Positions 1 to 64,000 of a stretch of DNA of 64,000 nt are shown here, piece after piece. The translations under genes and the position numbers were made by a program. Below the pieces are notes generated by a model, which worked only from the letters and a program-made list of their open reading frames with translations, was not told the DNA's origin and made no database searches. The stretch comes from a virus: the IMG/VR virus record IMGVR_UViG_3300010371_000029, positions 1 to 64,000 of that record, one strand, 5' to 3'. Numbering within the stretch: position 1 is the stretch's first letter; each line of letters begins with the position of its first letter.

Positions 1-365
1 ACGTTCATACCGATACTCACCAGTGTACACGTAACCGCTACCCCGTGCAATAGCTTCTTCGTCGTTCGGTCTGCTGCATCTCCTACCGCGACCATTGCCC
101 CCTCACAAGCTAACTGCGCGGCATCCATAACGATAGCCATAGCCCAAGCCATCCATAGGGGCGAATGGGTAAAGACGGCGAAGCCGTCTGCTAAGTGACT
201 CATGCTAACAGCCAGGAGCCCTGCTGCCAGGATACCCAATACCATAGCGGCACGTCGCCCCATCCGAGTACCCCTAGGGGTACGTCTAACCTTTACGCTA
301 CTCTTTCGGGTTACCTTACGGGTAGTGTTCCCTAGCTCATTCCCGATACGGTTGGCTGCAATCAT
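1..365 (-). CDS. Membrane protein, DUF2637-like, runs off the window edge
   Basis: Not in the ORF track; translated by hand: MIAANRIGNELG...AAMVLGILAAGLLAVSMSHLADGFAVFTHSPLWMAWAMAIVMDAAQLACEG... AAGGAG RBS upstream of ATG at 365, several hydrophobic helices, frame open to base 1. Confidence 0.7.
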   Translation of the reverse strand, partial: MIAANRIGNELGNTTRKVTRKSSVKVRRTPRGTRMGRRAAMVLGILAAGLLAVSMSHLADGFAVFTHSPLWMAWAMAIVMDAAQLACEGAMVAVGDAADRTTKKLLHGVAVTCTLVSIGMN

Positions 366-873
366 GGCTCGCTCCTTGCTGGTTGTCCATTGCCCCGTTG
401 CTGCCCCTATTATACATATCGTGTCAAGCGCGGTTTTTCTTAACTCCTTTTGCCATAAGGATTAAAAAATTTTTTACTGGTGCATTTGTACACTATATAG
501 GGGCGAGGGGGAGGGGGTTTTACCAGCGGGCTCCCAGACCCCGCCAGGGGCGGCCGGGCGGCCGGTAGTACATGCGCAACATGGCCCTACTTTTTGGAAA
601 TGGGGACAATAGCTGAAGCTATTAGTAAATTAGAATTAATAACTCTAAAGGATATTTATATTCCCTTAAGGTTTATGATGTATATAGTATCAACTCTGAA
701 ATAAAAACAGGAGTGATTTTTAATAGAAATGGGGACATTTAATAGCTCTAATGGTAATTTTTTAAATTCCGAGCTTTAGTGAGGAATGGTGGTTTCATAG
801 GGGAATGGGTTGAATAGATTAGGATAAGGTATATAGTAAACTAATTAATTTCATCGTAAGTAATTCTTACCTT

Positions 874-1089
874 TTAATTACAAAAATCTACCTCATAAAT
901 TCCTGTCCCATCATCTTCGCCGGTAGGAGTTATTTTTCTTCTTAATTCAATTAACCATACATTATTTTCACTTTTAAATGGTACTCCATTCACAAAATAT
1001 CTAAAATAGGTTATTCCCTCTCTAAAAACCTCGGTCCCAATAGGGAAATGGGGACAACTTGGGCGAGTTGCTTTAAGCAACCTATACAT
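874..1089 (-). CDS. LTRP-tag family small protein
   Basis: Starts MYRLLKATRP; closest paralog is the neighbouring gene (CP..IG.E.F...I.Y.R.FV...P.KS). Confidence 0.8.
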   Translation of the reverse strand: MYRLLKATRPSCPHFPIGTEVFREGITYFRYFVNGVPFKSENNVWLIELRRKITPTGEDDGTGIYEVDFCN

Positions 1090-1351
1090 GGGAGCTATGC
1101 TCCATAAAATAGGGATGGAATCTCAAAACTACTCCATTCCTAACTAATGAGAAGTGTTCTATATAGAAGGATACGTTTCCGTCAAAAGCACCGTATATTT
1201 CTTTCCTTAAAATACAGTGCCAACCTTGCCTTGATTTCTGTGGTGTCGCAGCCACAAAGAATCTACAATATTCAATATTGCCCAAAAATAATTCGCGGCC
1301 TATATAAAGGGGACAGACCGGTGGTCTAGTAAGTTTCAATAAATTATTCAG
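1082..1351 (-). CDS. LTRP-tag family small protein, probable CTG start
   Basis: CTG-AAT-AAT-TTA-TTG-AAA-CTT-ACT-AGA-CCA = (M)NNLLKLTRP, with AAGGAG 7 nt upstream of the CTG. The ORF track start (1339) truncates the tag. Confidence 0.75.
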   Translation of the reverse strand: MNNLLKLTRPPVCPLYIGRELFLGNIEYCRFFVAATPQKSRQGWHCILRKEIYGAFDGNVSFYIEHFSLVRNGVVLRFHPYFMEHSSHV

Positions 1352-2048
1352 GAGTAAACTCCTTTAAAAAAGAAAGTAAATCTTCTTTATGGGCCGCCAG
1401 CCCCTTATAGCGAAGACTTTCTTCGCTCATGGATTCTATATGGGCGATTACACTTTCCCTATCTAGTTGTGCTAGCGGTACAAGTTCTTGTCTCAAAATA
1501 AATAGCAGGCTTTTGGCCTGCGGAAGTCCAATAATATATTGATGTTCCCTTTTTAAATTAATATATGGGCGAGCCTTATCAAACTTAGCTTGCGTCAGCA
1601 ACGGATGGTGGTCTATATTGTCCGAAAATATTAAAGAATCTACGGTCCTATAAAACGGCCCCTTATAAATAGAAGTTGCAAGCAACTTCTTTGAAGACTT
1701 TAGAGGAAAGCTAGGTATTTCCTTATGAAGGTCATAAAATGACATTCCTATAGCTTTAGCTGGGTCCCAGCCGCTAGGCACGGCCATATTGGCGTAGGCT
1801 AAATAGTCATCACAATGAACACAAATATCCTCGGCTATAGACATACATATTAAATCTAAATCACAATATCTTCCAGCCGCGCCGAGTTTATTTATAAGTA
1901 ACTCACATACAGCTTTCTCTACTTCTGGGGCCAGTTCATGTTGGCATATATATATTTTCTTAACTGGGATATCTGTTTTTCTTAATTTAATGTCGTCTAA
2001 GGCGATTTTACTAAGTGCTGGAAGCACTGAATATGGTGGAACCCTCAT
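1344..2048 (-). CDS. DUF3445 / heme-dependent oxidative N-demethylase alpha-subunit-like protein
   Basis: EDICV...LAYANMAVPSGWDPAKAIGMSFYDLHKEIP resembles the DUF3445 motif ED...PSgW.p..kiG.sf..iH.pvP. Confidence 0.65.
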   Translation of the reverse strand: MRVPPYSVLPALSKIALDDIKLRKTDIPVKKIYICQHELAPEVEKAVCELLINKLGAAGRYCDLDLICMSIAEDICVHCDDYLAYANMAVPSGWDPAKAIGMSFYDLHKEIPSFPLKSSKKLLATSIYKGPFYRTVDSLIFSDNIDHHPLLTQAKFDKARPYINLKREHQYIIGLPQAKSLLFILRQELVPLAQLDRESVIAHIESMSEESLRYKGLAAHKEDLLSFLKEFTPE

Positions 2049-2305
2049 AATTCAATATTATATCCCAAATTAATAAGTCTACGTCCATAAGGCTCTAAAC
2101 TGTAAGTCTGTAAAAAACTTTTAATTTGAACGGGCATTGTCCAATAATGTTTACAATCACCAATAATTAATTTTTCTATACATAGAATTTGATTATTTTC
2201 TATTAATACAACTTCTCTTTTATCTTTTGGGTCCCCATAATAATATAAAATCATGCCAACTCGAACAATATTATTTGGGCGAGTTAAACGTAATAAATTA
2301 TTCAT
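2045..2305 (-). CDS. LTRP-tag family small protein
   Basis: Starts MNNLLRLTRP; C-terminus YSLEPYGRRLINLGY. Confidence 0.8.
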   Translation of the reverse strand: MNNLLRLTRPNNIVRVGMILYYYGDPKDKREVVLIENNQILCIEKLIIGDCKHYWTMPVQIKSFLQTYSLEPYGRRLINLGYNIEL

Positions 2306-2570
2306 TGTAAAATACTACATAAGATACTAATGTACAATTTGTGGATTCAAACACTAATCGGGGATTTTGTTCTAATAATTCTTTGGGGACAATTTTTCTA
2401 ATTGCTTCCCAGAACTTATAAGTTGCCAATAAATTATGGCCGCGTTCGCTCATCATTTCCCAATGAAGTTTATAAATCTCTTCTAAGTTTTCTACTGGGA
2501 TTAGCCACCGACCGATTTCGTTGGGGCCTTTTGTGGGTTGCAATGTTTCTTTTTTACTAAAAAACCACAT
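2298..2570 (-). CDS. Hypothetical protein
   Basis: 90-aa ORF with AGGAG RBS, overlapping the next gene of the operon. Confidence 0.75.
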   Translation of the reverse strand: MWFFSKKETLQPTKGPNEIGRWLIPVENLEEIYKLHWEMMSERGHNLLATYKFWEAIRKIVPKELLEQNPRLVFESTNCTLVSYVVFYNE

Positions 2571-2578
2571 TTTTACTC

Positions 2579-2695
2579 CTATTTAAGTTCCGAACCATAA
2601 TTGCTCAATATTCTATATTTATTGCCAGTAAATTTTCCAATTACTATCCGACCCCTTGCGTCAGGTGGTCTGGTAATTTTTAAAATCTGGTTCAC
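2579..2695 (-). CDS. LTRP-tag family protein, truncated (38 aa)
   Basis: Below the ORF-track cutoff: MNQILKITRPPDARGRIVIGKFTGNKYRILSNYGSELK*. GTG start overlaps the upstream TGA; resembles the first half of 2692..2919. Confidence 0.7.
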   Translation of the reverse strand: MNQILKITRPPDARGRIVIGKFTGNKYRILSNYGSELK

Positions 2696-2919
2696 ACTGG
2701 TCCCCCATCTTCACGATGTAAATTATAAGTAAAAGCTTTTATGATATCTCCAATCCTGTAGAATGTATAATTAGTTTTTAATACTTCACAAGAAATTCTT
2801 CTATCTCCACCGTTGCCATAAGGTTCCGAAAGAGCCCGGTAAATATTTCCGGTTTTGTGACTTATAAGTATGGACCCCGTGAGACCTTTAGGTCTAGTTA
2901 ATTTCAATATAGATTTCAT
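2692..2919 (-). CDS. LTRP-tag family small protein
   Basis: Starts MKSILKLTRP; ends LHREDGGPV. Confidence 0.8.
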   Translation of the reverse strand: MKSILKLTRPKGLTGSILISHKTGNIYRALSEPYGNGGDRRISCEVLKTNYTFYRIGDIIKAFTYNLHREDGGPV

Positions 2920-3149
2920 GAATTTCCCTTATTGAGTGTTGGTCCACCCCTTGATAAACTCAGGAACCTTATATCTTGTTTTATATAACTCCATAAAAGT
3001 TCGTGACTACATGATGAATATCTATCTATATCTACTTTATTGTCATAAATCGAACTTGTCGCTATATAATAATATTCTTCTTGAGAATTAATATAAAGTA
3101 CAGTACCGGGCCTTACCTTCATACGTGTAAGTTTTAATAATTGATACAT
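2916..3149 (-). CDS. LTRP-tag family small protein
   Basis: Starts MYQLLKLTRM; ends LSLSRGGPTLNKG. Confidence 0.8.
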   Translation of the reverse strand: MYQLLKLTRMKVRPGTVLYINSQEEYYYIATSSIYDNKVDIDRYSSCSHELLWSYIKQDIRFLSLSRGGPTLNKGNS

Positions 3150-3736
3150 TTGTTTATTTTCTCTACAAGTTCTATAAAATTATTGGTCTCAAATTCAAAA
3201 TGGTCATTCTGACCATAGATATCTTCGCCATTCCTTTTAATTAGGGCTGTTCTCATCCCTACCGAGCGGGCACCGCGTAGGTCGAAATTATGGGCCGCAC
3301 ACATAAGCGTCTCACTAGGTTCTACGCCTAAAGACTTACACGCCCCCAAATATACCTTAGGGTCTGGTTTAAAAGCACCGAAGTCTGTAGACGAAAAACA
3401 ATAATCAAATAATCCATATCTTCTATTAATAGAACATAGTATCCTGGGGGTTGCATTTGATAATGCTACCGTAGGTATTTTAAAATTTTTAATAAAATAA
3501 CTATCCTCCCATAGAGGGGCAAACTCCATAGCATTAATAAATTTATCATAGTTTTCGGGGCTAAGATAATCTTTTAAAGCTTCTTCAAAATTCAAATCTT
3601 GATAGTTGTGAGCGACCGCCCCATAGGCCCTTAGAGTTTCTTTTACCTTGCTTTCGGTTCCGAAAGCTTGTAATAAAGAATATTGAACGTTTACTAACGT
3701 TCCAAAAACATCAAAAAAAATATAACGAATTTTCAT
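3134..3736 (-). CDS. HAD-superfamily hydrolase, haloacid dehalogenase type II-like
   Basis: Motif I FFDVFGTLV, then LSNA, KPDPKVY and AAHNFDLRGARSVGM. Confidence 0.85.
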   Translation of the reverse strand: MKIRYIFFDVFGTLVNVQYSLLQAFGTESKVKETLRAYGAVAHNYQDLNFEEALKDYLSPENYDKFINAMEFAPLWEDSYFIKNFKIPTVALSNATPRILCSINRRYGLFDYCFSSTDFGAFKPDPKVYLGACKSLGVEPSETLMCAAHNFDLRGARSVGMRTALIKRNGEDIYGQNDHFEFETNNFIELVEKINKCINY

Positions 3737-4011
3737 AAAAGAGGTTTCCCGTTTTCTCGTAACATATTATCCGCCGAAAACATACCAGTTTCACTAAATT
3801 GTCTACCGCCCGGCTCTAGTTGATAATGTCCGATTGGTTCCGAAGTATCTCTATATATAGTATTGTTTTGATATCTATCTAATTCAAAATATCCATCTTT
3901 TTTAAAAGAAACAATTATATAATATTGACTCCCGGTACAAGGGCAATATATTTTATCGCCCACTTTAATAATTGGGACCTTTGGTCTAGTAATTCGCAAA
4001 AGATTATTCAT
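3733..4011 (-). CDS. LTRP-tag family small protein
   Basis: Starts MNNLLRITRP; contains IKVGDKIY and YQLEPGGRQFSETG. Confidence 0.8.
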   Translation of the reverse strand: MNNLLRITRPKVPIIKVGDKIYCPCTGSQYYIIVSFKKDGYFELDRYQNNTIYRDTSEPIGHYQLEPGGRQFSETGMFSADNMLRENGKPLL

Positions 4012-4712
4012 CAGAGTCTAGCTATAACAGTAAAGAGTTCACTCATATAGTCTACAACGAAATTAAATATACCGGGGCTAATATTTTCGCTGTTACCAGC
4101 TATGTTTAAAACTTTTATATTCTTTTCAATAATCCAATTTATTACCGTTTCAATTGGAAGAGCGTTAGTTATATTAATATCTAGAAACGGTTTATTATAG
4201 CAAGATATAGCTCTTTCCGTACAAATTTCGCCCGGCGAATTAAAATTACTAGCGAATCTTAATGTCCCGTCAGAATCTCGCGCGTTCTCATAGGTGCGGG
4301 GCGCATATTTGGAGGAACTATGCTCGGTTACACCATACCTCTCAGCGTACTCCGGCTTTGGTCCTTCTAAAGTAATGAACCCTTTCGGCATAACGCCTCC
4401 GGTTTTATAACCAAAACTTTGGCCGACATGTAACCCCGCCAAATCAGCGCCGCACTGACCACCGCTACGAATTTTTCTTAACGGAAACCGCCATTTATAT
4501 TCGGGCACTTCTATTTTAGGTCCTACTTCGATTTTTCGTTCTTCAAATATTTCATCAGACGCTACTGCTTCCCAAGGATAACTAGACTCTCCGTTATAGT
4601 AACCAACAGTCCAAGGTTCAGTTGGACCATCCTTGACATATTCTTTACCTGACCAGACCATAAATCTAATTAGATAATATCCTTTATCTCTCAAAATAAT
4701 AACCCTCCTCAA
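4011..4712 (-). CDS. GYYWV-type N-terminal domain fused to a circularly permuted YpsA/SLOG (putative molybdenum-carrier family) domain
   Basis: KIRSGGQCGADLAGL...GGVMPKG...YAPRTYENARDSDGTL...VLNIAGNSE. The first ~75 aa resemble 5641..5829 and 6345..6545. Confidence 0.75.
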   Translation of the reverse strand: MRRVIILRDKGYYLIRFMVWSGKEYVKDGPTEPWTVGYYNGESSYPWEAVASDEIFEERKIEVGPKIEVPEYKWRFPLRKIRSGGQCGADLAGLHVGQSFGYKTGGVMPKGFITLEGPKPEYAERYGVTEHSSSKYAPRTYENARDSDGTLRFASNFNSPGEICTERAISCYNKPFLDINITNALPIETVINWIIEKNIKVLNIAGNSENISPGIFNFVVDYMSELFTVIARL

Positions 4713-4932
4713 TTAAATAAGGACCATCTGGTACTATTCTATTTTCATTTAAATATCCATAAAAACTATTAGAATCTGGCAAATTATTATTAATATTCCA
4801 AAGTATTACTTCTTTATTTTCATAATCTATACTTTTAAGTTCAAATAAGCATGGTCCTGTACGAAAATATGTTAAGAGCCCAGGTTCTATAAGAAAGGGC
4901 TGCCCCCTCGTAAGTTTAAGCATCTCCCTCAT
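4684..4932 (-). CDS. LTRP-tag family small protein
   Basis: Starts MREMLKLTRG; ends PDGPYLIEEGYYF. Confidence 0.8.
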   Translation of the reverse strand: MREMLKLTRGQPFLIEPGLLTYFRTGPCLFELKSIDYENKEVILWNINNNLPDSNSFYGYLNENRIVPDGPYLIEEGYYFER

Positions 4933-5168
4933 ATAGTAAATCCCAACTCATCTAGAGCAGGACCTCCTTGTTCTAAAGCCCAATATTTAAAGAATGATTC
5001 CTGTTTTTGCCAATTAATTATAGAACTTCCTTTTAATTGTTTCATGTATATGAATTCGTTAGTTAATTGATGAACTATCCAAATATGTTCTTGGGCTCTA
5101 AAATAAAGAGGTTGTCCTTCATACAATTTATTTTTAATTGGTCTAGTTATTCTTAATAAATTATTCAT
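4929..5168 (-). CDS. LTRP-tag family small protein
   Basis: MNNLLRITRP from the second Met (5168); ends LEQGGPALDELGF. Confidence 0.8.
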   Translation of the reverse strand: MNNLLRITRPIKNKLYEGQPLYFRAQEHIWIVHQLTNEFIYMKQLKGSSIINWQKQESFFKYWALEQGGPALDELGFTI

Positions 5169-5409
5169 CTTCAAACCTATAACCTAGCTCAGCTAGGGTT
5201 GGCCCACCTATTTCTAAATGATTTTTATGTAAAACTCCCTCGCGAGTATTTCCAGTTTGACAATTATGCGTTAGATTTTTAATTTCGACCCAATTTATTT
5301 TTAAAACTTTAACTATTTCATACTCATCTGTCCCGGTTACAAAAAATGTTCGGAGGCCCGGTTTAATAATTTTTGACTCGTCCCGAGTCAATTTAAGTAA
5401 AGCTTTCAT
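5161..5409 (-). CDS. LTRP-tag family small protein
   Basis: Starts MKALLKLTRD; ends LEIGGPTLAELGY. Confidence 0.8.
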   Translation of the reverse strand: MKALLKLTRDESKIIKPGLRTFFVTGTDEYEIVKVLKINWVEIKNLTHNCQTGNTREGVLHKNHLEIGGPTLAELGYRFEDE

Positions 5410-5623
5410 CTACTAACCTCATTTGATTTATTTCTATACATTGTTCCCATAAGTTAGTTTTACAAAGAACTTGTCCACAATCTTGTCCTGGTAATATATA
5501 AAAAATAAAACCTGGATTTATCTTAGATATAAATAAAATATAATAAGTATTTCCTACTATATATTTATATTTTTGACCCACCTTAGGAAACGGTAGTCTG
5601 GTAAGTTTCAATAAATTATACAA
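5393..5623 (-). CDS. LTRP-tag family small protein, probable TTG start
   Basis: (M)YNLLKLTRL from TTG at 5623, with AAGGA upstream. Confidence 0.75.
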   Translation of the reverse strand: MYNLLKLTRLPFPKVGQKYKYIVGNTYYILFISKINPGFIFYILPGQDCGQVLCKTNLWEQCIEINQMRLVDESFT

Positions 5624-5640
5624 GGATGAATCCTTTAAGG

Positions 5641-5829
5641 TCAAGCATTGACCGGCTCCTTTATCTTTCGACCAATCTTTTCAAAATTAATATCGGCATA
5701 CCAGATTACGGTCCCCGGAATCAACCAGCTACAAGGCCAGTCTTTTTTTAGATATTGGGCCACAATCCATATGGGCGAGCCTCGCAGGCGAACCCAGTAA
5801 AATCCCGGCTGTCTTATTGAATTTCCCAC
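5641..5829 (-). CDS. GYYWV-family small protein
   Basis: RQPGFYWVR...WIVAQY...W...FEKIGRKIKEP. Confidence 0.75.
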   Translation of the reverse strand: MGNSIRQPGFYWVRLRGSPIWIVAQYLKKDWPCSWLIPGTVIWYADINFEKIGRKIKEPVNA

Positions 5830-6062
5830 CCTGTCTCTCCTAAAGTTGGCCCATCGAGATAAAGTTTAAAGTGTCCTATATTACCAGTTTTGGTTGTGAA
5901 ATCTTTTTCTCTACTATCAATTCTTATAGCATCTGCAATTAACAAATTTTCATTAAATTCTGTAATTACATGGCATAATTGTTTATTACAATCACAATAT
6001 AAGGTCGTTCCGACCGTTAAGACGGGTTTTGTGGGTCTAGTTAATTTAAGGAGATTATTCAA
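5814..6062 (-). CDS. LTRP-tag family small protein, probable TTG start
   Basis: (M)NNLLKLTRP from TTG at 6062; ends LDGPTLGETGW. Confidence 0.75.
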   Translation of the reverse strand: MNNLLKLTRPTKPVLTVGTTLYCDCNKQLCHVITEFNENLLIADAIRIDSREKDFTTKTGNIGHFKLYLDGPTLGETGWEIQ

Positions 6063-6348
6063 AGGATAAATCCTTTCCATATCCCATTTCACGAAGCGAC
6101 GGACCATTTGGGGACAAACTTAATGTGTCAAGATTTGACCACCCATTACCTTTATAATGTTGAAATCCATTAGTTTGAAGAATCGTTCCTTCTATTGAAT
6201 ATCTAATACCATCATCTTCAAATTCTATAAATTTAAAAGTTTCATTTGAAAGGAAAGTCCAATAAGTAATATTAACTTTATATAATCTAGCCCCCACAGG
6301 AATGGGTTGAAGAGGGGGCGGTCTAGTGAGTTTTAGCAAACTCCTCAT
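6055..6348 (-). CDS. LTRP-tag family small protein
   Basis: Starts MRSLLKLTRP; ends SPNGPSLREMGY. Confidence 0.8.
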   Translation of the reverse strand: MRSLLKLTRPPPLQPIPVGARLYKVNITYWTFLSNETFKFIEFEDDGIRYSIEGTILQTNGFQHYKGNGWSNLDTLSLSPNGPSLREMGYGKDLSFE

Positions 6349-6545
6349 GAAGATAATCCTTTTGGTCTTATAACTTCTGGCCCAACTTCTTCAATATATT
6401 TATCGTTATAAGGTATTGGGTCACCTATTTTTATCCAGCAAGGATATTTTTCATTCCAAGATGCAATTTCCCACCGACATGTTTCATGAATATCACCAAA
6501 TTGTTGGTATTTTATTTTTACCCAATAATAACCTGAAGTTCTCAT
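6345..6545 (-). CDS. GYYWV-family small protein
   Basis: RTSGYYWVK...WEIASW...W...IEEVGPEVIRP. Confidence 0.75.
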   Translation of the reverse strand: MRTSGYYWVKIKYQQFGDIHETCRWEIASWNEKYPCWIKIGDPIPYNDKYIEEVGPEVIRPKGLSS

Positions 6546-6700
6546 GACTTAAATATCTTCTCCATTTCCCACAATATTTTATCAATATCTTTCCCTAAAC
6601 GAGGAGTGGCTATTAATCCCGCCACCCATATTAGACAAACAGCAACGTACATTAAAACCAACACAAAGGAGTTTTGAATTACAAAGAGTAATTTACACAT
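6542..6700 (-). CDS. Small membrane protein (52 aa)
   Basis: Hand translation MCKLLFVIQNSFVLVLMYVAVCLIWVAGLIATPRLGKDIDKILWEMEKIFKS*. Fills the gap, with an ATGA overlap to the next gene. Confidence 0.6.
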   Translation of the reverse strand: MCKLLFVIQNSFVLVLMYVAVCLIWVAGLIATPRLGKDIDKILWEMEKIFKS

Positions 6701-6701
6701 T

Positions 6702-6878
6702 TTATCTACCTTTCGGCCTCCCCACCCGTTTTTCTATTCCCATTCGTTGACGCATCTTTTTAACCGCCCAAATAGATACTGGCGACCCCCTCATTTGGGT
6801 TAGTATAGATGCTACCTTCCTATCTATTATAGAGTGCCCAAGCTCTTTTATCAACGCTAACTCTTTATCTGACCACAT
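6702..6878 (-). CDS. Small HTH-type DNA-binding protein (58 aa), first gene of the early operon
   Basis: Hand translation MWSDKELALIKELGHSIIDRKVASILTQMRGSPVSIWAVKKMRQRMGIEKRVGRPKGR*. GGGGA RBS; similar pattern to the N-terminus of 7679..8542. Confidence 0.7.
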   Translation of the reverse strand: MWSDKELALIKELGHSIIDRKVASILTQMRGSPVSIWAVKKMRQRMGIEKRVGRPKGR

Positions 6879-6904
6879 TTAGATGTCCCCTTTCTTTTAG
6901 GTGT

Positions 6905-6933
6905 ATTATACCACGGGACTGCGCCCATGTCAA
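6905..6933 (-). promoter_or_regulatory. Consensus sigma70 early promoter with UP-element-like A/T tract
   Basis: Minus strand TTGACA (6933-6928), 17-nt spacer, TATAAT (6910-6905); A/T tracts at 6938-6960. Confidence 0.9.
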
Positions 6934-7012
6934 GAAGATTTTTTAATTTTTCTAAAAAAGATGGCCCAAAAAGTGGTTATCATTACTATATTAGTTATAC
7001 ACGGAGAACACT

Positions 7013-7165
7013 ATGACAAATATTAGGTCCGAACTAATAATTAAAGAGTCAGCCGAGTTAGAGTCTGTACTTGCTTCCACGAAAGAAAGTGTGGAACCCG
7101 ACTTTAGCACTATGACAGAAAAGGAAGTGGAAGCATGGATATTGGCCCACACGAAATCTCAATAA
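7013..7165 (+). CDS. Small hypothetical protein (50 aa)
   Basis: GGAG RBS; MTNIRSELIIKESAELESVLASTKESVEPDFSTMTEKEVEAWILAHTKSQ*. Confidence 0.55.
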   Translation: MTNIRSELIIKESAELESVLASTKESVEPDFSTMTEKEVEAWILAHTKSQ

Positions 7166-7692
7166 TAGAGAAAATTTCTAAACGTTTCTCAAAAAAGTTC
7201 CGGTTCGGCTATCACGACACGGAAGATATAGAACAACAGGCGGCCCTTTATGCCTTAGAGGGGATTAAGGCTTACCTACCAGAGAAGGGTGACCTTGAAA
7301 ATTTCCTCTGCGTTCATGTTCGTAATCGTTTGATGAACTTCAAACGCGATAACTACTTCCGATTGGACGCGCCATGTACTGGCTGCCCCTTTAATAAAAA
7401 CGACGTTTGTACCGCCTTTGAGGACAAGATGGATTGTGAGCTATTCGCCGCTTGGCTACGGAAACGTGAAGTTAGGAAGAACCTAATGAACCCGGCCGAA
7501 TCATATTACGAGAGCGGCAGCCACGCCCCTAATGAGATTGACCGCCGCGAAACCCTTTCCAAGATTAATTCCCGGTTAGACCCACTTCTTCGGGCCGATT
7601 TTCTCCGCATCCTTGACGGGGTGGCTGTCCCCAAACATAGAAAGAATAAAGTTAGGCAAGCTGTTCAGGAGATTTTAGATGGTAAAGCGTAA
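7135..7692 (+). CDS. Phage sigma70-family sigma factor with Cys-rich insert
   Basis: Region-2 pattern EDIEQQAALYALEGIKAY...LENFLCVHVRNRLMNFKR, followed by CTGC...C...C. Confidence 0.75.
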   Translation: MDIGPHEISIIEKISKRFSKKFRFGYHDTEDIEQQAALYALEGIKAYLPEKGDLENFLCVHVRNRLMNFKRDNYFRLDAPCTGCPFNKNDVCTAFEDKMDCELFAAWLRKREVRKNLMNPAESYYESGSHAPNEIDRRETLSKINSRLDPLLRADFLRILDGVAVPKHRKNKVRQAVQEILDGKA

Positions 7693-8542
7693 ATATTTAA
7701 CAAATCAGGAGAGTGAGTTCATTCGGGCAAACTTCACCACCATGACAGACCGCGAAATCGCGGAAAAATTAGACCGGCGCGTCGCGACGGTAACTAAATT
7801 TAGACAGCGGTTCGGTTTAAATAAGCCCGATACCCCTCAGGGTAAGATAAGAGAGAAGGAGGTTGCCCCGGAGGTTAAGTTTGAGGAAGAACTTACCCAT
7901 AGTGTCCATTACTTCGAGTTAAAGAAGATGTTTTCGGACGATGAACTAAAAAAATATATCCGGCGGTGGGTCGAACTTAATATGCAGTTCTCGAAGGAGG
8001 GGTTGTTAGCTAGTGAGCGCGAACAGTTGTCCCAACTTGTTAGATTGGAAATTTTAATTGACCGCAACTTTGTCGAACAGCGCCAAGCTATAGAGGAGGG
8101 CGAACGTCTTGAAGTGCTGATACACTTGGAAGAGAAGAAAAAGAATAAAAATATTGATTTAATCATGGATTTACATGCAAAACTTGCAATGGTCCTCGGT
8201 TCAGGAAAGGCTCAACGGAAAGATTTGTTGGACATGCAGGCCAAACACGGCACTATCTTGAAGGACCTTAAAGCTACCCGCGACCAACGGGTTAAGGCAA
8301 TTGCCGACAATAAAGAAACTTTCATGGGTTTCGTAAAAACTATTATGCAGGAGGAAGTAAGGATTAAAGAGGCTAGGGCGATGGAATTAATGAGGTTAGC
8401 AGCGGAAAAGAAGGAAAGAGAGATGATGGAACTATTCGATTATGGTTCGGAGATAGACCGTCTTTTGCTTAATCATGTTAGTGTAAGTCAAGAAGAATCT
8501 AGAGAGGTAGATAATGATAGACAAGAAAACGTACAGGAATAA
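7679..8542 (+). CDS. HTH plus coiled-coil protein, possible terminase small subunit
   Basis: LTNQESEFIRANFTTMTDREIAEKLDRRVATV is HTH-like; the rest is helical. TerS role inferred from position only. Confidence 0.5.
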   Translation: MVKRKYLTNQESEFIRANFTTMTDREIAEKLDRRVATVTKFRQRFGLNKPDTPQGKIREKEVAPEVKFEEELTHSVHYFELKKMFSDDELKKYIRRWVELNMQFSKEGLLASEREQLSQLVRLEILIDRNFVEQRQAIEEGERLEVLIHLEEKKKNKNIDLIMDLHAKLAMVLGSGKAQRKDLLDMQAKHGTILKDLKATRDQRVKAIADNKETFMGFVKTIMQEEVRIKEARAMELMRLAAEKKEREMMELFDYGSEIDRLLLNHVSVSQEESREVDNDRQENVQE

Positions 8543-9614
8543 TCCATATTCAATTGTTGGACAAATTTTTGAACATTTATTGGTATTAGATTTTGTAGGC
8601 ATTATTAATAAACGTAAAACTTTTAAATGTTTATGTGATTGTGGTAGAATAACAAATGTTAGAGGAGACTATTTACTTAATAATTTTACTAAACGGTGTC
8701 AAATAGGAGGTTGTTCTAAACACCATTTAAAGGGTCAAACTATAAATAGGTGGACAATTTTAGAATTTTCTAGAATGAGAGGTACACGTCAATTATGGTG
8801 GTGTAAATGTGATTGTGGAAAAATTAAAGAAAAAGGACTTAGAGAAATAGAACAACATAAAAGTAAGTCGTGCGGCTGTTTTTCTGTTGAAGAGTGTGTA
8901 AAACGAGTGTTAAAAGATTTAACGAATAAAGAATATCCAGGTTTTAAGGTTTTGAAACGTTCAGAGAGTTGGAATAAAAGTCAATTAAGATATTTATGCA
9001 GGTGTAGATGTGGCAATGAATTTACTGCACAAGGTCAAAGTATTAGACAAGGTATAACAACGGGATGTGGTTGTTTTAAAGCAATTTTACATAAAAGCAG
9101 ATTATCTCAATTAGAAAAATTAGGTAAAAGTGATAAACAAAGAGTCAAATATAAAAAGAAATATAAAATTTGGAAAGATGAGGTTTTTAAAAGAGATAAT
9201 AGGAGTTGTGTAGTATGTGGCAATAAATGTTCTACTATTCATGCCCATCATCTTAATGGATTTCATTGGTGTACTTTTAGAGAAAAATTTGATATTAATA
9301 ATGGTGTTACTTTGTGCGGCGAAAAACATGGATGTCATATGACTTTTCATAAAATATATGGGACAAAGTATAATACTAAAATTCAATTTGAACAATTTTT
9401 ATTAAATTATAACGAACAGCAGGAATGGCTTAGACAAAACAATATTATACTAGCTTTATCGGATAATAAAAATGGTAACAGTGTCACAGAAGGAAATGGC
9501 AGCGGCTTGGCTGACGCATCAAATGTTGAACGAGTCGGGGCGGAAGATACTAGTTCGCGCCCCATTGGAGGAGGGGAAAATATTAATCAAGGAAGTGGCG
9601 GCCCGGCTAGCTGA
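8514..9614 (+). CDS. HNH homing endonuclease with three CxCxCG repeats
   Basis: Repeated G..F..L.V...CxCDCG modules; C-terminal VFKRDNRSCVVCG...HAHH...NGVTLC...CH..FH. Confidence 0.85.
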   Translation: MIDKKTYRNNPYSIVGQIFEHLLVLDFVGIINKRKTFKCLCDCGRITNVRGDYLLNNFTKRCQIGGCSKHHLKGQTINRWTILEFSRMRGTRQLWWCKCDCGKIKEKGLREIEQHKSKSCGCFSVEECVKRVLKDLTNKEYPGFKVLKRSESWNKSQLRYLCRCRCGNEFTAQGQSIRQGITTGCGCFKAILHKSRLSQLEKLGKSDKQRVKYKKKYKIWKDEVFKRDNRSCVVCGNKCSTIHAHHLNGFHWCTFREKFDINNGVTLCGEKHGCHMTFHKIYGTKYNTKIQFEQFLLNYNEQQEWLRQNNIILALSDNKNGNSVTEGNGSGLADASNVERVGAEDTSSRPIGGGENINQGSGGPAS

Positions 9615-9738
9615 GACGGAACTTTCCTTTAAATTTATGATAACATCTAACGATAATCAACTGTATTTTCGCTCTAACAAAATTTTTCTTAACTTTAACG
9701 ACGATAATTTCACACACCGATTAAATCTGGGGGAATAA
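9472..9738 (+). CDS. Hypothetical protein
   Basis: 88-aa ORF ending just before gmd; overlapped by the low-complexity tail of the HNH gene. Confidence 0.6.
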   Translation: MVTVSQKEMAAAWLTHQMLNESGRKILVRAPLEEGKILIKEVAARLAETELSFKFMITSNDNQLYFRSNKIFLNFNDDNFTHRLNLGE

Positions 9739-9739
9739 A

Positions 9740-10759
9740 ATGGAAAATAGGAAAGCTGCTGTAACTGGTGCAAATGGACAAACGGGCTCATATCTTTGTG
9801 AACACCTCCTTGAACGTGGATATAGGGTTTTTGGCATCGTAAGGCGGTCCAGTACCGACACCACTGAAAGATTAACTAATATTTTAAATAATCCAGATTT
9901 TGAATTAATTACTTGTGATATTACTGACGGACCCGGAATTACTAATATTATAAGGACTACAAAATGTCACGAACTTTATAACTTGGCTGCGCAAAGTCAT
10001 GTTGGAATTAGCTTTACGGCGGCCCATAGTACATTCGAGGTAACTGGGGCTGCTATTATTCACCAACTAGAAGCTATTAAACAATTTTCACCTAATACTC
10101 ATTTTTTGCAAGCCTCTAGTAGTGAAATTTTTGGAACCAACGGAATAGAAACTGGGCAGAATGAAGATACTTCATTTGCTCCGCAGTCACCCTACGCGGC
10201 GGCAAAAACATTCTCAGAACACATGGTTAAAATTTATAGACAGGCTTACAAACTCCATATTTCTTCAACGATTGCTTTTAATCATGAATCCCCTCGTCGT
10301 GGGTTGGAGTTTGTCACTAGAAAGGTTACTAACTATATCGGAAAATTAAAAAATGGATTAATTAATGAACCGTTAAAATTGGGTAATTTAAATGCGTATA
10401 GGGACTGGTCCCACGCAAAAGACGTAGCGGCGGCTATGCATCTTGTAACTCAATATAAAACCGCAGATACCTACGTTGTTAGTAGCGGCGAAACATATTC
10501 GGTGGAACATTTTGTACGATTAGCATTTAAACTTGTCGATTTAGACTGGAAAGAACACGTTGTTATTGATAAAAATCTATTTAGGCCATTAGAAGTTCCA
10601 TTTTTGAAAGGCGATTCTACTAAGATTAGAACCCTTTTAGGGTGGAGACCAAATTATTCATTTTTGGAGTTATGTCAAGAAATGATAGATAGCGACATTC
10701 AAAAATATGGCAAAAAAACGTCGAAGACTTCGCAAACGTCGCCCGTATTCCAAATATAA
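9740..10759 (+). CDS. gmd: GDP-mannose 4,6-dehydratase
   Basis: VTGANGQTGSYL, YNLAAQSHV, QASSSEIFG, PQSPYAAAK, FNHESPRRG..FVTRK, RDWSHAKD. Confidence 0.95.
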   Translation: MENRKAAVTGANGQTGSYLCEHLLERGYRVFGIVRRSSTDTTERLTNILNNPDFELITCDITDGPGITNIIRTTKCHELYNLAAQSHVGISFTAAHSTFEVTGAAIIHQLEAIKQFSPNTHFLQASSSEIFGTNGIETGQNEDTSFAPQSPYAAAKTFSEHMVKIYRQAYKLHISSTIAFNHESPRRGLEFVTRKVTNYIGKLKNGLINEPLKLGNLNAYRDWSHAKDVAAAMHLVTQYKTADTYVVSSGETYSVEHFVRLAFKLVDLDWKEHVVIDKNLFRPLEVPFLKGDSTKIRTLLGWRPNYSFLELCQEMIDSDIQKYGKKTSKTSQTSPVFQI

Positions 10760-11066
10760 ATATAAGGGTCCTAGTAATCGTAACTATAAAGACCCTAGAT
10801 ATGTAGCTTTTCGGCGAGCGGTTAGGAACAGGGATAAATGTTGCCAATTCCCCGGTTGCCGATATAAAGGCAAAAGACTTGAAGTCCACCATATATGCAA
10901 ATTCAGTGATTATCCCGATTTAAGGTACTTGTCCCCCAATGGGGTGGTACTATGCCATTCCCACCATAAATTTGTAACCGGGCATGAAGAAGTATACGAG
11001 GCTTTATTTAAAATGATTGTGGAAATAAATGAAAGGAAAAATCGTGGACCCCATAATTCTATTTAG
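10707..11066 (+). CDS. Small HNH endonuclease
   Basis: VRNRDKCCQFPGC...LEVHHI...NGVVLCHSHH. Confidence 0.85.
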   Translation: MAKKRRRLRKRRPYSKYKYKGPSNRNYKDPRYVAFRRAVRNRDKCCQFPGCRYKGKRLEVHHICKFSDYPDLRYLSPNGVVLCHSHHKFVTGHEEVYEALFKMIVEINERKNRGPHNSI

Positions 11067-11853
11067 ACAATCTTTAGCCGAAGAAGGTGAATTACAAGCT
11101 ATACAAAAATGTTTTCCTAGTTGTTTTTATAGAAGTTCAATACCAAAAGGTTCTTTAGTTATACCACGATATTCTGCTTTGCCCTATTATAAAGAACTAG
11201 AAATGGACGTTAATGCCTTAGGTTCTTCTTTAATTAATAGTTATGAGGAGCATAATTGGGTAGCAAATTTTTACTATTATGAAGTTCTAAAGAACTTTAC
11301 CTTTGAAACATGGGACGACACCAATTTCTACAGGGCTCCCGAAGGAGCCTATGTTGTTAAGGGCAGAACCAACTCTAGAAAACAGAATTGGAACAAACAA
11401 ATGTTCGCGGCATCTAAAAGGGAAGCGATAAATATTGCGGCGGAACTTGCCGGCGACAGTTTAATCGGCCCACAAGGTATAATTTACCGAAAGTACGTTC
11501 CATTAAAAACTTATGGCTATGGATTTAATGGATTACCTTTTACTAACGAGTGGAGATTCTTTTTTCTTGGTAAACGAATGCTGAGTTGTGGTTATTACTG
11601 GTCCAATTCAGAAACTCGCCCCGCAAAGTGCCCACATGAATGTATAGCTTTCGCCCATGAAGTTGCGGACGCCACCCACGAATTTATTCCTTTCTACGTT
11701 TTGGACATTGCCGAAAAAGCTGAAGGCGGCTGGATTTTAGTGGAGATTAACGACGCCTCGATGAGCGGTTTGAGCGATAATAACCCACACGAACTCTACT
11801 CGAATTTAAGGAAAAGAGTATGTCAAGAATACTTCATTCGCCCAATGATTTAA
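11029..11853 (+). CDS. ATP-grasp domain protein (R2K / DUF4343-like)
   Basis: YVVKG, EWRFFF, FYVLDIAE...WILVEINDASMSGL. Confidence 0.8.
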   Translation: MKGKIVDPIILFRQSLAEEGELQAIQKCFPSCFYRSSIPKGSLVIPRYSALPYYKELEMDVNALGSSLINSYEEHNWVANFYYYEVLKNFTFETWDDTNFYRAPEGAYVVKGRTNSRKQNWNKQMFAASKREAINIAAELAGDSLIGPQGIIYRKYVPLKTYGYGFNGLPFTNEWRFFFLGKRMLSCGYYWSNSETRPAKCPHECIAFAHEVADATHEFIPFYVLDIAEKAEGGWILVEINDASMSGLSDNNPHELYSNLRKRVCQEYFIRPMI

Positions 11854-12263
11854 TTCGCGTTTATAATTTAATTAAAGAAGAGTGGGGTGAAAACTATGCT
11901 AACGAATTTTTTAAAGAATTTAAAACTTGCGATAATATTAATAAAACAATTCTCATTGCTCTTATTGATAATTCCATTGTCGGTTCAGCCACTATTGTTA
12001 AATCTGAGATTGATTTTGACCTTTGGGGAATTACTTGGGTAATAGTAGATAAGGCCCACCGTGGAAAGGGAATAGGGAAAAAACTTATTAATGATTGTGA
12101 ACATTTAATAAGACAATTAGCGTTTTGTCGCTCTCAAAAGTCTATTTACGTTGAACTTACCACTAATAAACCCACCTTTTATGAGAAACTTGGCTATAAA
12201 CAAATAACTGAAATAGGTAAGGGACAAATGATGATTAAGGAGATTAAACCTTGGAAATTCTAA
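11820..12263 (+). CDS. GNAT acetyltransferase
   Basis: VIVDKAHRGKGIGKKLI; FYEKLGY. Confidence 0.9.
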   Translation: MSRILHSPNDLIRVYNLIKEEWGENYANEFFKEFKTCDNINKTILIALIDNSIVGSATIVKSEIDFDLWGITWVIVDKAHRGKGIGKKLINDCEHLIRQLAFCRSQKSIYVELTTNKPTFYEKLGYKQITEIGKGQMMIKEIKPWKF

Positions 12264-12667
12264 GGGTCGATGTAAATAAATCTGACTTTGTACTGGATTT
12301 TATTAAATCTCTATACGGCGAAGACGCGCAGCGTTACTTTAATTTAAATCATTGTAACCCATCCTCCATTATTTTCATTGCTCGTAAGAACGAGCAAATA
12401 GTTGGTACAGTATGTATTTTTAAATCCCGTATAGACGTGGCCCTTTGGGGTCTTTCTTTTTTAGTGGTATTACCGGAATTTAGGCGTCAAGGCATTGCAA
12501 CAGCGTTGATAAAAGAATGTGAACAAACTATTATAAAATGTGCCCCATACCCTCAATCAATCTTACTTTCTGCTTACCGACCCGATTTATATTTAAAACT
12601 GGGTTATACCAGGATATGCCGGGCTAATAATAACTATTTAATGTTTAAGGCTTTTAATGGAAACTGA
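12251..12667 (+). CDS. GNAT acetyltransferase
   Basis: VVLPEFRRQGIATALI; LYLKLGY; tandem paralog of the previous gene. Confidence 0.9.
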   Translation: MEILRVDVNKSDFVLDFIKSLYGEDAQRYFNLNHCNPSSIIFIARKNEQIVGTVCIFKSRIDVALWGLSFLVVLPEFRRQGIATALIKECEQTIIKCAPYPQSILLSAYRPDLYLKLGYTRICRANNNYLMFKAFNGN

Positions 12668-13109
12668 CTTCCTCATCATCAGGGACACTCGCGAACAAAA
12701 AGGACACGGTTATTACTTCGACAATATGGTCACGGAAACCTTAGATGTAGGTGATTACTGCATAAAAGGTTACGAAAATATAATCTTCTTAGACCGCAAA
12801 GCCTCAATTCTTGAATGGGCAAAAAATATTACCGAAGCACGGTTTGAGCGAGAACTTGAACGGGCCATGAACCATCGCTATAAATATTTACTTTTTGAAT
12901 TCTACGCTGAGGAACTTACCAATTTTCCTCACGGTGTTTCCATACCATATAACTTGCGCGGCAAGTTGAAGATGAGTGGGGCATTTCTATTAAAAAGAAC
13001 TTTTGAACTTTGTGTTAAATTTGGAGTTGCACCTATTTTTGCTGGGACAGCCGGGAAACAATTTACTAAAAGTTTATTCAAACGAATTTACGAAAAGGAA
13101 ACCACATGA
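12657..13109 (+). CDS. ERCC4/XPF-type nuclease
   Basis: IIRDTREQ...LDVGDY...DRKAS, a variant of the GDY...ERK motif. Confidence 0.8.
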   Translation: METDFLIIRDTREQKGHGYYFDNMVTETLDVGDYCIKGYENIIFLDRKASILEWAKNITEARFERELERAMNHRYKYLLFEFYAEELTNFPHGVSIPYNLRGKLKMSGAFLLKRTFELCVKFGVAPIFAGTAGKQFTKSLFKRIYEKETT

Positions 13110-16100
13110 AAAAAGAAGGATTAATGAATCCTGACATTATTCAGGACTTGTTAACCTTTGCACACCTTGAACTTGGCGATACTTCTAAAATTATAACTAA
13201 AAATCCCTTTGAAGAATTTCCCAATGAATATTGGTTAGACCAGCCTCATCTCGCAGTAACAAAACTCATGATGAATTTGGACTATCTTCCCTTTATTTGT
13301 AAACATATACTCAACATAGAAATTTTGCCTTTCCAACATGTAGTGATTCGCGAGCTATGGAATCGTCCCTTTCCAATGTTAGTAGGAACAAGAGGCTTGA
13401 GTAAAACGTGGCAGCTAGCAGTTTATTCATTGCTTAGAGCTTTGTTGATTCCTGGGCGAAAAATTATTATTTGTGGAGCCGCATTTCGTCAAGCAAAACT
13501 TATCTTTGAATATACCGATACCTTGTACCGCAATAGTCCAATACTAAGAGATATATGTTCTGGCTCCATCCGGGGGGGTCCTCGTCGCGATATTGATAGA
13601 GTTCAATTTACTATTGGAGAAAGTGAAATAACTGGGTTACCTTTGGGGGACGGTTCCCGTATCCGTGGCCTCAGGTCGCATGATACGATTTGTGACGAGT
13701 TCAGTTGCGTCGGCGTAAACTCTTTAGTAGAAACAAGTTACGGCATCGTTCGGATACAAGATACTAAGGAAAACTTCAGAGATTTAGAATTAATTAACAG
13801 AAACGGTATGTATGAAACGCCTATTTTGTTTAATGAAACTCCTCCGACAGATGCTTATAAAATTACGGTAAGAAATGGGTATAGTTTTATATGTTCGGCT
13901 CATCATCAAGTTGAAACAACGGATGGATTTAAGATTGCTAAAGATTTAACAGAAAACGATTATTTGTGGTTTGATAATAAATATAAGTTTCCAGAAAAAT
14001 ATATCCAGTATAAGGATATTACAGTAGATGAAAATTTGGGTTGGTTAATGGGTATAATTCAAGCAGAAGGATGTTTGACGGGAAAACATCATATTTCGGT
14101 TCATATGACAGATGCAGATTGTATTAATAGAATTATTGATTCTGTACAAATGATTGATTCTTCTATAAGTAAAAGTTTTTATACTAGAGACGCATATATT
14201 GATAATAGAGGTTGGAATTGTAAAGAGGCTTATACAACCCATATTTGTAGTGTGCCATTTAAACAAAAATTAGAATATTTAGGTATGGAGCCAGTTACAA
14301 GTCATTATAAAAAAGTTCCTTGGTCTATATTAAGGTCTCCGAAGTCAGTTGTTATAAGATTCCTAGCGGGTCTTTTTGAGGGGGATGGCAGTGCTTTTAT
14401 ATTTAAAAATAGAGATAACGATAAATCTTTAGGAGTTGCTTTTTATAGCGTATCTAAACAATTTTGTCAAGAGGTACAATTTTTATTACATAAATTAGAT
14501 ATAAGCTCTTATATTAATAAAAGAAAAGGTACTTTAGGAGATAAGAATGACCAACATTTAGTACGTATGAATGGCTTACATGCTAAAAGATTTATGGAAT
14601 TAGTAAATATTCCAAAATGGGAACATATTCTTGAGAATTGTAGAGTTTATCCAAGCAGAAAAAAGAAAGTTATTTATTTGAAAGATAAAGATAGGTGGAC
14701 TACTAGTATTAAAATAAACGGTAAATATAAACGTTATGGTACTTACAAAACTAAAGAAGAAGCTTTAGAAGCATATGAAAAGAATAACCAACCTTTAAAT
14801 TTACCCGTGACTAAAGTAGAAAAATTAGAAGGAAAACACGTTTTATATGATTATGGGCTTCCTTTTACTCATAGTTTCTATGCAAACGGTTTTATTCAAC
14901 ATAATTCTATTCCGCCCGAAATCTACAGCGTTGTAATTGCCGGCTTTGGGGCTGTGTCTTCAAATCCTGTGGAAGCATTTAAGCAATCAGCAAAAATAGA
15001 AGCTTTAAATAAATTGGGGATTGAAAATCCAGAGGACGTATTAGGTGTTTCGTCAATTGTTCCTAACCAATCTATTATAGCCGGAACGGCAAGTTATGCT
15101 TTTGAGTCATATGGTCGTTACTGGCAACGTTATAAAGCTATTATAGAATCTCAGGGTGACCCAGAAAAATTAAAGGAGATTTTCCACGGAGAGGTTCCCA
15201 CTAATTTTAATTGGAAAGATTATTCGATTATCAGGATTCCTTATCAGGCGTTACCCAAAAATTTCATGGACGAAAAAACAATTATGAGGGCAAAGGCCAC
15301 TAGTGAGCCGAGTCAGTTCGCGAGGGAATATTTAGCCTGTTTTCCCTCAGATAGTCAAGGGTTTTTCAAGCGTAGTTTAATCGTTCGTGCTACGGCCCGT
15401 ATGGATAACCCTTTAGTACTTCAAAGTGGTCCGGTTAAGTTTGAAGCTACCTTAAATGGGAGTATGGATAGGAAATATATTATAGGTATTGACCCTGCTT
15501 CAGAAAAGGACAACTTTGCCATAGTTGTATTAGAAATTTGGCCCGACCATAGAAGAGTAGTATATGGGTGGACCATAACTCGCCAGTTGTATAAACAGAA
15601 GATTAAAGAAGGGGCTGCGCCCGAGTTGAATTATTATGATTATTGTGCTCGAAAAATTAGAGATTTAATGAAGGTATTTCCCTGTGACAGAATCGCCATA
15701 GATAGTCAGGGTGGTGGTATTGCGGTTATGGAATCTCTTTCTGATAATTCTAAACTTCAGGAAGGTGAAAGGCGCATCTGGCCCTTGATTAATGACGATA
15801 AGCCAAAAGACACAGATAACTATGAGGGTTTACATATTGTAGACGTTATAAACTTTTCTAACGCTCAATGGGTCAGTGAAGCCAATCATGGATTAAAACG
15901 AGACCTTCAAGATAACATGTTATTCATGCCTTATCTAGACCCGATTTCGTTAGAATTAGCACATATAGAAGATGAGAAAAATTCGCGACATTATGATACG
16001 CTCGAAGACGCTACTATGGAGATTGAGGCTTTGCGCGACGAACTTTGTACTATTGTTATGACCTGTACTTCTTCTGGTAGAGAAAGCTGGGATACGCCCG

Positions 16101-16366
16101 AAACCAAAACAGAGGGCTCTAAGAAGGGAAGGTTAAGGAAAGATAGATATTCTGCCTTATTAATGGCGAACATGACAGCACGTCAAATTCACAGAGCCGA
16201 ACCCGTTGCCGAATACAATCCCGCTGGTGGTATAGCTGGGCAAGCTAGGGGGAACAGGGGCAATTCACTTTATGTAAACGCGCCCGCCTGGGCTAAAGAC
16301 TATGCCTCCCAAGTTGGAGTAAATAGACACCATTCCGGTCCCGATGGAACGAGGATATTTTATTGA
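13106..16366 (+). CDS. terL: Terminase large subunit, intein-containing
   Basis: Walker A region GTRGLSKT, FRQAK, IRGLRS..TICDEF (Walker B); RNase H-like nuclease IGIDPA...IAIDSQGGG...KDRYSA. Confidence 0.9.
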   Translation: MKKEGLMNPDIIQDLLTFAHLELGDTSKIITKNPFEEFPNEYWLDQPHLAVTKLMMNLDYLPFICKHILNIEILPFQHVVIRELWNRPFPMLVGTRGLSKTWQLAVYSLLRALLIPGRKIIICGAAFRQAKLIFEYTDTLYRNSPILRDICSGSIRGGPRRDIDRVQFTIGESEITGLPLGDGSRIRGLRSHDTICDEFSCVGVNSLVETSYGIVRIQDTKENFRDLELINRNGMYETPILFNETPPTDAYKITVRNGYSFICSAHHQVETTDGFKIAKDLTENDYLWFDNKYKFPEKYIQYKDITVDENLGWLMGIIQAEGCLTGKHHISVHMTDADCINRIIDSVQMIDSSISKSFYTRDAYIDNRGWNCKEAYTTHICSVPFKQKLEYLGMEPVTSHYKKVPWSILRSPKSVVIRFLAGLFEGDGSAFIFKNRDNDKSLGVAFYSVSKQFCQEVQFLLHKLDISSYINKRKGTLGDKNDQHLVRMNGLHAKRFMELVNIPKWEHILENCRVYPSRKKKVIYLKDKDRWTTSIKINGKYKRYGTYKTKEEALEAYEKNNQPLNLPVTKVEKLEGKHVLYDYGLPFTHSFYANGFIQHNSIPPEIYSVVIAGFGAVSSNPVEAFKQSAKIEALNKLGIENPEDVLGVSSIVPNQSIIAGTASYAFESYGRYWQRYKAIIESQGDPEKLKEIFHGEVPTNFNWKDYSIIRIPYQALPKNFMDEKTIMRAKATSEPSQFAREYLACFPSDSQGFFKRSLIVRATARMDNPLVLQSGPVKFEATLNGSMDRKYIIGIDPASEKDNFAIVVLEIWPDHRRVVYGWTITRQLYKQKIKEGAAPELNYYDYCARKIRDLMKVFPCDRIAIDSQGGGIAVMESLSDNSKLQEGERRIWPLINDDKPKDTDNYEGLHIVDVINFSNAQWVSEANHGLKRDLQDNMLFMPYLDPISLELAHIEDEKNSRHYDTLEDATMEIEALRDELCTIVMTCTSSGRESWDTPETKTEGSKKGRLRKDRYSALLMANMTARQIHRAEPVAEYNPAGGIAGQARGNRGNSLYVNAPAWAKDYASQVGVNRHHSGPDGTRIFY
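13706..14905 (+). mobile_element. Intein (400 aa) with LAGLIDADG endonuclease and AP2-like domain
   Basis: Begins C-VGVNSLV after DEFS, ends FIQHN followed by Ser. Blocks CSAHH, WLMGIIQAEG, FLAGLFEGDG. Locally more AT-rich. Confidence 0.9.
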
Positions 16367-17103
16367 GCTACGCTCTTCACTGTGGGGACTGCCTGTCCCT
16401 AATGAAAGATATACCCGACGCTAGCGTCGATATGATTTTATGTGACTTACCCCATGGAACTACAGGGTGTAAATGGGACTGTTTAATACCCTTTCAACCT
16501 TTGTGGTATCAATATCGGCGAATTGTTAAAGATTGCGCAGCAATCGTTCTATTTGGCTCACAACCTTTTACCACTAAATTAATTAATAGTAATATAGACA
16601 TGTTTAAATATGAGTGGATTTGGGAGAAAAGTCGTGTAACGGGTTATTTTGACGTTCAATATCGCCCCATGAAACAACACGAAAACATACTTATATTTGG
16701 AAAGGGAGGGGTTTCCAACTGTTCTAATCCAAGAATGAACTATTTCCCGCAAGGTACTAAAACTTTGACTAAACCCAAAAAGCGCGGCACAAAAAAGATA
16801 GATGCTTGTAGCCGGAGTGGAATTAAAGGGAAAGGCGAACAGACACAGACAAACTTTCCTCTATCTATCATTGGTTTTGATAGTGTTACTAAAACTCTTC
16901 ATCATACAGAAAAGCCGGTTCCTTTATTGGAATATCTTATTAATACTTATACCAAAAAAGGCGATTTAGTCCTAGATAACTGTATGGGGTCCGGTTCCAC
17001 GGGAGAAGCGGCTTTGAAAACTGGGCGACAATTTATAGGTATGGAAAGGGATGAAAAGTATTTTAAGGTGGCTAGTGATAGACTTTCTGCCTTATCGGGC
17101 TAG
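16363..17103 (+). CDS. DNA amino-methyltransferase (N6A/N4C, beta class)
   Basis: HCGDCL...ILCDLPHG (motif IV), HTEKPV, VLDNCMGSGST (motif I). Confidence 0.9.
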   Translation: MSYALHCGDCLSLMKDIPDASVDMILCDLPHGTTGCKWDCLIPFQPLWYQYRRIVKDCAAIVLFGSQPFTTKLINSNIDMFKYEWIWEKSRVTGYFDVQYRPMKQHENILIFGKGGVSNCSNPRMNYFPQGTKTLTKPKKRGTKKIDACSRSGIKGKGEQTQTNFPLSIIGFDSVTKTLHHTEKPVPLLEYLINTYTKKGDLVLDNCMGSGSTGEAALKTGRQFIGMERDEKYFKVASDRLSALSG

Positions 17104-17153
17104 TCCGGTGTATTCCTAATAAGATTACTAATCCCATTAACTGAGTATGTTTT

Positions 17154-17411
17154 ATGCCACATTACAAAGATGGTACAGAAGCTAAGGTGGGCGACTTAGT
17201 TAAAGGTAAGGGGTACAATGTACCACATGAGATTATTGGCAAAGTAGTAAATGTTAGACAGGGGGAAAATTGCACCTTATCTATTGCTTTTGTAGGTATA
17301 TCCACCCCAATTTATGCGGGTGTTAATGATAATTTAGGAACCCCGTTTGCTCGCTGTCATGTAATCGCCGATATTGAATATGGTGACACAAACTGTTTCG
17401 AGAAAATTTAA
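17154..17411 (+). CDS. Hypothetical protein
   Basis: MPHYKDGTEAKVGDLVKG; small beta-rich protein. Confidence 0.7.
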   Translation: MPHYKDGTEAKVGDLVKGKGYNVPHEIIGKVVNVRQGENCTLSIAFVGISTPIYAGVNDNLGTPFARCHVIADIEYGDTNCFEKI

Positions 17412-17423
17412 AGGGAGTTAATT

Positions 17424-17600
17424 ATGAAGAAGTTCATCCTCGCGATTGTTGCACTTTCTCTTATCTCGGGCGTTGCAGACGCCGGTATTTTCCGCCGCTC
17501 GCGTTGTCGTGGCTGTTGTGGTAAAGCCGCTGTTTCTCGCGTCCATCGTGGGCCGGTAGCTCCAAGTCCGTGTGCTAATGGTTGTTGCGGGAGACGCTAA
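17424..17600 (+). CDS. Secreted Cys/Arg-rich peptide (58 aa)
   Basis: Hand translation MKKFILAIVALSLISGVADA|GIFRRSRCRGCCGKAAVSRVHRGPVAPSPCANGCCGRR*. GGGAG RBS; signal peptide with AxA site. Confidence 0.75.
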   Translation: MKKFILAIVALSLISGVADAGIFRRSRCRGCCGKAAVSRVHRGPVAPSPCANGCCGRR

Positions 17601-19747
17601 TTAGTAAATCTCGGGGCATACAAAACGCCCAACCTGCCGATTCAAGTCTATATAAAACTTGGGTTGACGGGGACCAAAAATCTATAAATACGGCTTGTGC
17701 GGCTCTGAATAATCCTACTACAGAGCACGCTATCTATCATTCCCAAGCTGCTACGTATTATCGGAACATTGAGCCGAATACGTCTGTTCGCACCGGGTTT
17801 AACCGGGAATCTTATGAGCGGTTTCGTATGGGAGAGGCAATGCCGTGGCGAGACCACGACATTATTCTTTCCTGTATGTCAGCATATCATAAAACGGGTA
17901 TTGTTCGTAATATTATAGATTTAATGGGCGATTTTGCTTGTCAAGGAATTACCTTAGTTCACACTGACCCTAAAATTCAAAATTTCTATAGGAATTGGTT
18001 TAAAAAGGTTAATGGGCCAGAACGCTCAGAACGTTTCTTAAACTTATTTTATCGTTGTGGAAATGTAATTGTAAGACGTGGAACCGCTACTTTAAACGTA
18101 GGTGATAAGCGCAAAATGCGTGCGCGGGCGGACGTTGTAACTAATCTTGAAGACGTTAATCAAATAGACGTTCCTAAAGAATATGTTGTACCGTGGACAT
18201 ATACTTTCTTTAACCCTTTGAATGTTGAAATGTTAGGGGGAGAGTTGGCCGCATTTGTGGGCGCACGCCTAATGGGTCTTAAAATACCCCCTGCTCTTTG
18301 TAACCTAATTAACCGGCCCAAACCAGAGTTCAAATATTTAATTGATAAATTACCAAAAGATATTATTGAAGCGGTTAAAGCCCCCACTAAAATGGTTATT
18401 CTTCCTCCCGATAGAACCTTCGTTTACTTTTATAAGAAGGATGATTGGGAAATATGGGCGAAACCAATGGTCTTTTCTGTTTTGGAGGACCTTATTCTTT
18501 ATGAGAAGATGAAACTGGCTGATTTAACGGCTTTGGATGGGGTTATTTCCAATGTGCGAATTTGGAAACTTGGGGATTTAGAACATAAGCTTATGCCAAC
18601 TTATGCTGCTATTGATAAATTATCAGGTATTTTGGCCAATAATGTGGGTGGCGGCACTATTGATATTATTTGGGGTCCTGAATTAAGTTTTGAACAACAT
18701 ATCCCTGACGTATCCAAAGTTCTCGGGTCTGAAAAATACGTTTCGGTTTTAAATGCTATCAAAGACGGGCTAGGAATTCCATCTACCTTAACGGGCGGTA
18801 AGGATTCTCTCAACGCAGCCTTCTTTGGACTGAAAACTTTAATTGAACGATTGGAATATGGGAGAAAGGCTCTAAATACATTCTGGGAACAAGAGGTAAA
18901 AGAAGTTCAACGAATAATGGGTTTTAAAGACCCACCCACTATTCAATACTCTCAAATGTCATTCTCAGATGAAGCCGCCGAGAAGGCCCTCCTTATTCAA
19001 CTTGCCGATAGAAACCTACTAAGTTGGGAAACTCTTACAGATAGATTTGGGGAAGACCCAGTTATTGAGGAGGCCCGGTTAATTAATGAGAAAAAGATGC
19101 GTAAACAGGGCGGACTTCCAAATAAAGGCGGTCCTTTTGATAGCCCCCTTATGGATGAAGAAAATGAACAAAGATTAAAGGAAATTGCTCTTCAAAATGG
19201 ACTAGTTAACCCCTCTGAGGTTGGATTAAAATTAGATGAAAACACTGAGGGGCCTAGACCGGTCGAGTTAGAACAAAAGGGAACTACTGATAAACCGGTT
19301 GCGCCTTCAGGAAAGAACGGGCGACCTAAATTTAAAAAAGACACCAAACCTAGGGATAAACGCACACACAAGAAAGATATTAGTAAGGCGGCCCTTGATA
19401 CTTTTGTTTGGACTAGAGACACCCAAGAGTTGGTCAGCGCGGCCATAACGCCCAAATATTTGGAAATGGTAGAAAAGAGGAATGTTCGGTCTCTTACAGA
19501 AAAAGAATTTGCCGACCTTGAATTGGTTAAGTTTAATGTTCTTTCTAACTTAGAACCCTATATTAGACCTACCGAAACAGATATTTTTACCGCCGTAGCT
19601 AAACCGGCCCAGCCGGAAATTACCAAATTATTAGAAGAAGTGTATTTAGATTTTAAGGACAATAAGGGCCAAGAGCCCACCGCCGATGAAAATAGAACTT
19701 TAATGGCTCTCGCCCTGACAATGTACCTTTCGGGAGATGACGACTAA
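17600..19747 (+). CDS. Portal protein
   Basis: AYHKTGIVRNIIDLMGDFA is typical of portal N-termini; lies between terminase and protease/capsid. Start uncertain (ATT 17600 or TTG 17582/17585). Confidence 0.8.
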   Translation: MSKSRGIQNAQPADSSLYKTWVDGDQKSINTACAALNNPTTEHAIYHSQAATYYRNIEPNTSVRTGFNRESYERFRMGEAMPWRDHDIILSCMSAYHKTGIVRNIIDLMGDFACQGITLVHTDPKIQNFYRNWFKKVNGPERSERFLNLFYRCGNVIVRRGTATLNVGDKRKMRARADVVTNLEDVNQIDVPKEYVVPWTYTFFNPLNVEMLGGELAAFVGARLMGLKIPPALCNLINRPKPEFKYLIDKLPKDIIEAVKAPTKMVILPPDRTFVYFYKKDDWEIWAKPMVFSVLEDLILYEKMKLADLTALDGVISNVRIWKLGDLEHKLMPTYAAIDKLSGILANNVGGGTIDIIWGPELSFEQHIPDVSKVLGSEKYVSVLNAIKDGLGIPSTLTGGKDSLNAAFFGLKTLIERLEYGRKALNTFWEQEVKEVQRIMGFKDPPTIQYSQMSFSDEAAEKALLIQLADRNLLSWETLTDRFGEDPVIEEARLINEKKMRKQGGLPNKGGPFDSPLMDEENEQRLKEIALQNGLVNPSEVGLKLDENTEGPRPVELEQKGTTDKPVAPSGKNGRPKFKKDTKPRDKRTHKKDISKAALDTFVWTRDTQELVSAAITPKYLEMVEKRNVRSLTEKEFADLELVKFNVLSNLEPYIRPTETDIFTAVAKPAQPEITKLLEEVYLDFKDNKGQEPTADENRTLMALALTMYLSGDDD

Positions 19748-20132
19748 AATGGCTAAAATTGTAATAAATACAGACACGCAAAATATGGGAATTGAAGTAG
19801 ACGTGGACGGCCAAAAGATTAATGCCTCACACGTACACATTTCCTCTTACCTTTATACTACTTATGATGGCCAATCGCGTAAGTCTTATTGTATTTGTAT
19901 AACAGAACCAGATAAATTGTCCGACATGACCAAGGTAACAACTTATGGCTTTTCGGACGACGACGAATACGAAGAAATGGAACTTGCCGAAGCTAAGTTT
20001 ATTAAGTCTAAAGACTTGCCTGAATTTACTGAGGCTTTCCTTAAAGGACAGGTCAAACCAAAACTCAAGTTCCAAGGCCCCAAACCGGCCCGACTTGCCG
20101 ACGTTGTAAAAAATTCTTTCAAAAAACGCTAA
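19737..20132 (+). CDS. Hypothetical head-module protein
   Basis: 131-aa ORF with GGGAG RBS, overlapping the portal end. Confidence 0.7.
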   Translation: MTTKMAKIVINTDTQNMGIEVDVDGQKINASHVHISSYLYTTYDGQSRKSYCICITEPDKLSDMTKVTTYGFSDDDEYEEMELAEAKFIKSKDLPEFTEAFLKGQVKPKLKFQGPKPARLADVVKNSFKKR

Positions 20133-20169
20133 AAATTTCCCCCCTTAGATTACGGGGTGTATTTAATAC

Positions 20170-21579
20170 ATGATTCCAGTTTTCCAGTTAGAAAAAGATG
20201 CGGGCCTTGAACAAGCCATTTTGGGCAGTCAATCACTCGCATTTGTAACTGAAATTCAAAAGAACGAAGTTGTTGATAAAGTAGAAATTGCTTTAGCGGA
20301 CGTTCCTGTTGAAACTATACAGGGTGTTGATAACGGCCTTTTTGTTATTAATTCTATCCTAGCTAGTGTAGGTTGGAATGGTAACGACGACGTGTTCTCA
20401 AAAGAGGAAACGTGGGCTGCTCGGCAAACGCCGGTAAACAAACCTTTCAACTTTAGACACAACGAAAAAGAAATAATTGGACATACAATCTCAAGTGCCG
20501 CTTTTGATGTTAAAGGGGCCAAGATTGTTAAAGATGAAGATTTGCCCGACGATTTTAATATTGTTAACGCCGATGTAATTTACACTACTTGGCGAGACAA
20601 AGAATATCAAAAGAAGATTGAAACTACCATTGCTGAAATCAAAGATGGTAAGTGGTTTGTTTCAATGGAAGCGTGGTTGAATGGGTTTGACTATGCCCTA
20701 GTCGCCCCAGATGGTAAAAATCATATATTGGCCCGAACGGAAGAAACGGCGTTTTTAACTAAACACCTCCGGGCTTATGGTGGTACAGGGAAGTATCAAG
20801 ATTATAGAGTTGGTCGGTTAATGAGAAATTTGGCTTTTGCGGCCAAGGGTTTGGTTGAAGAGCCGGCCAATAAACGTAGCATCATTTTTGCAGAGTTAAA
20901 AAGTTTTACACAAGCTAATTTGCTTAAACAGTTTCCGCAAGAAACAATCGTAATAGCCACACAGGGAGAAGAATTAATGTCGGCTGAACTAGAGAAGAAA
21001 ATTTCGGGTCTTGAGGTTGACCTTAATAAGTCTCACGAAACCATTAAGACCCATGAGACAAGTATCGCCTCTCTTAAGGGCGATAAGGAAAAGCTAGAAG
21101 CCGCTGTGGCTGAAGAGAAAAAGAAGGTGTCCGACCTTGAAGCCACTATCGCTAAGTTGACCGAAGAGAAGGCTGCCAACGAAAAGAAGCTCAGCGAAGT
21201 TACAACCGCTCAGCTTGGTTTACAAAAGCTTTATGATGAGGTTAACGCTAATCTTAAGGGTCTTCAGGTCGAAGCCATTATTAGCTCTCGCGTAACTCAG
21301 CTTTCCGAGTTCACTAAGGTAGAAGACGACGAAAAGAAGAAGTTAGGCGATATGAGCGAAGAGACTTTTGCCATGTTGCTCTCGGTTGCTAAGAAGGGCA
21401 AGGAAGCTGCTCAAGCTAGTCAAGGCCAAGTAGTTCCTACCCAGGCCGAACTTGACGCCGCTAAGGTTAAAGAAGAGGCCGCACTTGCTGCTCAGAATCC
21501 TACCGGTGAAGAGACGCGGGCTAAGTTGTCCGAGTTTCTAATGAACAAAGGTTTCGCCCCCAAAATTAGTTCCAAGTAA
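20170..21579 (+). CDS. Prohead protease with C-terminal coiled-coil scaffold
   Basis: KPFNFRH...IIGH and VSME motifs, then a long E/K/A coiled coil; possible internal start at GGGAG...ATG (MSAELEK). Confidence 0.75.
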   Translation: MIPVFQLEKDAGLEQAILGSQSLAFVTEIQKNEVVDKVEIALADVPVETIQGVDNGLFVINSILASVGWNGNDDVFSKEETWAARQTPVNKPFNFRHNEKEIIGHTISSAAFDVKGAKIVKDEDLPDDFNIVNADVIYTTWRDKEYQKKIETTIAEIKDGKWFVSMEAWLNGFDYALVAPDGKNHILARTEETAFLTKHLRAYGGTGKYQDYRVGRLMRNLAFAAKGLVEEPANKRSIIFAELKSFTQANLLKQFPQETIVIATQGEELMSAELEKKISGLEVDLNKSHETIKTHETSIASLKGDKEKLEAAVAEEKKKVSDLEATIAKLTEEKAANEKKLSEVTTAQLGLQKLYDEVNANLKGLQVEAIISSRVTQLSEFTKVEDDEKKKLGDMSEETFAMLLSVAKKGKEAAQASQGQVVPTQAELDAAKVKEEAALAAQNPTGEETRAKLSEFLMNKGFAPKISSK

Positions 21580-21595
21580 AAAGAGGTAATGAATA

Positions 21596-22075
21596 ATGGC
21601 TCTGCTTCCCGACCGTCAGGTTATTTCGACTGAACTTGGTTTCTTCATGAATCAAGTTGCTGAACGCGGTGGTATTGCTACGTTGCTTACTGGCGCGTCT
21701 GGTGTTGCTCTCGATAATTCTAATGCTGTTTGCCAATATGCCGCTAATCCTTCGGGTTTGGCTCCTTTGGGTCTGCTTTTGGAAGATATGGTTAATCTTG
21801 ACCTTACCAAGCAGATTCCAAATTTTTATAAGGACCAAATGCAGATTGGTAGCAAGGTTGCCCTTATGACTCGCGGTTTTGTTACCACGAATCTCATTAC
21901 CGGCACCCCGGCTGCTGGTGGCCCCGCTTACCTTGGTGCTAGTGGTTATTTGACGCCGACTCGCAGTTCAAATGGCGGTACAGCCGCTACGCCCATCGTT
22001 GGTCGTTTCTGGACCAGCCTTGACGAAAACGGTTATGCCCGCGTTGAAGTTAATATTCCGATGACCCAGAACTAA
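21596..22075 (+). CDS. Head decoration / cement protein
   Basis: Directly upstream of the capsid gene; G.V.T..I.G.P.AG..AYL...G.L...VG.F pattern. Confidence 0.7.
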   Translation: MALLPDRQVISTELGFFMNQVAERGGIATLLTGASGVALDNSNAVCQYAANPSGLAPLGLLLEDMVNLDLTKQIPNFYKDQMQIGSKVALMTRGFVTTNLITGTPAAGGPAYLGASGYLTPTRSSNGGTAATPIVGRFWTSLDENGYARVEVNIPMTQN

Positions 22076-22090
22076 TGTGGAGTAAAATAA

Positions 22091-23095
22091 ATGCCTCGTA
22101 ACAGTTTCCAGTCTTCGCCTGAGTTGGACGAAATTCTTCGCCGTAGCGGTAATCAGGCTAACCGCGCCGATGCTCTTGCGGCTACCCGCGAATTGGCGTT
22201 GGCTTTGCAGGAACCTCTCCGAAAGGGCGTTCTCGCTGGTGACATTCTCGACGGCATTTATGAAACCGTTGAGCTTGCCCCAGGTGCTGTTCCCCAATTT
22301 CCTTTAGACCTTTTGGCTCCGGGTACTGAACGCAACTTTGTTGCTTATACCGTCCCCAACCAAGGTAGAATTCCTGAACGTCACGTTGAAGCTGATTACG
22401 TGATGATTCCCACTTACGAAATCGCGGCTGCCATTGACTGGTTGCTCCGATTTGCCCGTGACGCCCGTTGGGACGTTGTGGGTCGGGCTATGGAAGTTCT
22501 CCAAGGTTCATTTGTTAAGAAGATGAACGATGACGGTTGGCACACCATTCTCGCTGCTGGTGTTGACCGTAATATTTTGGTATATGATTCGGATGCTAAT
22601 GCCGGTCAGTTTACCAAACGTCTTGTGAGTCTTATGAAGACGGTTATGCGTCGAAACGGTGGTGGTAATAGTACCAGTTTGAATCGTGGTATTTTGACGG
22701 ATTTGTATCTAAGCCCCGAATGCATCGAAGATGTCCGCAACTGGGGGGTGGATTTGATAGATGAGTTCACCAGACGGGAGATATATGTTAATGAAGGTGC
22801 AGTCACTCGTATTTTCCAAGTCAATTTGCATGAGATTGATGAACTTGGACAAAGCCAAGAATATGAGAATTTCTTCTTGAATCAACTTTCTGGCTCTATT
22901 CAAGGTTCGGACGTTGAATTGTTGGTTGGGTTGGATTTGCGAAATACCGACTCATTCATCAGTCCAGTCAGGCAGCCCGTGGAGATAGTAGAAGACGATA
23001 GTTTGCATCGTCAACGCCGGAGTGGGCTTTACGGTTCGGCGGAATTGGGCTTTGCGGCCCTTGATAATCGTCGAGTTATTCTTGGTTCTTGCTAA
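22091..23095 (+). CDS. Major capsid protein (HK97 fold)
   Basis: Position, 334-aa size, highly-expressed codon bias, followed by a strong terminator. Confidence 0.85.
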   Translation: MPRNSFQSSPELDEILRRSGNQANRADALAATRELALALQEPLRKGVLAGDILDGIYETVELAPGAVPQFPLDLLAPGTERNFVAYTVPNQGRIPERHVEADYVMIPTYEIAAAIDWLLRFARDARWDVVGRAMEVLQGSFVKKMNDDGWHTILAAGVDRNILVYDSDANAGQFTKRLVSLMKTVMRRNGGGNSTSLNRGILTDLYLSPECIEDVRNWGVDLIDEFTRREIYVNEGAVTRIFQVNLHEIDELGQSQEYENFFLNQLSGSIQGSDVELLVGLDLRNTDSFISPVRQPVEIVEDDSLHRQRRSGLYGSAELGFAALDNRRVILGSC

Positions 23096-23123
23096 TAGTT
23101 AAATAAAAGTTAAAGTTAAATAT

Positions 23124-23163
23124 AAGAAGCCGTCCAGATTTTTCTGGACGGCTTCTTTGTTTT
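23124..23163 (+). terminator. Rho-independent terminator
   Basis: aagaagccgtccaga-tttt-tctggacggcttctt followed by a T-rich tail. Confidence 0.9.
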
Positions 23164-23166
23164 GGG

Positions 23167-23194
23167 TTGATAATTTTAGGATACAGACTATAAT
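23167..23194 (+). promoter_or_regulatory. Sigma70-like promoter for the homing endonuclease
   Basis: TTGATA, 16-nt spacer, TATAAT. Confidence 0.55.
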
Positions 23195-23233
23195 ATAACA
23201 GATTTGATAATTTTCACTTATGGGAGCATCAAG

Positions 23234-24358
23234 ATGGGAAGACCAATGGAAAACCTTATAGGCCAAGAGTTTACACGATGGGAAGTTTTGCGTTTAGATA
23301 AAATAGAAAATGGAATTGTTTATTGGTGGTGTAGGTGTAATTGTCCAAAGAAAACGGAACGTTCTATTCCTGCTGGTAGACTAAAAAATCAAGGAAGTAA
23401 AAGTTGTGGATGTTTAATTAAAGAAACGGCAACAAAGCATGGACATCATGATTTAAGAGAATATGCTATTTGGAATTCGATGAAACAAAAATGTTTAAAT
23501 CCTAAAAATAAACAATTTAAAGATTTTGGGGCCAAAGGAATAACAATTTGTAATAGTTGGATTGATTTTTCTAATTTTTATCAAGATATTGGAAATATAG
23601 AAATTGGTTTAAATTTAGTATTAAAAGATGGAGCAAATGTATTTAATAAAGACAATATTGAATTAATTACCAATAAAGAACATAGTAATAGAAAAAAGTC
23701 TAATAAACTAATTACATATGACGGTCGCTCATTATCTATAGCGGAATGGTCTAGAATTACAGGTATAAGTCAAGGTACTTTACGAGCACGTATTTTTAAA
23801 GAGGGTTGGTCAATAGAAAAGGCATTAAATGAACCAGTCAAAATATTAAGAAATATTAATGATTATAACAAAACTCTAGTTCCGGCTTCAGAAGAAGAAA
23901 AAGATAAAATTTTAGAAAAAGGATTAAAAATGTATGAAAAAACTGGAGATATTGAAGTATTAGTAGATAATGAAGCTAGAAATAAGTATAGAGAACTAAG
24001 TAAAGAATGGAAAATGAAAAATAGATATTTAACAAAGGAATATTTGTCTAGAATGATTAGACGTTATGCAAATGTGATTTCTAAATCTAAACAAAAGGGT
24101 ATAAATAATTATTTAACTTTTGAAGAATTTTGTGACCTTATATCAATTGGAAAATGTCATTATTGTTTTCAACCTCTCAATCCAACTGGAAGCGGAATTG
24201 ACCGAAAAGATAGTTATCAAGGTTATTCAATAGATAACTGTGTACCGTGTTGCGCACGTTGTAATAGTGCTTTCGGCAGAAACTTTACCTATGAGGAAAA
24301 GCTCGTTTTAGCAGAAACTATAAGAAAGATTGATGAAAGCCGGGAAATTCCGGCCTAG
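23234..24358 (+). CDS. HNH homing endonuclease, two modules
   Basis: GQEFTRW...WCRCNC...KSCGC...YAIWNSMKQKC; C-terminal CHYC...GIDRKDS..GYSIDNCVPCC..CN. GGGAG RBS before ATG at 23234. Confidence 0.8.
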   Translation: MGRPMENLIGQEFTRWEVLRLDKIENGIVYWWCRCNCPKKTERSIPAGRLKNQGSKSCGCLIKETATKHGHHDLREYAIWNSMKQKCLNPKNKQFKDFGAKGITICNSWIDFSNFYQDIGNIEIGLNLVLKDGANVFNKDNIELITNKEHSNRKKSNKLITYDGRSLSIAEWSRITGISQGTLRARIFKEGWSIEKALNEPVKILRNINDYNKTLVPASEEEKDKILEKGLKMYEKTGDIEVLVDNEARNKYRELSKEWKMKNRYLTKEYLSRMIRRYANVISKSKQKGINNYLTFEEFCDLISIGKCHYCFQPLNPTGSGIDRKDSYQGYSIDNCVPCCARCNSAFGRNFTYEEKLVLAETIRKIDESREIPA

Positions 24359-24385
24359 AATAATATTATATAATTTTTCTTAACT

Positions 24386-24410
24386 AGGGCTCCTCCGGGA
24401 GCCCTTTTTC
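24386..24410 (+). terminator. Rho-independent terminator
   Basis: agggctcc-tccg-ggagccct followed by TTTT. Confidence 0.85.
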
Positions 24411-24483
24411 ATTTTATAGCGGCGATTGCTGCTTTGGTGTATAAAGCCCCTAGTGGGCTCTCTTTTTTACCTATGGTTTTTCT

Positions 24484-25917
24484 ATGCCCTCAATTATACA
24501 AGTTCTCCAAACTAACGGTTCTTCCGGTCAGGTCCTAGTTTCCAATGGAGCGGGCGGATTTACCACTCCCCTTTCAGTTGGAGCTAGTGCTAATGATTTA
24601 ATTCAGGCGGACGGTTCGGGCCTATTAGACGCGGGACAACTCCCTAGTGGGATAACCTATTCGGGCGGCACTTTTAGGATTGACACTACGGATAATTATG
24701 GTGGGTTTCATATCGTAGGGGCCTCTAGCGGGGAAGCTTCACTCTCTCTCCAGCCCTCCAATGTTGATGATGGTGCAGCGGGCCAGTGGATTCTTTATAC
24801 TAATGGTTCAAATTTAAATAATCAGAATGACTTTGCGTTTTATTCATCCGAACTTGGGTCGGCTGTTTTTGTATTACAAAGTTCTACGGGATTTTTAGGA
24901 GTTGGGACAAATAATCCACACTTCCACGTAGATATTAATGGTAATTTACAATCTACCGTTAGTTCTAATCATCACATTGTTACTGGAAATTCTACCAACG
25001 TTAATGGAGATTTCTATTTAAGTCTTGGTTTTTCTGGAGATGTTGTCTCAATTTATGGGGTTCAGCAGGGAACAGGCTCTATTCCTATTTCTTTTAGTTC
25101 TAACGTACTTTTGGGAACTACCACAGATAATTCTACGGGGGTTTTACAGGCTGCTGGGGATATTTCCTTAACTGGAACACTTTCAGCCGGTACTCTTACC
25201 GGGAACGGTGCGGCCATAACTTCTCTAGATGCTGGTCATGTTACCGCTGGAGTTTTAAGTGCGTCTCACGGTGGGGCTGGTTCTGTTTCGGGATTGTTAA
25301 AGGCTAACGGTTCGGGTGTCATAAGTGCTGCTACCGTAGGTAGCGATTATGCTGCCGCAACAAACGGTAGTTCGGGACAGATTCTTGTCTCAAATGGTTC
25401 TGGCGGTTACGGGACTGCTCTGACTGTAGGAGCTACTGGCTCTGATATTGTTCAACTTACTTCAGGAGCCCTTCCTGCTGTTAGCGGCGCTAATTTAACT
25501 AGTATTTCCCATACTCAAATTTCCGGTTTGGCTAATTCGGCCACTACTGATACTACTAACGCTTCCAATATAACATCAGGTACTTTACCAGTCCAACAGG
25601 GCGGTACAGGCACTTTAACTACCGATACTGACGGTTCTACTATAACTTTTGATATGTCTGTTAATAATGTGCATAATGTTGTTTTAGGGGGAAGCAGGAC
25701 CTTAGCCGTCTCAAATGTTTATAACGGTCAGAGGTTTATGCTTCGGCTTACGCAAGATAGCGGAGGTTCACACACAGTAACATGGTTTACTACGATTAAA
25801 TGGGCTGGTGGTTCGCCCCCTACTCTTACAACTACTGGAAGTAAGGCCGATTTATTTGGATTTTTATGTACCGGAACCGGGACTTATGATGGGTTTGTCT
25901 GCGGACAAAATATATAA
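24484..25917 (+). CDS. Fibre-like virion protein
   Basis: G/S/T-rich; TNGSSGQ(V/I)LVSNG occurs twice; GTLPVQQGGTG; C-terminal LRLTQD..G..TVTW...IKWAGG..P domain. Confidence 0.7.
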   Translation: MPSIIQVLQTNGSSGQVLVSNGAGGFTTPLSVGASANDLIQADGSGLLDAGQLPSGITYSGGTFRIDTTDNYGGFHIVGASSGEASLSLQPSNVDDGAAGQWILYTNGSNLNNQNDFAFYSSELGSAVFVLQSSTGFLGVGTNNPHFHVDINGNLQSTVSSNHHIVTGNSTNVNGDFYLSLGFSGDVVSIYGVQQGTGSIPISFSSNVLLGTTTDNSTGVLQAAGDISLTGTLSAGTLTGNGAAITSLDAGHVTAGVLSASHGGAGSVSGLLKANGSGVISAATVGSDYAAATNGSSGQILVSNGSGGYGTALTVGATGSDIVQLTSGALPAVSGANLTSISHTQISGLANSATTDTTNASNITSGTLPVQQGGTGTLTTDTDGSTITFDMSVNNVHNVVLGGSRTLAVSNVYNGQRFMLRLTQDSGGSHTVTWFTTIKWAGGSPPTLTTTGSKADLFGFLCTGTGTYDGFVCGQNI

Positions 25918-27818
25918 TGGCTGATGAAATCCAACGTATAGATTTTGACAATCCGGTAATTAAAGGAACTGTAAATCTAGTTTTCAGCGGACAAACTACA
26001 ACTTCTATTGATGCGGCTGTTGATACAAATTCTACTATTCAAACAGCAATGGAATCTCTTTCTAATATTGGAAGTGGAAATATTGCTGTAACTGGAGATT
26101 GGACTTCTGGTTTTCAATTTACATTCCAGGGAGCTTTAGCTAATACAAACGTTTCCCAGATTACGACAGTTAATAATACATTAGTAGCCGCCGATAACTC
26201 AATAAGCGTCACGACGACAACTAGTGGCACAGTCGGACCAGCGGGATTGACGGTCGGAACCGAGATAACACACGGACAAGATGCCACAGCAGCTACGTTT
26301 ACGCTAACGGCTACAGGTGGTGACGGTACGCCACTAACCGGAAGCGGCTGGACATTCGATGGTGTCAATTTCGGGCCAACCGACACGCCGAATACGGCGA
26401 ACTGGACGGCCTCGAATGGATTCAGCACGGGAACGGGGGAAACTATCGCCTTTACGGCCACGATTCCGGGAAGTGGAAAATCACTTCCCGCCTGGGATAC
26501 ATCAACCCTCATCGACTCGGACTCGAACCTGATTACAGTTGCCGACAACAGTACCTTCGCCGATGGTGTAGATTCAGTTGAGGAAGTTGAGACAATCAGT
26601 TGTGTCTATGCACCGTCGAGCGGGAGTTACAACATCGGGACCGGAACTGCAAACTACAACGATTCAGCAGCAACCGTTCAAGGACTAATCAACTCGTATC
26701 TCAGTTCGATTTCTTCAGGCTTCACGGTAACTGTATCGGGAGGAACGTTAGATACTGGCACTGACTTTACGGTGACTTATTTTCCAGCAGGTAGTGTTAG
26801 TTCTAGCGAGTATATGTCAAGCGGTTGGATTGGTAATACGATTAATACTTTAACTTCGATTGGTTCGTTCAATCAGGTCGATACCATCTCCTTAGATTCA
26901 AATGTGGTAAGTGGAACTTTCCATATAAACGACGTTTTAGGCATACCTTATAACGATAACGGCACTCTTGTTTTAGAATATATAGAATCTTATTTAGGAA
27001 TCAGCGGCGGCTCTATTTCTGTCGGGACTCTTTCTTGGGAATACACTTATGGGGCAACTGGAGATAATACTAGTAACACTGCACTATTAGCAGCGGCAGT
27101 TGGCGGGGATGTGCTCGGGTATGGTGGCGTTGCTGGGTACACGTTCATGGAGGGGAGTGGCAGCACGACGGCTGATATTTTTGGAAATGGATATACCGGA
27201 ACGCTGGTGAATAGCCCGAGTTGGGATGTTGATGGCGGCCTTGCATTTGACGGCACAAACTACGTAACGACGGCGTTAACCCTTCCAACAGTCGGCGCGG
27301 TGGTGATTTCATACTTATCAACTGACAACTCAACAGACCGAAGAATTATCGGCGGCGAGGATGCAGACTCGGGTAACCATGGAGTGGGCCTCTCGGTTGA
27401 TATTGCAGGAAATCTCTATGCGATTATCAGAAACAATGGCGCAAACGGCGATATAAGCGGCGGCTCACCTGCATCCATGGCCAGGGAGAACATCCTTATA
27501 TCGTGGGGCAGTTCTGGAACTGCCTTATATAGGAATGGCACGTCAGTAGGTAGCAGTGCAAACATAAGCTCCATTTCCACCGGCGGAATCTCACTTAAAA
27601 TCGGCGGGCCCGGCACTGGCACGCTAGGAGGAAACTTAAAGGGGTCTGTCTTTGTTCTGGGGGTTTTTTCAACCGCCTCAATTCTACCAACTCACGCCGC
27701 CATTGCCTCGAATGACCTGGATAGCTCGCTGACCCAGGCGGTGACGGTGACGCCGAGTACCACCCAAGACGGCAGCGGTTCTATCAATTTAAGTCCAAGT
27801 TTCGTATTATTTATATAG
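25917..27818 (+). CDS. Virion protein with repeated beta domains and a LamG/ConA-like domain
   Basis: Repeated E.Q.I...GTF.L....T..I.YN..A...Q..LE unit; YTFMEGSGSTTAD..GNG.TGTL.N...W...GLAFDG LamG pattern. Confidence 0.7.
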   Translation: MADEIQRIDFDNPVIKGTVNLVFSGQTTTSIDAAVDTNSTIQTAMESLSNIGSGNIAVTGDWTSGFQFTFQGALANTNVSQITTVNNTLVAADNSISVTTTTSGTVGPAGLTVGTEITHGQDATAATFTLTATGGDGTPLTGSGWTFDGVNFGPTDTPNTANWTASNGFSTGTGETIAFTATIPGSGKSLPAWDTSTLIDSDSNLITVADNSTFADGVDSVEEVETISCVYAPSSGSYNIGTGTANYNDSAATVQGLINSYLSSISSGFTVTVSGGTLDTGTDFTVTYFPAGSVSSSEYMSSGWIGNTINTLTSIGSFNQVDTISLDSNVVSGTFHINDVLGIPYNDNGTLVLEYIESYLGISGGSISVGTLSWEYTYGATGDNTSNTALLAAAVGGDVLGYGGVAGYTFMEGSGSTTADIFGNGYTGTLVNSPSWDVDGGLAFDGTNYVTTALTLPTVGAVVISYLSTDNSTDRRIIGGEDADSGNHGVGLSVDIAGNLYAIIRNNGANGDISGGSPASMARENILISWGSSGTALYRNGTSVGSSANISSISTGGISLKIGGPGTGTLGGNLKGSVFVLGVFSTASILPTHAAIASNDLDSSLTQAVTVTPSTTQDGSGSINLSPSFVLFI

Positions 27819-27827
27819 GAAGTTTAA

Positions 27828-28193
27828 ATGGCTATTTTCAATCCCAATCCAGTACAGGGTTCAGGTATAACTTATGATTGCTTGTGGATTACCAATATAA
27901 CCATTGCTACCCCCGTTAATCAGGACGGGAATGTTGCGTTCTTTTTAAAAGAATATGGAGTGTGGCCCAGCGGCCAAACTCTTATTACGCCGGCAAGCGG
28001 GGAGCCTTACTATCAAACAACAGGTGGGAACATTGGGCTTTCTCCCAATCCGGTTCAACCTACAATTATTCATAATTACATGTCCCTTATCGAAATGGGC
28101 CTTCCGTTTTCTAACGCACTAGCATCAGGGATTAGTTTAGTAGAAGAAGCTGTCCAGGGTTATATATTAGCTAAAGCCTCAGGTTTAATATGA
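27828..28193 (+). CDS. Small virion-associated protein
   Basis: In the fibre operon; Ser-Gly rich. Confidence 0.6.
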   Translation: MAIFNPNPVQGSGITYDCLWITNITIATPVNQDGNVAFFLKEYGVWPSGQTLITPASGEPYYQTTGGNIGLSPNPVQPTIIHNYMSLIEMGLPFSNALASGISLVEEAVQGYILAKASGLI

Positions 28194-28828
28194 ACATTTT
28201 ATTCAATGGCACAAGTGGATTAACGCTTGTAGCTACAATTCAAAGATTGTCCGATGGGTTTTATTATGAGCCTGGTGGTGGCACGTTCAATAGCGCTCCA
28301 CTCTTTTCAGCTAAAGAAATAACTCTAACAGAGGGTTCATCTGAGAATTTGGGCTCTTATACTGGAAGTGCGACTAGCACTTCCTGGAATGATGGATTAT
28401 ACCTTTTAAGAGTTCATAACACTGGTAGTTCTAACGTTTGTATCGGCTCACAAATATTTTCGATTAAGGGCGGCTTCGAGGTTGAAATAGGCGCTGAGAG
28501 CACGGCGTTTGATTATTATTACGCATATTGCAACTACCAACGTAGTTTAACAGGTTCGTCCGAAATGTACGAAATTGTTTGGTTCCACAACGGAGCCCCC
28601 GTAACCTCTGGGATAACTTCACCTAATTTAGAAGTCATAAGCCCAGATGGGACCGATTTAATTAACACTACTCCCACACAAATAGGGTCTACGGGAATTT
28701 ATTCGTATGTCACAACAAACTCGGGTGAATTTATAACAAGTGGAGATTCTTATACTATAATTATGAACGCGACTATAAATGGGTCGTCAAGAAGTTATAG
28801 AACAGTTTTAGGAAGAGATGCTTCTTAA
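28190..28828 (+). CDS. Virion protein, Ig-like beta sandwiches
   Basis: Two beta-rich halves (GSY...DGLY.L; TGIYSY...GDSYTI). Confidence 0.6.
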   Translation: MNILFNGTSGLTLVATIQRLSDGFYYEPGGGTFNSAPLFSAKEITLTEGSSENLGSYTGSATSTSWNDGLYLLRVHNTGSSNVCIGSQIFSIKGGFEVEIGAESTAFDYYYAYCNYQRSLTGSSEMYEIVWFHNGAPVTSGITSPNLEVISPDGTDLINTTPTQIGSTGIYSYVTTNSGEFITSGDSYTIIMNATINGSSRSYRTVLGRDAS

Positions 28829-29802
28829 TGATAGTTCATCATAATACGCCATTATATATTTTAAATGAAAGATTTGGTAAATTAAGAGTAATTAGATTTT
28901 TGAATAAAGAAGAACGTACTCGTCCTAAAGGTGGATTTTACTATTTTTTCTTTTGTAAGTGTGACTGTGGGAAAAATTGTATTGTTAATAAAAGAGATTT
29001 AAAAAAGGCTCTTAGGCCCACCCGTTCATGCGGCTGTTTGACAGGAGAAATTATTTCAAAACGTAGACAAAATAAATATATCTATAAAAGATTTGGAAAA
29101 TTATTTGTTTTGGTGCAGAGTTATATAGAAGACACTATACCTTATTTTTGGTGTGAATGTGATTGTGGTAATGTAGTAAATATTCCAAGAAGAAGTTTAG
29201 ATGATGGAAGAACGTGCTGTGGCTGTGAAAGATATAAAGAAAGAACTGAGTTTAATAGAAGAAAACTAGAAAATAAAAGGTTTGGTCGTTTAGTTGTTAA
29301 AAAAATTGAAAGTTTTGGCCCATTAAAATATAAGTGTTTGTGTGACTGTGGTAGAGAAGTTATTAAAAAATCTACAGTTTTGGGTCATAAAGGTGGAGTA
29401 CAATCGTGTGGGGAATGTGATAATAGAGTAAACGGAATAAAAGTTTCTTTTGACCAAGAAAATATTCATAAGCTTATAGGTGGTCAGTTAAATTATAAAA
29501 TAGGTAGATTTGCAGCCGATATAGCTTTTGTAGAAGAAAAAATAATAGTAGAAGTCGATTGTTGGTATTGGCATGCTGATAAATTAGACAAAGACGATAT
29601 AAGAAATAAAAAGTTAATTAATTTGGGTTGGAAAATTATAAGACTTCGATATAGAGTTAAATTACCTAAATTAGAAGATATTAAAATTTGTTTTGCACAA
29701 ATAAAAAATAATAATTTAGTATATCACACAATGAGTGATTGGGGAAAAGGGTCTTTTAAGGTATTTAAAAAGAAGGCCAAAGAGGTTTTATGCCCGCTTT
29801 AG
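28828..29802 (+). CDS. Homing endonuclease: CxCDCG repeats plus Vsr/DUF559 (EDxHD-like) domain
   Basis: Three RFG.L.V...CxCDCG repeats; ADIAF..KIIVEVDCWYWH...D..RN..L...GWKIIRL. Confidence 0.8.
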   Translation: MIVHHNTPLYILNERFGKLRVIRFLNKEERTRPKGGFYYFFFCKCDCGKNCIVNKRDLKKALRPTRSCGCLTGEIISKRRQNKYIYKRFGKLFVLVQSYIEDTIPYFWCECDCGNVVNIPRRSLDDGRTCCGCERYKERTEFNRRKLENKRFGRLVVKKIESFGPLKYKCLCDCGREVIKKSTVLGHKGGVQSCGECDNRVNGIKVSFDQENIHKLIGGQLNYKIGRFAADIAFVEEKIIVEVDCWYWHADKLDKDDIRNKKLINLGWKIIRLRYRVKLPKLEDIKICFAQIKNNNLVYHTMSDWGKGSFKVFKKKAKEVLCPL

Positions 29803-30302
29803 ATGTAAACGGCGTTCTAGAAACAATTTTACGTCAACTTATTAATGATACGTCTGATACTCCAACATATTCAGATGAACGTTTGATACAGTTGCTCGCT
29901 GTTGCAAGTTTTCAGGTAATAAGTGATTGCGACTTTCCTATTAACTACGTCGTTGATTTTAACACAAATACTATAACCCCGGACCCAGTAGATTCGGACC
30001 CACCTGATGATTTTTTTGTCAATTTATGTACACTTAAGGCCGCCTGTATTTTAGATAGAGGGAATTACCGTACCGCTGTCGGGGGTGGTATCAAGATTAG
30101 CGATAGTGGAAGCTTAATAGATACGGTTTCGGCTTTAAAAGGATTTACTGATTTAATGAAAAATGGAAATTGTGCTGCTTATCAGAGTTTATTAGACAGG
30201 TACACTATTGCAAATAGGGCTACGGGCGAGTGTCTGCTAGGCCCATTTTCTTTGGCAATTTTATACCCAGTGGCATTTAGAGACCGCGCAAGGTATTTCT
30301 AG
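29790..30302 (+). CDS. Head-tail adaptor-like protein
   Basis: LRQLINDT....YSDERL resembles connector N-termini; position in the neck module. Confidence 0.6.
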   Translation: MPALDVNGVLETILRQLINDTSDTPTYSDERLIQLLAVASFQVISDCDFPINYVVDFNTNTITPDPVDSDPPDDFFVNLCTLKAACILDRGNYRTAVGGGIKISDSGSLIDTVSALKGFTDLMKNGNCAAYQSLLDRYTIANRATGECLLGPFSLAILYPVAFRDRARYF

Positions 30303-30322
30303 CAAAGGATTTACGACGATTT

Positions 30323-30880
30323 ATGGAAACTGATTTCAATCGTATTACTAACGTACAAATCTCCGATGTATTGATGGAAACTGTAGATTTTAAGGAAGGA
30401 CTTGAAAAACAAAAAAGAGAAGGATTAATAGGAGATTCGCCCTATAAAAATAAAAGACATAAAACCAAGAAGATTTCTACTCCGACGGGGCCGGCTAATG
30501 TTGATGTAGAAATAATTCCTATTGTAAACTGGATGAATTCATTTGATGGGATTTTTACTAAGTATTGTTGTCAGGGTTCAGTAGAAACAATTGAGGAAAA
30601 TTTAAGTTATGCTTCGATGGACATGGAAATAGTTCATAAGCACAAATATTATAATAATCCATATGTTATGTTTAATTGCTCAAATTTAGACTCTTTGTAT
30701 AAAATTTTTAAGATATTAGATGATTTTAGCGAAAGTAATAAAATTGAACATATTGGTTTAAAATATCATCAAATTAAATATAGTTTATCCTTTTTAGATG
30801 GCGAAGTAGCTTATACAGTTAAATGGTATGATATAGTGGCGATGAAGGATTTTATTCAATTTTTAGGGGAAAAGATATGA
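30323..30880 (+). CDS. Hypothetical protein with a TYW3-like motif
   Basis: VDVEIIPIVNWMN...TKYCCQG. Confidence 0.55.
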   Translation: METDFNRITNVQISDVLMETVDFKEGLEKQKREGLIGDSPYKNKRHKTKKISTPTGPANVDVEIIPIVNWMNSFDGIFTKYCCQGSVETIEENLSYASMDMEIVHKHKYYNNPYVMFNCSNLDSLYKIFKILDDFSESNKIEHIGLKYHQIKYSLSFLDGEVAYTVKWYDIVAMKDFIQFLGEKI

Positions 30881-31947
30881 GTATAGAGGATAGAATAAAT
30901 AAATATATAAATCAGGTGCCAACCCCAAAAGTAATTCCTATAAGATTTGATAAGTTTGTAGAATATAACAAAGGTAAAATAGCGTTTTATATTTGTAGAT
31001 GTGATTGTGGTAAAGAAAAATCAATAAATATTTTAAATATTGTTGATGGTAGAGTTAAAAGTTGTGGATGTTCTAGAATTAAACATGGTAAATTTGTTGA
31101 TGGTAAAAGAATTACAAAAGGAGGAAAACCTAAATCCGAAGCTTGGCGTAAGGTTATGGCAGATAAATGTAGAGAAAAAAGATTAAAGAAATGGATTGGA
31201 AGACACGGAGATTTAGAAATTTTAAAAGAAAGCGAATGGAGTAGACCCGGAAGAAAATATTTCGATGTTTTTTGTTATAAATGTAATAGAAATGCTTCTG
31301 TAAATTATCAGAATTTAAATTTAGGTAGGTTTGATTGCGGGTGTACTAAGAGGAGTTCACATTTTAAGAAAGAAAAATTAGCTAAAGGTAGAAAATTTGG
31401 AAATTGAGAAGTCGTTGAATTCATAACAGAAATAGAAAATTATGGTAAATATAAATGTGTGTGTAAGTGTGGGAGAGAAAGAATAACTACAAGAACAAAA
31501 TTGCTTAGGCGTTTAGTTAGAACTTGTGGTAATTGTGAAACGTTAGTAAATGGTAGAAAATGTTCATTGGACCAAAAAGAAGTAGCTAGTATGATAGGAG
31601 GAGAGTTGAATTATAAAGTTGGTAATAAATATTTAGATATTGCTTTTCCAGATAAAATGATTGTTGTAGAGATTGATGCGTGGTATTGGCACGGACATAA
31701 ATCAGAGAAAGATACTGAGAGAGATAGATTTTTGAATTCCAAAGGCTGGAAAATTTTACATATTAGAATAGGCGGGAATGCAAAACTACCAAATAAAGAA
31801 AAGATATTACAATTTTTATATAATTTAAAAATAAAAGAAGTGGAATTTTTGACTTGGAAAGGATGGGGTATAGGAAAAACAGTAGAACAAACTAGAAAAG
31901 AACGCAAACAGAAAAAGAAATTAGAAGAGGCTAAAAATGTCTGTTGA
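30877..31947 (+). pseudogene. Vsr/DUF559-type homing endonuclease interrupted by one in-frame TGA
   Basis: 30877..31407 and 31459..31947 share a frame and read GRKFGN*EVVEF...YKCVCKCG across the TGA at 31405-31407; paralog of 28828..29802. Confidence 0.8.
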
Positions 31948-32137
31948 TTTAGTATTAGTAAAAAGTGGTTCGTTAGTTAATAATATGGGACGTACTTGTT
32001 CTGTAATGCCTAATGGAACAGCTATGGTCCAACAGGATAATCTTGGACCTGAAGTTCCTTATAACAATACGGTACTTGGAGAAGTTGCGTTGATTGTAGA
32101 AGATAGGCTAAATTGGCCCGTTTATTACAGCGCATAA
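31937..32137 (+). CDS. Small hypothetical protein
   Basis: 66 aa, GAGG RBS. Confidence 0.65.
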   Translation: MSVDLVLVKSGSLVNNMGRTCSVMPNGTAMVQQDNLGPEVPYNNTVLGEVALIVEDRLNWPVYYSA

Positions 32138-32165
32138 TTACCTATCTTAACACATTGGAACTAAA

Positions 32166-32672
32166 ATGGCCGACCTTTTTACCATAAGTCCCGATATAAT
32201 AGCTACTTACGTGGCTGGGATATCGGCGTTAGTCGAACAATTAGGGAAGAACTGCACACTTGTATACCCGCCAACAAAAATTAGTTGCCCCAACTGCACC
32301 TATGACCCTATCTTAAAGAAGTCAAACAATGTATGGAACGGTACAGGTCCCGTTCCATTTTCAGGAGGTATCTGTCCGTATTGTACTGGTATAGGTCTTT
32401 CTACTCAAAATGTAACGAAAGTGGTTAAGGGACTTTTACAGTGGAGCCCCAAAGATATAGGGCGGTATGGCAGCAATGTAGAACCGAAAGACATTGTGAA
32501 ACTTAAAACCTATGCTACTAACGCCCAAGATATTTTAAACGCGACTGAGGTAATAGTAGACTCAGACCTAATAGGCATTGCTAACCAACGCTGCAAACTC
32601 CTAAAAGGTCCCACTTTTATTGGGTTACAATCGTCTAAGTTTGTTGTATTTTATTTCCAGCGAATTAATTAA
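32166..32672 (+). CDS. Head-closure / neck protein with Zn-finger insert
   Basis: CPNC...CPYC.G.G; position in the neck module. Confidence 0.6.
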   Translation: MADLFTISPDIIATYVAGISALVEQLGKNCTLVYPPTKISCPNCTYDPILKKSNNVWNGTGPVPFSGGICPYCTGIGLSTQNVTKVVKGLLQWSPKDIGRYGSNVEPKDIVKLKTYATNAQDILNATEVIVDSDLIGIANQRCKLLKGPTFIGLQSSKFVVFYFQRIN

Positions 32673-32680
32673 GGGCAAAA

Positions 32681-33376
32681 ATGCCCACTGTAAATATCAA
32701 CGATTTTCCGGCTTTTCAAAAAGCCGTGATAAATGAGTTCGGGTTTAAACTAAAAGATTATTTAGACGTTGCCACTAAAACAATACAAAATGGAATTCGT
32801 TCCTTAATTATTACAGAAATACAAAACTCCCATGAATATAAGCTTCTCTTGGATAATAGCTCGTCTGGGCCTGATTTTAGAGCGGATTTTGGTACGAACC
32901 GGCTTGGCGGTCCTTTACGCGATATGCTCAACGTATTTGCGAACCAAGTTTCCCTCGAAAGCAAAGCTCGAAAAACACCCCGAGACATCAAAGTTAGATT
33001 AACGTTTAATATTGTAGAGGGCGATTTCGAGAAAGTATGCGAACTTCCTTCTGTTCAATACATATCCGAGCCTTCGGGCTCTGTGATAAATTGGTTAAAA
33101 TGGATTTTAAAGGAAGGGTCTACCGTTATGCGGGGATGGACAATAGACTATGACCTGTCCGCCAGTGCTAAACTTAGGTCTAGAACGGGCCGGGCGATTA
33201 TGAGAAGGTTAGGGCCTAAAAGACAAGAGTTGGGCTATCGCCCCTGGCGTCTGCCGCCCCCATTTTTTGGGGATGATGAAGACTATAATTTCGTTACCCG
33301 CGCCTTGACTAGTGAGCATTTCAAACGGGCCGTTTCTAAACTTATTTCCAAAACTTTAATTGAAACCAGGATATGA
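32681..33376 (+). CDS. Neck / tail-completion protein
   Basis: Position; basic protein with WLKWIL..G and SRTGRAIM. Confidence 0.55.
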   Translation: MPTVNINDFPAFQKAVINEFGFKLKDYLDVATKTIQNGIRSLIITEIQNSHEYKLLLDNSSSGPDFRADFGTNRLGGPLRDMLNVFANQVSLESKARKTPRDIKVRLTFNIVEGDFEKVCELPSVQYISEPSGSVINWLKWILKEGSTVMRGWTIDYDLSASAKLRSRTGRAIMRRLGPKRQELGYRPWRLPPPFFGDDEDYNFVTRALTSEHFKRAVSKLISKTLIETRI

Positions 33377-34353
33377 GTTCCTCCCCTCAAACGTTCTTAA
33401 AAGGGATTAAAAATATAGGAGGCATCAATCTAGGCGCGGCTCTTGAGCGTTCCTTTATTGAATATTTGAACTGGGGCTTACTTGGGGCGGGTGGTTTCTT
33501 TAATGTGGAACCAAGTCAATCCTCAGCGTGGGGCGGGGACCAATCGAGGCTACGGCTTTCCGGGGACGAACGATATAACGGGACTGTATACGAAGGTTTC
33601 CGAGCCAATTGGGTTTGGGAAAGTGGGGTAAATCTACAAACAGGGGGCAGCCAACCAATACAGGCATCGGGCGTAATAGTTAATGGGGAATTTATAAGCG
33701 TAGATACGCCGGCCTCAGGATTATATTCGCACACTATAGATTATCCCAACGGCCGTGTGATATTCAACTCTCCTTTAACTAACGGTGAAACCGTACAATG
33801 TGCGTTTTCGCATCGCTGGGTACAAGTTGAAACTACGGAACATCCCGGTTTTGAACAATTATTCTATCGGTCCTATAGGGTGGATGACCCCACATTTTTA
33901 CAAACATCCGGTAATTGGGGCGTCCTTCCTGAAGAGAGGGTGCAACTTCCGGCAATTTTCGTGGAACAATTGGGTTCAGAGGAAAGTCAGGGATTACAAC
34001 TAGGGGGCGGCCTTATTATACGTAGAGCTTGTCTCTCATGGGTTTTTGCTGAGAATAAGTTTGACCGGGATAATCTTGTTGACTTAATTAATTATCAAAA
34101 TAGATTAAATGTTGGTGTATTAGACTATAACTTAATGGCGCAGAATGGATATAGTCCCCTTACGGCAATTGGCGGAATTAATGAAGGTGCTCTTACATAT
34201 CCCCAACTTGTTCAGGACGTGGCTAACAGTGGATACTTATATTTGAACGCCTTCATAATTGACTCTAAAATAATGCCTCAAGAAGAAAAAACTAATTATG
34301 CTTTCGTCGGTAAAGTTAGAACGATATTCGAGATATACTCGCCGTGGCTATAG
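33373..34353 (+). CDS. Tail terminator-like virion protein
   Basis: IDYPNGRVIF; QLPAIFVE...G.QLGGG; upstream of the tail tube. Confidence 0.55.
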   Translation: MSSSPQTFLKGIKNIGGINLGAALERSFIEYLNWGLLGAGGFFNVEPSQSSAWGGDQSRLRLSGDERYNGTVYEGFRANWVWESGVNLQTGGSQPIQASGVIVNGEFISVDTPASGLYSHTIDYPNGRVIFNSPLTNGETVQCAFSHRWVQVETTEHPGFEQLFYRSYRVDDPTFLQTSGNWGVLPEERVQLPAIFVEQLGSEESQGLQLGGGLIIRRACLSWVFAENKFDRDNLVDLINYQNRLNVGVLDYNLMAQNGYSPLTAIGGINEGALTYPQLVQDVANSGYLYLNAFIIDSKIMPQEEKTNYAFVGKVRTIFEIYSPWL

Positions 34354-35138
34354 AAAGAGCAATTTCGGGACAGACAAAAGGAAGTGAAATTTACTTCAAA
34401 GCTGCCACTGAAAAATATGTAAATAAACATTTTGGCAAATTATTTGTTCACGGTATAAGTAAAAATAAGAGATATAATGATAGGCTCTATATCGTTACAT
34501 GTGAGTGTACCCCAAATGAAGAATTTGAAGTGTCAAGTACAAGATTACACGATGAGGGAAGTTGTGGCTGTTTAATGTATGCTGAAAGGTCTAGAAGGAC
34601 TATTTTAAAAGATTATACCGGTAAACAGTTTGGGCCTTTTAAAGTTGTAAAATTGCACAGTTTAAAACCTACGAAATATGAGTGTGTTTGCCCAAAAGGA
34701 CATATATTCTATTTTACTACTAGTACATTAAAAAAGAAAGCTAAGACAAAGTGTTGTTCTGAATGTTGGTGCATGGAAAACGGACGAGCGTGTTCAGTTT
34801 TGCAAAAATGTGTTCAAAATCTAACTGGCGGTGTATTAAACTACAGATTTGGCACACGTTATTTCGATATTTGCTTAGAATCTGAAAAAATAGTCATAGA
34901 AGTAGATTCTTGGTACTGGCACGCTCAAAGATTAGACCAGGACCTTATACGAGATAAGTTTATTTTATCTTCAGGTTGGAAATTTATAAAAATTTGTACC
35001 GGAATGACTATTCCAACCCAAGAAGAAATTAACGAATGTATAGCAGCGGTAAAACAATACGGCTTCGTTACACTTTATCTCGATGGTTGGGGCGAAGGGC
35101 CAACAGCTAATTTAAAAAAACTCAAAAATAAAACTTAG
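34344..35138 (+). CDS. Homing endonuclease, Vsr/DUF559 (EDxHD-like)
   Basis: HFGKL.V...CEC...SCGC; GGVLNYRFG..FDI...IVIEVDSWYWH...D..RD...GWK. Confidence 0.8.
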   Translation: MAIERAISGQTKGSEIYFKAATEKYVNKHFGKLFVHGISKNKRYNDRLYIVTCECTPNEEFEVSSTRLHDEGSCGCLMYAERSRRTILKDYTGKQFGPFKVVKLHSLKPTKYECVCPKGHIFYFTTSTLKKKAKTKCCSECWCMENGRACSVLQKCVQNLTGGVLNYRFGTRYFDICLESEKIVIEVDSWYWHAQRLDQDLIRDKFILSSGWKFIKICTGMTIPTQEEINECIAAVKQYGFVTLYLDGWGEGPTANLKKLKNKT

Positions 35139-35262
35139 TGGTGCATGGGAGAAACCCTAAACAATGGGATTTTATCACTCGATTGCACCAAGAAGTGTAT
35201 TTAATAACGGCAACGGCCTTTCAGGCCCTTACACTCCCAATAATTCAGGGAATATAGGTAAA

Positions 35263-36285
35263 ATGGGTAATCAACGGTTATTCTATGCGTGCGAAGCCAT
35301 AGGTATTGCTCCTCAATCGAGCACCAGTTTTAAGACCGTCCACGGCGTTCAAAGTGTCGGTATTTCCACTCAGTTTAATCTGATTCAGGTTTTTGAACTT
35401 GGTCAGCTTAATCTTTATGACTACCCGGAAAATATTCCGAACATCGAAGTAACGATGGAGCGGGTATTGGATGGTTATCCTCTTGCTTATGACTTAGCCA
35501 CGCATAATGCGCCTTCTCAGAGTTTAGTAGGACGTTCAGCGCAGCAGTGTAATATTGCCATGAGCCTTTTCCCCGATACTAATGGGGCTGCTTCAGGTGA
35601 CGCTCTTTTCCAAGTTACCTGTTCGGGCATGTTTGTGTCGTCTTTAAGCTATAGCCTTTCTGTAGGTGACAATAGTAAAGAAAACATTACCTTTGTGGGT
35701 AATAATAAGTATTGGTCCTCTGGTTTAGCCTGCACTTTTGAGAATCCCTTTACCGGTTCTGATTTCCCTCTTGCTACTGCTGGTGGTTCGGGTGGTACTC
35801 AACGCCGTGAAGATGTTCTCATGGGTAGCTCCTATTGGCCCAAGGGAATGCTCGGCATTTCAACCTCCGGTACTAATGATATGCCGGCCGGCAGCGCTAA
35901 GTTTAACTGTCCTATCCAAAGTGTTAACATTTCGGTCGATTTGGGCCGGGATGACCTATTCCAACTTGGAACTAGAGCCCAGTATTTCCGCTATGTAAAT
36001 TTCCCTGTTGAAGTCACTACGGCTATCGAAGTTCTTTCAAACGAACAGGGCGATTACGTTAATGCTTATGCCACCCCCGTTGGTGGTACTAACGTTACAC
36101 CCGAAAAGATTTATGTTGCCATGAAAGACGGCACCGTATTTGACCTTGGAACGACTAATAAGCTGCAAAGTATTACCTTTGGTGGTGGGGACGTTGGTGG
36201 TGGAAACGCTACTGTAACTTATAATTATAGTAATTTCAACGTATTAACAGTAAGTCAGCCGCCCGAAGTTTTTGGGCAAGATTAA
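35263..36285 (+). CDS. Major tail tube protein
   Basis: Probable start MGNQRLFYAC (ATG 35263, AGGT RBS); VQSVGI...QVFELGQL and IQSVNISVDLGR..LFQLG repeats; followed by a hairpin. Confidence 0.75.
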   Translation: MGNQRLFYACEAIGIAPQSSTSFKTVHGVQSVGISTQFNLIQVFELGQLNLYDYPENIPNIEVTMERVLDGYPLAYDLATHNAPSQSLVGRSAQQCNIAMSLFPDTNGAASGDALFQVTCSGMFVSSLSYSLSVGDNSKENITFVGNNKYWSSGLACTFENPFTGSDFPLATAGGSGGTQRREDVLMGSSYWPKGMLGISTSGTNDMPAGSAKFNCPIQSVNISVDLGRDDLFQLGTRAQYFRYVNFPVEVTTAIEVLSNEQGDYVNAYATPVGGTNVTPEKIYVAMKDGTVFDLGTTNKLQSITFGGGDVGGGNATVTYNYSNFNVLTVSQPPEVFGQD

Positions 36286-36317
36286 AGTACATAAATATAT
36301 TATTTTTCTTTCTACCT

Positions 36318-36340
36318 ACGGCCCCTTTTGGGGCCGTTTG
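36318..36340 (+). terminator. Terminator-like hairpin
   Basis: acggcccc-tttt-ggggccgt-ttg. Confidence 0.75.
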
Positions 36341-36362
36341 TATTTAAGGAGTGCGCTAGCAC

Positions 36363-37409
36363 ATGGAATATTATGAGCGGGAACAATTAGTTCTAAAACT
36401 GATTAGCGGGACCACCTTTCTAGAAGTGGGCGACCTTCTTGAATTAAAAACCCCTACTAGAGTTCAACGTTTAAGAGCCTCTATTCTTTATCAAGAGGCA
36501 TATACCGAATCTCGTAATAACTTTGTCCTAACTGAAGAAGAGGCTTACGGTGCCCTTATTGATATGGGGGCTTGGTCGGAACAAAAGGAAGTTTTATTAG
36601 AAAAGTTAAAGGAACAATTGGACGAAATGAAGATTACGCTTTTTCAGAGCATTTTTAAAAGCAGTGGGCAAAAAGCTTTAAAAGATGGGATAAAGCTGGC
36701 CAAACAGAATATAGCTTCTCTTGAAGCCGAGAAGAACTTTCTCTCTAACTATACCTGCGAAGGGGCCGGGCGACAGGCGAAGGAGTATTATTTATCGCTT
36801 TGCGAAATCTATAGCGGCAGTAGCCGCTGGATTGACCCGGATTATGCCATTTATAACGGAGTGGACCATTTTGACGAGATTCTAGACGCCCGTTATGATT
36901 TTAGGTACACAGAGGGCAACATTCGTCTATTGGCCCGCACAGAGCCTTTCAGGGCCATTTGGAACAGTTCGGATAGAACAGCCAAGGATTTATTCGGGGC
37001 CTCAGCGGGGGATTTAAGTCAGGAGCAGCAAATGTTGCTTCTTTGGGCCACCACTTATGATAACATTTACAAAAGTCCCGACTGCCCCTTAGATGAAGTG
37101 GTAAATGATGATGACATGTTGGATGGCTGGTTAATATTAGAGAATAGAAAAAATAGCCGCGATAAAGAACTTAAACAAGGAGAGGTTACAGTTTCCGACA
37201 AGATTAAGCGGGCTCAGGAAGTTTATTTGATGGCTGACACGGCCAAAGACGCTAAAAGGGTGTATAGTTTGAATGCGGGGTTAGCTTCTAGTACGATTAA
37301 ATCAAGAATGGATACAATTAAGAGTAAGGGAACGGTTTCGGAAATGGAAATGCCGGATGTTCAGCAGAAGTTAGCTATGGAAATTAATAAGGCCAGTATG
37401 AAAAGGTAA
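36363..37409 (+). CDS. Tail assembly chaperone-like protein
   Basis: Between tail tube and tape measure; helical; P.DEVVNDDDMLDGW. Confidence 0.5.
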   Translation: MEYYEREQLVLKLISGTTFLEVGDLLELKTPTRVQRLRASILYQEAYTESRNNFVLTEEEAYGALIDMGAWSEQKEVLLEKLKEQLDEMKITLFQSIFKSSGQKALKDGIKLAKQNIASLEAEKNFLSNYTCEGAGRQAKEYYLSLCEIYSGSSRWIDPDYAIYNGVDHFDEILDARYDFRYTEGNIRLLARTEPFRAIWNSSDRTAKDLFGASAGDLSQEQQMLLLWATTYDNIYKSPDCPLDEVVNDDDMLDGWLILENRKNSRDKELKQGEVTVSDKIKRAQEVYLMADTAKDAKRVYSLNAGLASSTIKSRMDTIKSKGTVSEMEMPDVQQKLAMEINKASMKR

Positions 37410-37417
37410 GGAGATTT

Positions 37418-37762
37418 ATGGACGACGGATTTAATCATTTAAGTCGGTTAAAGAGGGCCAGTGTTGACACGAACAAACAACTTGCTTTAACTAAGAGCCG
37501 CGAGCGGCTAAAAGAGTTGCAACAAAAACGACTTAAAACGACTATGATTGGTGCATTGGATAAGTTTGAGCGATTTTTTGGAGATTTATGGGGACACGGC
37601 AAACATCCCAACGAATTAACCTCTAAAGAGGCAGAGTTTCGTCAAAAATGGGAAATTTGTCGCACCTTGATTTTGGATAATGGAAATGCTCAGGTTCGAG
37701 CTTTGAATAATGAACTAGAATCATTTAAAATTATTTTACAAACGATTAAGGAAAGGGATTAA
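37418..37762 (+). CDS. Hypothetical protein
   Basis: AAGGAG RBS; TTMIGAL..FE..FG.LWG. Confidence 0.7.
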   Translation: MDDGFNHLSRLKRASVDTNKQLALTKSRERLKELQQKRLKTTMIGALDKFERFFGDLWGHGKHPNELTSKEAEFRQKWEICRTLILDNGNAQVRALNNELESFKIILQTIKERD

Positions 37763-37764
37763 GA

Positions 37765-38571
37765 ATGAAAGAGAATAAGAAAGAGACTTTTAAGGTAAAG
37801 AAGAATGATGCCGAAGTGGTTTTTGCGGTTAATCGACCCACTCCTCGTCAATTAGAGAAGGCCCAACTTCAATATAACATAGCCCTACAAGAAGCTATTA
37901 AGGACAAGGCGCTGCTTCGTGCAACAGTAAACTCGCTTTTGCGAGAACAGGGGCTTTGGAACGATGAAAAGGATAAGAAAGTCAAGGATTTGATTTCTCA
38001 GATTAGAGAGAACGAACGGGCACTTAAAGAGGGGGGAATTAAACTTTCCAAGGGGCGTGAAATTGCTCTGAAAACCCGTAGATTGCGGGAAGAATTAGTA
38101 AATGAAACTTCAGTTAAGAACGATTTGGATGGGGCAACCGCAGAGGCACGGGCGGAAAATCGTCGATTTGATTATCTTCTTACCCAGTGTCTTGTTTACA
38201 ATGATAGCGGTAAGCCCTACTTCGAGAATTTGGAAGCATATACAAACTATGTTGAAGAGGACGAAGTTCCTGTTAAAGGGGCGCGTATCCTCGCGGCGAT
38301 GATTTTTGGTTACGATAAAGATTTAGAAAAGAAGCTTCCTGAAAACAAGTTTCTTCAAACGTATAAATTTGTAGATGAAAATCTGCGATTTATTAATAAA
38401 GACGGTAAGTTAGTTAATGAGGATGGGCAGCTAATAAACGAAGACGGCCGCCTAATTAATGAAGATGGACAATTGATTGATATTAACGGTTCGCCCATTA
38501 ATGAAGATGGGGAATCTTTAGTTGAAAGTAAACCATTTATTGATGATTTGACTGGTCAGCCGGTAGCTTAA
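37765..38571 (+). CDS. Tail assembly chaperone-like protein with INEDG repeats
   Basis: Position before the tape measure; C-terminal 7-aa repeats. Confidence 0.55.
   Translation: MKENKKETFKVKKNDAEVVFAVNRPTPRQLEKAQLQYNIALQEAIKDKALLRATVNSLLREQGLWNDEKDKKVKDLISQIRENERALKEGGIKLSKGREIALKTRRLREELVNETSVKNDLDGATAEARAENRRFDYLLTQCLVYNDSGKPYFENLEAYTNYVEEDEVPVKGARILAAMIFGYDKDLEKKLPENKFLQTYKFVDENLRFINKDGKLVNEDGQLINEDGRLINEDGQLIDINGSPINEDGESLVESKPFIDDLTGQPVA
38392..38517 (+). repeat. Degenerate 21-bp (7-aa) tandem repeat, about 6 units
   Basis: INKDGKL-VNEDGQL-INEDGRL-INEDGQL-IDINGSP-INEDGES. Confidence 0.85.
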
Positions 38572-38593
38572 GATAAAATTAAGGTCCAATTAG

Positions 38594-38628
38594 GGGGTCT
38601 GGTGCATTTCTGCGCTAGGCCCCTTTTT
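38594..38628 (+). terminator. Rho-independent terminator
   Basis: ggggtctggtgca-tttc-tgcgctaggcccc (G-U pairs) followed by TTTTT. Confidence 0.75.
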
Positions 38629-38669
38629 ATTTATAACGAGTACGTTCTAAATTTTAAAGAAATAATTGA

Positions 38670-41600
38670 ATGGCTTCAAAATTCGTAATCTCTGCTGAGT
38701 TAAATCTTCAGGGTGTGACCGGGCTTAAAGAAGCACAGACTTCTATTAAGAAAGGTCTAGCCAAAACTGCATTACAAATTGATTCCATTACTGTTAGTCA
38801 AAAAGCTATCAGTCAGGCCCAAAGGGCTATTAATAAGGCTGTTTCCGCTAATTTAAATATTTCTAAAATTCGTTTTGCTAGTACAGCCCTGAATAATCTT
38901 TCTAAACAACTTCAAGGTGCCCTATCTAAACCTATCAATATAGGTTCTATTAATTTAGGTAAAGCTGGATTTGCTAATATAGCACGGCAAATTAATCAGG
39001 GGTTGGCTAATAGGACCATTACAGTTTCTCAATTAGCTGTTTCCAGAAGCGCGGTGAATTCTTTAGCTAGAAGTATCAGTGCGGGCCTAGCTAATGCACG
39101 TTTCACCTTACCTATTTTTAACGTTAGACAAAATGTTGTAAGTTCTATTTTAAGTCAAATAAGAAATCAACTTCGTACTGCGCCGCCAGTAACTTTGAAT
39201 ATTCGGGCAAATGTTTTGGGAACAACTCGGTCTATTTCAGGAAGTGGTGGTGGAAACGCTATTAGACAGATTAGGGCTGATTTAACTGACGCTAATAGTG
39301 CGCTCGCACAGTTTGGTACGCAGGCCGGTTTTACCTTTAAACGGTTCCTTGCTTATAAAGTCACCACTGATATATTCTTTTCTATCTCTCGCTCTATCGG
39401 AGCCGCCACGGAAAAGTTCCTTGAATTTGACCGTGAATTAAGACGCGCCCAACAGGTTACGCAAGAAAGTGAAATTGCTGTACAATCCCTTTCCCAGGCC
39501 GCAAGGGATATAGGTAAAAATTATGGTACTTCATCTTTAGAAATTTTAAAATCGGCGACTACGTTAGCTCAGGCGGGCATCCCATTAAAAGAAGTACAAG
39601 ATATTATCAAGGTTATAGGTAAGACTGACCTTGCACCTACCTTTACTTCGATTAAAAATACTACCGAAGCCGTTATTGCTATTAAAAATCAATTCAAACT
39701 TAGTACAAGTGAAATAGAACGTTCATTAGGGTCTGTGAATAAAGTTGCGGCAGATTTCGCCGTTGAATCAGACGACATTCTTGAAGCGGTTAGACGTGTG
39801 GGTGGTGTTTTCGCCCAAACTAATAATGGAGTGGAAGACGGTGTACGCAATTTTCAACAGTTGATTGCTGTATTTACCGCTGTCCGTCAAACTACCCGTG
39901 AAAGTGCCGAAGCTATTTCTACTGGCTTAAGAAATATTTTTACTCGTTTACAACGGCCTAAAACTTTGGAATATTTGGACGATTTAAATATTAGGTTGAG
40001 AGATGCTAGGGGCGAGTTTATTGGAATTTTTCCAGCACTGGAAAAGCTCAATTCAGCATTCAAACAATTAGAAGCTAAAGGTGATACTTCTACCAAATTC
40101 GCTATTTTAGAGGAAATTGCGGGTTCGCGCAACCTTTCCCGTGCTTTGCCCGCTATTAATCAGGTTGGGACTGCTAGGAGTGCCTATTTCTCTGGTTTAT
40201 TGGGAGAAAACAGTCTTAATGCTGAGAAAGGTATTGCTGGAAAATCTCTTCAAAATCAAGTTAAAAGACTTGGAGAAACATTTTTTGATACTTATACCGA
40301 AATTGCCAACAATGACAGTGTAAAGAAAACCGCCCAATCGTTTATTGATTTATCATCTTCTATCTTAACTCTTACTAAAAATTTGGCGGGTCTTACTCCT
40401 GTTTTAGCATCTTTAGGAGTGGGGTTTGGACTAAAAGCTTTACAGACAACTCTCTTTAATTTCGGTAAGGGATTTTTTGGAGCTTCCCTTCCAAATGGAA
40501 CTAGATTATCTCCAAATGCAAATTCCAAATATACGGCTTCGCCTAGTCAATTGGTTCAGAGAGCTTCTTTGTTTCAAGGAACTCCTAGGATTCAATCAAG
40601 TTATTCAGCTATCTCGAATAATCAACGTTTCTACCGGAATGCAAAAACGTCTGGATTATCTTCTACTATTTTAGGTAATTCTGTTTTACCTGATGGTTCA
40701 ACACCGGAAGCTAAGGCTTTATTAGGAGCACAAACAGGTATTGTAAATGCAAGAAATAGAATTTCTAGTTTACAAACTAGTATTCAATCTTCTACTAATG
40801 CTAATGAAATTTTAACTTTTAAACAATCTTTATTAAAATCTGCAAGAGCTATTTCTGTATTAGAAACAACGGTTTCTCAATTAACACCGGTAGTTGCTCA
40901 ACAGACTAGACTTATTGGTGGTTTTGGTGGGGCTGTAGTGAATGTTGGTCGCGGAACACGTAGGGTTTCAACTTTAGGTCGAATTCCTAGAGGTTTGAGA
41001 AATTTAGGTAGTGCAGCTTTGCGTCATTCGCCTGGAATAGTTAATAGCTTAAGCACGGCCGCTCTACTCGGTACGTCATTTTTGGATACAGAACAAACAC
41101 CTGATTTATCTAATTCTAGTTCTAAAAGAATAAAAGCTTCTTTACAGGGAGCAGGATTTGGTTCGTTTTCTGGTGCTTTTGTTGGAACACAACTTGCCGG
41201 ACCAATTGGAGGAACGGTTGGTGCATTAGGTGGGGCGATTGGCGGATTTATTAGTGCTTTTGATAGGGCGACTAGAGAGATAGAATCTATCAAGATTGAT
41301 AGGTCTTTAAGTGAATTATCTGGTAAATTTTCTACACTAAGAGAAAAATTAGCTGATGTTATTAATCCTTTAGAAAGATTGAAAATAATAGCCGAGACAT
41401 TTGGCGGTAAAGACCCATTAGATGAAGTTTTTAAGGAATTTGATAAAAAAAGAAATCAGAACGAAAAAGAAGCTACGTTCGGACGAGACGTGGTTCGAGG
41501 AATTTTTTCTCCTTATGAAGCAGTCCATCGTTTTTTGGGGGGGAATCCAAGACGATTTGGCGCTGCCGACACGATTAGTGATTTTGTAGGTCTTAGTCCA

Positions 41601-44600
41601 AATCAAGAAAATTTAACTAGAGATACGATATCTGACCCAGCGTTACATAAAAATTTTACCGAAGCTATTCTTAATAAGGCTGAAATAGCTGCTTCGAGCG
41701 GTATAAGTTTTGGGGACTTTTTAAGACAAAATATTGGCGGAAGAAATGTATCCGACGCTATTAATTTATTGGGAAAATCTAATCTACAAGGAACCACCGA
41801 AAAAGAAAAGAACGCAGAGGCGTTGCGTAATAATAAAATTTTACTTTCTGCTACTAAAGAGATTTATGATTTTAAGAAAAGAGAACCTGAAAATGTTGAA
41901 GTCCTTCGTAAGTTTAACGATGCTGCCCAACAGGCTGTGGAAAGATTTGAACAGTTTTCCGACGCTTTAGATAATGCTAAAGACCAAATTGGGCGATTGG
42001 GCGATTCTGTAGATTATGTAACAAAAATAGCTGAAGGTGGGACGGGCACTCCTACGCTTTTAGGTGGGTTGAATAAACTCGCACCTACAGCTACCGGTGC
42101 GGGCCGCGCTGGGTTTGAAAGTGTTTTAAAAGGCATTTCGTCTTTTGGTAATGATGATGAACTTGCCCGTCAATTTATCGAACAACGCAACCTTAAACCT
42201 TTTTTAACTGACGTATTTTCCAGTATAGCTAATAAAACCATTCTTAAAAAGGAGGATTATGGAGATGTAGGTATTTCTGATGAAGATAGAAAAAGATTAA
42301 ATATTCCTGTTCCAAATTATGAAAGTAGAATTCAAAGTAGATTTTTAAAACGAGTTGATGAACAAGGTTTTAGTGGTTCTACAAAGTTAGCACTTCAAAA
42401 GTCTTTCGAGGAACTTGGACAACGTGAAGGCGGAATTGAACATTTTATTACTAAGGCTTATGAAACTAAGGCTTTGCCCGAATTAGTAAAGGATTTTACA
42501 AGATTTAATGATGATTTAGAAAATTATTTCCATGATAAGGGACAGGCGATACTTAGCTCGCGCCAGATTATATTAAATGCTAAGGCTTCCGCCGATGAAT
42601 TAACATTTAAAAATGCGGCTAGTTTAGATAAGATTGCAAATATTGGGGAATTTTCACTAACTCGAAAGCTTCGCTTTAAATCTCCTTCTGAAGTCGGAAA
42701 TGCTCTTCGGGCATTCTCCGACAATCAATTTAATGTTCGCCAACAGCGGCTTGGTGGGGCTATAGGTCTCAATGCTGGGGCTTTGAGTACACAGGCTCTT
42801 GCGGCGCAGCGCGAGGCCATTAGCCTTCGTGAAAAGTTGAGGGACTTTGAACACACCGCTTCAAATGAGGATGAATTCAATAGATTGTCAGATTCATTTT
42901 TGTTGGCACAACGAAAGGCGGCCAACCTTAGAGAGGCCCTAGAGGGTCTTACAGACTCGCAGGCTCGCCTAGCAGGCGTGAGTAAGCAGTTGGCCGAGGT
43001 TGAGAGTGAACGAGCCCAAAAGGCCGCTCTTGCCGAACACCTCCTTACTGGAGGTCCCGATGCTCAGGCTCAATTCAGGCTTGGTCAAAATTTAGCCCGG
43101 TTTGTTAATGAAAAAGGTGAATTCCAGGGCGGTATAGTCAATGGTGCCGGCCCAAGAGGAAAGGCAGGATTCGTCTCTGCCCAGTTCGCCCAAGCTAATA
43201 TTCTTTCCAATCCTGACAATGTTAAAGCTCTCGCTAACTATCTGGATTTGACAGGCAAATCCGAAACAAAGACCTCGCTGTTCGCGAGATTGGGAGGCTT
43301 TGATGCATCTAAAGAAAATAAATTAATTAATGAAGCTGAGGAAATAGAGAATTCGGCCAAGACAGCTATTAAGTCTCTTTATGAACTTGGGCAGGCTTCC
43401 ATTGCTAACATTACCGATACGGCTAAAGCTTCTAAGGTTAACTTTGAGTTGGCTACTGCCACCATCTACGCAAAAACTGTAGTCCTTTCAGGAGAGATTG
43501 GGGCTACTCATGCCGCGATGGGTGGCCTTATGAAATCAAGAGGGACTGACACGGTGCCGGCCATGTTGTCTCCTGGGGAGTACATCGTTAATGCTAAAAG
43601 CGCTAGTTCTAACCGGGCTCTCTTAGAGCATGTTAATAAAGCTAGAGGACCTATATATCGGGCAGATGGTGGGCTAGCCTATGCACCGTCAAATTTGGAT
43701 AATATGTCTTATGAACAACTAAAAAAACAAACTGATAGTTTTAAAGCATCAGATTTCGGACCGGACTTAACAAAACTTAGAGATGAAGCTCTTGCAAAGC
43801 AAGCTTATGAAAGACAGCAGAGAATTAATAGTTTAGTTAAAGAAAATCAAGAAGCCCAAATATCTAGATTAAATCAGGGGGCCGCCCAGCAGAGTTATAT
43901 TGATAGTCTTCCTAACTACGGTTCACCTTTAGATAAATTAGTAAACCACCCATTAGACGTAACGGCCGGCTTCTTTCATGGGGGGGCTGACGTTTCTAGG
44001 GCGGTTGTAACTACTCCTTTTAAGGCTTTAAAAGCTATTCCAGGTATAGTTAAAGACCCGGAAGGAACTTATTATGCTACTGAGGCCGCTATTAAGAATT
44101 TACCAAAAGGTATTTCACATACAGCGTTATCTACATTAGATTCTAGCTCTGCTCCGATAGAACTTGGTAGAACTTTAGGGTCAACAGCAGCTTCAAGTCT
44201 ACCTTTACCAGGAATTACCGCTGCCGCTAGTGCTTTGAAATATACTGCTCGCGGAATCAAATTTGGGCAAAATACCTCATCTTTTATTAAAGGGTTAGGT
44301 GTTTTGGGAGACGTTGTTAAAGCTGAACAGGCTGCTCCTTTACACCCATTAGGGACCGTTTCTCATCAAGTGGCTAGTAGAGTTAAAGGAACTAAATCGG
44401 TCGCAGACGCTATAGAAGCAATAGCATTACAAGCTGTAGGTAAAAGGGTGAAACCAAGAGTTAAATTGGGTGACCCAATTCTAGGACGAGTTAGTGAAAA
44501 TACTTTAGGTATAAATCTAACTAGTAATTTAGGGAATGCCGCTAAAGCTGGATATCCATTAAAACCAAAAATTATAGGACAACTTCCCCAATCTGCTCTG

Positions 44601-46121
44601 GGTCCTTTAACTGAGGCAGCTTCTCCAATCAGGTCGCAAGTTTTAGCTTCTCTAGAAAGTGGAGATGTTGCTCTTGCGGAAGCTGTTAGACCCGCTTCGG
44701 CTAAACGTGTTAAAGATATATTAAGTGTTTTACATTCAAGTGCAAAAGCATATAAAACTTATGGAAGTAGGATTAACAAAGGTACTTTTAATACAACCGG
44801 AAAAGTTAGTGGGTTGAAAGCTAGTGGTTTAACGAAGGTAGCAGAATCTAGATTAAAACAGATGGTGGATACCACAAATGCAATTGGAGCTTCTCATAAA
44901 CAGGAAATAAATACTCAAGGAATTTCATTTCAAAATCTTGATATTTTTGGGAAGGCTCATCCCATTCAATTAGTTAGAGAAGGTTTACTGGCAGATTATG
45001 GGTCTCGCGTTTTATCACATGAGACGGGACATTCTTTATTAAGTATAGTAGCACAAGAATTAAGACAGGGGGGTCTGTCTTATTCAAAACTTAAAAACCA
45101 TCCTTTAAAACATAGTCCAATTATTCGTGCGGCTAGATTATTGAACCGATATGGTCTTAGTGGTGGAACAGACCCAATTAAAGGTTCACAATTTACAGCT
45201 ATTCATGAAATTTTTGCTATATTAAACGAATTCAGACCTAACGAATTAAAGTATCTAAATCCAGATGGAACAAATCTTTCCCGTTCAGACAGAATATTAA
45301 AACTTTTAACTAATCCTGGTTATGCGTCAAAACTTGACCCCAAAACAAAGATATTTATTGCTAAGTTCGCCAGTTCTTTAGAAGCGGCCGGCTATGCTAC
45401 GGGCGGTCATGTAAGGGGAGCTTCGGATACGGTGCCCGCTTGGCTTACTCCAGGTGAATTTGTAGTTAAAAAGGGTGTTGCCCAAAGAAATAAAGCTCTT
45501 TTAGAGAGCATGAATAATGGATATGAAAGCGGAGGAGAAGTAGAACCAAAATTTAGAATCCATCATCCTCATAAGCCCTTAAAATCTAAATTTACTGGAA
45601 CAAAACAAAATGAATTAGAAAATTATATTAAGCAACGTCGTCAATTTATTGATAAACAAAACGGGGAAAATGCTGCTGGACAATTATATGCCGCCGAACA
45701 ACAAAGAAGACGACAAGAATATCAAGCACGCCAAACAAATGCAAGAGCTAATTTTTTCCAGCGTGGATTTGGGTTGACAGGAAATCGTTTTGGTTCTATA
45801 AATAGAGAGCAGATAGACCAAGAATTAATTCGTCGCGGCCACAATCCTGATAACGCTAGAGTTAGTCCAGAAAATTCGGCGTTTCTTAAAGTTTTCATAG
45901 AGCGCAGTGGCGAGGCAGCAAAGAAATTTGAGGAAGCATTTAAAAATATTCCGCGCGAAATTACAATGAAGGTTAATGACGTTAATGTTAATCTGGGCGG
46001 CTTAGATATGTTGAAACTTCTTAGTAAAGAAGCAACAGACCAAATTGCCCAAAAGGTATATGAAAAACTTAAACATCTTCCAAATTCGGAAAAGGCTAGG
46101 ATTTTTAAAGGATTAGCATGA
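38670..46121 (+). CDS. Tail tape measure protein (TP901-like core) with C-terminal extra domains
   Basis: EFDRELRR...LAQAG...NKVAADFAV...TRESAEAISTGLRNIFTRL; GG-rich TM region; two GG...DTVPA.L.PGE.(I/V)V motifs; HETGH. Confidence 0.9.
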   Translation: MASKFVISAELNLQGVTGLKEAQTSIKKGLAKTALQIDSITVSQKAISQAQRAINKAVSANLNISKIRFASTALNNLSKQLQGALSKPINIGSINLGKAGFANIARQINQGLANRTITVSQLAVSRSAVNSLARSISAGLANARFTLPIFNVRQNVVSSILSQIRNQLRTAPPVTLNIRANVLGTTRSISGSGGGNAIRQIRADLTDANSALAQFGTQAGFTFKRFLAYKVTTDIFFSISRSIGAATEKFLEFDRELRRAQQVTQESEIAVQSLSQAARDIGKNYGTSSLEILKSATTLAQAGIPLKEVQDIIKVIGKTDLAPTFTSIKNTTEAVIAIKNQFKLSTSEIERSLGSVNKVAADFAVESDDILEAVRRVGGVFAQTNNGVEDGVRNFQQLIAVFTAVRQTTRESAEAISTGLRNIFTRLQRPKTLEYLDDLNIRLRDARGEFIGIFPALEKLNSAFKQLEAKGDTSTKFAILEEIAGSRNLSRALPAINQVGTARSAYFSGLLGENSLNAEKGIAGKSLQNQVKRLGETFFDTYTEIANNDSVKKTAQSFIDLSSSILTLTKNLAGLTPVLASLGVGFGLKALQTTLFNFGKGFFGASLPNGTRLSPNANSKYTASPSQLVQRASLFQGTPRIQSSYSAISNNQRFYRNAKTSGLSSTILGNSVLPDGSTPEAKALLGAQTGIVNARNRISSLQTSIQSSTNANEILTFKQSLLKSARAISVLETTVSQLTPVVAQQTRLIGGFGGAVVNVGRGTRRVSTLGRIPRGLRNLGSAALRHSPGIVNSLSTAALLGTSFLDTEQTPDLSNSSSKRIKASLQGAGFGSFSGAFVGTQLAGPIGGTVGALGGAIGGFISAFDRATREIESIKIDRSLSELSGKFSTLREKLADVINPLERLKIIAETFGGKDPLDEVFKEFDKKRNQNEKEATFGRDVVRGIFSPYEAVHRFLGGNPRRFGAADTISDFVGLSPNQENLTRDTISDPALHKNFTEAILNKAEIAASSGISFGDFLRQNIGGRNVSDAINLLGKSNLQGTTEKEKNAEALRNNKILLSATKEIYDFKKREPENVEVLRKFNDAAQQAVERFEQFSDALDNAKDQIGRLGDSVDYVTKIAEGGTGTPTLLGGLNKLAPTATGAGRAGFESVLKGISSFGNDDELARQFIEQRNLKPFLTDVFSSIANKTILKKEDYGDVGISDEDRKRLNIPVPNYESRIQSRFLKRVDEQGFSGSTKLALQKSFEELGQREGGIEHFITKAYETKALPELVKDFTRFNDDLENYFHDKGQAILSSRQIILNAKASADELTFKNAASLDKIANIGEFSLTRKLRFKSPSEVGNALRAFSDNQFNVRQQRLGGAIGLNAGALSTQALAAQREAISLREKLRDFEHTASNEDEFNRLSDSFLLAQRKAANLREALEGLTDSQARLAGVSKQLAEVESERAQKAALAEHLLTGGPDAQAQFRLGQNLARFVNEKGEFQGGIVNGAGPRGKAGFVSAQFAQANILSNPDNVKALANYLDLTGKSETKTSLFARLGGFDASKENKLINEAEEIENSAKTAIKSLYELGQASIANITDTAKASKVNFELATATIYAKTVVLSGEIGATHAAMGGLMKSRGTDTVPAMLSPGEYIVNAKSASSNRALLEHVNKARGPIYRADGGLAYAPSNLDNMSYEQLKKQTDSFKASDFGPDLTKLRDEALAKQAYERQQRINSLVKENQEAQISRLNQGAAQQSYIDSLPNYGSPLDKLVNHPLDVTAGFFHGGADVSRAVVTTPFKALKAIPGIVKDPEGTYYATEAAIKNLPKGISHTALSTLDSSSAPIELGRTLGSTAASSLPLPGITAAASALKYTARGIKFGQNTSSFIKGLGVLGDVVKAEQAAPLHPLGTVSHQVASRVKGTKSVADAIEAIALQAVGKRVKPRVKLGDPILGRVSENTLGINLTSNLGNAAKAGYPLKPKIIGQLPQSALGPLTEAASPIRSQVLASLESGDVALAEAVRPASAKRVKDILSVLHSSAKAYKTYGSRINKGTFNTTGKVSGLKASGLTKVAESRLKQMVDTTNAIGASHKQEINTQGISFQNLDIFGKAHPIQLVREGLLADYGSRVLSHETGHSLLSIVAQELRQGGLSYSKLKNHPLKHSPIIRAARLLNRYGLSGGTDPIKGSQFTAIHEIFAILNEFRPNELKYLNPDGTNLSRSDRILKLLTNPGYASKLDPKTKIFIAKFASSLEAAGYATGGHVRGASDTVPAWLTPGEFVVKKGVAQRNKALLESMNNGYESGGEVEPKFRIHHPHKPLKSKFTGTKQNELENYIKQRRQFIDKQNGENAAGQLYAAEQQRRRQEYQARQTNARANFFQRGFGLTGNRFGSINREQIDQELIRRGHNPDNARVSPENSAFLKVFIERSGEAAKKFEEAFKNIPREITMKVNDVNVNLGGLDMLKLLSKEATDQIAQKVYEKLKHLPNSEKARIFKGLA

Positions 46122-48286
46122 GTTTTCCTCTAATTCGTAGATTTACAATTGGTAGTGGGGTTGGATGCGATTATACCAATCTCCAAAGCTGGTGGGGCGA
46201 TTGGGGTGGCAGGAATCTAATTAACAATAACGAAATTATAATTGCTGATATGGCCCCTCAATTGTTTGTAGCTAGCGGCCACCTTGATATGAATGATGGA
46301 TATTTTTCCACTAACTCTGTGACTGATGCCGGGCATTATTACATGGTCCGGGGACAATATGGGAACTGTTTTGATGGAAATTTCAATGGTTTACCGAATA
46401 CTCCGAATAATAGCACTTTTCCTTATAGTGGGGCTAGCGGTACGATTTTGCGGTTTGATACGGGTATAGCAGGAATACCAGTTTATGGATTAAGCAATGG
46501 TCAATACGCATGGGGCGAAAATGCTTATTTAAACGATTTAGACTTTTTTGGAGTCAGATGTAAAATACCTTATACACGATTTGAAAATTTTACAATTTGT
46601 AATGCTAATTTTAATTATTGGGCCTATCCCACCCTAGGAGCTTCTGGTACAAGTCAATCATTTCTTAATTTACCCAATATTAAATTACACGGCATTGATT
46701 GTATTAATACTAGCGGAGTGATAATTGATTCAGTGGCAGTGGGTGACCTTTCTATATTTGCTTATTGCCCCAATTTTAACTATAACGGAGCTAGTCCGCC
46801 GACCGGATATGTTTCATTACCTTTATATACTAATCCCACTACTATTAGTGCTATAGGAATTCAAACCAACAATTCTGTAGTTAGAAATTGTATGGTTTAT
46901 GACATATATGCCGCCGCTTCTGGCTTTATATCAGGTAGTGGAAGTTTAAACATACAATCCTGTGGAATTTTATCGAGTGGATTTTTTGGAAGTGTTTTAA
47001 ATAATACAGTTGGAAGGTGTCAACTAGATAATTTTGCTTTAACTCCTACTAGTGGTACTTTCACTAATTCTAATCCTTATCCCGCTGCCGCTATAGGGAT
47101 GATGAATCCTACATATAATGATGTAAATTTTAATGACAGTATTTTAGGAACACCTTTCGGATTTTGTTTGAATAATTATGCATTTCAATCTCCTTCTGGT
47201 TACTTATTTTTAAGTAGTAGCTTTCATCCAACTTTAATAGCTAATGCATCTGACCAATTTACACCAGGAGGGCCTGTATTTACTCCTACGTTTATTCCTC
47301 AACAACCTATATCTAATTTATCTTCTTCAATCGCGTTATTAGCTTCGGGCAATCTTAGAGCAAATCCAAGTGGTAAATTAGTTGGTTCAGGTGTAACAGT
47401 TGATACCTTTAATTGGAATTATACTCTTAGTGATTACAATCCTTTTTCATGGTTATTTAGATTTAGTTGGGATTTTGAAGGACAACCTAGGTTATCTAGT
47501 TGGACCATTGGCGCGGACCAGTCATATTTACAAAGTAGCAAAACTGTATATGGAAAAAATACTTTCACGCCCGATGGACTTCCTCTTTATGTAGGACCAC
47601 CAGCTAATACGGAAACAGCTTTTTTACCACTTTATTTACATGAGAATGTAAGCTCTGGCTATATTCCTCTTTATATTTCAACGTTTGATAATTTGCCCCA
47701 CATTTCTGGATTTATGCCTTTGGTTATACCAGGATTGAATCCGGCACCACCTTCCCCTCCAGGACCACAACCTATAAATAATGATATTCCTTTATATTTA
47801 TTTAATGTACAAACGGGAGAATATGGTGAATATGGCACGGGGGACCCACAATATTACTCATTGGGTCTAAATTTAACTCTTTTAGCGTCTAAACAAAGTT
47901 TATCCAATTTAATGAGTTTATATATAGGGGCGGCCACCCCTTCAGAAGTGGGGGATATTTCTTTATTTTTAGAAAACGCTTATTCAGATATTAATGGAAA
48001 TATTACATTATTTATAGAAGGATTAAGTCTCAGCGGTGCGGAAGATTCTTCTGGTATACCATCATTGTCTACTATGCCCCTTTTTATGGAAAGAATCCCC
48101 GGAGATGGAATTCCGTTGTATATATCTGGTAAGGACGTTGAAGATTCAAATGGTCAAATTACGCTCTTTATGGACGCTCTCTACGAAACTATTAGTAATT
48201 TAGACAACGGGGATATATTTACACTTCTTCTTACTTCATTTGATTATTCAAACGCAAACGCAAAACTTTATATTAGAGGATTTTAA
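46118..48286 (+). CDS. Virion protein, beta-helix-like N-terminus and repetitive C-terminus
   Basis: TIGSG..CDYTNLQSW; about 14 C-terminal [LIM]xL[YF][ILM] repeats. Confidence 0.6.
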   Translation: MSFPLIRRFTIGSGVGCDYTNLQSWWGDWGGRNLINNNEIIIADMAPQLFVASGHLDMNDGYFSTNSVTDAGHYYMVRGQYGNCFDGNFNGLPNTPNNSTFPYSGASGTILRFDTGIAGIPVYGLSNGQYAWGENAYLNDLDFFGVRCKIPYTRFENFTICNANFNYWAYPTLGASGTSQSFLNLPNIKLHGIDCINTSGVIIDSVAVGDLSIFAYCPNFNYNGASPPTGYVSLPLYTNPTTISAIGIQTNNSVVRNCMVYDIYAAASGFISGSGSLNIQSCGILSSGFFGSVLNNTVGRCQLDNFALTPTSGTFTNSNPYPAAAIGMMNPTYNDVNFNDSILGTPFGFCLNNYAFQSPSGYLFLSSSFHPTLIANASDQFTPGGPVFTPTFIPQQPISNLSSSIALLASGNLRANPSGKLVGSGVTVDTFNWNYTLSDYNPFSWLFRFSWDFEGQPRLSSWTIGADQSYLQSSKTVYGKNTFTPDGLPLYVGPPANTETAFLPLYLHENVSSGYIPLYISTFDNLPHISGFMPLVIPGLNPAPPSPPGPQPINNDIPLYLFNVQTGEYGEYGTGDPQYYSLGLNLTLLASKQSLSNLMSLYIGAATPSEVGDISLFLENAYSDINGNITLFIEGLSLSGAEDSSGIPSLSTMPLFMERIPGDGIPLYISGKDVEDSNGQITLFMDALYETISNLDNGDIFTLLLTSFDYSNANAKLYIRGF

Positions 48287-49701
48287 TGCCCGTTTCATAC
48301 AATAGCAATTTAATGATACCGGCCCCTTTAGTCGATATCAATAAGAGTTATAATAGGACTCAATCTGGCGACCAGAAACTTGGGGCAATTTTTAATATAA
48401 CTATTACCGGTCAATTGGTAGCCTATAAGGGTTCTCCAGATAGTTCTAGAGTATTTTGGAATCAACCGGGCGACCCACCTGATGAAACTGACATTTTTGA
48501 CGATACAACCACATGGATGGGGGCATTAGAGAGAAAACAGGAGGCTCTAAGAGAGCTTTTTGCCGACGACGGGTATTTATTTGAAATTACCCCTTTAGAT
48601 GGTTCGCCCCCCATTTCCTTTTATTCTAGGACCGTTTCATTAGATTTTGCAGCAGGATTGTGGACTTATTTGACCGACTACACCATTGTTTTAGAAGCCA
48701 CACAAATTTTCATTTCTGGTTCTCCCTTAGGGGATGAGGACGATTTTAATCAATTCTTGACCCAAGCTAATGAAAATTGGACAATTGAAATGGCCGAAGA
48801 CAATGAACATATATTTAATGTTTCACACAATATTTCAGCAGTAGGAAGAACCAGTTATGCAAGTGATGGGACAGAAATACCCGGATGGGTCTCTGCTAGT
48901 GGATTCGTCCAATCTAAGTTAGGTTATCAATCAGGAATAGGTAATTCACCCGGCGTATTGAATCTTCCGGCAGTGAGTGGTTATACTCCTTATAACTATT
49001 TCCGTTCTCTCAATATGGACGAATTGGACGGTTCGTATGGAATTAGTGAAACGTGGGTTCTATCTTTAGCCGCCGCGAGGGAGGATTTTGAGGTTCAAAG
49101 CACATTTGACGTTACCACCGGAAGAACCACCGTAAACGTTCAGGGCACAGTAACAGGTTTAAATACGCGAGATGATAATTTTCAACTAACTACTTCAAAG
49201 TATACCGCCGCCGCTACTTATTGGAGTGGGATTCAGGGAGATATTTATGTAAGAGGAAACACATATGCCGGGGTAAGTTTAAATCCACAGGCTTTGAGTC
49301 AAACAGTGGGCGAAAATCCAATTGCGGGCGTTATTTCTTATAATTATGTTTATGATAATAGACCGCCAAATATTACACCCAGTTCACTCATAGAAACTAT
49401 CAACGTTCAGGACAATTTCCAAAACGACGTATTCGCTGCTATCCCTATTATAGGGCGAACAGCCGGGCCGATTTTTCAAAATATGAATACTAAAACCCCC
49501 CGGTCTAGAACGCTTTCAATTGAATTGCACTATCCTTCAGCTAGCGGCGCATGGTCTTTTCAGAATAAACCGGACGTTTCAGCAATAGTTTCAATGGTAA
49601 CCCCCACAGCTACTAACGTGTTTCAATCTGACGGAAATGATAATTGGGACTGGAAAAACGGGATTTATACATATCTTCAAACATGGACCTATGGTAATTA
49701 G
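48286..49701 (+). CDS. Distal tail-like protein
   Basis: Downstream of the tape measure; beta-rich repeated domains. Confidence 0.55.
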   Translation: MPVSYNSNLMIPAPLVDINKSYNRTQSGDQKLGAIFNITITGQLVAYKGSPDSSRVFWNQPGDPPDETDIFDDTTTWMGALERKQEALRELFADDGYLFEITPLDGSPPISFYSRTVSLDFAAGLWTYLTDYTIVLEATQIFISGSPLGDEDDFNQFLTQANENWTIEMAEDNEHIFNVSHNISAVGRTSYASDGTEIPGWVSASGFVQSKLGYQSGIGNSPGVLNLPAVSGYTPYNYFRSLNMDELDGSYGISETWVLSLAAAREDFEVQSTFDVTTGRTTVNVQGTVTGLNTRDDNFQLTTSKYTAAATYWSGIQGDIYVRGNTYAGVSLNPQALSQTVGENPIAGVISYNYVYDNRPPNITPSSLIETINVQDNFQNDVFAAIPIIGRTAGPIFQNMNTKTPRSRTLSIELHYPSASGAWSFQNKPDVSAIVSMVTPTATNVFQSDGNDNWDWKNGIYTYLQTWTYGN

Positions 49702-49703
49702 GA

Positions 49704-52700
49704 ATGACAACTCCTTTAACTCAAGCAACATTTCTAGGAGCGAGTGTTGTTAGTTTCAACTCTGAAATAGGGTGGGGGTCTACACCTTCAGTTTTAACTT
49801 TAACTTTAGTAGAGGACCCTGCTCAGAATCAACATTTCACCAAACCTGACCCAGGAACACCGGTTGTTTTCAGTTATGGAAATTTCAGTTTCGGCGGAAT
49901 TATTCAAAAATGGACCGAAATACATAACTTAAGCATGAACCCAGGATATGAGGTAGTGGTGAATGACCCCCGCGAAATACTTGAAGGCGCGCAGGTTATT
50001 CTTAGTGAATACGGCGGCCCAACCGAAGGCGTGCCCAATTTAATTAATGCTTATGGAGCTTACGAGTTTGGTTTTTCAGGTTTGACCGACCAGGGTATAC
50101 CTTGGAATTCTGTTTTACCCGTTTTAGAGGATTCTGTCTTAACTTTGAATGGTTACCAATTTACCGTAGACTACTCCAATCTTCCTAAAGCACCGTTTTA
50201 TTACGTAATGCCGGGTTTAAACGAGAGTGTACTTAGTCTTATTTCTACAGTTTGTTTTGATGGCGGCTGTGACTTTATTGTTAATATGACCCAAAGCCCC
50301 CAAAAGAAGGGTGGCCCCAAAAATGTTATTACCATTGACGTAATCTTTAGGGTAAATCAATCGCCCTCGGCCAATAGTTCTATTCTTAAATATGTTAATG
50401 CTAACACTAATATTCAAAGTTATACCTACGGAAAGGAGTTAAGGAACGAGCCAGTAGCAGCCTTTTTAATGGGCGGACCAATAGCTGAAATTTATCAGAG
50501 TGCTAGCTTGATGCAATTTTGGGGATTTGACGTAAACGGAAATCCAATCACAAATAGTGATGTTATCCCTCTAGACGCTAGACCTTTAAACAATGCTATT
50601 ATAGGCCCTACTTATGTTACTTCTGTAACTGAAATGCGTATTGCGATGGGGAGTCAGAGAGGGTGGGAGGCTTATCTTGCATTAAACAATCCCGACCTTG
50701 CGGCTGCTTTAGGTTTGTATCCAGCTTTAAATTTAGGTCCCCTAGTTAATGAATATGTTTTTGTTGGTAATCAAGCTATAGATAAGGCCGGTAATACTCT
50801 ATCTGCGAGCCAAGTAGTTGCTAGAGTATTTGAAGATACAGCTAATCGCGCGACATTAGCTTCTGAAAGTGATTTTGATACTATCTTTAACCCTATTAGT
50901 GCTCTATATAAATTTATTGTAGGAATAGCTAGAGAGTATTACGGCAGGAAATACTTATGTCAGCTTCCATTTGTTTTGAGTTATATAGACCAGTACAGTC
51001 AACAGGTGGTTTTTAGTAGAAGTCCCGTAGAAGCTGGGTGGATGGAAAGTTTAGGATTTGGACAAACTCCCATCGGTATTAGTAATGAGAATAAATATTT
51101 TTTTCAGGTTCCAGATGGAAGATATGTACCGTTCGTAGTTTATAACACTACAGATAACGTTGACCTTACTAATATTTCCAATCAAAATGCAGTAATTGAT
51201 AATGGTGCAATTTATGTTAAAACTACTGTAGACCCTCAAGTAATAACAGGTGGAACGGGCGGTTTTAATCCATTCGCACTTGCTCCCCAGGTTATGGGCA
51301 ATATTCCTTATGCTGTTGTTACTGTGGATGAACCGGTTTTACATTTAGTTGACGCTATAGGGTTCCCACCTTTATATGGAATGATGAATTGGTTACAGAG
51401 TAATGGGGTGCCTAAACAATTTATTCAAGAAATGTTACGGGCCGCTGCTACTTATCCTATTGCTATTCCCATGCCCAATCTTCCATATACCCCAAGCGCC
51501 GCTGCTATTCCTCTAGATAATAAAACAATTTGTTATGGGCCTTGGAGCGTTTGTCAAAAGGGAGTTCAAGGTAAGGTAGAGGTAGTTAGAGACGAAAATT
51601 TGGTTCCGTGGAATTTTGGAAGTGTGAACTTCATGAATATAGCGGCTCTAGATAAAATCCAAAGATTCGCGACGGGCCAATTAATTATGGAGGCGGGCAG
51701 TGTGGAACAGGCCGGTATTCCGGCGGTTAATATAGGGCAGGCCCTAATTTCAGGAGGACCGACTGTAACTAATATTAGCTGTCAACAAGCAATTGAAGGT
51801 ATAGTAACTGCTTATCAGATGCAAACCTATACCCGACGTTTTGGGGATTTTGGTAAATATGACGTACAACGTTTCATGATTCTTGGCAGATTAAACGCAA
51901 GGTATATTAATTCTATTAGGAACTTCTACGCATTATTTAATAAATTTAACATAACTAGTTTAACCGGAGTTATATCAAAACTTAACCGAATTGCTAATGC
52001 TGGAGCAGCCGCTACCAATCCTTTTGGCGTTATGAATGCAATGGTTGGTCAATATGGTAGTAATAAAGTAGCTAGCGCGTCAATTGAAGGAATGATAGCG
52101 AGATTAAACGCGGACGATGATAATACTTATAAAGGAATCGGCGGTTGTTCTATGGATGGTATTTGGCGCACTTTTTCAACCGACCCAAATGAACAGAATT
52201 TACCGCATTTTGAACAGGCGGCTAGTGGAACTCCTTCTCCTACAGTTTCAGATTTACACCCATTTCCTAGTGGAAATGATATTGAGCGACTAGTATATGG
52301 AAAGACTTATCCGGCCTCTGGTCTTTTAAGTAAAGTTGGTTATGACCAAAACAGTGTTCGTAGTATAGGATTAAGGGGGCCGTTAGTAGTAGCGGGGTGG
52401 GGTTATGATACTAAAAACTTCCCTGTCCCCAATAAAACGCCCGATTCACCAGGAGATGATTTTGCCGATGATTATCTTACCAATCAAAATAATTGGAAGT
52501 GCGGGCCGGTTGATTTAAGATGGGATAATAATAAGAAAACATGGGTGGCACAGGGTGTTACCGTTAAATTCGGAATCCTTCAGGGTGGAATATATGGTTC
52601 GCCGTGGGGGGTAGGAAGTGGTAATTTCTTCGCTTCTGGTCTAGCTAACATATTAAATATTAAGGGAAGTGGCTCAAATACTTATTTCGAGATGGACCCA

Positions 52701-52814
52701 TCAGGTACGTTCACTCCTTATAACGTTTTTGCCTTATCTATTGCTTCAGGAGTAAAATTTGCATCTGTAGAGGTTAATGGATATGATATTATTCTAGTAC
52801 CGGATTGTAACTAG
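49704..52814 (+). CDS. Tail tip / hub protein
   Basis: FLGASV..F...GWG..PS.LT.TLVED; 1036 aa; LRGPLVVAGWGYD, GPVDLRWD. Confidence 0.65.
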   Translation: MTTPLTQATFLGASVVSFNSEIGWGSTPSVLTLTLVEDPAQNQHFTKPDPGTPVVFSYGNFSFGGIIQKWTEIHNLSMNPGYEVVVNDPREILEGAQVILSEYGGPTEGVPNLINAYGAYEFGFSGLTDQGIPWNSVLPVLEDSVLTLNGYQFTVDYSNLPKAPFYYVMPGLNESVLSLISTVCFDGGCDFIVNMTQSPQKKGGPKNVITIDVIFRVNQSPSANSSILKYVNANTNIQSYTYGKELRNEPVAAFLMGGPIAEIYQSASLMQFWGFDVNGNPITNSDVIPLDARPLNNAIIGPTYVTSVTEMRIAMGSQRGWEAYLALNNPDLAAALGLYPALNLGPLVNEYVFVGNQAIDKAGNTLSASQVVARVFEDTANRATLASESDFDTIFNPISALYKFIVGIAREYYGRKYLCQLPFVLSYIDQYSQQVVFSRSPVEAGWMESLGFGQTPIGISNENKYFFQVPDGRYVPFVVYNTTDNVDLTNISNQNAVIDNGAIYVKTTVDPQVITGGTGGFNPFALAPQVMGNIPYAVVTVDEPVLHLVDAIGFPPLYGMMNWLQSNGVPKQFIQEMLRAAATYPIAIPMPNLPYTPSAAAIPLDNKTICYGPWSVCQKGVQGKVEVVRDENLVPWNFGSVNFMNIAALDKIQRFATGQLIMEAGSVEQAGIPAVNIGQALISGGPTVTNISCQQAIEGIVTAYQMQTYTRRFGDFGKYDVQRFMILGRLNARYINSIRNFYALFNKFNITSLTGVISKLNRIANAGAAATNPFGVMNAMVGQYGSNKVASASIEGMIARLNADDDNTYKGIGGCSMDGIWRTFSTDPNEQNLPHFEQAASGTPSPTVSDLHPFPSGNDIERLVYGKTYPASGLLSKVGYDQNSVRSIGLRGPLVVAGWGYDTKNFPVPNKTPDSPGDDFADDYLTNQNNWKCGPVDLRWDNNKKTWVAQGVTVKFGILQGGIYGSPWGVGSGNFFASGLANILNIKGSGSNTYFEMDPSGTFTPYNVFALSIASGVKFASVEVNGYDIILVPDCN

Positions 52815-52844
52815 GATAAACCTTTTAAAGAAAATCAAATTTTC

Positions 52845-54554
52845 ATGAGCTACGGAAGTAACCACTGCTGTTTAAATTATAGTGATGAATTCCACGATTT
52901 AAATAATCGGTTGGGTTCTTTTGATGTGGGACCTTTAAATGATGGAAGTGGTTACATTAGTAATGTGTGGGTTCAAGTGAGTGGAACGTGGAGTGCGGCT
53001 AGTGGTATTCTAACTGGAACTGGTTCACAAGCTTTCTTAAGGTCAAATAGAACTGCACATGTTTCTTCACTTATAACTAGTAATACTAATGGGATAATTA
53101 ATAACGGGTTTGGTTCTGGCTTATTTACAACATGCTTTGAAGAAAACCCGCAAAAATGGCAAGAAAAGATAGGTTTTAAAGTTTTACCATTTAATTCATA
53201 TATCAGTTTTCAAGGAAAAGCATCTGGTTTATATGAATATCCTTATGACAGTGTAATGGAACCGTTTTATGTTGGGCGAGGAGCAGAGATAATTGTAAAA
53301 TCTGGAATTGGTGGTTTAGTTTGGGGAACGGGACAAGATTTTTTTGAAAATCCAGGGACAAAAGAAGATAATGATTTAACAAAAAGAGGGGCATCGCTTT
53401 TAATTTTAAATAATAATAAACTTCAATTTTATCTTGCTGCCGGTCCAGATAATAGTTTTCCAGCATTTTATCCATGTATGTCTGGAATTCCATTTTTCAA
53501 AGTTAGAGAAGTAACAATACCGCCGTCTGGGAATAACAGAATAAGTTTAAGAACCAGTTATGGTAATGGAAATTTTGGTGCTCGCGGTTTTGGCTGTTAT
53601 TATGATGATGAATTATTAATGACAATAGAACCTAACGCTATGGTTGGGGGTTTTAACCAGAACTCAGGAGCTTTTGATGGTTGGGGAATTTATGCTAGTG
53701 GGACCACTAAATTTTCTAGTTATAAACAGTTTTATACAATACCGGATTATATTCCAAGAGTTTTTGCTTGGCCTAGTGGACAGCCAGGATTTTATTTTCC
53801 AGAAAACGATATTTTGGCCCCTACTGTTGCAAGTGGACAAGTAGACCAAATAATCAATACCCAAGCTAGCGGAAGTTTTATAAATAATTTTTCCGCTTCG
53901 GGTAATCCTACAGATTTAATTTTCCCTAATTTAAGAGCTTGTAAATCACATAGGGGAATTTTTTGGCCCGATACTGATTTTTTCCCAGAAACTTGTGTTA
54001 TAACTATGACTATGAATACTAATGACCCATACTTAAGTTCTTGTGGAACGAAAACCAGTTCTTTAAGTTATAGGTCCGACCCAGAAAACACTGGAGATTT
54101 AGATGGGGTAACTACTCCAACTTCTATTCCACCTATCCAACTTATAGGAGCTACTTATGGAGAGGAAACACAAAATTTCACAGTAAAAGTAGCACCAGGA
54201 ACTACAGTCCCAGGTGTGGATTTAAGAGAATTTAATCCTCCAAATTGTTTTGGGGTGTCAATAAATATTATTTTTAATGAAAGTCTAGTTAATTCTTGTG
54301 GACAACTTTCTTTACCAAGTGGATGGACCTTGGGAAGTGCTACCGGATATGGCAAATTATTTCCAGATTTTTCACAACTTGTGATTTATGGTAATGGTAT
54401 ATTTGGTTTTGGATATTCTGTGATATATTCTAATGAATCTAATCTTTTGGGGCCATTTATAGCTTCCCAAACTTTTGCTTATAGTTATTTAGATACGTCA
54501 AGCGTACCTCATAATTTTACCACTACTTATTCTATAAACGTACAATTCATGTAA
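52845..54554 (+). CDS. Tail tip / receptor-binding-type protein
   Basis: N-terminal HCC; beta-rich, Ser-Gly-rich. Confidence 0.5.
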   Translation: MSYGSNHCCLNYSDEFHDLNNRLGSFDVGPLNDGSGYISNVWVQVSGTWSAASGILTGTGSQAFLRSNRTAHVSSLITSNTNGIINNGFGSGLFTTCFEENPQKWQEKIGFKVLPFNSYISFQGKASGLYEYPYDSVMEPFYVGRGAEIIVKSGIGGLVWGTGQDFFENPGTKEDNDLTKRGASLLILNNNKLQFYLAAGPDNSFPAFYPCMSGIPFFKVREVTIPPSGNNRISLRTSYGNGNFGARGFGCYYDDELLMTIEPNAMVGGFNQNSGAFDGWGIYASGTTKFSSYKQFYTIPDYIPRVFAWPSGQPGFYFPENDILAPTVASGQVDQIINTQASGSFINNFSASGNPTDLIFPNLRACKSHRGIFWPDTDFFPETCVITMTMNTNDPYLSSCGTKTSSLSYRSDPENTGDLDGVTTPTSIPPIQLIGATYGEETQNFTVKVAPGTTVPGVDLREFNPPNCFGVSINIIFNESLVNSCGQLSLPSGWTLGSATGYGKLFPDFSQLVIYGNGIFGFGYSVIYSNESNLLGPFIASQTFAYSYLDTSSVPHNFTTTYSINVQFM

Positions 54555-54856
54555 TGATTGAAACACCTCCCTGTGAACATAGAATTAAATTAGAAGGCAC
54601 CGATAACTATATTTTTTGTGCTAATTCTAATGTAGACGCCAAAGGTGGGATAGTCCCCATTCAAATGTGCGGCATTTGCCCACAACGAACTATACCCTGT
54701 GAAGAACACAGGCAGGTCCCAAAGGACCTAAAATGGGTATCCCGTGGATTTGGAGATACTGTAAAGAAATTTACAGATATGATAGGGATTAGCCCGTGTG
54801 GGGGGTGTCTTAAACGTCAAAGGGAGTGGAACGCTGCTGCTCCCTACAATGAATAA
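54554..54856 (+). CDS. Cys-rich small protein
   Basis: CEHR...C...CGIC...SRGFGDTVKK...PCGGCLKRQ. Confidence 0.7.
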   Translation: MIETPPCEHRIKLEGTDNYIFCANSNVDAKGGIVPIQMCGICPQRTIPCEEHRQVPKDLKWVSRGFGDTVKKFTDMIGISPCGGCLKRQREWNAAAPYNE

Positions 54857-54899
54857 ATGGTGTATTTTAAATTGTGATATTTAATTAACGAGGTAAATT

Positions 54900-55523
54900 A
54901 TGGCTGCTGCGATTAGTTTTTACGGCCGCGAAAGCACGAATATATATAGTATGGCCGGCTCGGGGATTGGTTTCTTCGGGGCGGGCGGATTTGGCACGTC
55001 AGTTGCAGTAGGTGCCTATCAATTAACGAGCTATATTACTAGTGCGGACGGTTCTATTATGGGGCCGGAAATTAATAACGTGGTTTGGACCCACCCGAAT
55101 AGTGGTATAGTCGGACAAGTTGGCCCTTCTCTTCCTCTTACCTATATTCCTAATAACCAAGCCACGCTTAATATTAGGTTCACTTTTGACTCTATTTGTA
55201 AGGTCCAAAACGCCCAATTACGCATTTATGACCGCTTTGATATAGATAACCCGGCTTCTGGAGTTTTAACCCAATGCGCTGAGTTAATCCATCCGAATAG
55301 TTCTCAAATAGCGGGAGGTTCGGGGGATACGGCTTGGAATCAGCCAGCGGGAAATAGTTCGATTATGAACCTAGTTGGAAGCCCCGGAAGCGGAGGATTA
55401 TCTCCTTCTGGACTAAATACTCAAGACACCCAACATGACTGGTATGTAGCTATTAGTGCCAGCCCTGATTCTATAGGCAGTAAAACTCAATATGGCTTAT
55501 ATGTCAGTTTAGAGTATATTTAA
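54900..55523 (+). CDS. Virion protein
   Basis: GAGG RBS; G/S-rich; HDWYVAISASPDSIGSK. Confidence 0.65.
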   Translation: MAAAISFYGRESTNIYSMAGSGIGFFGAGGFGTSVAVGAYQLTSYITSADGSIMGPEINNVVWTHPNSGIVGQVGPSLPLTYIPNNQATLNIRFTFDSICKVQNAQLRIYDRFDIDNPASGVLTQCAELIHPNSSQIAGGSGDTAWNQPAGNSSIMNLVGSPGSGGLSPSGLNTQDTQHDWYVAISASPDSIGSKTQYGLYVSLEYI

Positions 55524-55526
55524 AAA

Positions 55527-55922
55527 ATGGATAATCTAGATAAACTGCGCGCTTTGTCGCAAGTCCTCGATTTCAATGAAACTTATCCTAATTTGAACCC
55601 TCATAACGATGTTATTCTTGCTATAGATTCTAATGGAAAAATTATTATCGTAAGTCAAGCTATTACAGATTTATTTGGTTGGAAACAAGAAGAGATATTG
55701 GGCAAACATATATCAACTTTAGTACCAGAACCTCATGCTAGTAAGCATGATGAATATATAAGAGAATACATTAAAGAACACAACATTGAAAAAACTTGTA
55801 TAGGAAGGGTTATAAAAGGTAAAAGAAAGGATAATACGTTAATAGACTGTTATTTATCTATCAATCAGGCTAAATCTCTGCGAGACTGCATAATCGTGGG
55901 AATTATTCACCCGCTGGAGTAA
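55527..55922 (+). CDS. Stand-alone PAS domain protein, FixL-like heme PAS
   Basis: DVILAIDSNGKI..VS.A..DLFGW..EEILGKHISTLVPEPHASKHDEYI..Y...IGRVIKGKRKD. Confidence 0.85.
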   Translation: MDNLDKLRALSQVLDFNETYPNLNPHNDVILAIDSNGKIIIVSQAITDLFGWKQEEILGKHISTLVPEPHASKHDEYIREYIKEHNIEKTCIGRVIKGKRKDNTLIDCYLSINQAKSLRDCIIVGIIHPLE

Positions 55923-55926
55923 CGTG

Positions 55927-56208
55927 ATGAACCGAATTTCGGAAGGGTGGTACGAATATCGGAAGCTGGTTTTGAGTGAGTTGCAGAGACTTACGAATGA
56001 AATTAAAGAATTGCGCAAAGCTCTTGATGAAATTAAAGATTTAATAGATGAAAAGAACCAAGAGTGTTTGGACGATATTCAAGAAGTAAAAGATAGATTA
56101 GGGCCATTAGAAGTAAAAAGCGGTCTAAAGACCGCTTTTATCTCTGCCGCCATTGCACTATTCTCTGGCTTGGCCTATGTTATTTATGCTTGGATAGCTA
56201 AGAGCTAA
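55927..56208 (+). CDS. Holin-like protein (coiled coil plus C-terminal TM)
   Basis: GWYEYRKLVLSELQRL, coiled coil, single C-terminal hydrophobic helix; last gene of the late operon; GGAG 7 nt before ATG 55927. Confidence 0.5.
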   Translation: MNRISEGWYEYRKLVLSELQRLTNEIKELRKALDEIKDLIDEKNQECLDDIQEVKDRLGPLEVKSGLKTAFISAAIALFSGLAYVIYAWIAKS

Positions 56209-56704
56209 CAACCACGCTGTCCCAGCTATAAATCTTAGACATTACGGTTTCCAGTAAGCCCTTTAGTCGAATAGCCTCCCCGAAACTAACGTAAATGATA
56301 GCTTTCTTCAGTGGCGCATCTCCAACCTTCTGACTGACGCTCATTTCATACTTACCCTCGGGGAACTTATCATTCCCGTCTAGGTATTTGAATTGAAGGC
56401 AAACGTTTCCATTAGCGTTCTGATGGTACAAACCGGTCGGGTTTCCGTTCTTTAGACCGCCCGCGTACCCCTTCATTCCCGACAAGCACGCTAGAAGCTC
56501 GCCAATATCATTTTCACCCAATTTCATTACAATACAACTTTCTTTATCCTTCCAGGTAAAAGTTGCGTTTCCATTAGAATCATTTTCGCCCTGCTTAGCA
56601 AAAGTTAAGAAAAGACTCTGCTTATCGGGGACAAATTGAAATGAAGCGGCACTCCCATTACCAGAATTATTAGCGCGGAAAATACGATAATCTTTTAAAT
56701 ACAT
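56198..56704 (-). CDS. Whirly/PC4-fold ssDNA-binding protein
   Basis: YRIFR...SAASF...LFLTFAKQ...FTW...MKLGENDIGELL...LYH...MSV...VSFGEAIRL follows the duplicated 4-strand plus helix pattern of Whirly proteins. Confidence 0.6.
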   Translation of the reverse strand: MYLKDYRIFRANNSGNGSAASFQFVPDKQSLFLTFAKQGENDSNGNATFTWKDKESCIVMKLGENDIGELLACLSGMKGYAGGLKNGNPTGLYHQNANGNVCLQFKYLDGNDKFPEGKYEMSVSQKVGDAPLKKAIIYVSFGEAIRLKGLLETVMSKIYSWDSVVVSS

Positions 56705-56705
56705 A

Positions 56706-57362
56706 TTAGCCCTTTAAAACTTGAGGAATTTGCTTGGGGTCGTTACGAAAACTATTTAATTGCGTCAACATTTTTACACCGTTTTGATAAGTGTCTTTCT
56801 CAATATCGCCTCCGGTGTAATAATTTACGAACTTGTCATAATCTATCTTTACCTTTCCACATAACATTTTGATTGTATTAATCTGATTATCTGTAATAGT
56901 GGGCGTATCTAGGTTCACTTCAGCTTTTTCTTCTGCGGCAATACTTCTTAGGCCGAGAGCTTTTCTATAAGCCCGCCCTTCTGCTCTAGTCTCCGCTATT
57001 GCCGTTGGAAATACCTGAAATGTTTTATCTGTACAATTTCTAGGAGTACAATCCGCCGCCCCAACAAAACAACGAAGTTCACTATCCTCTTGTAAAGTTA
57101 TCTTAAAAATTGCATTTACAGAGTGTTCATCAACATATGAAATTTTAACTTTTTGGTCAATAATAGGACCTAAAAGTAACTGAGTTACTCGTCTAAGCCC
57201 ATCTACTGTAGGCTGTCCATCCACCAATTCTTCTGGTGAAAATTCAGACATGACATAATCATGCCACCCTATTGAGAATGGTGACGGTCTTTCCTTATAA
57301 TTTTCCGGCACTGAATCTTCATTTTCTTTAACATTGTTGAAATCAATTTCTTCTAAACTCAT
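56706..57362 (-). CDS. Rad52/Sak-like single-strand annealing protein
   Basis: PTVDGLRRV...GAAD...N...PTAIAETRAEGRAYRKALGL..AAEE; C-terminal ITDNQI helix. Confidence 0.65.
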   Translation of the reverse strand: MSLEEIDFNNVKENEDSVPENYKERPSPFSIGWHDYVMSEFSPEELVDGQPTVDGLRRVTQLLLGPIIDQKVKISYVDEHSVNAIFKITLQEDSELRCFVGAADCTPRNCTDKTFQVFPTAIAETRAEGRAYRKALGLRSIAAEEKAEVNLDTPTITDNQINTIKMLCGKVKIDYDKFVNYYTGGDIEKDTYQNGVKMLTQLNSFRNDPKQIPQVLKG

Positions 57363-57585
57363 TAATAATCTCCTCTATATCCATGGTTTCATCAATATAT
57401 ATTATATTATAGCCTCTTTCCTTTAAATTATCAATCTTATCTCCTAATTGAATAGCAATTTTTTTATCTGGTATAAGGATATCAATAACGGTCTTAGACC
57501 GGGGAACAAAATTTCTTACGTTTGGTAATGCTACTAGACCCAATTCTCTCAATTTTAAAATAAGGTCTATATTAAATTTCCGCAA
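57343..57585 (-). CDS. Small degenerate DUF559/Vsr-like protein
   Basis: IDILIPDKKIAIQL...LKERGYNIIYI. Confidence 0.55.
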   Translation of the reverse strand: MRKFNIDLILKLRELGLVALPNVRNFVPRSKTVIDILIPDKKIAIQLGDKIDNLKERGYNIIYIDETMDIEEIINEFRRN

Positions 57586-58069
57586 GAAACCTGCCTAGTT
57601 GGAAGTCTGGAATAATCGCATCACACTTAAGGTTATAATTATTTTCCAAGACTTTTTTATGGTCCAAACATCGGGCAATTAAGTAATATTTATGATATAT
57701 CTCTCTGAAGAATTTTTCGTTAATTGGATAATTTTTTTCTTGTTGAGCCCACAATGCGTAGCTATATGTATTATGCCTAAGAAACTCAAGGTCCCACACA
57801 TAAAAGAACTTTTGGGCCTGATTACAAACTCTTTCCATAAAAAGAGCCGTGTCTATGGAAGTAGAAATTAAAGGTCCTATATGGCCGAAACATTCATTAA
57901 GCTGCATTACCGAAAAAAGGGGTTTAATGATACTTAAAAAATGTTGATTACAATAAACAATAACGTCTATGCCCGAATATCTTTCTAAGAAATTATTAAT
58001 ATTCTTACAAAGTAGATAGCTCAATTCACTGTGGCCCAAATTGTCTACTAAGATACCTATTGACTTCAT
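57572..58069 (-). CDS. Hypothetical protein, glycosyltransferase N-domain-like
   Basis: LISTS..TA...KFFYVWDLEF; within the GT cluster. Confidence 0.55.
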   Translation of the reverse strand: MKSIGILVDNLGHSELSYLLCKNINNFLERYSGIDVIVYCNQHFLSIIKPLFSVMQLNECFGHIGPLISTSIDTALFMERVCNQAQKFFYVWDLEFLRHNTYSYALWAQQEKNYPINEKFFREIYHKYYLIARCLDHKKVLENNYNLKCDAIIPDFQLGRFLAEI

Positions 58070-59061
58070 GTAAGTTCCTTTAACATTTTCTCAATCCTGT
58101 TTATATAGGTATGTTCTTTCAAAACAATAGACTGGGCCTTTTGTATATATGGAATACGTTCTTCGGGATTTTTAAGGTAATGGAAAATTTTATCCTCTAG
58201 GTCTTTTACATCATCGAAATATACCACGCTATCCCCGAAAAAGTCAGTGCGGGCCGATTCAATATTCTCGCTTAGGGCGAACCCACCCGATGAAATCACT
58301 TTAAATATACGTTCACTTACGTCAAATCCGAATTCTTTTGAGAGCGGCTCATAAATGCATGGGCAAATTCCGGCGGATTTAAATAAATCTTTTACATTAT
58401 TAGAATCTATCCCGCCCAAATATTGAGAAACTGGCCATAATGAATTTCCATAAATTTTTATATTTAGTTTATAATTTTCGTGACAGAATCTTATTAGATA
58501 ATCCTTCAGATTCCTTGCCTTGTATTCCCAATAACCGCCCACAAATGCTAGGTCGCATATATATTCCTTCTTAACTTCACCTTCTGAATATACTAAAGTG
58601 TCCGCCGCTAGGGGGAGGGATACTACTTTTAGACCCCATTCCGCCCAATATCCCATAGTAATAGGAATCCACCTATCGTGATAATAGGCAAAAACATAAT
58701 GTGGGCGTCCAGTGTGTTTTATTAGACCAGCTACGTTATTCAATTCTTCCTGAGTCGGAATCTGAACAGGCGTAGTTTTGAACTCTTTATTAATCTCCCC
58801 CCAAGTCGAGGCTTGTAGGATTACTTTCAAATTTGGTCTTAGAGCGATAGCTTTATGAATCGCACTATTTATTGCCCACGTTTCCCCAATATATAAATCC
58901 GGTTCAAATCGGTTAAAAACATCAAGAGCGTATTCACGTTTAAGGTCAATGAAACGAAAATCGTGTCCTAAATATGTTGCCGCATTTTTCCAACCTTCCC
59001 TATAAAATCCAGGGGCGGAATTAGCTTTATTGCATAATATCTTCAAAGGCGCTTCCTTCAC
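58066..59061 (-). CDS. CgeB-like GT-B glycosyltransferase
   Basis: LPLAAD...DLAFVGG...SERIFKVISSGGF.LS...EHTYINRI. True start may be slightly downstream. Confidence 0.85.
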   Translation of the reverse strand: MKEAPLKILCNKANSAPGFYREGWKNAATYLGHDFRFIDLKREYALDVFNRFEPDLYIGETWAINSAIHKAIALRPNLKVILQASTWGEINKEFKTTPVQIPTQEELNNVAGLIKHTGRPHYVFAYYHDRWIPITMGYWAEWGLKVVSLPLAADTLVYSEGEVKKEYICDLAFVGGYWEYKARNLKDYLIRFCHENYKLNIKIYGNSLWPVSQYLGGIDSNNVKDLFKSAGICPCIYEPLSKEFGFDVSERIFKVISSGGFALSENIESARTDFFGDSVVYFDDVKDLEDKIFHYLKNPEERIPYIQKAQSIVLKEHTYINRIEKMLKELT

Positions 59062-59216
59062 TGTCTAACAAGAAGTGTCTATTAGAATTAACGGTAAAAT
59101 TTGTTCTAAAAAGGTCAATTAATTGTTCGTATGTTATACTACCATCCCAAAGAAGTTTATAATTTTCAGTCATAGGTTCAGGTTTTGGGGCGAGTTATTC
59201 TTAACATTTCATACAT
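59027..59216 (-). pseudogene. Frameshifted LTRP-tag gene
   Basis: ATG at 59216 gives MYEMLRITRPKT*. Removing one base in CCCCAAAA joins it to an open frame PEPMTENYKLLWDG...EDIMQ* ending at 59027. Confidence 0.65.
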
Positions 59217-59937
59217 TAAATATCCCCCGTGCCTTTTCTATATCCTCTAAGGTATCTATGTCCATCACTCGACACCTAGGATTTTTCTTACCTTCTATTT
59301 GGCCGCCCCTCTCTAAAATCATGTTGAAAATTTCAAACAGATATAATTTCTCATTTTCTCTATTAAAACATAATTTCCTAAGGAGACTAAGTTCTTTTCC
59401 GGTAAGAAAGGTTATCTGTGCCCATTTTTCTGCAAAACTATAAGAGAAATTATCAATAAAGTTATTCGCTAATCTAACCCCAATTTCCCTATGATGGTCG
59501 TCAAAACAACCAGAAATATCTATCAGGGCCTTGGAGGTTCCCTCTATATCAATTAATGCGGAGGAATCAAATACAAGGTCCCCAAATATGATTAAGACCT
59601 TATTATTGTTAGTTGTTCTTAATCCGTGGGCTATACTTCGTACTACGTTAGTTTCCTCAAATCTCTCATTCTCTACGGAAACCGCCCTTGATTTTAAAGA
59701 ATTGGCTACTTTGTCCGATTGGAACCCAGTAACAACAACAACTTGGGCAAGAGGATAGTACGAGTTACAATTATCTATTATTCTTTCTAATACTGTTTTT
59801 CCATTAATATCAATCAAGCACTTAGGGCCAAGTGAGCGCATCCTATGGGCCGCACCGGCAGCCGGTATTATTATTGTAAGGTCAGACCCATCATTTTGCG
59901 GTTTAATAGAAGTTACATTTCTTTTATTGGATGACAC
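59209..59937 (-). CDS. NTP transferase, LicC / sugar-phosphate nucleotidyltransferase-like
   Basis: IIPAAG...RM...PKCLI.ING; VVTGF; N.RFEETN; IIFGDLVF; DIDTLED. Confidence 0.85.
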   Translation of the reverse strand: MSSNKRNVTSIKPQNDGSDLTIIIPAAGAAHRMRSLGPKCLIDINGKTVLERIIDNCNSYYPLAQVVVVTGFQSDKVANSLKSRAVSVENERFEETNVVRSIAHGLRTTNNNKVLIIFGDLVFDSSALIDIEGTSKALIDISGCFDDHHREIGVRLANNFIDNFSYSFAEKWAQITFLTGKELSLLRKLCFNRENEKLYLFEIFNMILERGGQIEGKKNPRCRVMDIDTLEDIEKARGIFNV

Positions 59938-60646
59938 CGTTTTGCCGCCCCGCTAATTTTTGGAATACGTAAGCTCGGTTTTTCGCCCAATTTTCATTTG
60001 AAACACTTGAAGTGGAATTTTGTGGATGGGTTGTATGTCTAATTAAACATTCTGGAATATGTTTTAAAAGGTAATGTTCACTCACTCTTAACCAAAGGTC
60101 ATAATCTTCACATGTTCTAAGGTCCGGGTCATATAATCCCGACTTCTCTAAAGCTTCTTTTTTAACTAGAGAATTGTTATTTATGATGCATTCTTGAAGT
60201 AATCGGGTTCTACTATACGGTTCTTTATATTCCCTAATTAATATATTCGTGTCTTCGTGAAAATTTTCATAATCACTATAAACCGCCCCTATAGCTTCAT
60301 CTTCTAAATATTTGACCGATTTACCTACTTTATCTTGAAGATAAATGTCGTCAGCATCTAAAAAACCAAAAATATCCGTAAAACTGCTAGCAAACTCAAT
60401 ACCAATATTTCGGGCAATTGCTGGACCACAAGTAGAGGAAGTATTCTGTAATACAAAAAGACGGCCGGATTCAATATGATTATCGAATTTCTCATTAATA
60501 TATTCAATTGAACCATCTGTAGAATGGTCGTCCACCACAATTACAATCGCTGGATAATTTTGACCCAAAACGCTATTAATCGCATTAGCTATATATTTTT
60601 TATAATTATGATTAGCTATTATTACACTGACAATTCGGGAGGACAT
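59924..60646 (-). CDS. GT2 glycosyltransferase
   Basis: VSVIIANHN, VVDDHSTD, ARNIG, FLDADD, EDYDLWLR. Confidence 0.92.
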   Translation of the reverse strand: MSSRIVSVIIANHNYKKYIANAINSVLGQNYPAIVIVVDDHSTDGSIEYINEKFDNHIESGRLFVLQNTSSTCGPAIARNIGIEFASSFTDIFGFLDADDIYLQDKVGKSVKYLEDEAIGAVYSDYENFHEDTNILIREYKEPYSRTRLLQECIINNNSLVKKEALEKSGLYDPDLRTCEDYDLWLRVSEHYLLKHIPECLIRHTTHPQNSTSSVSNENWAKNRAYVFQKLAGRQNGVIQ

Positions 60647-61455
60647 ATTTGGCCCATAGTTCTAGACAGATGTTTTATACCTATTTTATCTAACGTATAT
60701 TTTGTTAAATAGACTATAGGATTTTCGGAATCTTCGTAATCGTCGGTATTTTCGGGCCGTTCTAATTGTAGAAATAGTTCCTTTTGGCAAATAATAGGTT
60801 GAGCAGCTTCATTAGGAAGTACGGTCGAAATTCTGTCTCCCACTTCATTTATTAAAATATCAACGTTTGCAAAAAGATGCTTATCAATTAAATCGCCGGG
60901 CCGGGCAAAGCATAAATACCTAGAACGTAGTTTATCTGTTTTATTATAAATAAAAGTATATGGGTCGGTTTTATCATTTAGTTGAACAAGTTTCCACACA
61001 CACTTCTTCTCTAAATTCGATGTAAGGACTTTAATTATGTTAGTATAATCATCCCTAGAGCCGGGGACGGTGACTATAAATTCTTTAGGGAAAAGAGTAG
61101 AATCCGCGATTGATTCTATCGTATCAACAATAAATTTAAGCGGCTCATCCTCACAAATCAAAACTACCCCAAACGTTATTCTTGCTTCTTCTCTAGCTAC
61201 TTCTCCCAAATCGGTCAAATTTAGTTCTACCTCAGGGTCCTGAATTTCTGCCCATTCGTGAGTCCTATGAAATTGACAAATCCTATCTAATATTTTAACA
61301 AACTCACTATCTTCGTCTTCAAAAGCGGTTACAGTACCCCCATTAGCTTCGAGCAAATCTATCCTATTAAGGTAACAATCAATCTGACGGTCTTTTCCCG
61401 CTACGGAATCATAAACAGCAAAAACACAATTTTTACAACTAGTTTCAATAATCAC
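60622..61455 (-). CDS. Cys-motif N-terminus plus degenerate GT-A-like domain
   Basis: TSCKNCVFA...C...C; DTIESI...PKEFIV; in the GT cluster. Confidence 0.55.
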   Translation of the reverse strand: MIIETSCKNCVFAVYDSVAGKDRQIDCYLNRIDLLEANGGTVTAFEDEDSEFVKILDRICQFHRTHEWAEIQDPEVELNLTDLGEVAREEARITFGVVLICEDEPLKFIVDTIESIADSTLFPKEFIVTVPGSRDDYTNIIKVLTSNLEKKCVWKLVQLNDKTDPYTFIYNKTDKLRSRYLCFARPGDLIDKHLFANVDILINEVGDRISTVLPNEAAQPIICQKELFLQLERPENTDDYEDSENPIVYLTKYTLDKIGIKHLSRTMGQICPPELSV

Positions 61456-61922
61456 TGCCGAATTCCTTTAACAATCGAATGAAAGAAGTTAGAACGGCGG
61501 TCCACAATATTAAATCCGTTGCGGCGCAAGGAAGTATCAAGCTGGCTAATAGACATGGCAGAGCGCCGGGGCATACTCAGACCGAGAAATAATTTCTTCT
61601 GACCTTCCTCAATTGGTAAGGTGTTATAAGCCACACTTTTACAAATTTCAAAAAAGTCTACCGAACCAAGCACAATTTGACCACCAATTTTTACCTTTGA
61701 ACACCAACGGGCAATAACTTCCTCTACAAGTTGCAGTGGGACAAAGTTAATAGCGTCTAGGGCAATAATTTCTTCACATTCACCATTATCAACCTTCCAA
61801 GTTAGGTCAAAAATATCCCCATATTCTTTATTAGGATTTATCTTTCCTTCTATTTTTATAACGTCTATATTACAGTAGCCTCCTCTCGTATCTTCAGAGT
61901 CTACTAGTAGATTTAATTTCAT
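61452..61922 (-). CDS. SAM methyltransferase-like protein
   Basis: MKLNL...GYCNID...DNGECEEI.A...W..KVKIGG; degenerate motif I. Confidence 0.6.
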   Translation of the reverse strand: MKLNLLVDSEDTRGGYCNIDVIKIEGKINPNKEYGDIFDLTWKVDNGECEEIIALDAINFVPLQLVEEVIARWCSKVKIGGQIVLGSVDFFEICKSVAYNTLPIEEGQKKLFLGLSMPRRSAMSISQLDTSLRRNGFNIVDRRSNFFHSIVKGIRQ

Positions 61923-62935
61923 GCAGCGCCCTTATAATACATGGTTGAAGTTAATGTAAATACTTTATTCCAGCTTTGAACAAATTTATCCAAAGAAAAC
62001 TTTTCTTCTATAGATTTTCTAGCAGCCACACCTAAACGTAATGCTAATTGTTTATCTCTTCTTAATAATTTAATATATTCAACAGCCTTTTCTGGTTGTT
62101 CTGGTGGGTACATTAGTCCATTAACTTCGTGTTCTAATATCTCTGGAACAGCACAAGTATTTGTACTCACACAAGCACACCCGGCAGACATTGCTTCAAA
62201 AAGTGCCATAGGAACAGGCGAAATTAGACTTGTATTTAAAAATATTAAACTTTCACCATACGTTGTAGCAAGTTCTTCTGTGTTTTTAGCTGGATTTGAA
62301 ATCCCAGGATTAGTACCCAATAAAATACTTTTAATACCATTTCGTAATAATCTTGAATGTATTTCTTTCCATAATGTAAAACCAACTTGCCAATCTCTAG
62401 AGGCCATATCATTACAAACCGCTAATACATGGTCTTGTTTATCTTTTGGTATAAACATTTTATGGTCTATACCATGATGAATAACAAAACAGTTTTCTTT
62501 ATTTTCTGCTAACCAGCCTTTTCTACTACTTTCTGTAATAAAAATATTTATATCCCCGACCATTTTAGAAGCATTTTCAACCTGTTTTTTACTCCAAAAA
62601 GGAGGAGGTTGAAGGTGTTCTAGAGTTATTAATGGACAATGAAAATTGGCCGCTAAACTTGAAGATAATTGAAAATGAGCACCTTTACTTTGGGAAAAAA
62701 TAAAATCAAAATCAATATCAATAGGAATATCATTTGGTAAAATTGTGTGATTTGGAGGGATTGGTGCAAATTTAGTGTTCCATTTTTTAATACCTTCTCC
62801 TTGTACCATATAAAAATTATGACCAGTAAGGTCTAATTGGCTTTGGTATCTTTCATGGGTTGGGAAGGTCAATATGTTATAAGGGCCATTTCCTCTATAA
62901 ACTTGACGGAAAATGCCGGATAGTCTAGTGGGCAT
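61919..62935 (-). CDS. GT4 (GT-B) glycosyltransferase
   Basis: IHHGID; FLNTSLISPVPMALFEAMSAGC..VST. Confidence 0.88.
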   Translation of the reverse strand: MPTRLSGIFRQVYRGNGPYNILTFPTHERYQSQLDLTGHNFYMVQGEGIKKWNTKFAPIPPNHTILPNDIPIDIDFDFIFSQSKGAHFQLSSSLAANFHCPLITLEHLQPPPFWSKKQVENASKMVGDINIFITESSRKGWLAENKENCFVIHHGIDHKMFIPKDKQDHVLAVCNDMASRDWQVGFTLWKEIHSRLLRNGIKSILLGTNPGISNPAKNTEELATTYGESLIFLNTSLISPVPMALFEAMSAGCACVSTNTCAVPEILEHEVNGLMYPPEQPEKAVEYIKLLRRDKQLALRLGVAARKSIEEKFSLDKFVQSWNKVFTLTSTMYYKGAA

Positions 62936-63195
62936 TACTTAAAATCATCCTTTTGATTTAACGTAAGGAGACGTTTCATATCTTTTGTAAATCGGGTAAA
63001 ATCTGGGTTCTTACCGAACATAGTTATATGTCCACGGTGAAATTTCCCAAAAATAAATCTTCTTCTGACAAAACAGCGTCTAATTTCCAAAGAATAGTAT
63101 GGGGCGACTTGTAATAATATATTAAGATTTTCTACAGCTTCTTCTTCGGTGCCTACAAAATCTATCTTACATAAACCCAATTGTCTAAACCGCAA
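62935..63195 (-). CDS. Hypothetical protein
   Basis: Non-overlapping part of ORF 62935..63333; start approximate (TTG near the stop of the upstream GT). Confidence 0.5.
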   Translation of the reverse strand: MRFRQLGLCKIDFVGTEEEAVENLNILLQVAPYYSLEIRRCFVRRRFIFGKFHRGHITMFGKNPDFTRFTKDMKRLLTLNQKDDFK

Positions 63196-64000
63196 GAGCG
63201 GCGGCAATAAGCTCACCAACGGGTCTATAATCAAAAGCTTTGGCACGTTCAACAGACGCCTGAGACATTGTATCATATTTTTCCCCATAATCGTAAATTT
63301 CCCGCATAAATGACTTAAGCCATGAAATATCAATTGAATCCCACTCCTCTCTTGCAGTCATTAAGTCGCCGAAAGTATCAATACAACCAAACACCGGCTC
63401 TTTTCTTGCAGGGACCAAAAAGCTGGTTTCTTCAGTCATGTAATCTAAAAACCCTGTTCCTTTAGTAGCAATAGTAGGTTTACCCATAGCCATAGCTTCA
63501 AAAGCTGGGATACACCAAGCCTCCCCATAGGAGGGCATGACAAAACAATCACAGGTTGCGTGCAACCTCAAAATATCGGCGTCTGAAAGACGCTGTGTTA
63601 TTATTACCTCTTTAGCATAACTATCTATGGGTCGCAGCTTAAGACCTTCCTTGACAGAACGACAGAAATTTCGTATAATATCGGCGGATTCTTGCTTTGA
63701 TTTGCCGGGAATGTTTGACTTAATAACTAGGGAAACGGGTTCATGGGGTTCAAAGGTAGAATGAAATGCTTTAAGAAGTGCCCCAAGATTCTTTCGACGA
63801 ACAAATTCTCCAATAAAGTAGAACTTAAAAGTTCCCGCTATTTCTGGGATATGAAACGGTTCATACTTCTTTTGGTATGTGGTTATATCGAAACAATGGG
63901 GGATTACTCTTATTGGTACGTTAACCCCACTATTTTCGGCTACATTAGCACTTTGCCAATTAAACACCCACGCTTCATCTAAAGTATTTAACCGTTCGAC
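63185..64000 (-). CDS. GT4 (GT-B) glycosyltransferase, 5' end outside the window
   Basis: RKNLGALLKAF; FVMPSYGEAWCIPAFEAMAMGKP; frame open to the window edge (...LDEAWVFN). Confidence 0.9.
   Translation of the reverse strand, partial: VERLNTLDEAWVFNWQSANVAENSGVNVPIRVIPHCFDITTYQKKYEPFHIPEIAGTFKFYFIGEFVRRKNLGALLKAFHSTFEPHEPVSLVIKSNIPGKSKQESADIIRNFCRSVKEGLKLRPIDSYAKEVIITQRLSDADILRLHATCDCFVMPSYGEAWCIPAFEAMAMGKPTIATKGTGFLDYMTEETSFLVPARKEPVFGCIDTFGDLMTAREEWDSIDISWLKSFMREIYDYGEKYDTMSQASVERAKAFDYRPVGELIAAALAV

What the first reader, a model, noticed from the sequence alone, without database searches (positions are those of the whole stretch)
874..6348. Array of 13 hypervariable small proteins sharing a fixed 10-aa N-terminal tag (MxxLLKLTRP)
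Seen: MYRLLKATRP, (CTG)NNLLKLTRP, MNNLLRLTRP, MNQILKITRP, MKSILKLTRP, MYQLLKLTRM, MNNLLRITRP (twice), MREMLKLTRG, MKALLKLTRD, (TTG)YNLLKLTRL, (TTG)NNLLKLTRP, MRSLLKLTRP. Thr8-Arg9 is invariant and in register with a usable start codon in every copy. Codons vary synonymously (AGA/CGC/CGT/CGG/AGG; ACT/ACC/ACA/ACG), so selection acts on the peptide rather than a DNA site. The 60-90-aa bodies barely align apart from an SH3-like 'xxG..hY' start and, in about 9 copies, a C-terminal L..GGP.L.E.G motif. Established: T4 internal proteins use a 10-aa N-terminal capsid-targeting sequence on hypervariable anti-defence cargo. Inference: an undescribed address tag (capsid loading, docking to a shared partner, or degron) on a diversified panel of early effectors or anti-defence proteins.
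Basis: partly seen in the sequence, partly recalled or inferred. Interest (0 to 1): 0.88.

Follow-up and report, generated by a model that had tools for sequence, protein, structure and literature searches.

The report
Phage small-protein family sharing N-terminal peptide
An uncultured soil phage carries about 28 copies of a small beta-barrel protein that differ almost everywhere except a nine-residue peptide at the very start, which looks like a flexible shared docking handle whose partner is still unknown.

Summary
The window is the first 64 kb of a 130,268-bp virus record. It holds 12 full-length copies, one 38-aa copy and one decayed remnant. The whole record has 25 intact copies and 3 remnants, all on the minus strand, each starting M-x-x-[LIMV]-L-[KR]-[LIVA]-T-R-(P).

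Selection acts on the peptide: Leu and Arg each use five or six codons.

Two AlphaFold2 models show an SH3-like small barrel. The tag is unstructured, at low confidence, and outside the barrel. A Pro-rich linker of 5-17 residues separates tag and barrel.

With the tag removed, the window copies and the distal copies no longer detect each other.

Pfam, PHROGs and PDB sequence searches gave no match. Outside this record only two sources appeared: a second metagenomic phage contig with four tagged genes, and one further protein.

Best reading: one lineage-specific family whose N-terminal peptide is a tethered linear docking motif for a common partner. T4-style capsid loading stays possible but has no specific support. 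The tag sits on only one fold, so it is not shown to be a modular address.

The parts
6055..6348 (-). Tagged gene, 97 aa, MRSLLKLTRP..., ATG start overlapping the upstream stop (ATGA). AlphaFold2 model A was made from it.
5814..6062 (-). Tagged gene, 82 aa from the in-register TTG (NNLLKLTRP). The ORF also extends upstream to an ATG at 6107.
5393..5623 (-). Tagged gene, 76 aa from the in-register TTG (YNLLKLTRL). It lacks the C-terminal GP motif.
5161..5409 (-). Tagged gene, 82 aa, MKALLKLTRD...
4929..5168 (-). Tagged gene, 79 aa, MNNLLRITRP... The start overlaps the upstream GAATAA stop.
4684..4932 (-). Tagged gene, 82 aa, MREMLKLTRG...
3733..4011 (-). Tagged gene, 92 aa, MNNLLRITRP...
2916..3149 (-). 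Tagged gene, 77 aa, MYQLLKLTRM...
2692..2919 (-). Tagged gene, 75 aa, MKSILKLTRP...
2579..2695 (-). Truncated copy, 38 aa, GTG start, (V)NQILKITRP...
2045..2305 (-). Tagged gene, 86 aa, MNNLLRLTRP...
1082..1351 (-). Tagged gene, 89 aa if read from the in-register CTG at 1351-1349 (NNLLKLTRP). The only common start codon is an internal TTG at residue 5, which would remove the tag.
874..1089 (-). Tagged gene, 71 aa, MYRLLKATRP...
59094..59216 (-). Decayed remnant. MYEMLRITRPKT is followed by a stop, and the profile match over the stretch contains 6 stop codons.

Best explanation
This is one lineage-specific family of roughly 70-97-aa proteins (one member is 147 aa). It grew by local duplication along the non-structural, minus-strand part of an uncultured soil phage genome.

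Each member has three parts: (i) an N-terminal nonapeptide, Met-x-x-hydrophobic-Leu-Lys/Arg-hydrophobic-Thr-Arg; (ii) a Pro-rich linker of variable length; (iii) a small SH3-like beta-barrel, which in many copies ends in a second short conserved motif (G-P-x-L...).

I read the nonapeptide as a tethered short linear docking motif. It would be disordered on its own, presented at a free and uncleaved N-terminus, and bound by one common partner. The barrels have diverged in surface and charge.

The likeliest class of partner is a cellular or phage machine acting in the cytoplasm during the non-structural phase, for example an AAA+ unfoldase/protease or another hub. The family would then be either a set of adaptors or decoys sharing one handle, or proteins sharing one turnover signal.

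Shown: the family, the peptide-level constraint, and the predicted position of the tag outside the fold with a variable linker. Inferred: that the tag docks at all, and to what. No partner was identified.
For: - Peptide-level selection. Among 28 copies there are six Leu codons at position 5, five Arg codons at position 9 and four Thr codons at position 8.
- Conservation is concentrated in the tag. Columns 4-9 carry 2.1-4.3 bits; apart from Tyr at column 28 (3.6), no body column exceeds 2.4 and most carry 0.5-2.0.
- Body-only profiles separate the two groups. The window-group profile finds its 12 training copies and 0 of the 13 distal copies. The distal-group profile finds 11 of its 12 and 0 of the 12 window copies. 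Profile-profile probability is 1%. Yet the tags of both groups are the same.
- The tag lies outside the fold. Two AlphaFold2 models have mean pLDDT 79.8 and 82.0, with barrel blocks at 85-94 over most of their length. Tag blocks are 61 and 50, with no secondary structure before residue 21 or 17.
- The linker from Arg9 to the first conserved aromatic is 5-17 residues. It is 17.3% Pro (53 of 307), against 3.4% in the rest of the proteins.
- The register to the N-terminus is fixed in all 28 copies. The second residue is never small (0 of 28), against 62 of 124 other ORFs. By the established specificity of methionine aminopeptidase, Met1 should therefore be kept.
- Barrel net charge and pI vary widely, pI 4.5-9.9.
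- The same tag occurs on four genes of an unrelated-looking metagenomic contig and on one further protein.
- Architectural precedent: SspB has a native binding domain, a disordered region and a short terminal segment that tethers it to ClpX (PMC9963277, passages read).
Against: - No partner was identified, and no binding was tested.
- The tag occurs only on this one barrel family. It may simply be part of the family's own function rather than a transferable handle.
- Low pLDDT for the tag could reflect shallow alignments (25 and 12 rows) rather than real disorder.
- A second conserved element at the C-terminus leaves open that the two termini pair with each other.
- The invariance of Thr8-Arg9 is not explained by a simple hydrophobic docking peptide.
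- No AAA+ protease gene was recognised in the 130 kb held. There was no ClpP-family match, so any protease partner would have to come from the host. The record is only about 73% complete.
Confidence: 0.45

Rival explanations
1. Capsid- or virion-targeting sequence, as in T4 internal proteins. The N-terminal peptide would bind the scaffold or the inner capsid surface during prohead assembly. The small proteins would then be packed and injected with the DNA as early effectors.
For: T4 internal proteins carry 10-19-residue N-terminal propeptides. The first 10 residues of IPIII suffice for packaging, with targeting determinants at residues 4 and 7, and the mature parts are not conserved among related phages (PMC9026906, passages read; PMC3012670, passages read). 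Here the tag is of similar length, positions 4, 5 and 7 are hydrophobic, and the bodies are highly divergent.
Against: - Positions 8-10 are T-R-P, and no conserved acidic residue follows the tag.
- No prohead protease was recognised in the head module, nor S78 or ClpP families in the record. The S77 search had a silent control and is uninformative.
- All 28 copies lie on the minus strand among replication and nucleotide-metabolism genes. None lies in the plus-strand structural block at 7-56 kb.
- The tag is on no larger protein or enzyme.
- Four phages with a 69-70% identical major capsid protein have no such family.
Confidence: 0.15
2. The tag is a structural or assembly element of the family itself. 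It could be an N-terminal strand or short helix that completes the barrel in trans, or that pairs with the conserved C-terminal motif of the same or a neighbouring subunit. It would be conserved because the fold or oligomer needs it.
For: - Both termini carry conserved motifs while the middle varies.
- The tag occurs on one fold only, and no tagless paralog was found.
- Alternating hydrophobic and polar residues in positions 4-9 would suit a beta strand (read directly from the sequence).
Against: - The tag is the best-conserved stretch of the alignment, yet both monomer models leave it unstructured at low confidence.
- The tag-to-barrel spacing varies from 5 to 17 residues and is Pro-rich. This is hard to reconcile with a fixed intramolecular packing register.
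Confidence: 0.2
3. The tag is a recognition site for a modifying or processing enzyme, phage or host. The invariant Thr8-Arg9 would be the modified or cleaved position.
For: - Thr8 is 28 of 28 and Arg9 27 of 28, with free codon choice.
- The phage encodes enzymes of unknown substrate: an R2K-clade ATP-grasp at 11029-11853, predicted in the literature to be a protein-directed peptide ligase (PMC4431377, passages read); a papain-family peptidase at 113722-114489; and a macro domain.
Against: - No link between these enzymes and the family was found.
- Their absence from four relatives is uninformative, because only 40 of 195 ORFs have a match in the two relatives compared (G001, G003).
- ATP-grasp ligases act on carboxylates (general knowledge), and the tag has no acidic residue.
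Confidence: 0.08
4. The conservation is at the nucleic-acid level: a translational-coupling junction, an initiation-region signal or a recombination site shared by gene cassettes.
For: - Starts commonly overlap the upstream stop.
- Four copies share the junction NTG-AAT-AA, in which the upstream TAA lies inside the first codons.
- The first codons are A/T-rich.
Against: - Codons 4-9 vary freely at synonymous sites, including AGA versus CGN for Arg and TTR versus CTN for Leu, while the amino acids stay fixed.
- The junction motif covers only codons 1-3 and only a minority of copies.
Confidence: 0.03

Closest known systems
T4 internal proteins (IPI, IPII, IPIII) with their capsid targeting sequence
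   Same: A short N-terminal peptide is conserved on otherwise divergent small phage proteins. Hydrophobic determinants sit near positions 4 and 7. The loci are variable between related phages (PMC9026906 and PMC3012670, passages read).
   Different: - No protease-processing site follows the tag, and no prohead protease was recognised.
- There are 28 copies of one barrel fold rather than a few unrelated basic proteins.
- The genes sit in non-structural blocks.
- No sequence relationship was detected.
SspB-type tethered adaptors of AAA+ proteases
   Same: The architecture matches: a small folded binding domain, a disordered linker and a short terminal peptide that docks to a constant machine (PMC9963277, passages read).
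   Different: - The peptide here is N-terminal, not C-terminal.
- No homology to SspB was shown, and SspB is not among the 50 rows listed in either wide fold search.
- Binding to any protease is untested.
N-terminal ClpX degrons (N-motif classes, for example the lambda O tag)
   Same: An unstructured N-terminal peptide recognised by a host unfoldase, in one case on a phage protein (PMC12723719, passages read). From my recollection of Flynn et al. 2003, which I did not read here, the N-motif-1 consensus of polar, hydrophobic, hydrophobic, basic, hydrophobic residues resembles positions 3-7 of the tag.
   Different: The invariant Thr-Arg is not part of that recalled consensus. The host is unknown. 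No degradation data exist.
SH3-like small beta-barrels (KOW, Tudor, Sm, FeoA, DUF1653)
   Same: The predicted topology is a short first strand, a three-stranded meander and a C-terminal helix. Weak structural matches reach Z 5.3 (rmsd 4.0, 65 aligned) and Z 6.0 (rmsd 3.5, 67 aligned).
   Different: Z is below the level at which the tool says a match means more than a common arrangement. No sequence match to any Pfam family was found in 29 of 29 members scanned.
RiPP precursor arrays with a conserved leader and variable core (recalled, for example prochlorosins)
   Same: Many paralogous genes share a conserved N-terminal segment and a variable remainder.
   Different: Here the variable part is a folded 60-90-aa domain and the conserved part has only 9 residues. 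No RiPP-type modifying enzyme was linked to the family.

Membership tests
T4-type capsid targeting sequence / internal proteins | Short conserved N-terminal peptide on otherwise divergent proteins | tested here: met
   In 29 aligned sequences L5 and T8 are invariant and M1 and R9 are at or above 90%, while mean column identity is 19%.
T4-type capsid targeting sequence / internal proteins | The peptide ends in a prohead-protease processing site and is removed | tested here: not met
   Positions 8-10 are T, R and mostly P. No conserved acidic residue follows. In T4 the processing determinants lie at residues 8 and 10 (PMC9026906).
T4-type capsid targeting sequence / internal proteins | Prohead maturation protease encoded by the phage | tested here: inconclusive
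   No protease family was found in the head-module ORFs. Peptidase_S78 and CLP_protease gave no match, and their controls did ring. Peptidase_S77 gave no match but its control was silent. The record is about 73% complete.
T4-type capsid targeting sequence / internal proteins | Proteins present inside the virion | not testable with these tools
   This needs virion proteomics of an uncultured phage.
SH3-like small beta-barrel fold | Four to five strand barrel superposing on known members | tested here: inconclusive
   Best Z is 5.3 and 6.0, to KOW, Tudor, NdhS, FeoA and DUF1653-type chains. Foldseek found no match at E <= 0.001 in PDB or BFVD.
Tethered adaptor of an AAA+ protease (SspB-like architecture) | Folded domain, disordered linker and short terminal docking peptide | tested here: met
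   This rests on prediction only: low-confidence unstructured N-terminus and a Pro-rich linker of 5-17 residues. The peptide is N-terminal, unlike in SspB.
Tethered adaptor of an AAA+ protease (SspB-like architecture) | The terminal peptide binds the unfoldase, and the domain binds a substrate | not testable with these tools
ClpX N-terminal degron | Unstructured N-terminal peptide matching a degron class and conferring ClpXP degradation | not tested
   Only the location and predicted disorder are known. The consensus is recalled, not checked. Degradation would need an experiment.

The most novel reading that the evidence does not exclude
The phage encodes a panel of 25 or more binders that share one universal address peptide. 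Either each barrel captures a different host protein (for example a defence factor) and the common N-terminal handle delivers it to one host machine such as an AAA+ protease, which would be a natural targeted-degradation array. Or the handle loads the whole panel into the virion for injection. In both cases the nine-residue peptide would be a transferable, programmable address of a kind not described before.
Probability: 0.15. Interest if true: 0.9.

Novelty: new variant of a known kind. Interest (0 to 1): 0.62.

Why it matters
Conserved terminal peptides on diversified small phage proteins are rare, and they are experimentally tractable clues to how phages organise their early effectors. The T4 capsid targeting sequence is the main precedent, and it became a protein-delivery tool.

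Here the same nine residues have been kept on 25 intact genes of one genome and on genes of at least one other phage, while the rest of each protein diverged beyond profile detection. This implies one strong shared interaction. Finding its partner would give these orphan genes a function, and might yield a short portable tag for docking, turnover or packaging.

The family has no match in Pfam or PHROGs, none in PDB by sequence, and only weak generic fold matches. It belongs to an uncultured soil phage lineage, so it also samples unexplored phage gene space.

Tried and rejected
Family and structure databases
- Pfam on 10 window members and then on all 29 aligned members: no family better than E 0.02, and none recurring.
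- PHROGs on 10 of the 25 intact members: the best hit was E 0.0063, to a 'transcriptional regulator' phrog for one member, and it did not recur.
- PDB by sequence profile: best E 1.1.
- Foldseek against PDB and BFVD: nothing at E <= 0.001.
- ESM Atlas: best feature score 0.81, which is chance level by the tool's own figures.
- SspB, Hfq and T4 internal proteins are not among the rows listed.

Searches for relatives
- Word-indexed search with A1: only 6 of the record's own proteins.
- Word-indexed search with A5: 5 own proteins plus P0023, which is identical to a gene of L099.
- Exhaustive profile search of 1.84 billion representatives: 22 hits, 20 of them own and 2 external.
- The search for related loci with P0021 and P0022 in viral contigs: none.
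- Degenerate MNN-tag DNA pattern in viral contigs: 0.
- The same kind of pattern in metagenome contigs: 12 loci, of which 11 look like chance and 1 (L099) is real.
- Full-text search for the heptapeptide: one unrelated ion-channel paper. A keyword search for tagged phage paralog families: nothing relevant. These two searches are the basis for saying I found the motif nowhere in print.

Homo-oligomer test
- Complex prediction with three copies of the 4929-5168 member. Verdict: 'no answer (no support, and no evidence against)'. I do not use it either way.

Expression
- The look-up of sequencing runs: one DNA run, a soil metagenome that may be the source. No RNA holder listed.

Partner hunting
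- The R2K ATP-grasp and the papain-like peptidase are absent from four relatives. This is uninformative, because only 40 of 195 ORFs have a match in the two relatives compared (G001, G003).
- A CAP-domain neighbour in this phage and a 134-aa neighbour in L099 are not significantly similar, and the latter has no Pfam match.

Rejected idea
- That the tag marks unrelated cargo folds: both models give the same topology.

- Extending L099 beyond its 3,066 bases (record not held).
- Naming the source of P0022 (database switched off).
- Supplements of the papers were not opened. Additional file 1 of PMC4431377 may list phage R2K members.

Full report
WHAT IS THERE

The window is bases 1-64,000 of a 130,268-bp linear virus record, about 73% complete by CheckV's estimate. 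Between 874 and 6348, on the minus strand, lie 12 full-length ORFs of 71-97 aa and one 38-aa ORF. Their first residues read M-x-x-[LIMV]-L-[KR]-[LIVA]-T-R, usually followed by P.

They are interleaved with unrelated genes:
- an HODM-like protein (1344-2048);
- a HAD hydrolase (3134-3736);
- a circularly permuted YpsA/SLOG protein (4011-4712);
- several small ORFs.

Start codons in register are 9 ATG, 2 TTG, 1 CTG and 1 GTG. Many starts overlap the stop of the gene upstream.

EXTENT

A six-frame scan of the whole record finds the motif 29 times. Of these, 27 lie exactly three residues after a start codon, and all 27 are on the minus strand. One more copy has Ala in place of Arg9. In total there are 25 intact genes and 3 remnants.

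| Location | Copies |
|---|---|
| 874-6348 | 12 intact, plus the truncated copy at 2579-2695 |
| 72.3-73.1 kb | 3 intact |
| 76.4 kb | 1 intact |
| 89.3-89.7 kb | 2 intact |
| 90.7-91.0 kb | 1 intact |
| 92.9-93.2 kb | 1 intact |
| 94.1-94.6 kb | 1 intact |
| 126.0-126.7 kb | 3 intact |
| 128.0-128.3 kb | 1 intact |
| 59094-59216 | remnant |
| about 126.8 kb | remnant |

A profile of 25 members matches 27 places in the record, and matches none at E < 0.1 in four phages whose major capsid protein is 69-70% identical. The degenerate DNA pattern is at background level in those four. Unsupervised clustering of N-termini recovers a 24-gene cluster here and nothing larger than 3 in two of the relatives.

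Those relatives share few genes with this phage: only 40 of its 195 ORFs have a match in the two relatives compared (G001, G003). The family therefore sits in the variable gene fraction.

Outside the record:
- An exhaustive HMM search of 1.84 billion representative proteins gave 22 hits. Twenty are the record's own. Two are external (P0021, P0022), and both have the tag and the C-terminal motif.
- A DNA-pattern scan of metagenome contigs found P0021 on a 41,093-bp contig. I hold 3,066 bases of it (L099). Four tagged genes lie on one strand within 1.7 kb.
- One of these four is also on a 68,488-bp ENA contig.
- IMG/VR held no other instance.
- The only sequencing run holding the stretch is a soil metagenome, probably the source.

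PEPTIDE, NOT DNA

Over 28 copies:
- Leu5 uses TTA, CTT, TTG, CTA, CTC and CTG;
- Arg9 uses AGA, CGC, CGT, CGG and AGG;
- Thr8 uses all four codons.

Only codons 1-3 show a DNA-level regularity. In four copies the junction NTG-AAT-AA holds the upstream TAA stop.

The second residue is Y, N, K, R, Q or L in 28 of 28 copies and is never small. Among 124 other ORFs of this genome, 62 have a small second residue. By the established rule for methionine aminopeptidase, Met1 should be retained. The tag would then always be presented at the same distance from a free Met N-terminus.

STRUCTURE

AlphaFold2 was run on a window member (6055-6348, alignment of 25 rows) and on a distal member (128012-128254, alignment of 12 rows).

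| | Window member | Distal member |
|---|---|---|
| Mean pLDDT | 79.8 | 82.0 |
| Strands | 21-24, 37-44, 47-58, 61-72 | 17-20, 23-31, 34-41, 44-52 |
| After the strands | short helix | helix 53-62 |
| pLDDT of residues 1-10 | 61 | 50 |

The topology is the same in both. Residues 1-10 have no secondary structure in either model.

Fold searches give only weak matches to SH3-like small barrels. The best are Z 5.3 (rmsd 4.0, 65 aligned) and Z 6.0 (rmsd 3.5, 67 aligned). In most rows the aligned range begins between residues 7 and 17.

Between Arg9 and the first conserved aromatic there are 5-17 residues. These are 17.3% proline (53 of 307), against 3.4% elsewhere. A conserved peptide, a Pro-rich spacer of variable length and then a confident barrel is the anatomy of a tethered linear motif, not of a core strand.

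THE BODIES

Tag columns 4-9 carry 2.1-4.3 bits of relative entropy. Apart from one Tyr at the start of the barrel (3.6 bits), no body column exceeds 2.4 bits and most carry 0.5-2.0.

With the first ten residues removed:
- the window-group profile finds only its 12 members;
- the distal-group profile finds only 11 of its 12;
- neither finds the other group or any tagless paralog;
- profile-profile comparison gives 1% probability;
- in pairwise body-only BLAST, 13 of 29 bodies have no partner at E < 0.001, and the closest pairs are neighbours at 31-43% identity.

Yet the bodies are probably homologous. The predicted topology is the same, and by eye a C-terminal G-P-x-hydrophobic... motif recurs in both groups and in the external sequences.

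Some subtypes have cross-source counterparts. P0022 matches the 5161-5409 member at 40% over 73 residues. An L099 gene matches the 92934-93215 member at 28% over 76 residues. So the paralogs are old and maintained. Nothing indicates active hypermutation. The pI ranges from 4.5 to 9.9.

CONTEXT

The plus-strand block at 7-56 kb holds:
- an intein-bearing terminase;
- the portal (21% identical to known portals);
- a cement protein;
- the capsid protein, and tail genes.

Everything else, including all tagged genes, is on the minus strand. It lies among a split DnaE, DnaB, primase, RecA, ribonucleotide reductase, methylases, glycosyltransferases, NUDIX, macro, HD and phosphoesterase genes.

No prohead protease, ClpP-like protease or other obvious receptor was recognised. 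No cultured phage is close: the capsid protein has no INPHARED match.

MECHANISM

Best reading, at 45%: the nonapeptide is a docking handle that couples every member to one common partner, while the barrels provide different surfaces. This general reading includes two versions that I cannot separate:
- a shared turnover or adaptor handle for an unfoldase or protease;
- docking to another hub.

The architectural precedent is SspB, which has a native domain, a disordered tail and a short ClpX-binding end (PMC9963277). N-terminal ClpX degrons also exist on phage proteins (PMC12723719). The resemblance of positions 3-7 to the N-motif-1 consensus is my recollection only.

Rivals:
- T4-like capsid targeting (15%). 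It is attractive by analogy, but it lacks a processing site, a protease and structural-module linkage.
- An assembly or structural role of the tag, possibly pairing with the C-terminal motif (20%). The variable Pro-rich spacer and the model confidences disfavour it.
- A modification or cleavage site centred on Thr8-Arg9 (8%).
- A nucleic-acid signal (3%), largely excluded by codon variation.

LIMITS

- Everything about function is inference.
- The structure models rest on shallow alignments of paralogs.
- Only 3 kb of the second phage could be read.
- The host is unknown.
- The record is incomplete.

Noticed in passing
window 1-600: The first 600 bases have 52-56% G+C, against about 30-40% for the rest of the record. 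They hold the end of a 121-aa minus-strand ORF with a hydrophobic segment. It has no match in the phage collection. Possible explanations are a chimeric contig end, a host junction or a foreign insert.
   Followed up: partly
window 5641-5829, 6345-6545 and the first ~70 residues of 4011-4712 (all minus strand): A second small paralog family lies inside the same array. The two stand-alone copies match at E 7e-06. The N-terminus of the cpYpsA/SLOG protein matches weakly (E 0.035). All begin with a G-Y/F-Y-W/L-V/I motif.
   Followed up: partly
window 13106-16366; also L105:961-3759, L105:15778-17598, L106:12577-16041, L107:14636-16660: Several genes carry intein and/or LAGLIDADG homing-endonuclease domains: the terminase large subunit, a D12 methylase and a 674-aa protein have both (the terminase also a Hom_end match), while a glycosyltransferase and the ribonucleotide reductase show LAGLIDADG only. 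That is an unusually high load of such elements for one phage.
   Followed up: no
G000 69061-74902 (L105:5061-10902): The DNA polymerase III alpha gene is split. The PHP and NTPase part is at 73064-74902 and the finger/HhH part at 69061-70626. Between the halves lie three tagged genes, a DnaQ-like exonuclease and an HTH protein.
   Followed up: no
window 1344-1351, 2298-2305, 5161-5168, 6055-6062: Four tagged genes start with NTG-AAT-AA[T], where the TAA of the upstream gene (ending ...E*) lies inside codons 2-3. This is a recurrent 4-nt start/stop overlap suggesting translational coupling.
   Followed up: partly
window 4011-4712, 1344-2048, 11029-11853; G000 75104-75586, 81746-82147: Genes typical of nucleotide or ADP-ribose-centred conflict systems are scattered near the tagged genes: a cpYpsA SLOG protein, an HODM-like protein, an R2K-clade ATP-grasp, a macro domain and a NUDIX protein. 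Their substrates are unknown.
   Followed up: no
L093 around 10363-10391 and L096 around 4415-4443: Two unrelated metagenome contigs share a short reading frame...ERLMNN[IL]L[KR][IL]TRP, followed soon by a stop. L096 has no long ORFs and does not look like phage. This is probably unrelated to the family.
   Followed up: partly
G003 (L118-L124): This 131,022-bp relative yields only 132 non-overlapping ORFs of 40 aa or more under table 11. The figures are 198 for the 130-kb record studied and 246 for the 166-kb G001. Whether this reflects larger genes or another genetic code was not examined.
   Followed up: no
window 7135-7692 and G000 67752-68210: There are two sigma-70-like factors. One is weak, with region 2 only at E 2e-4. 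One is clear, with regions 2 and 4. They suggest phage-directed transcription phases that could time expression of the tagged genes.
   Followed up: no
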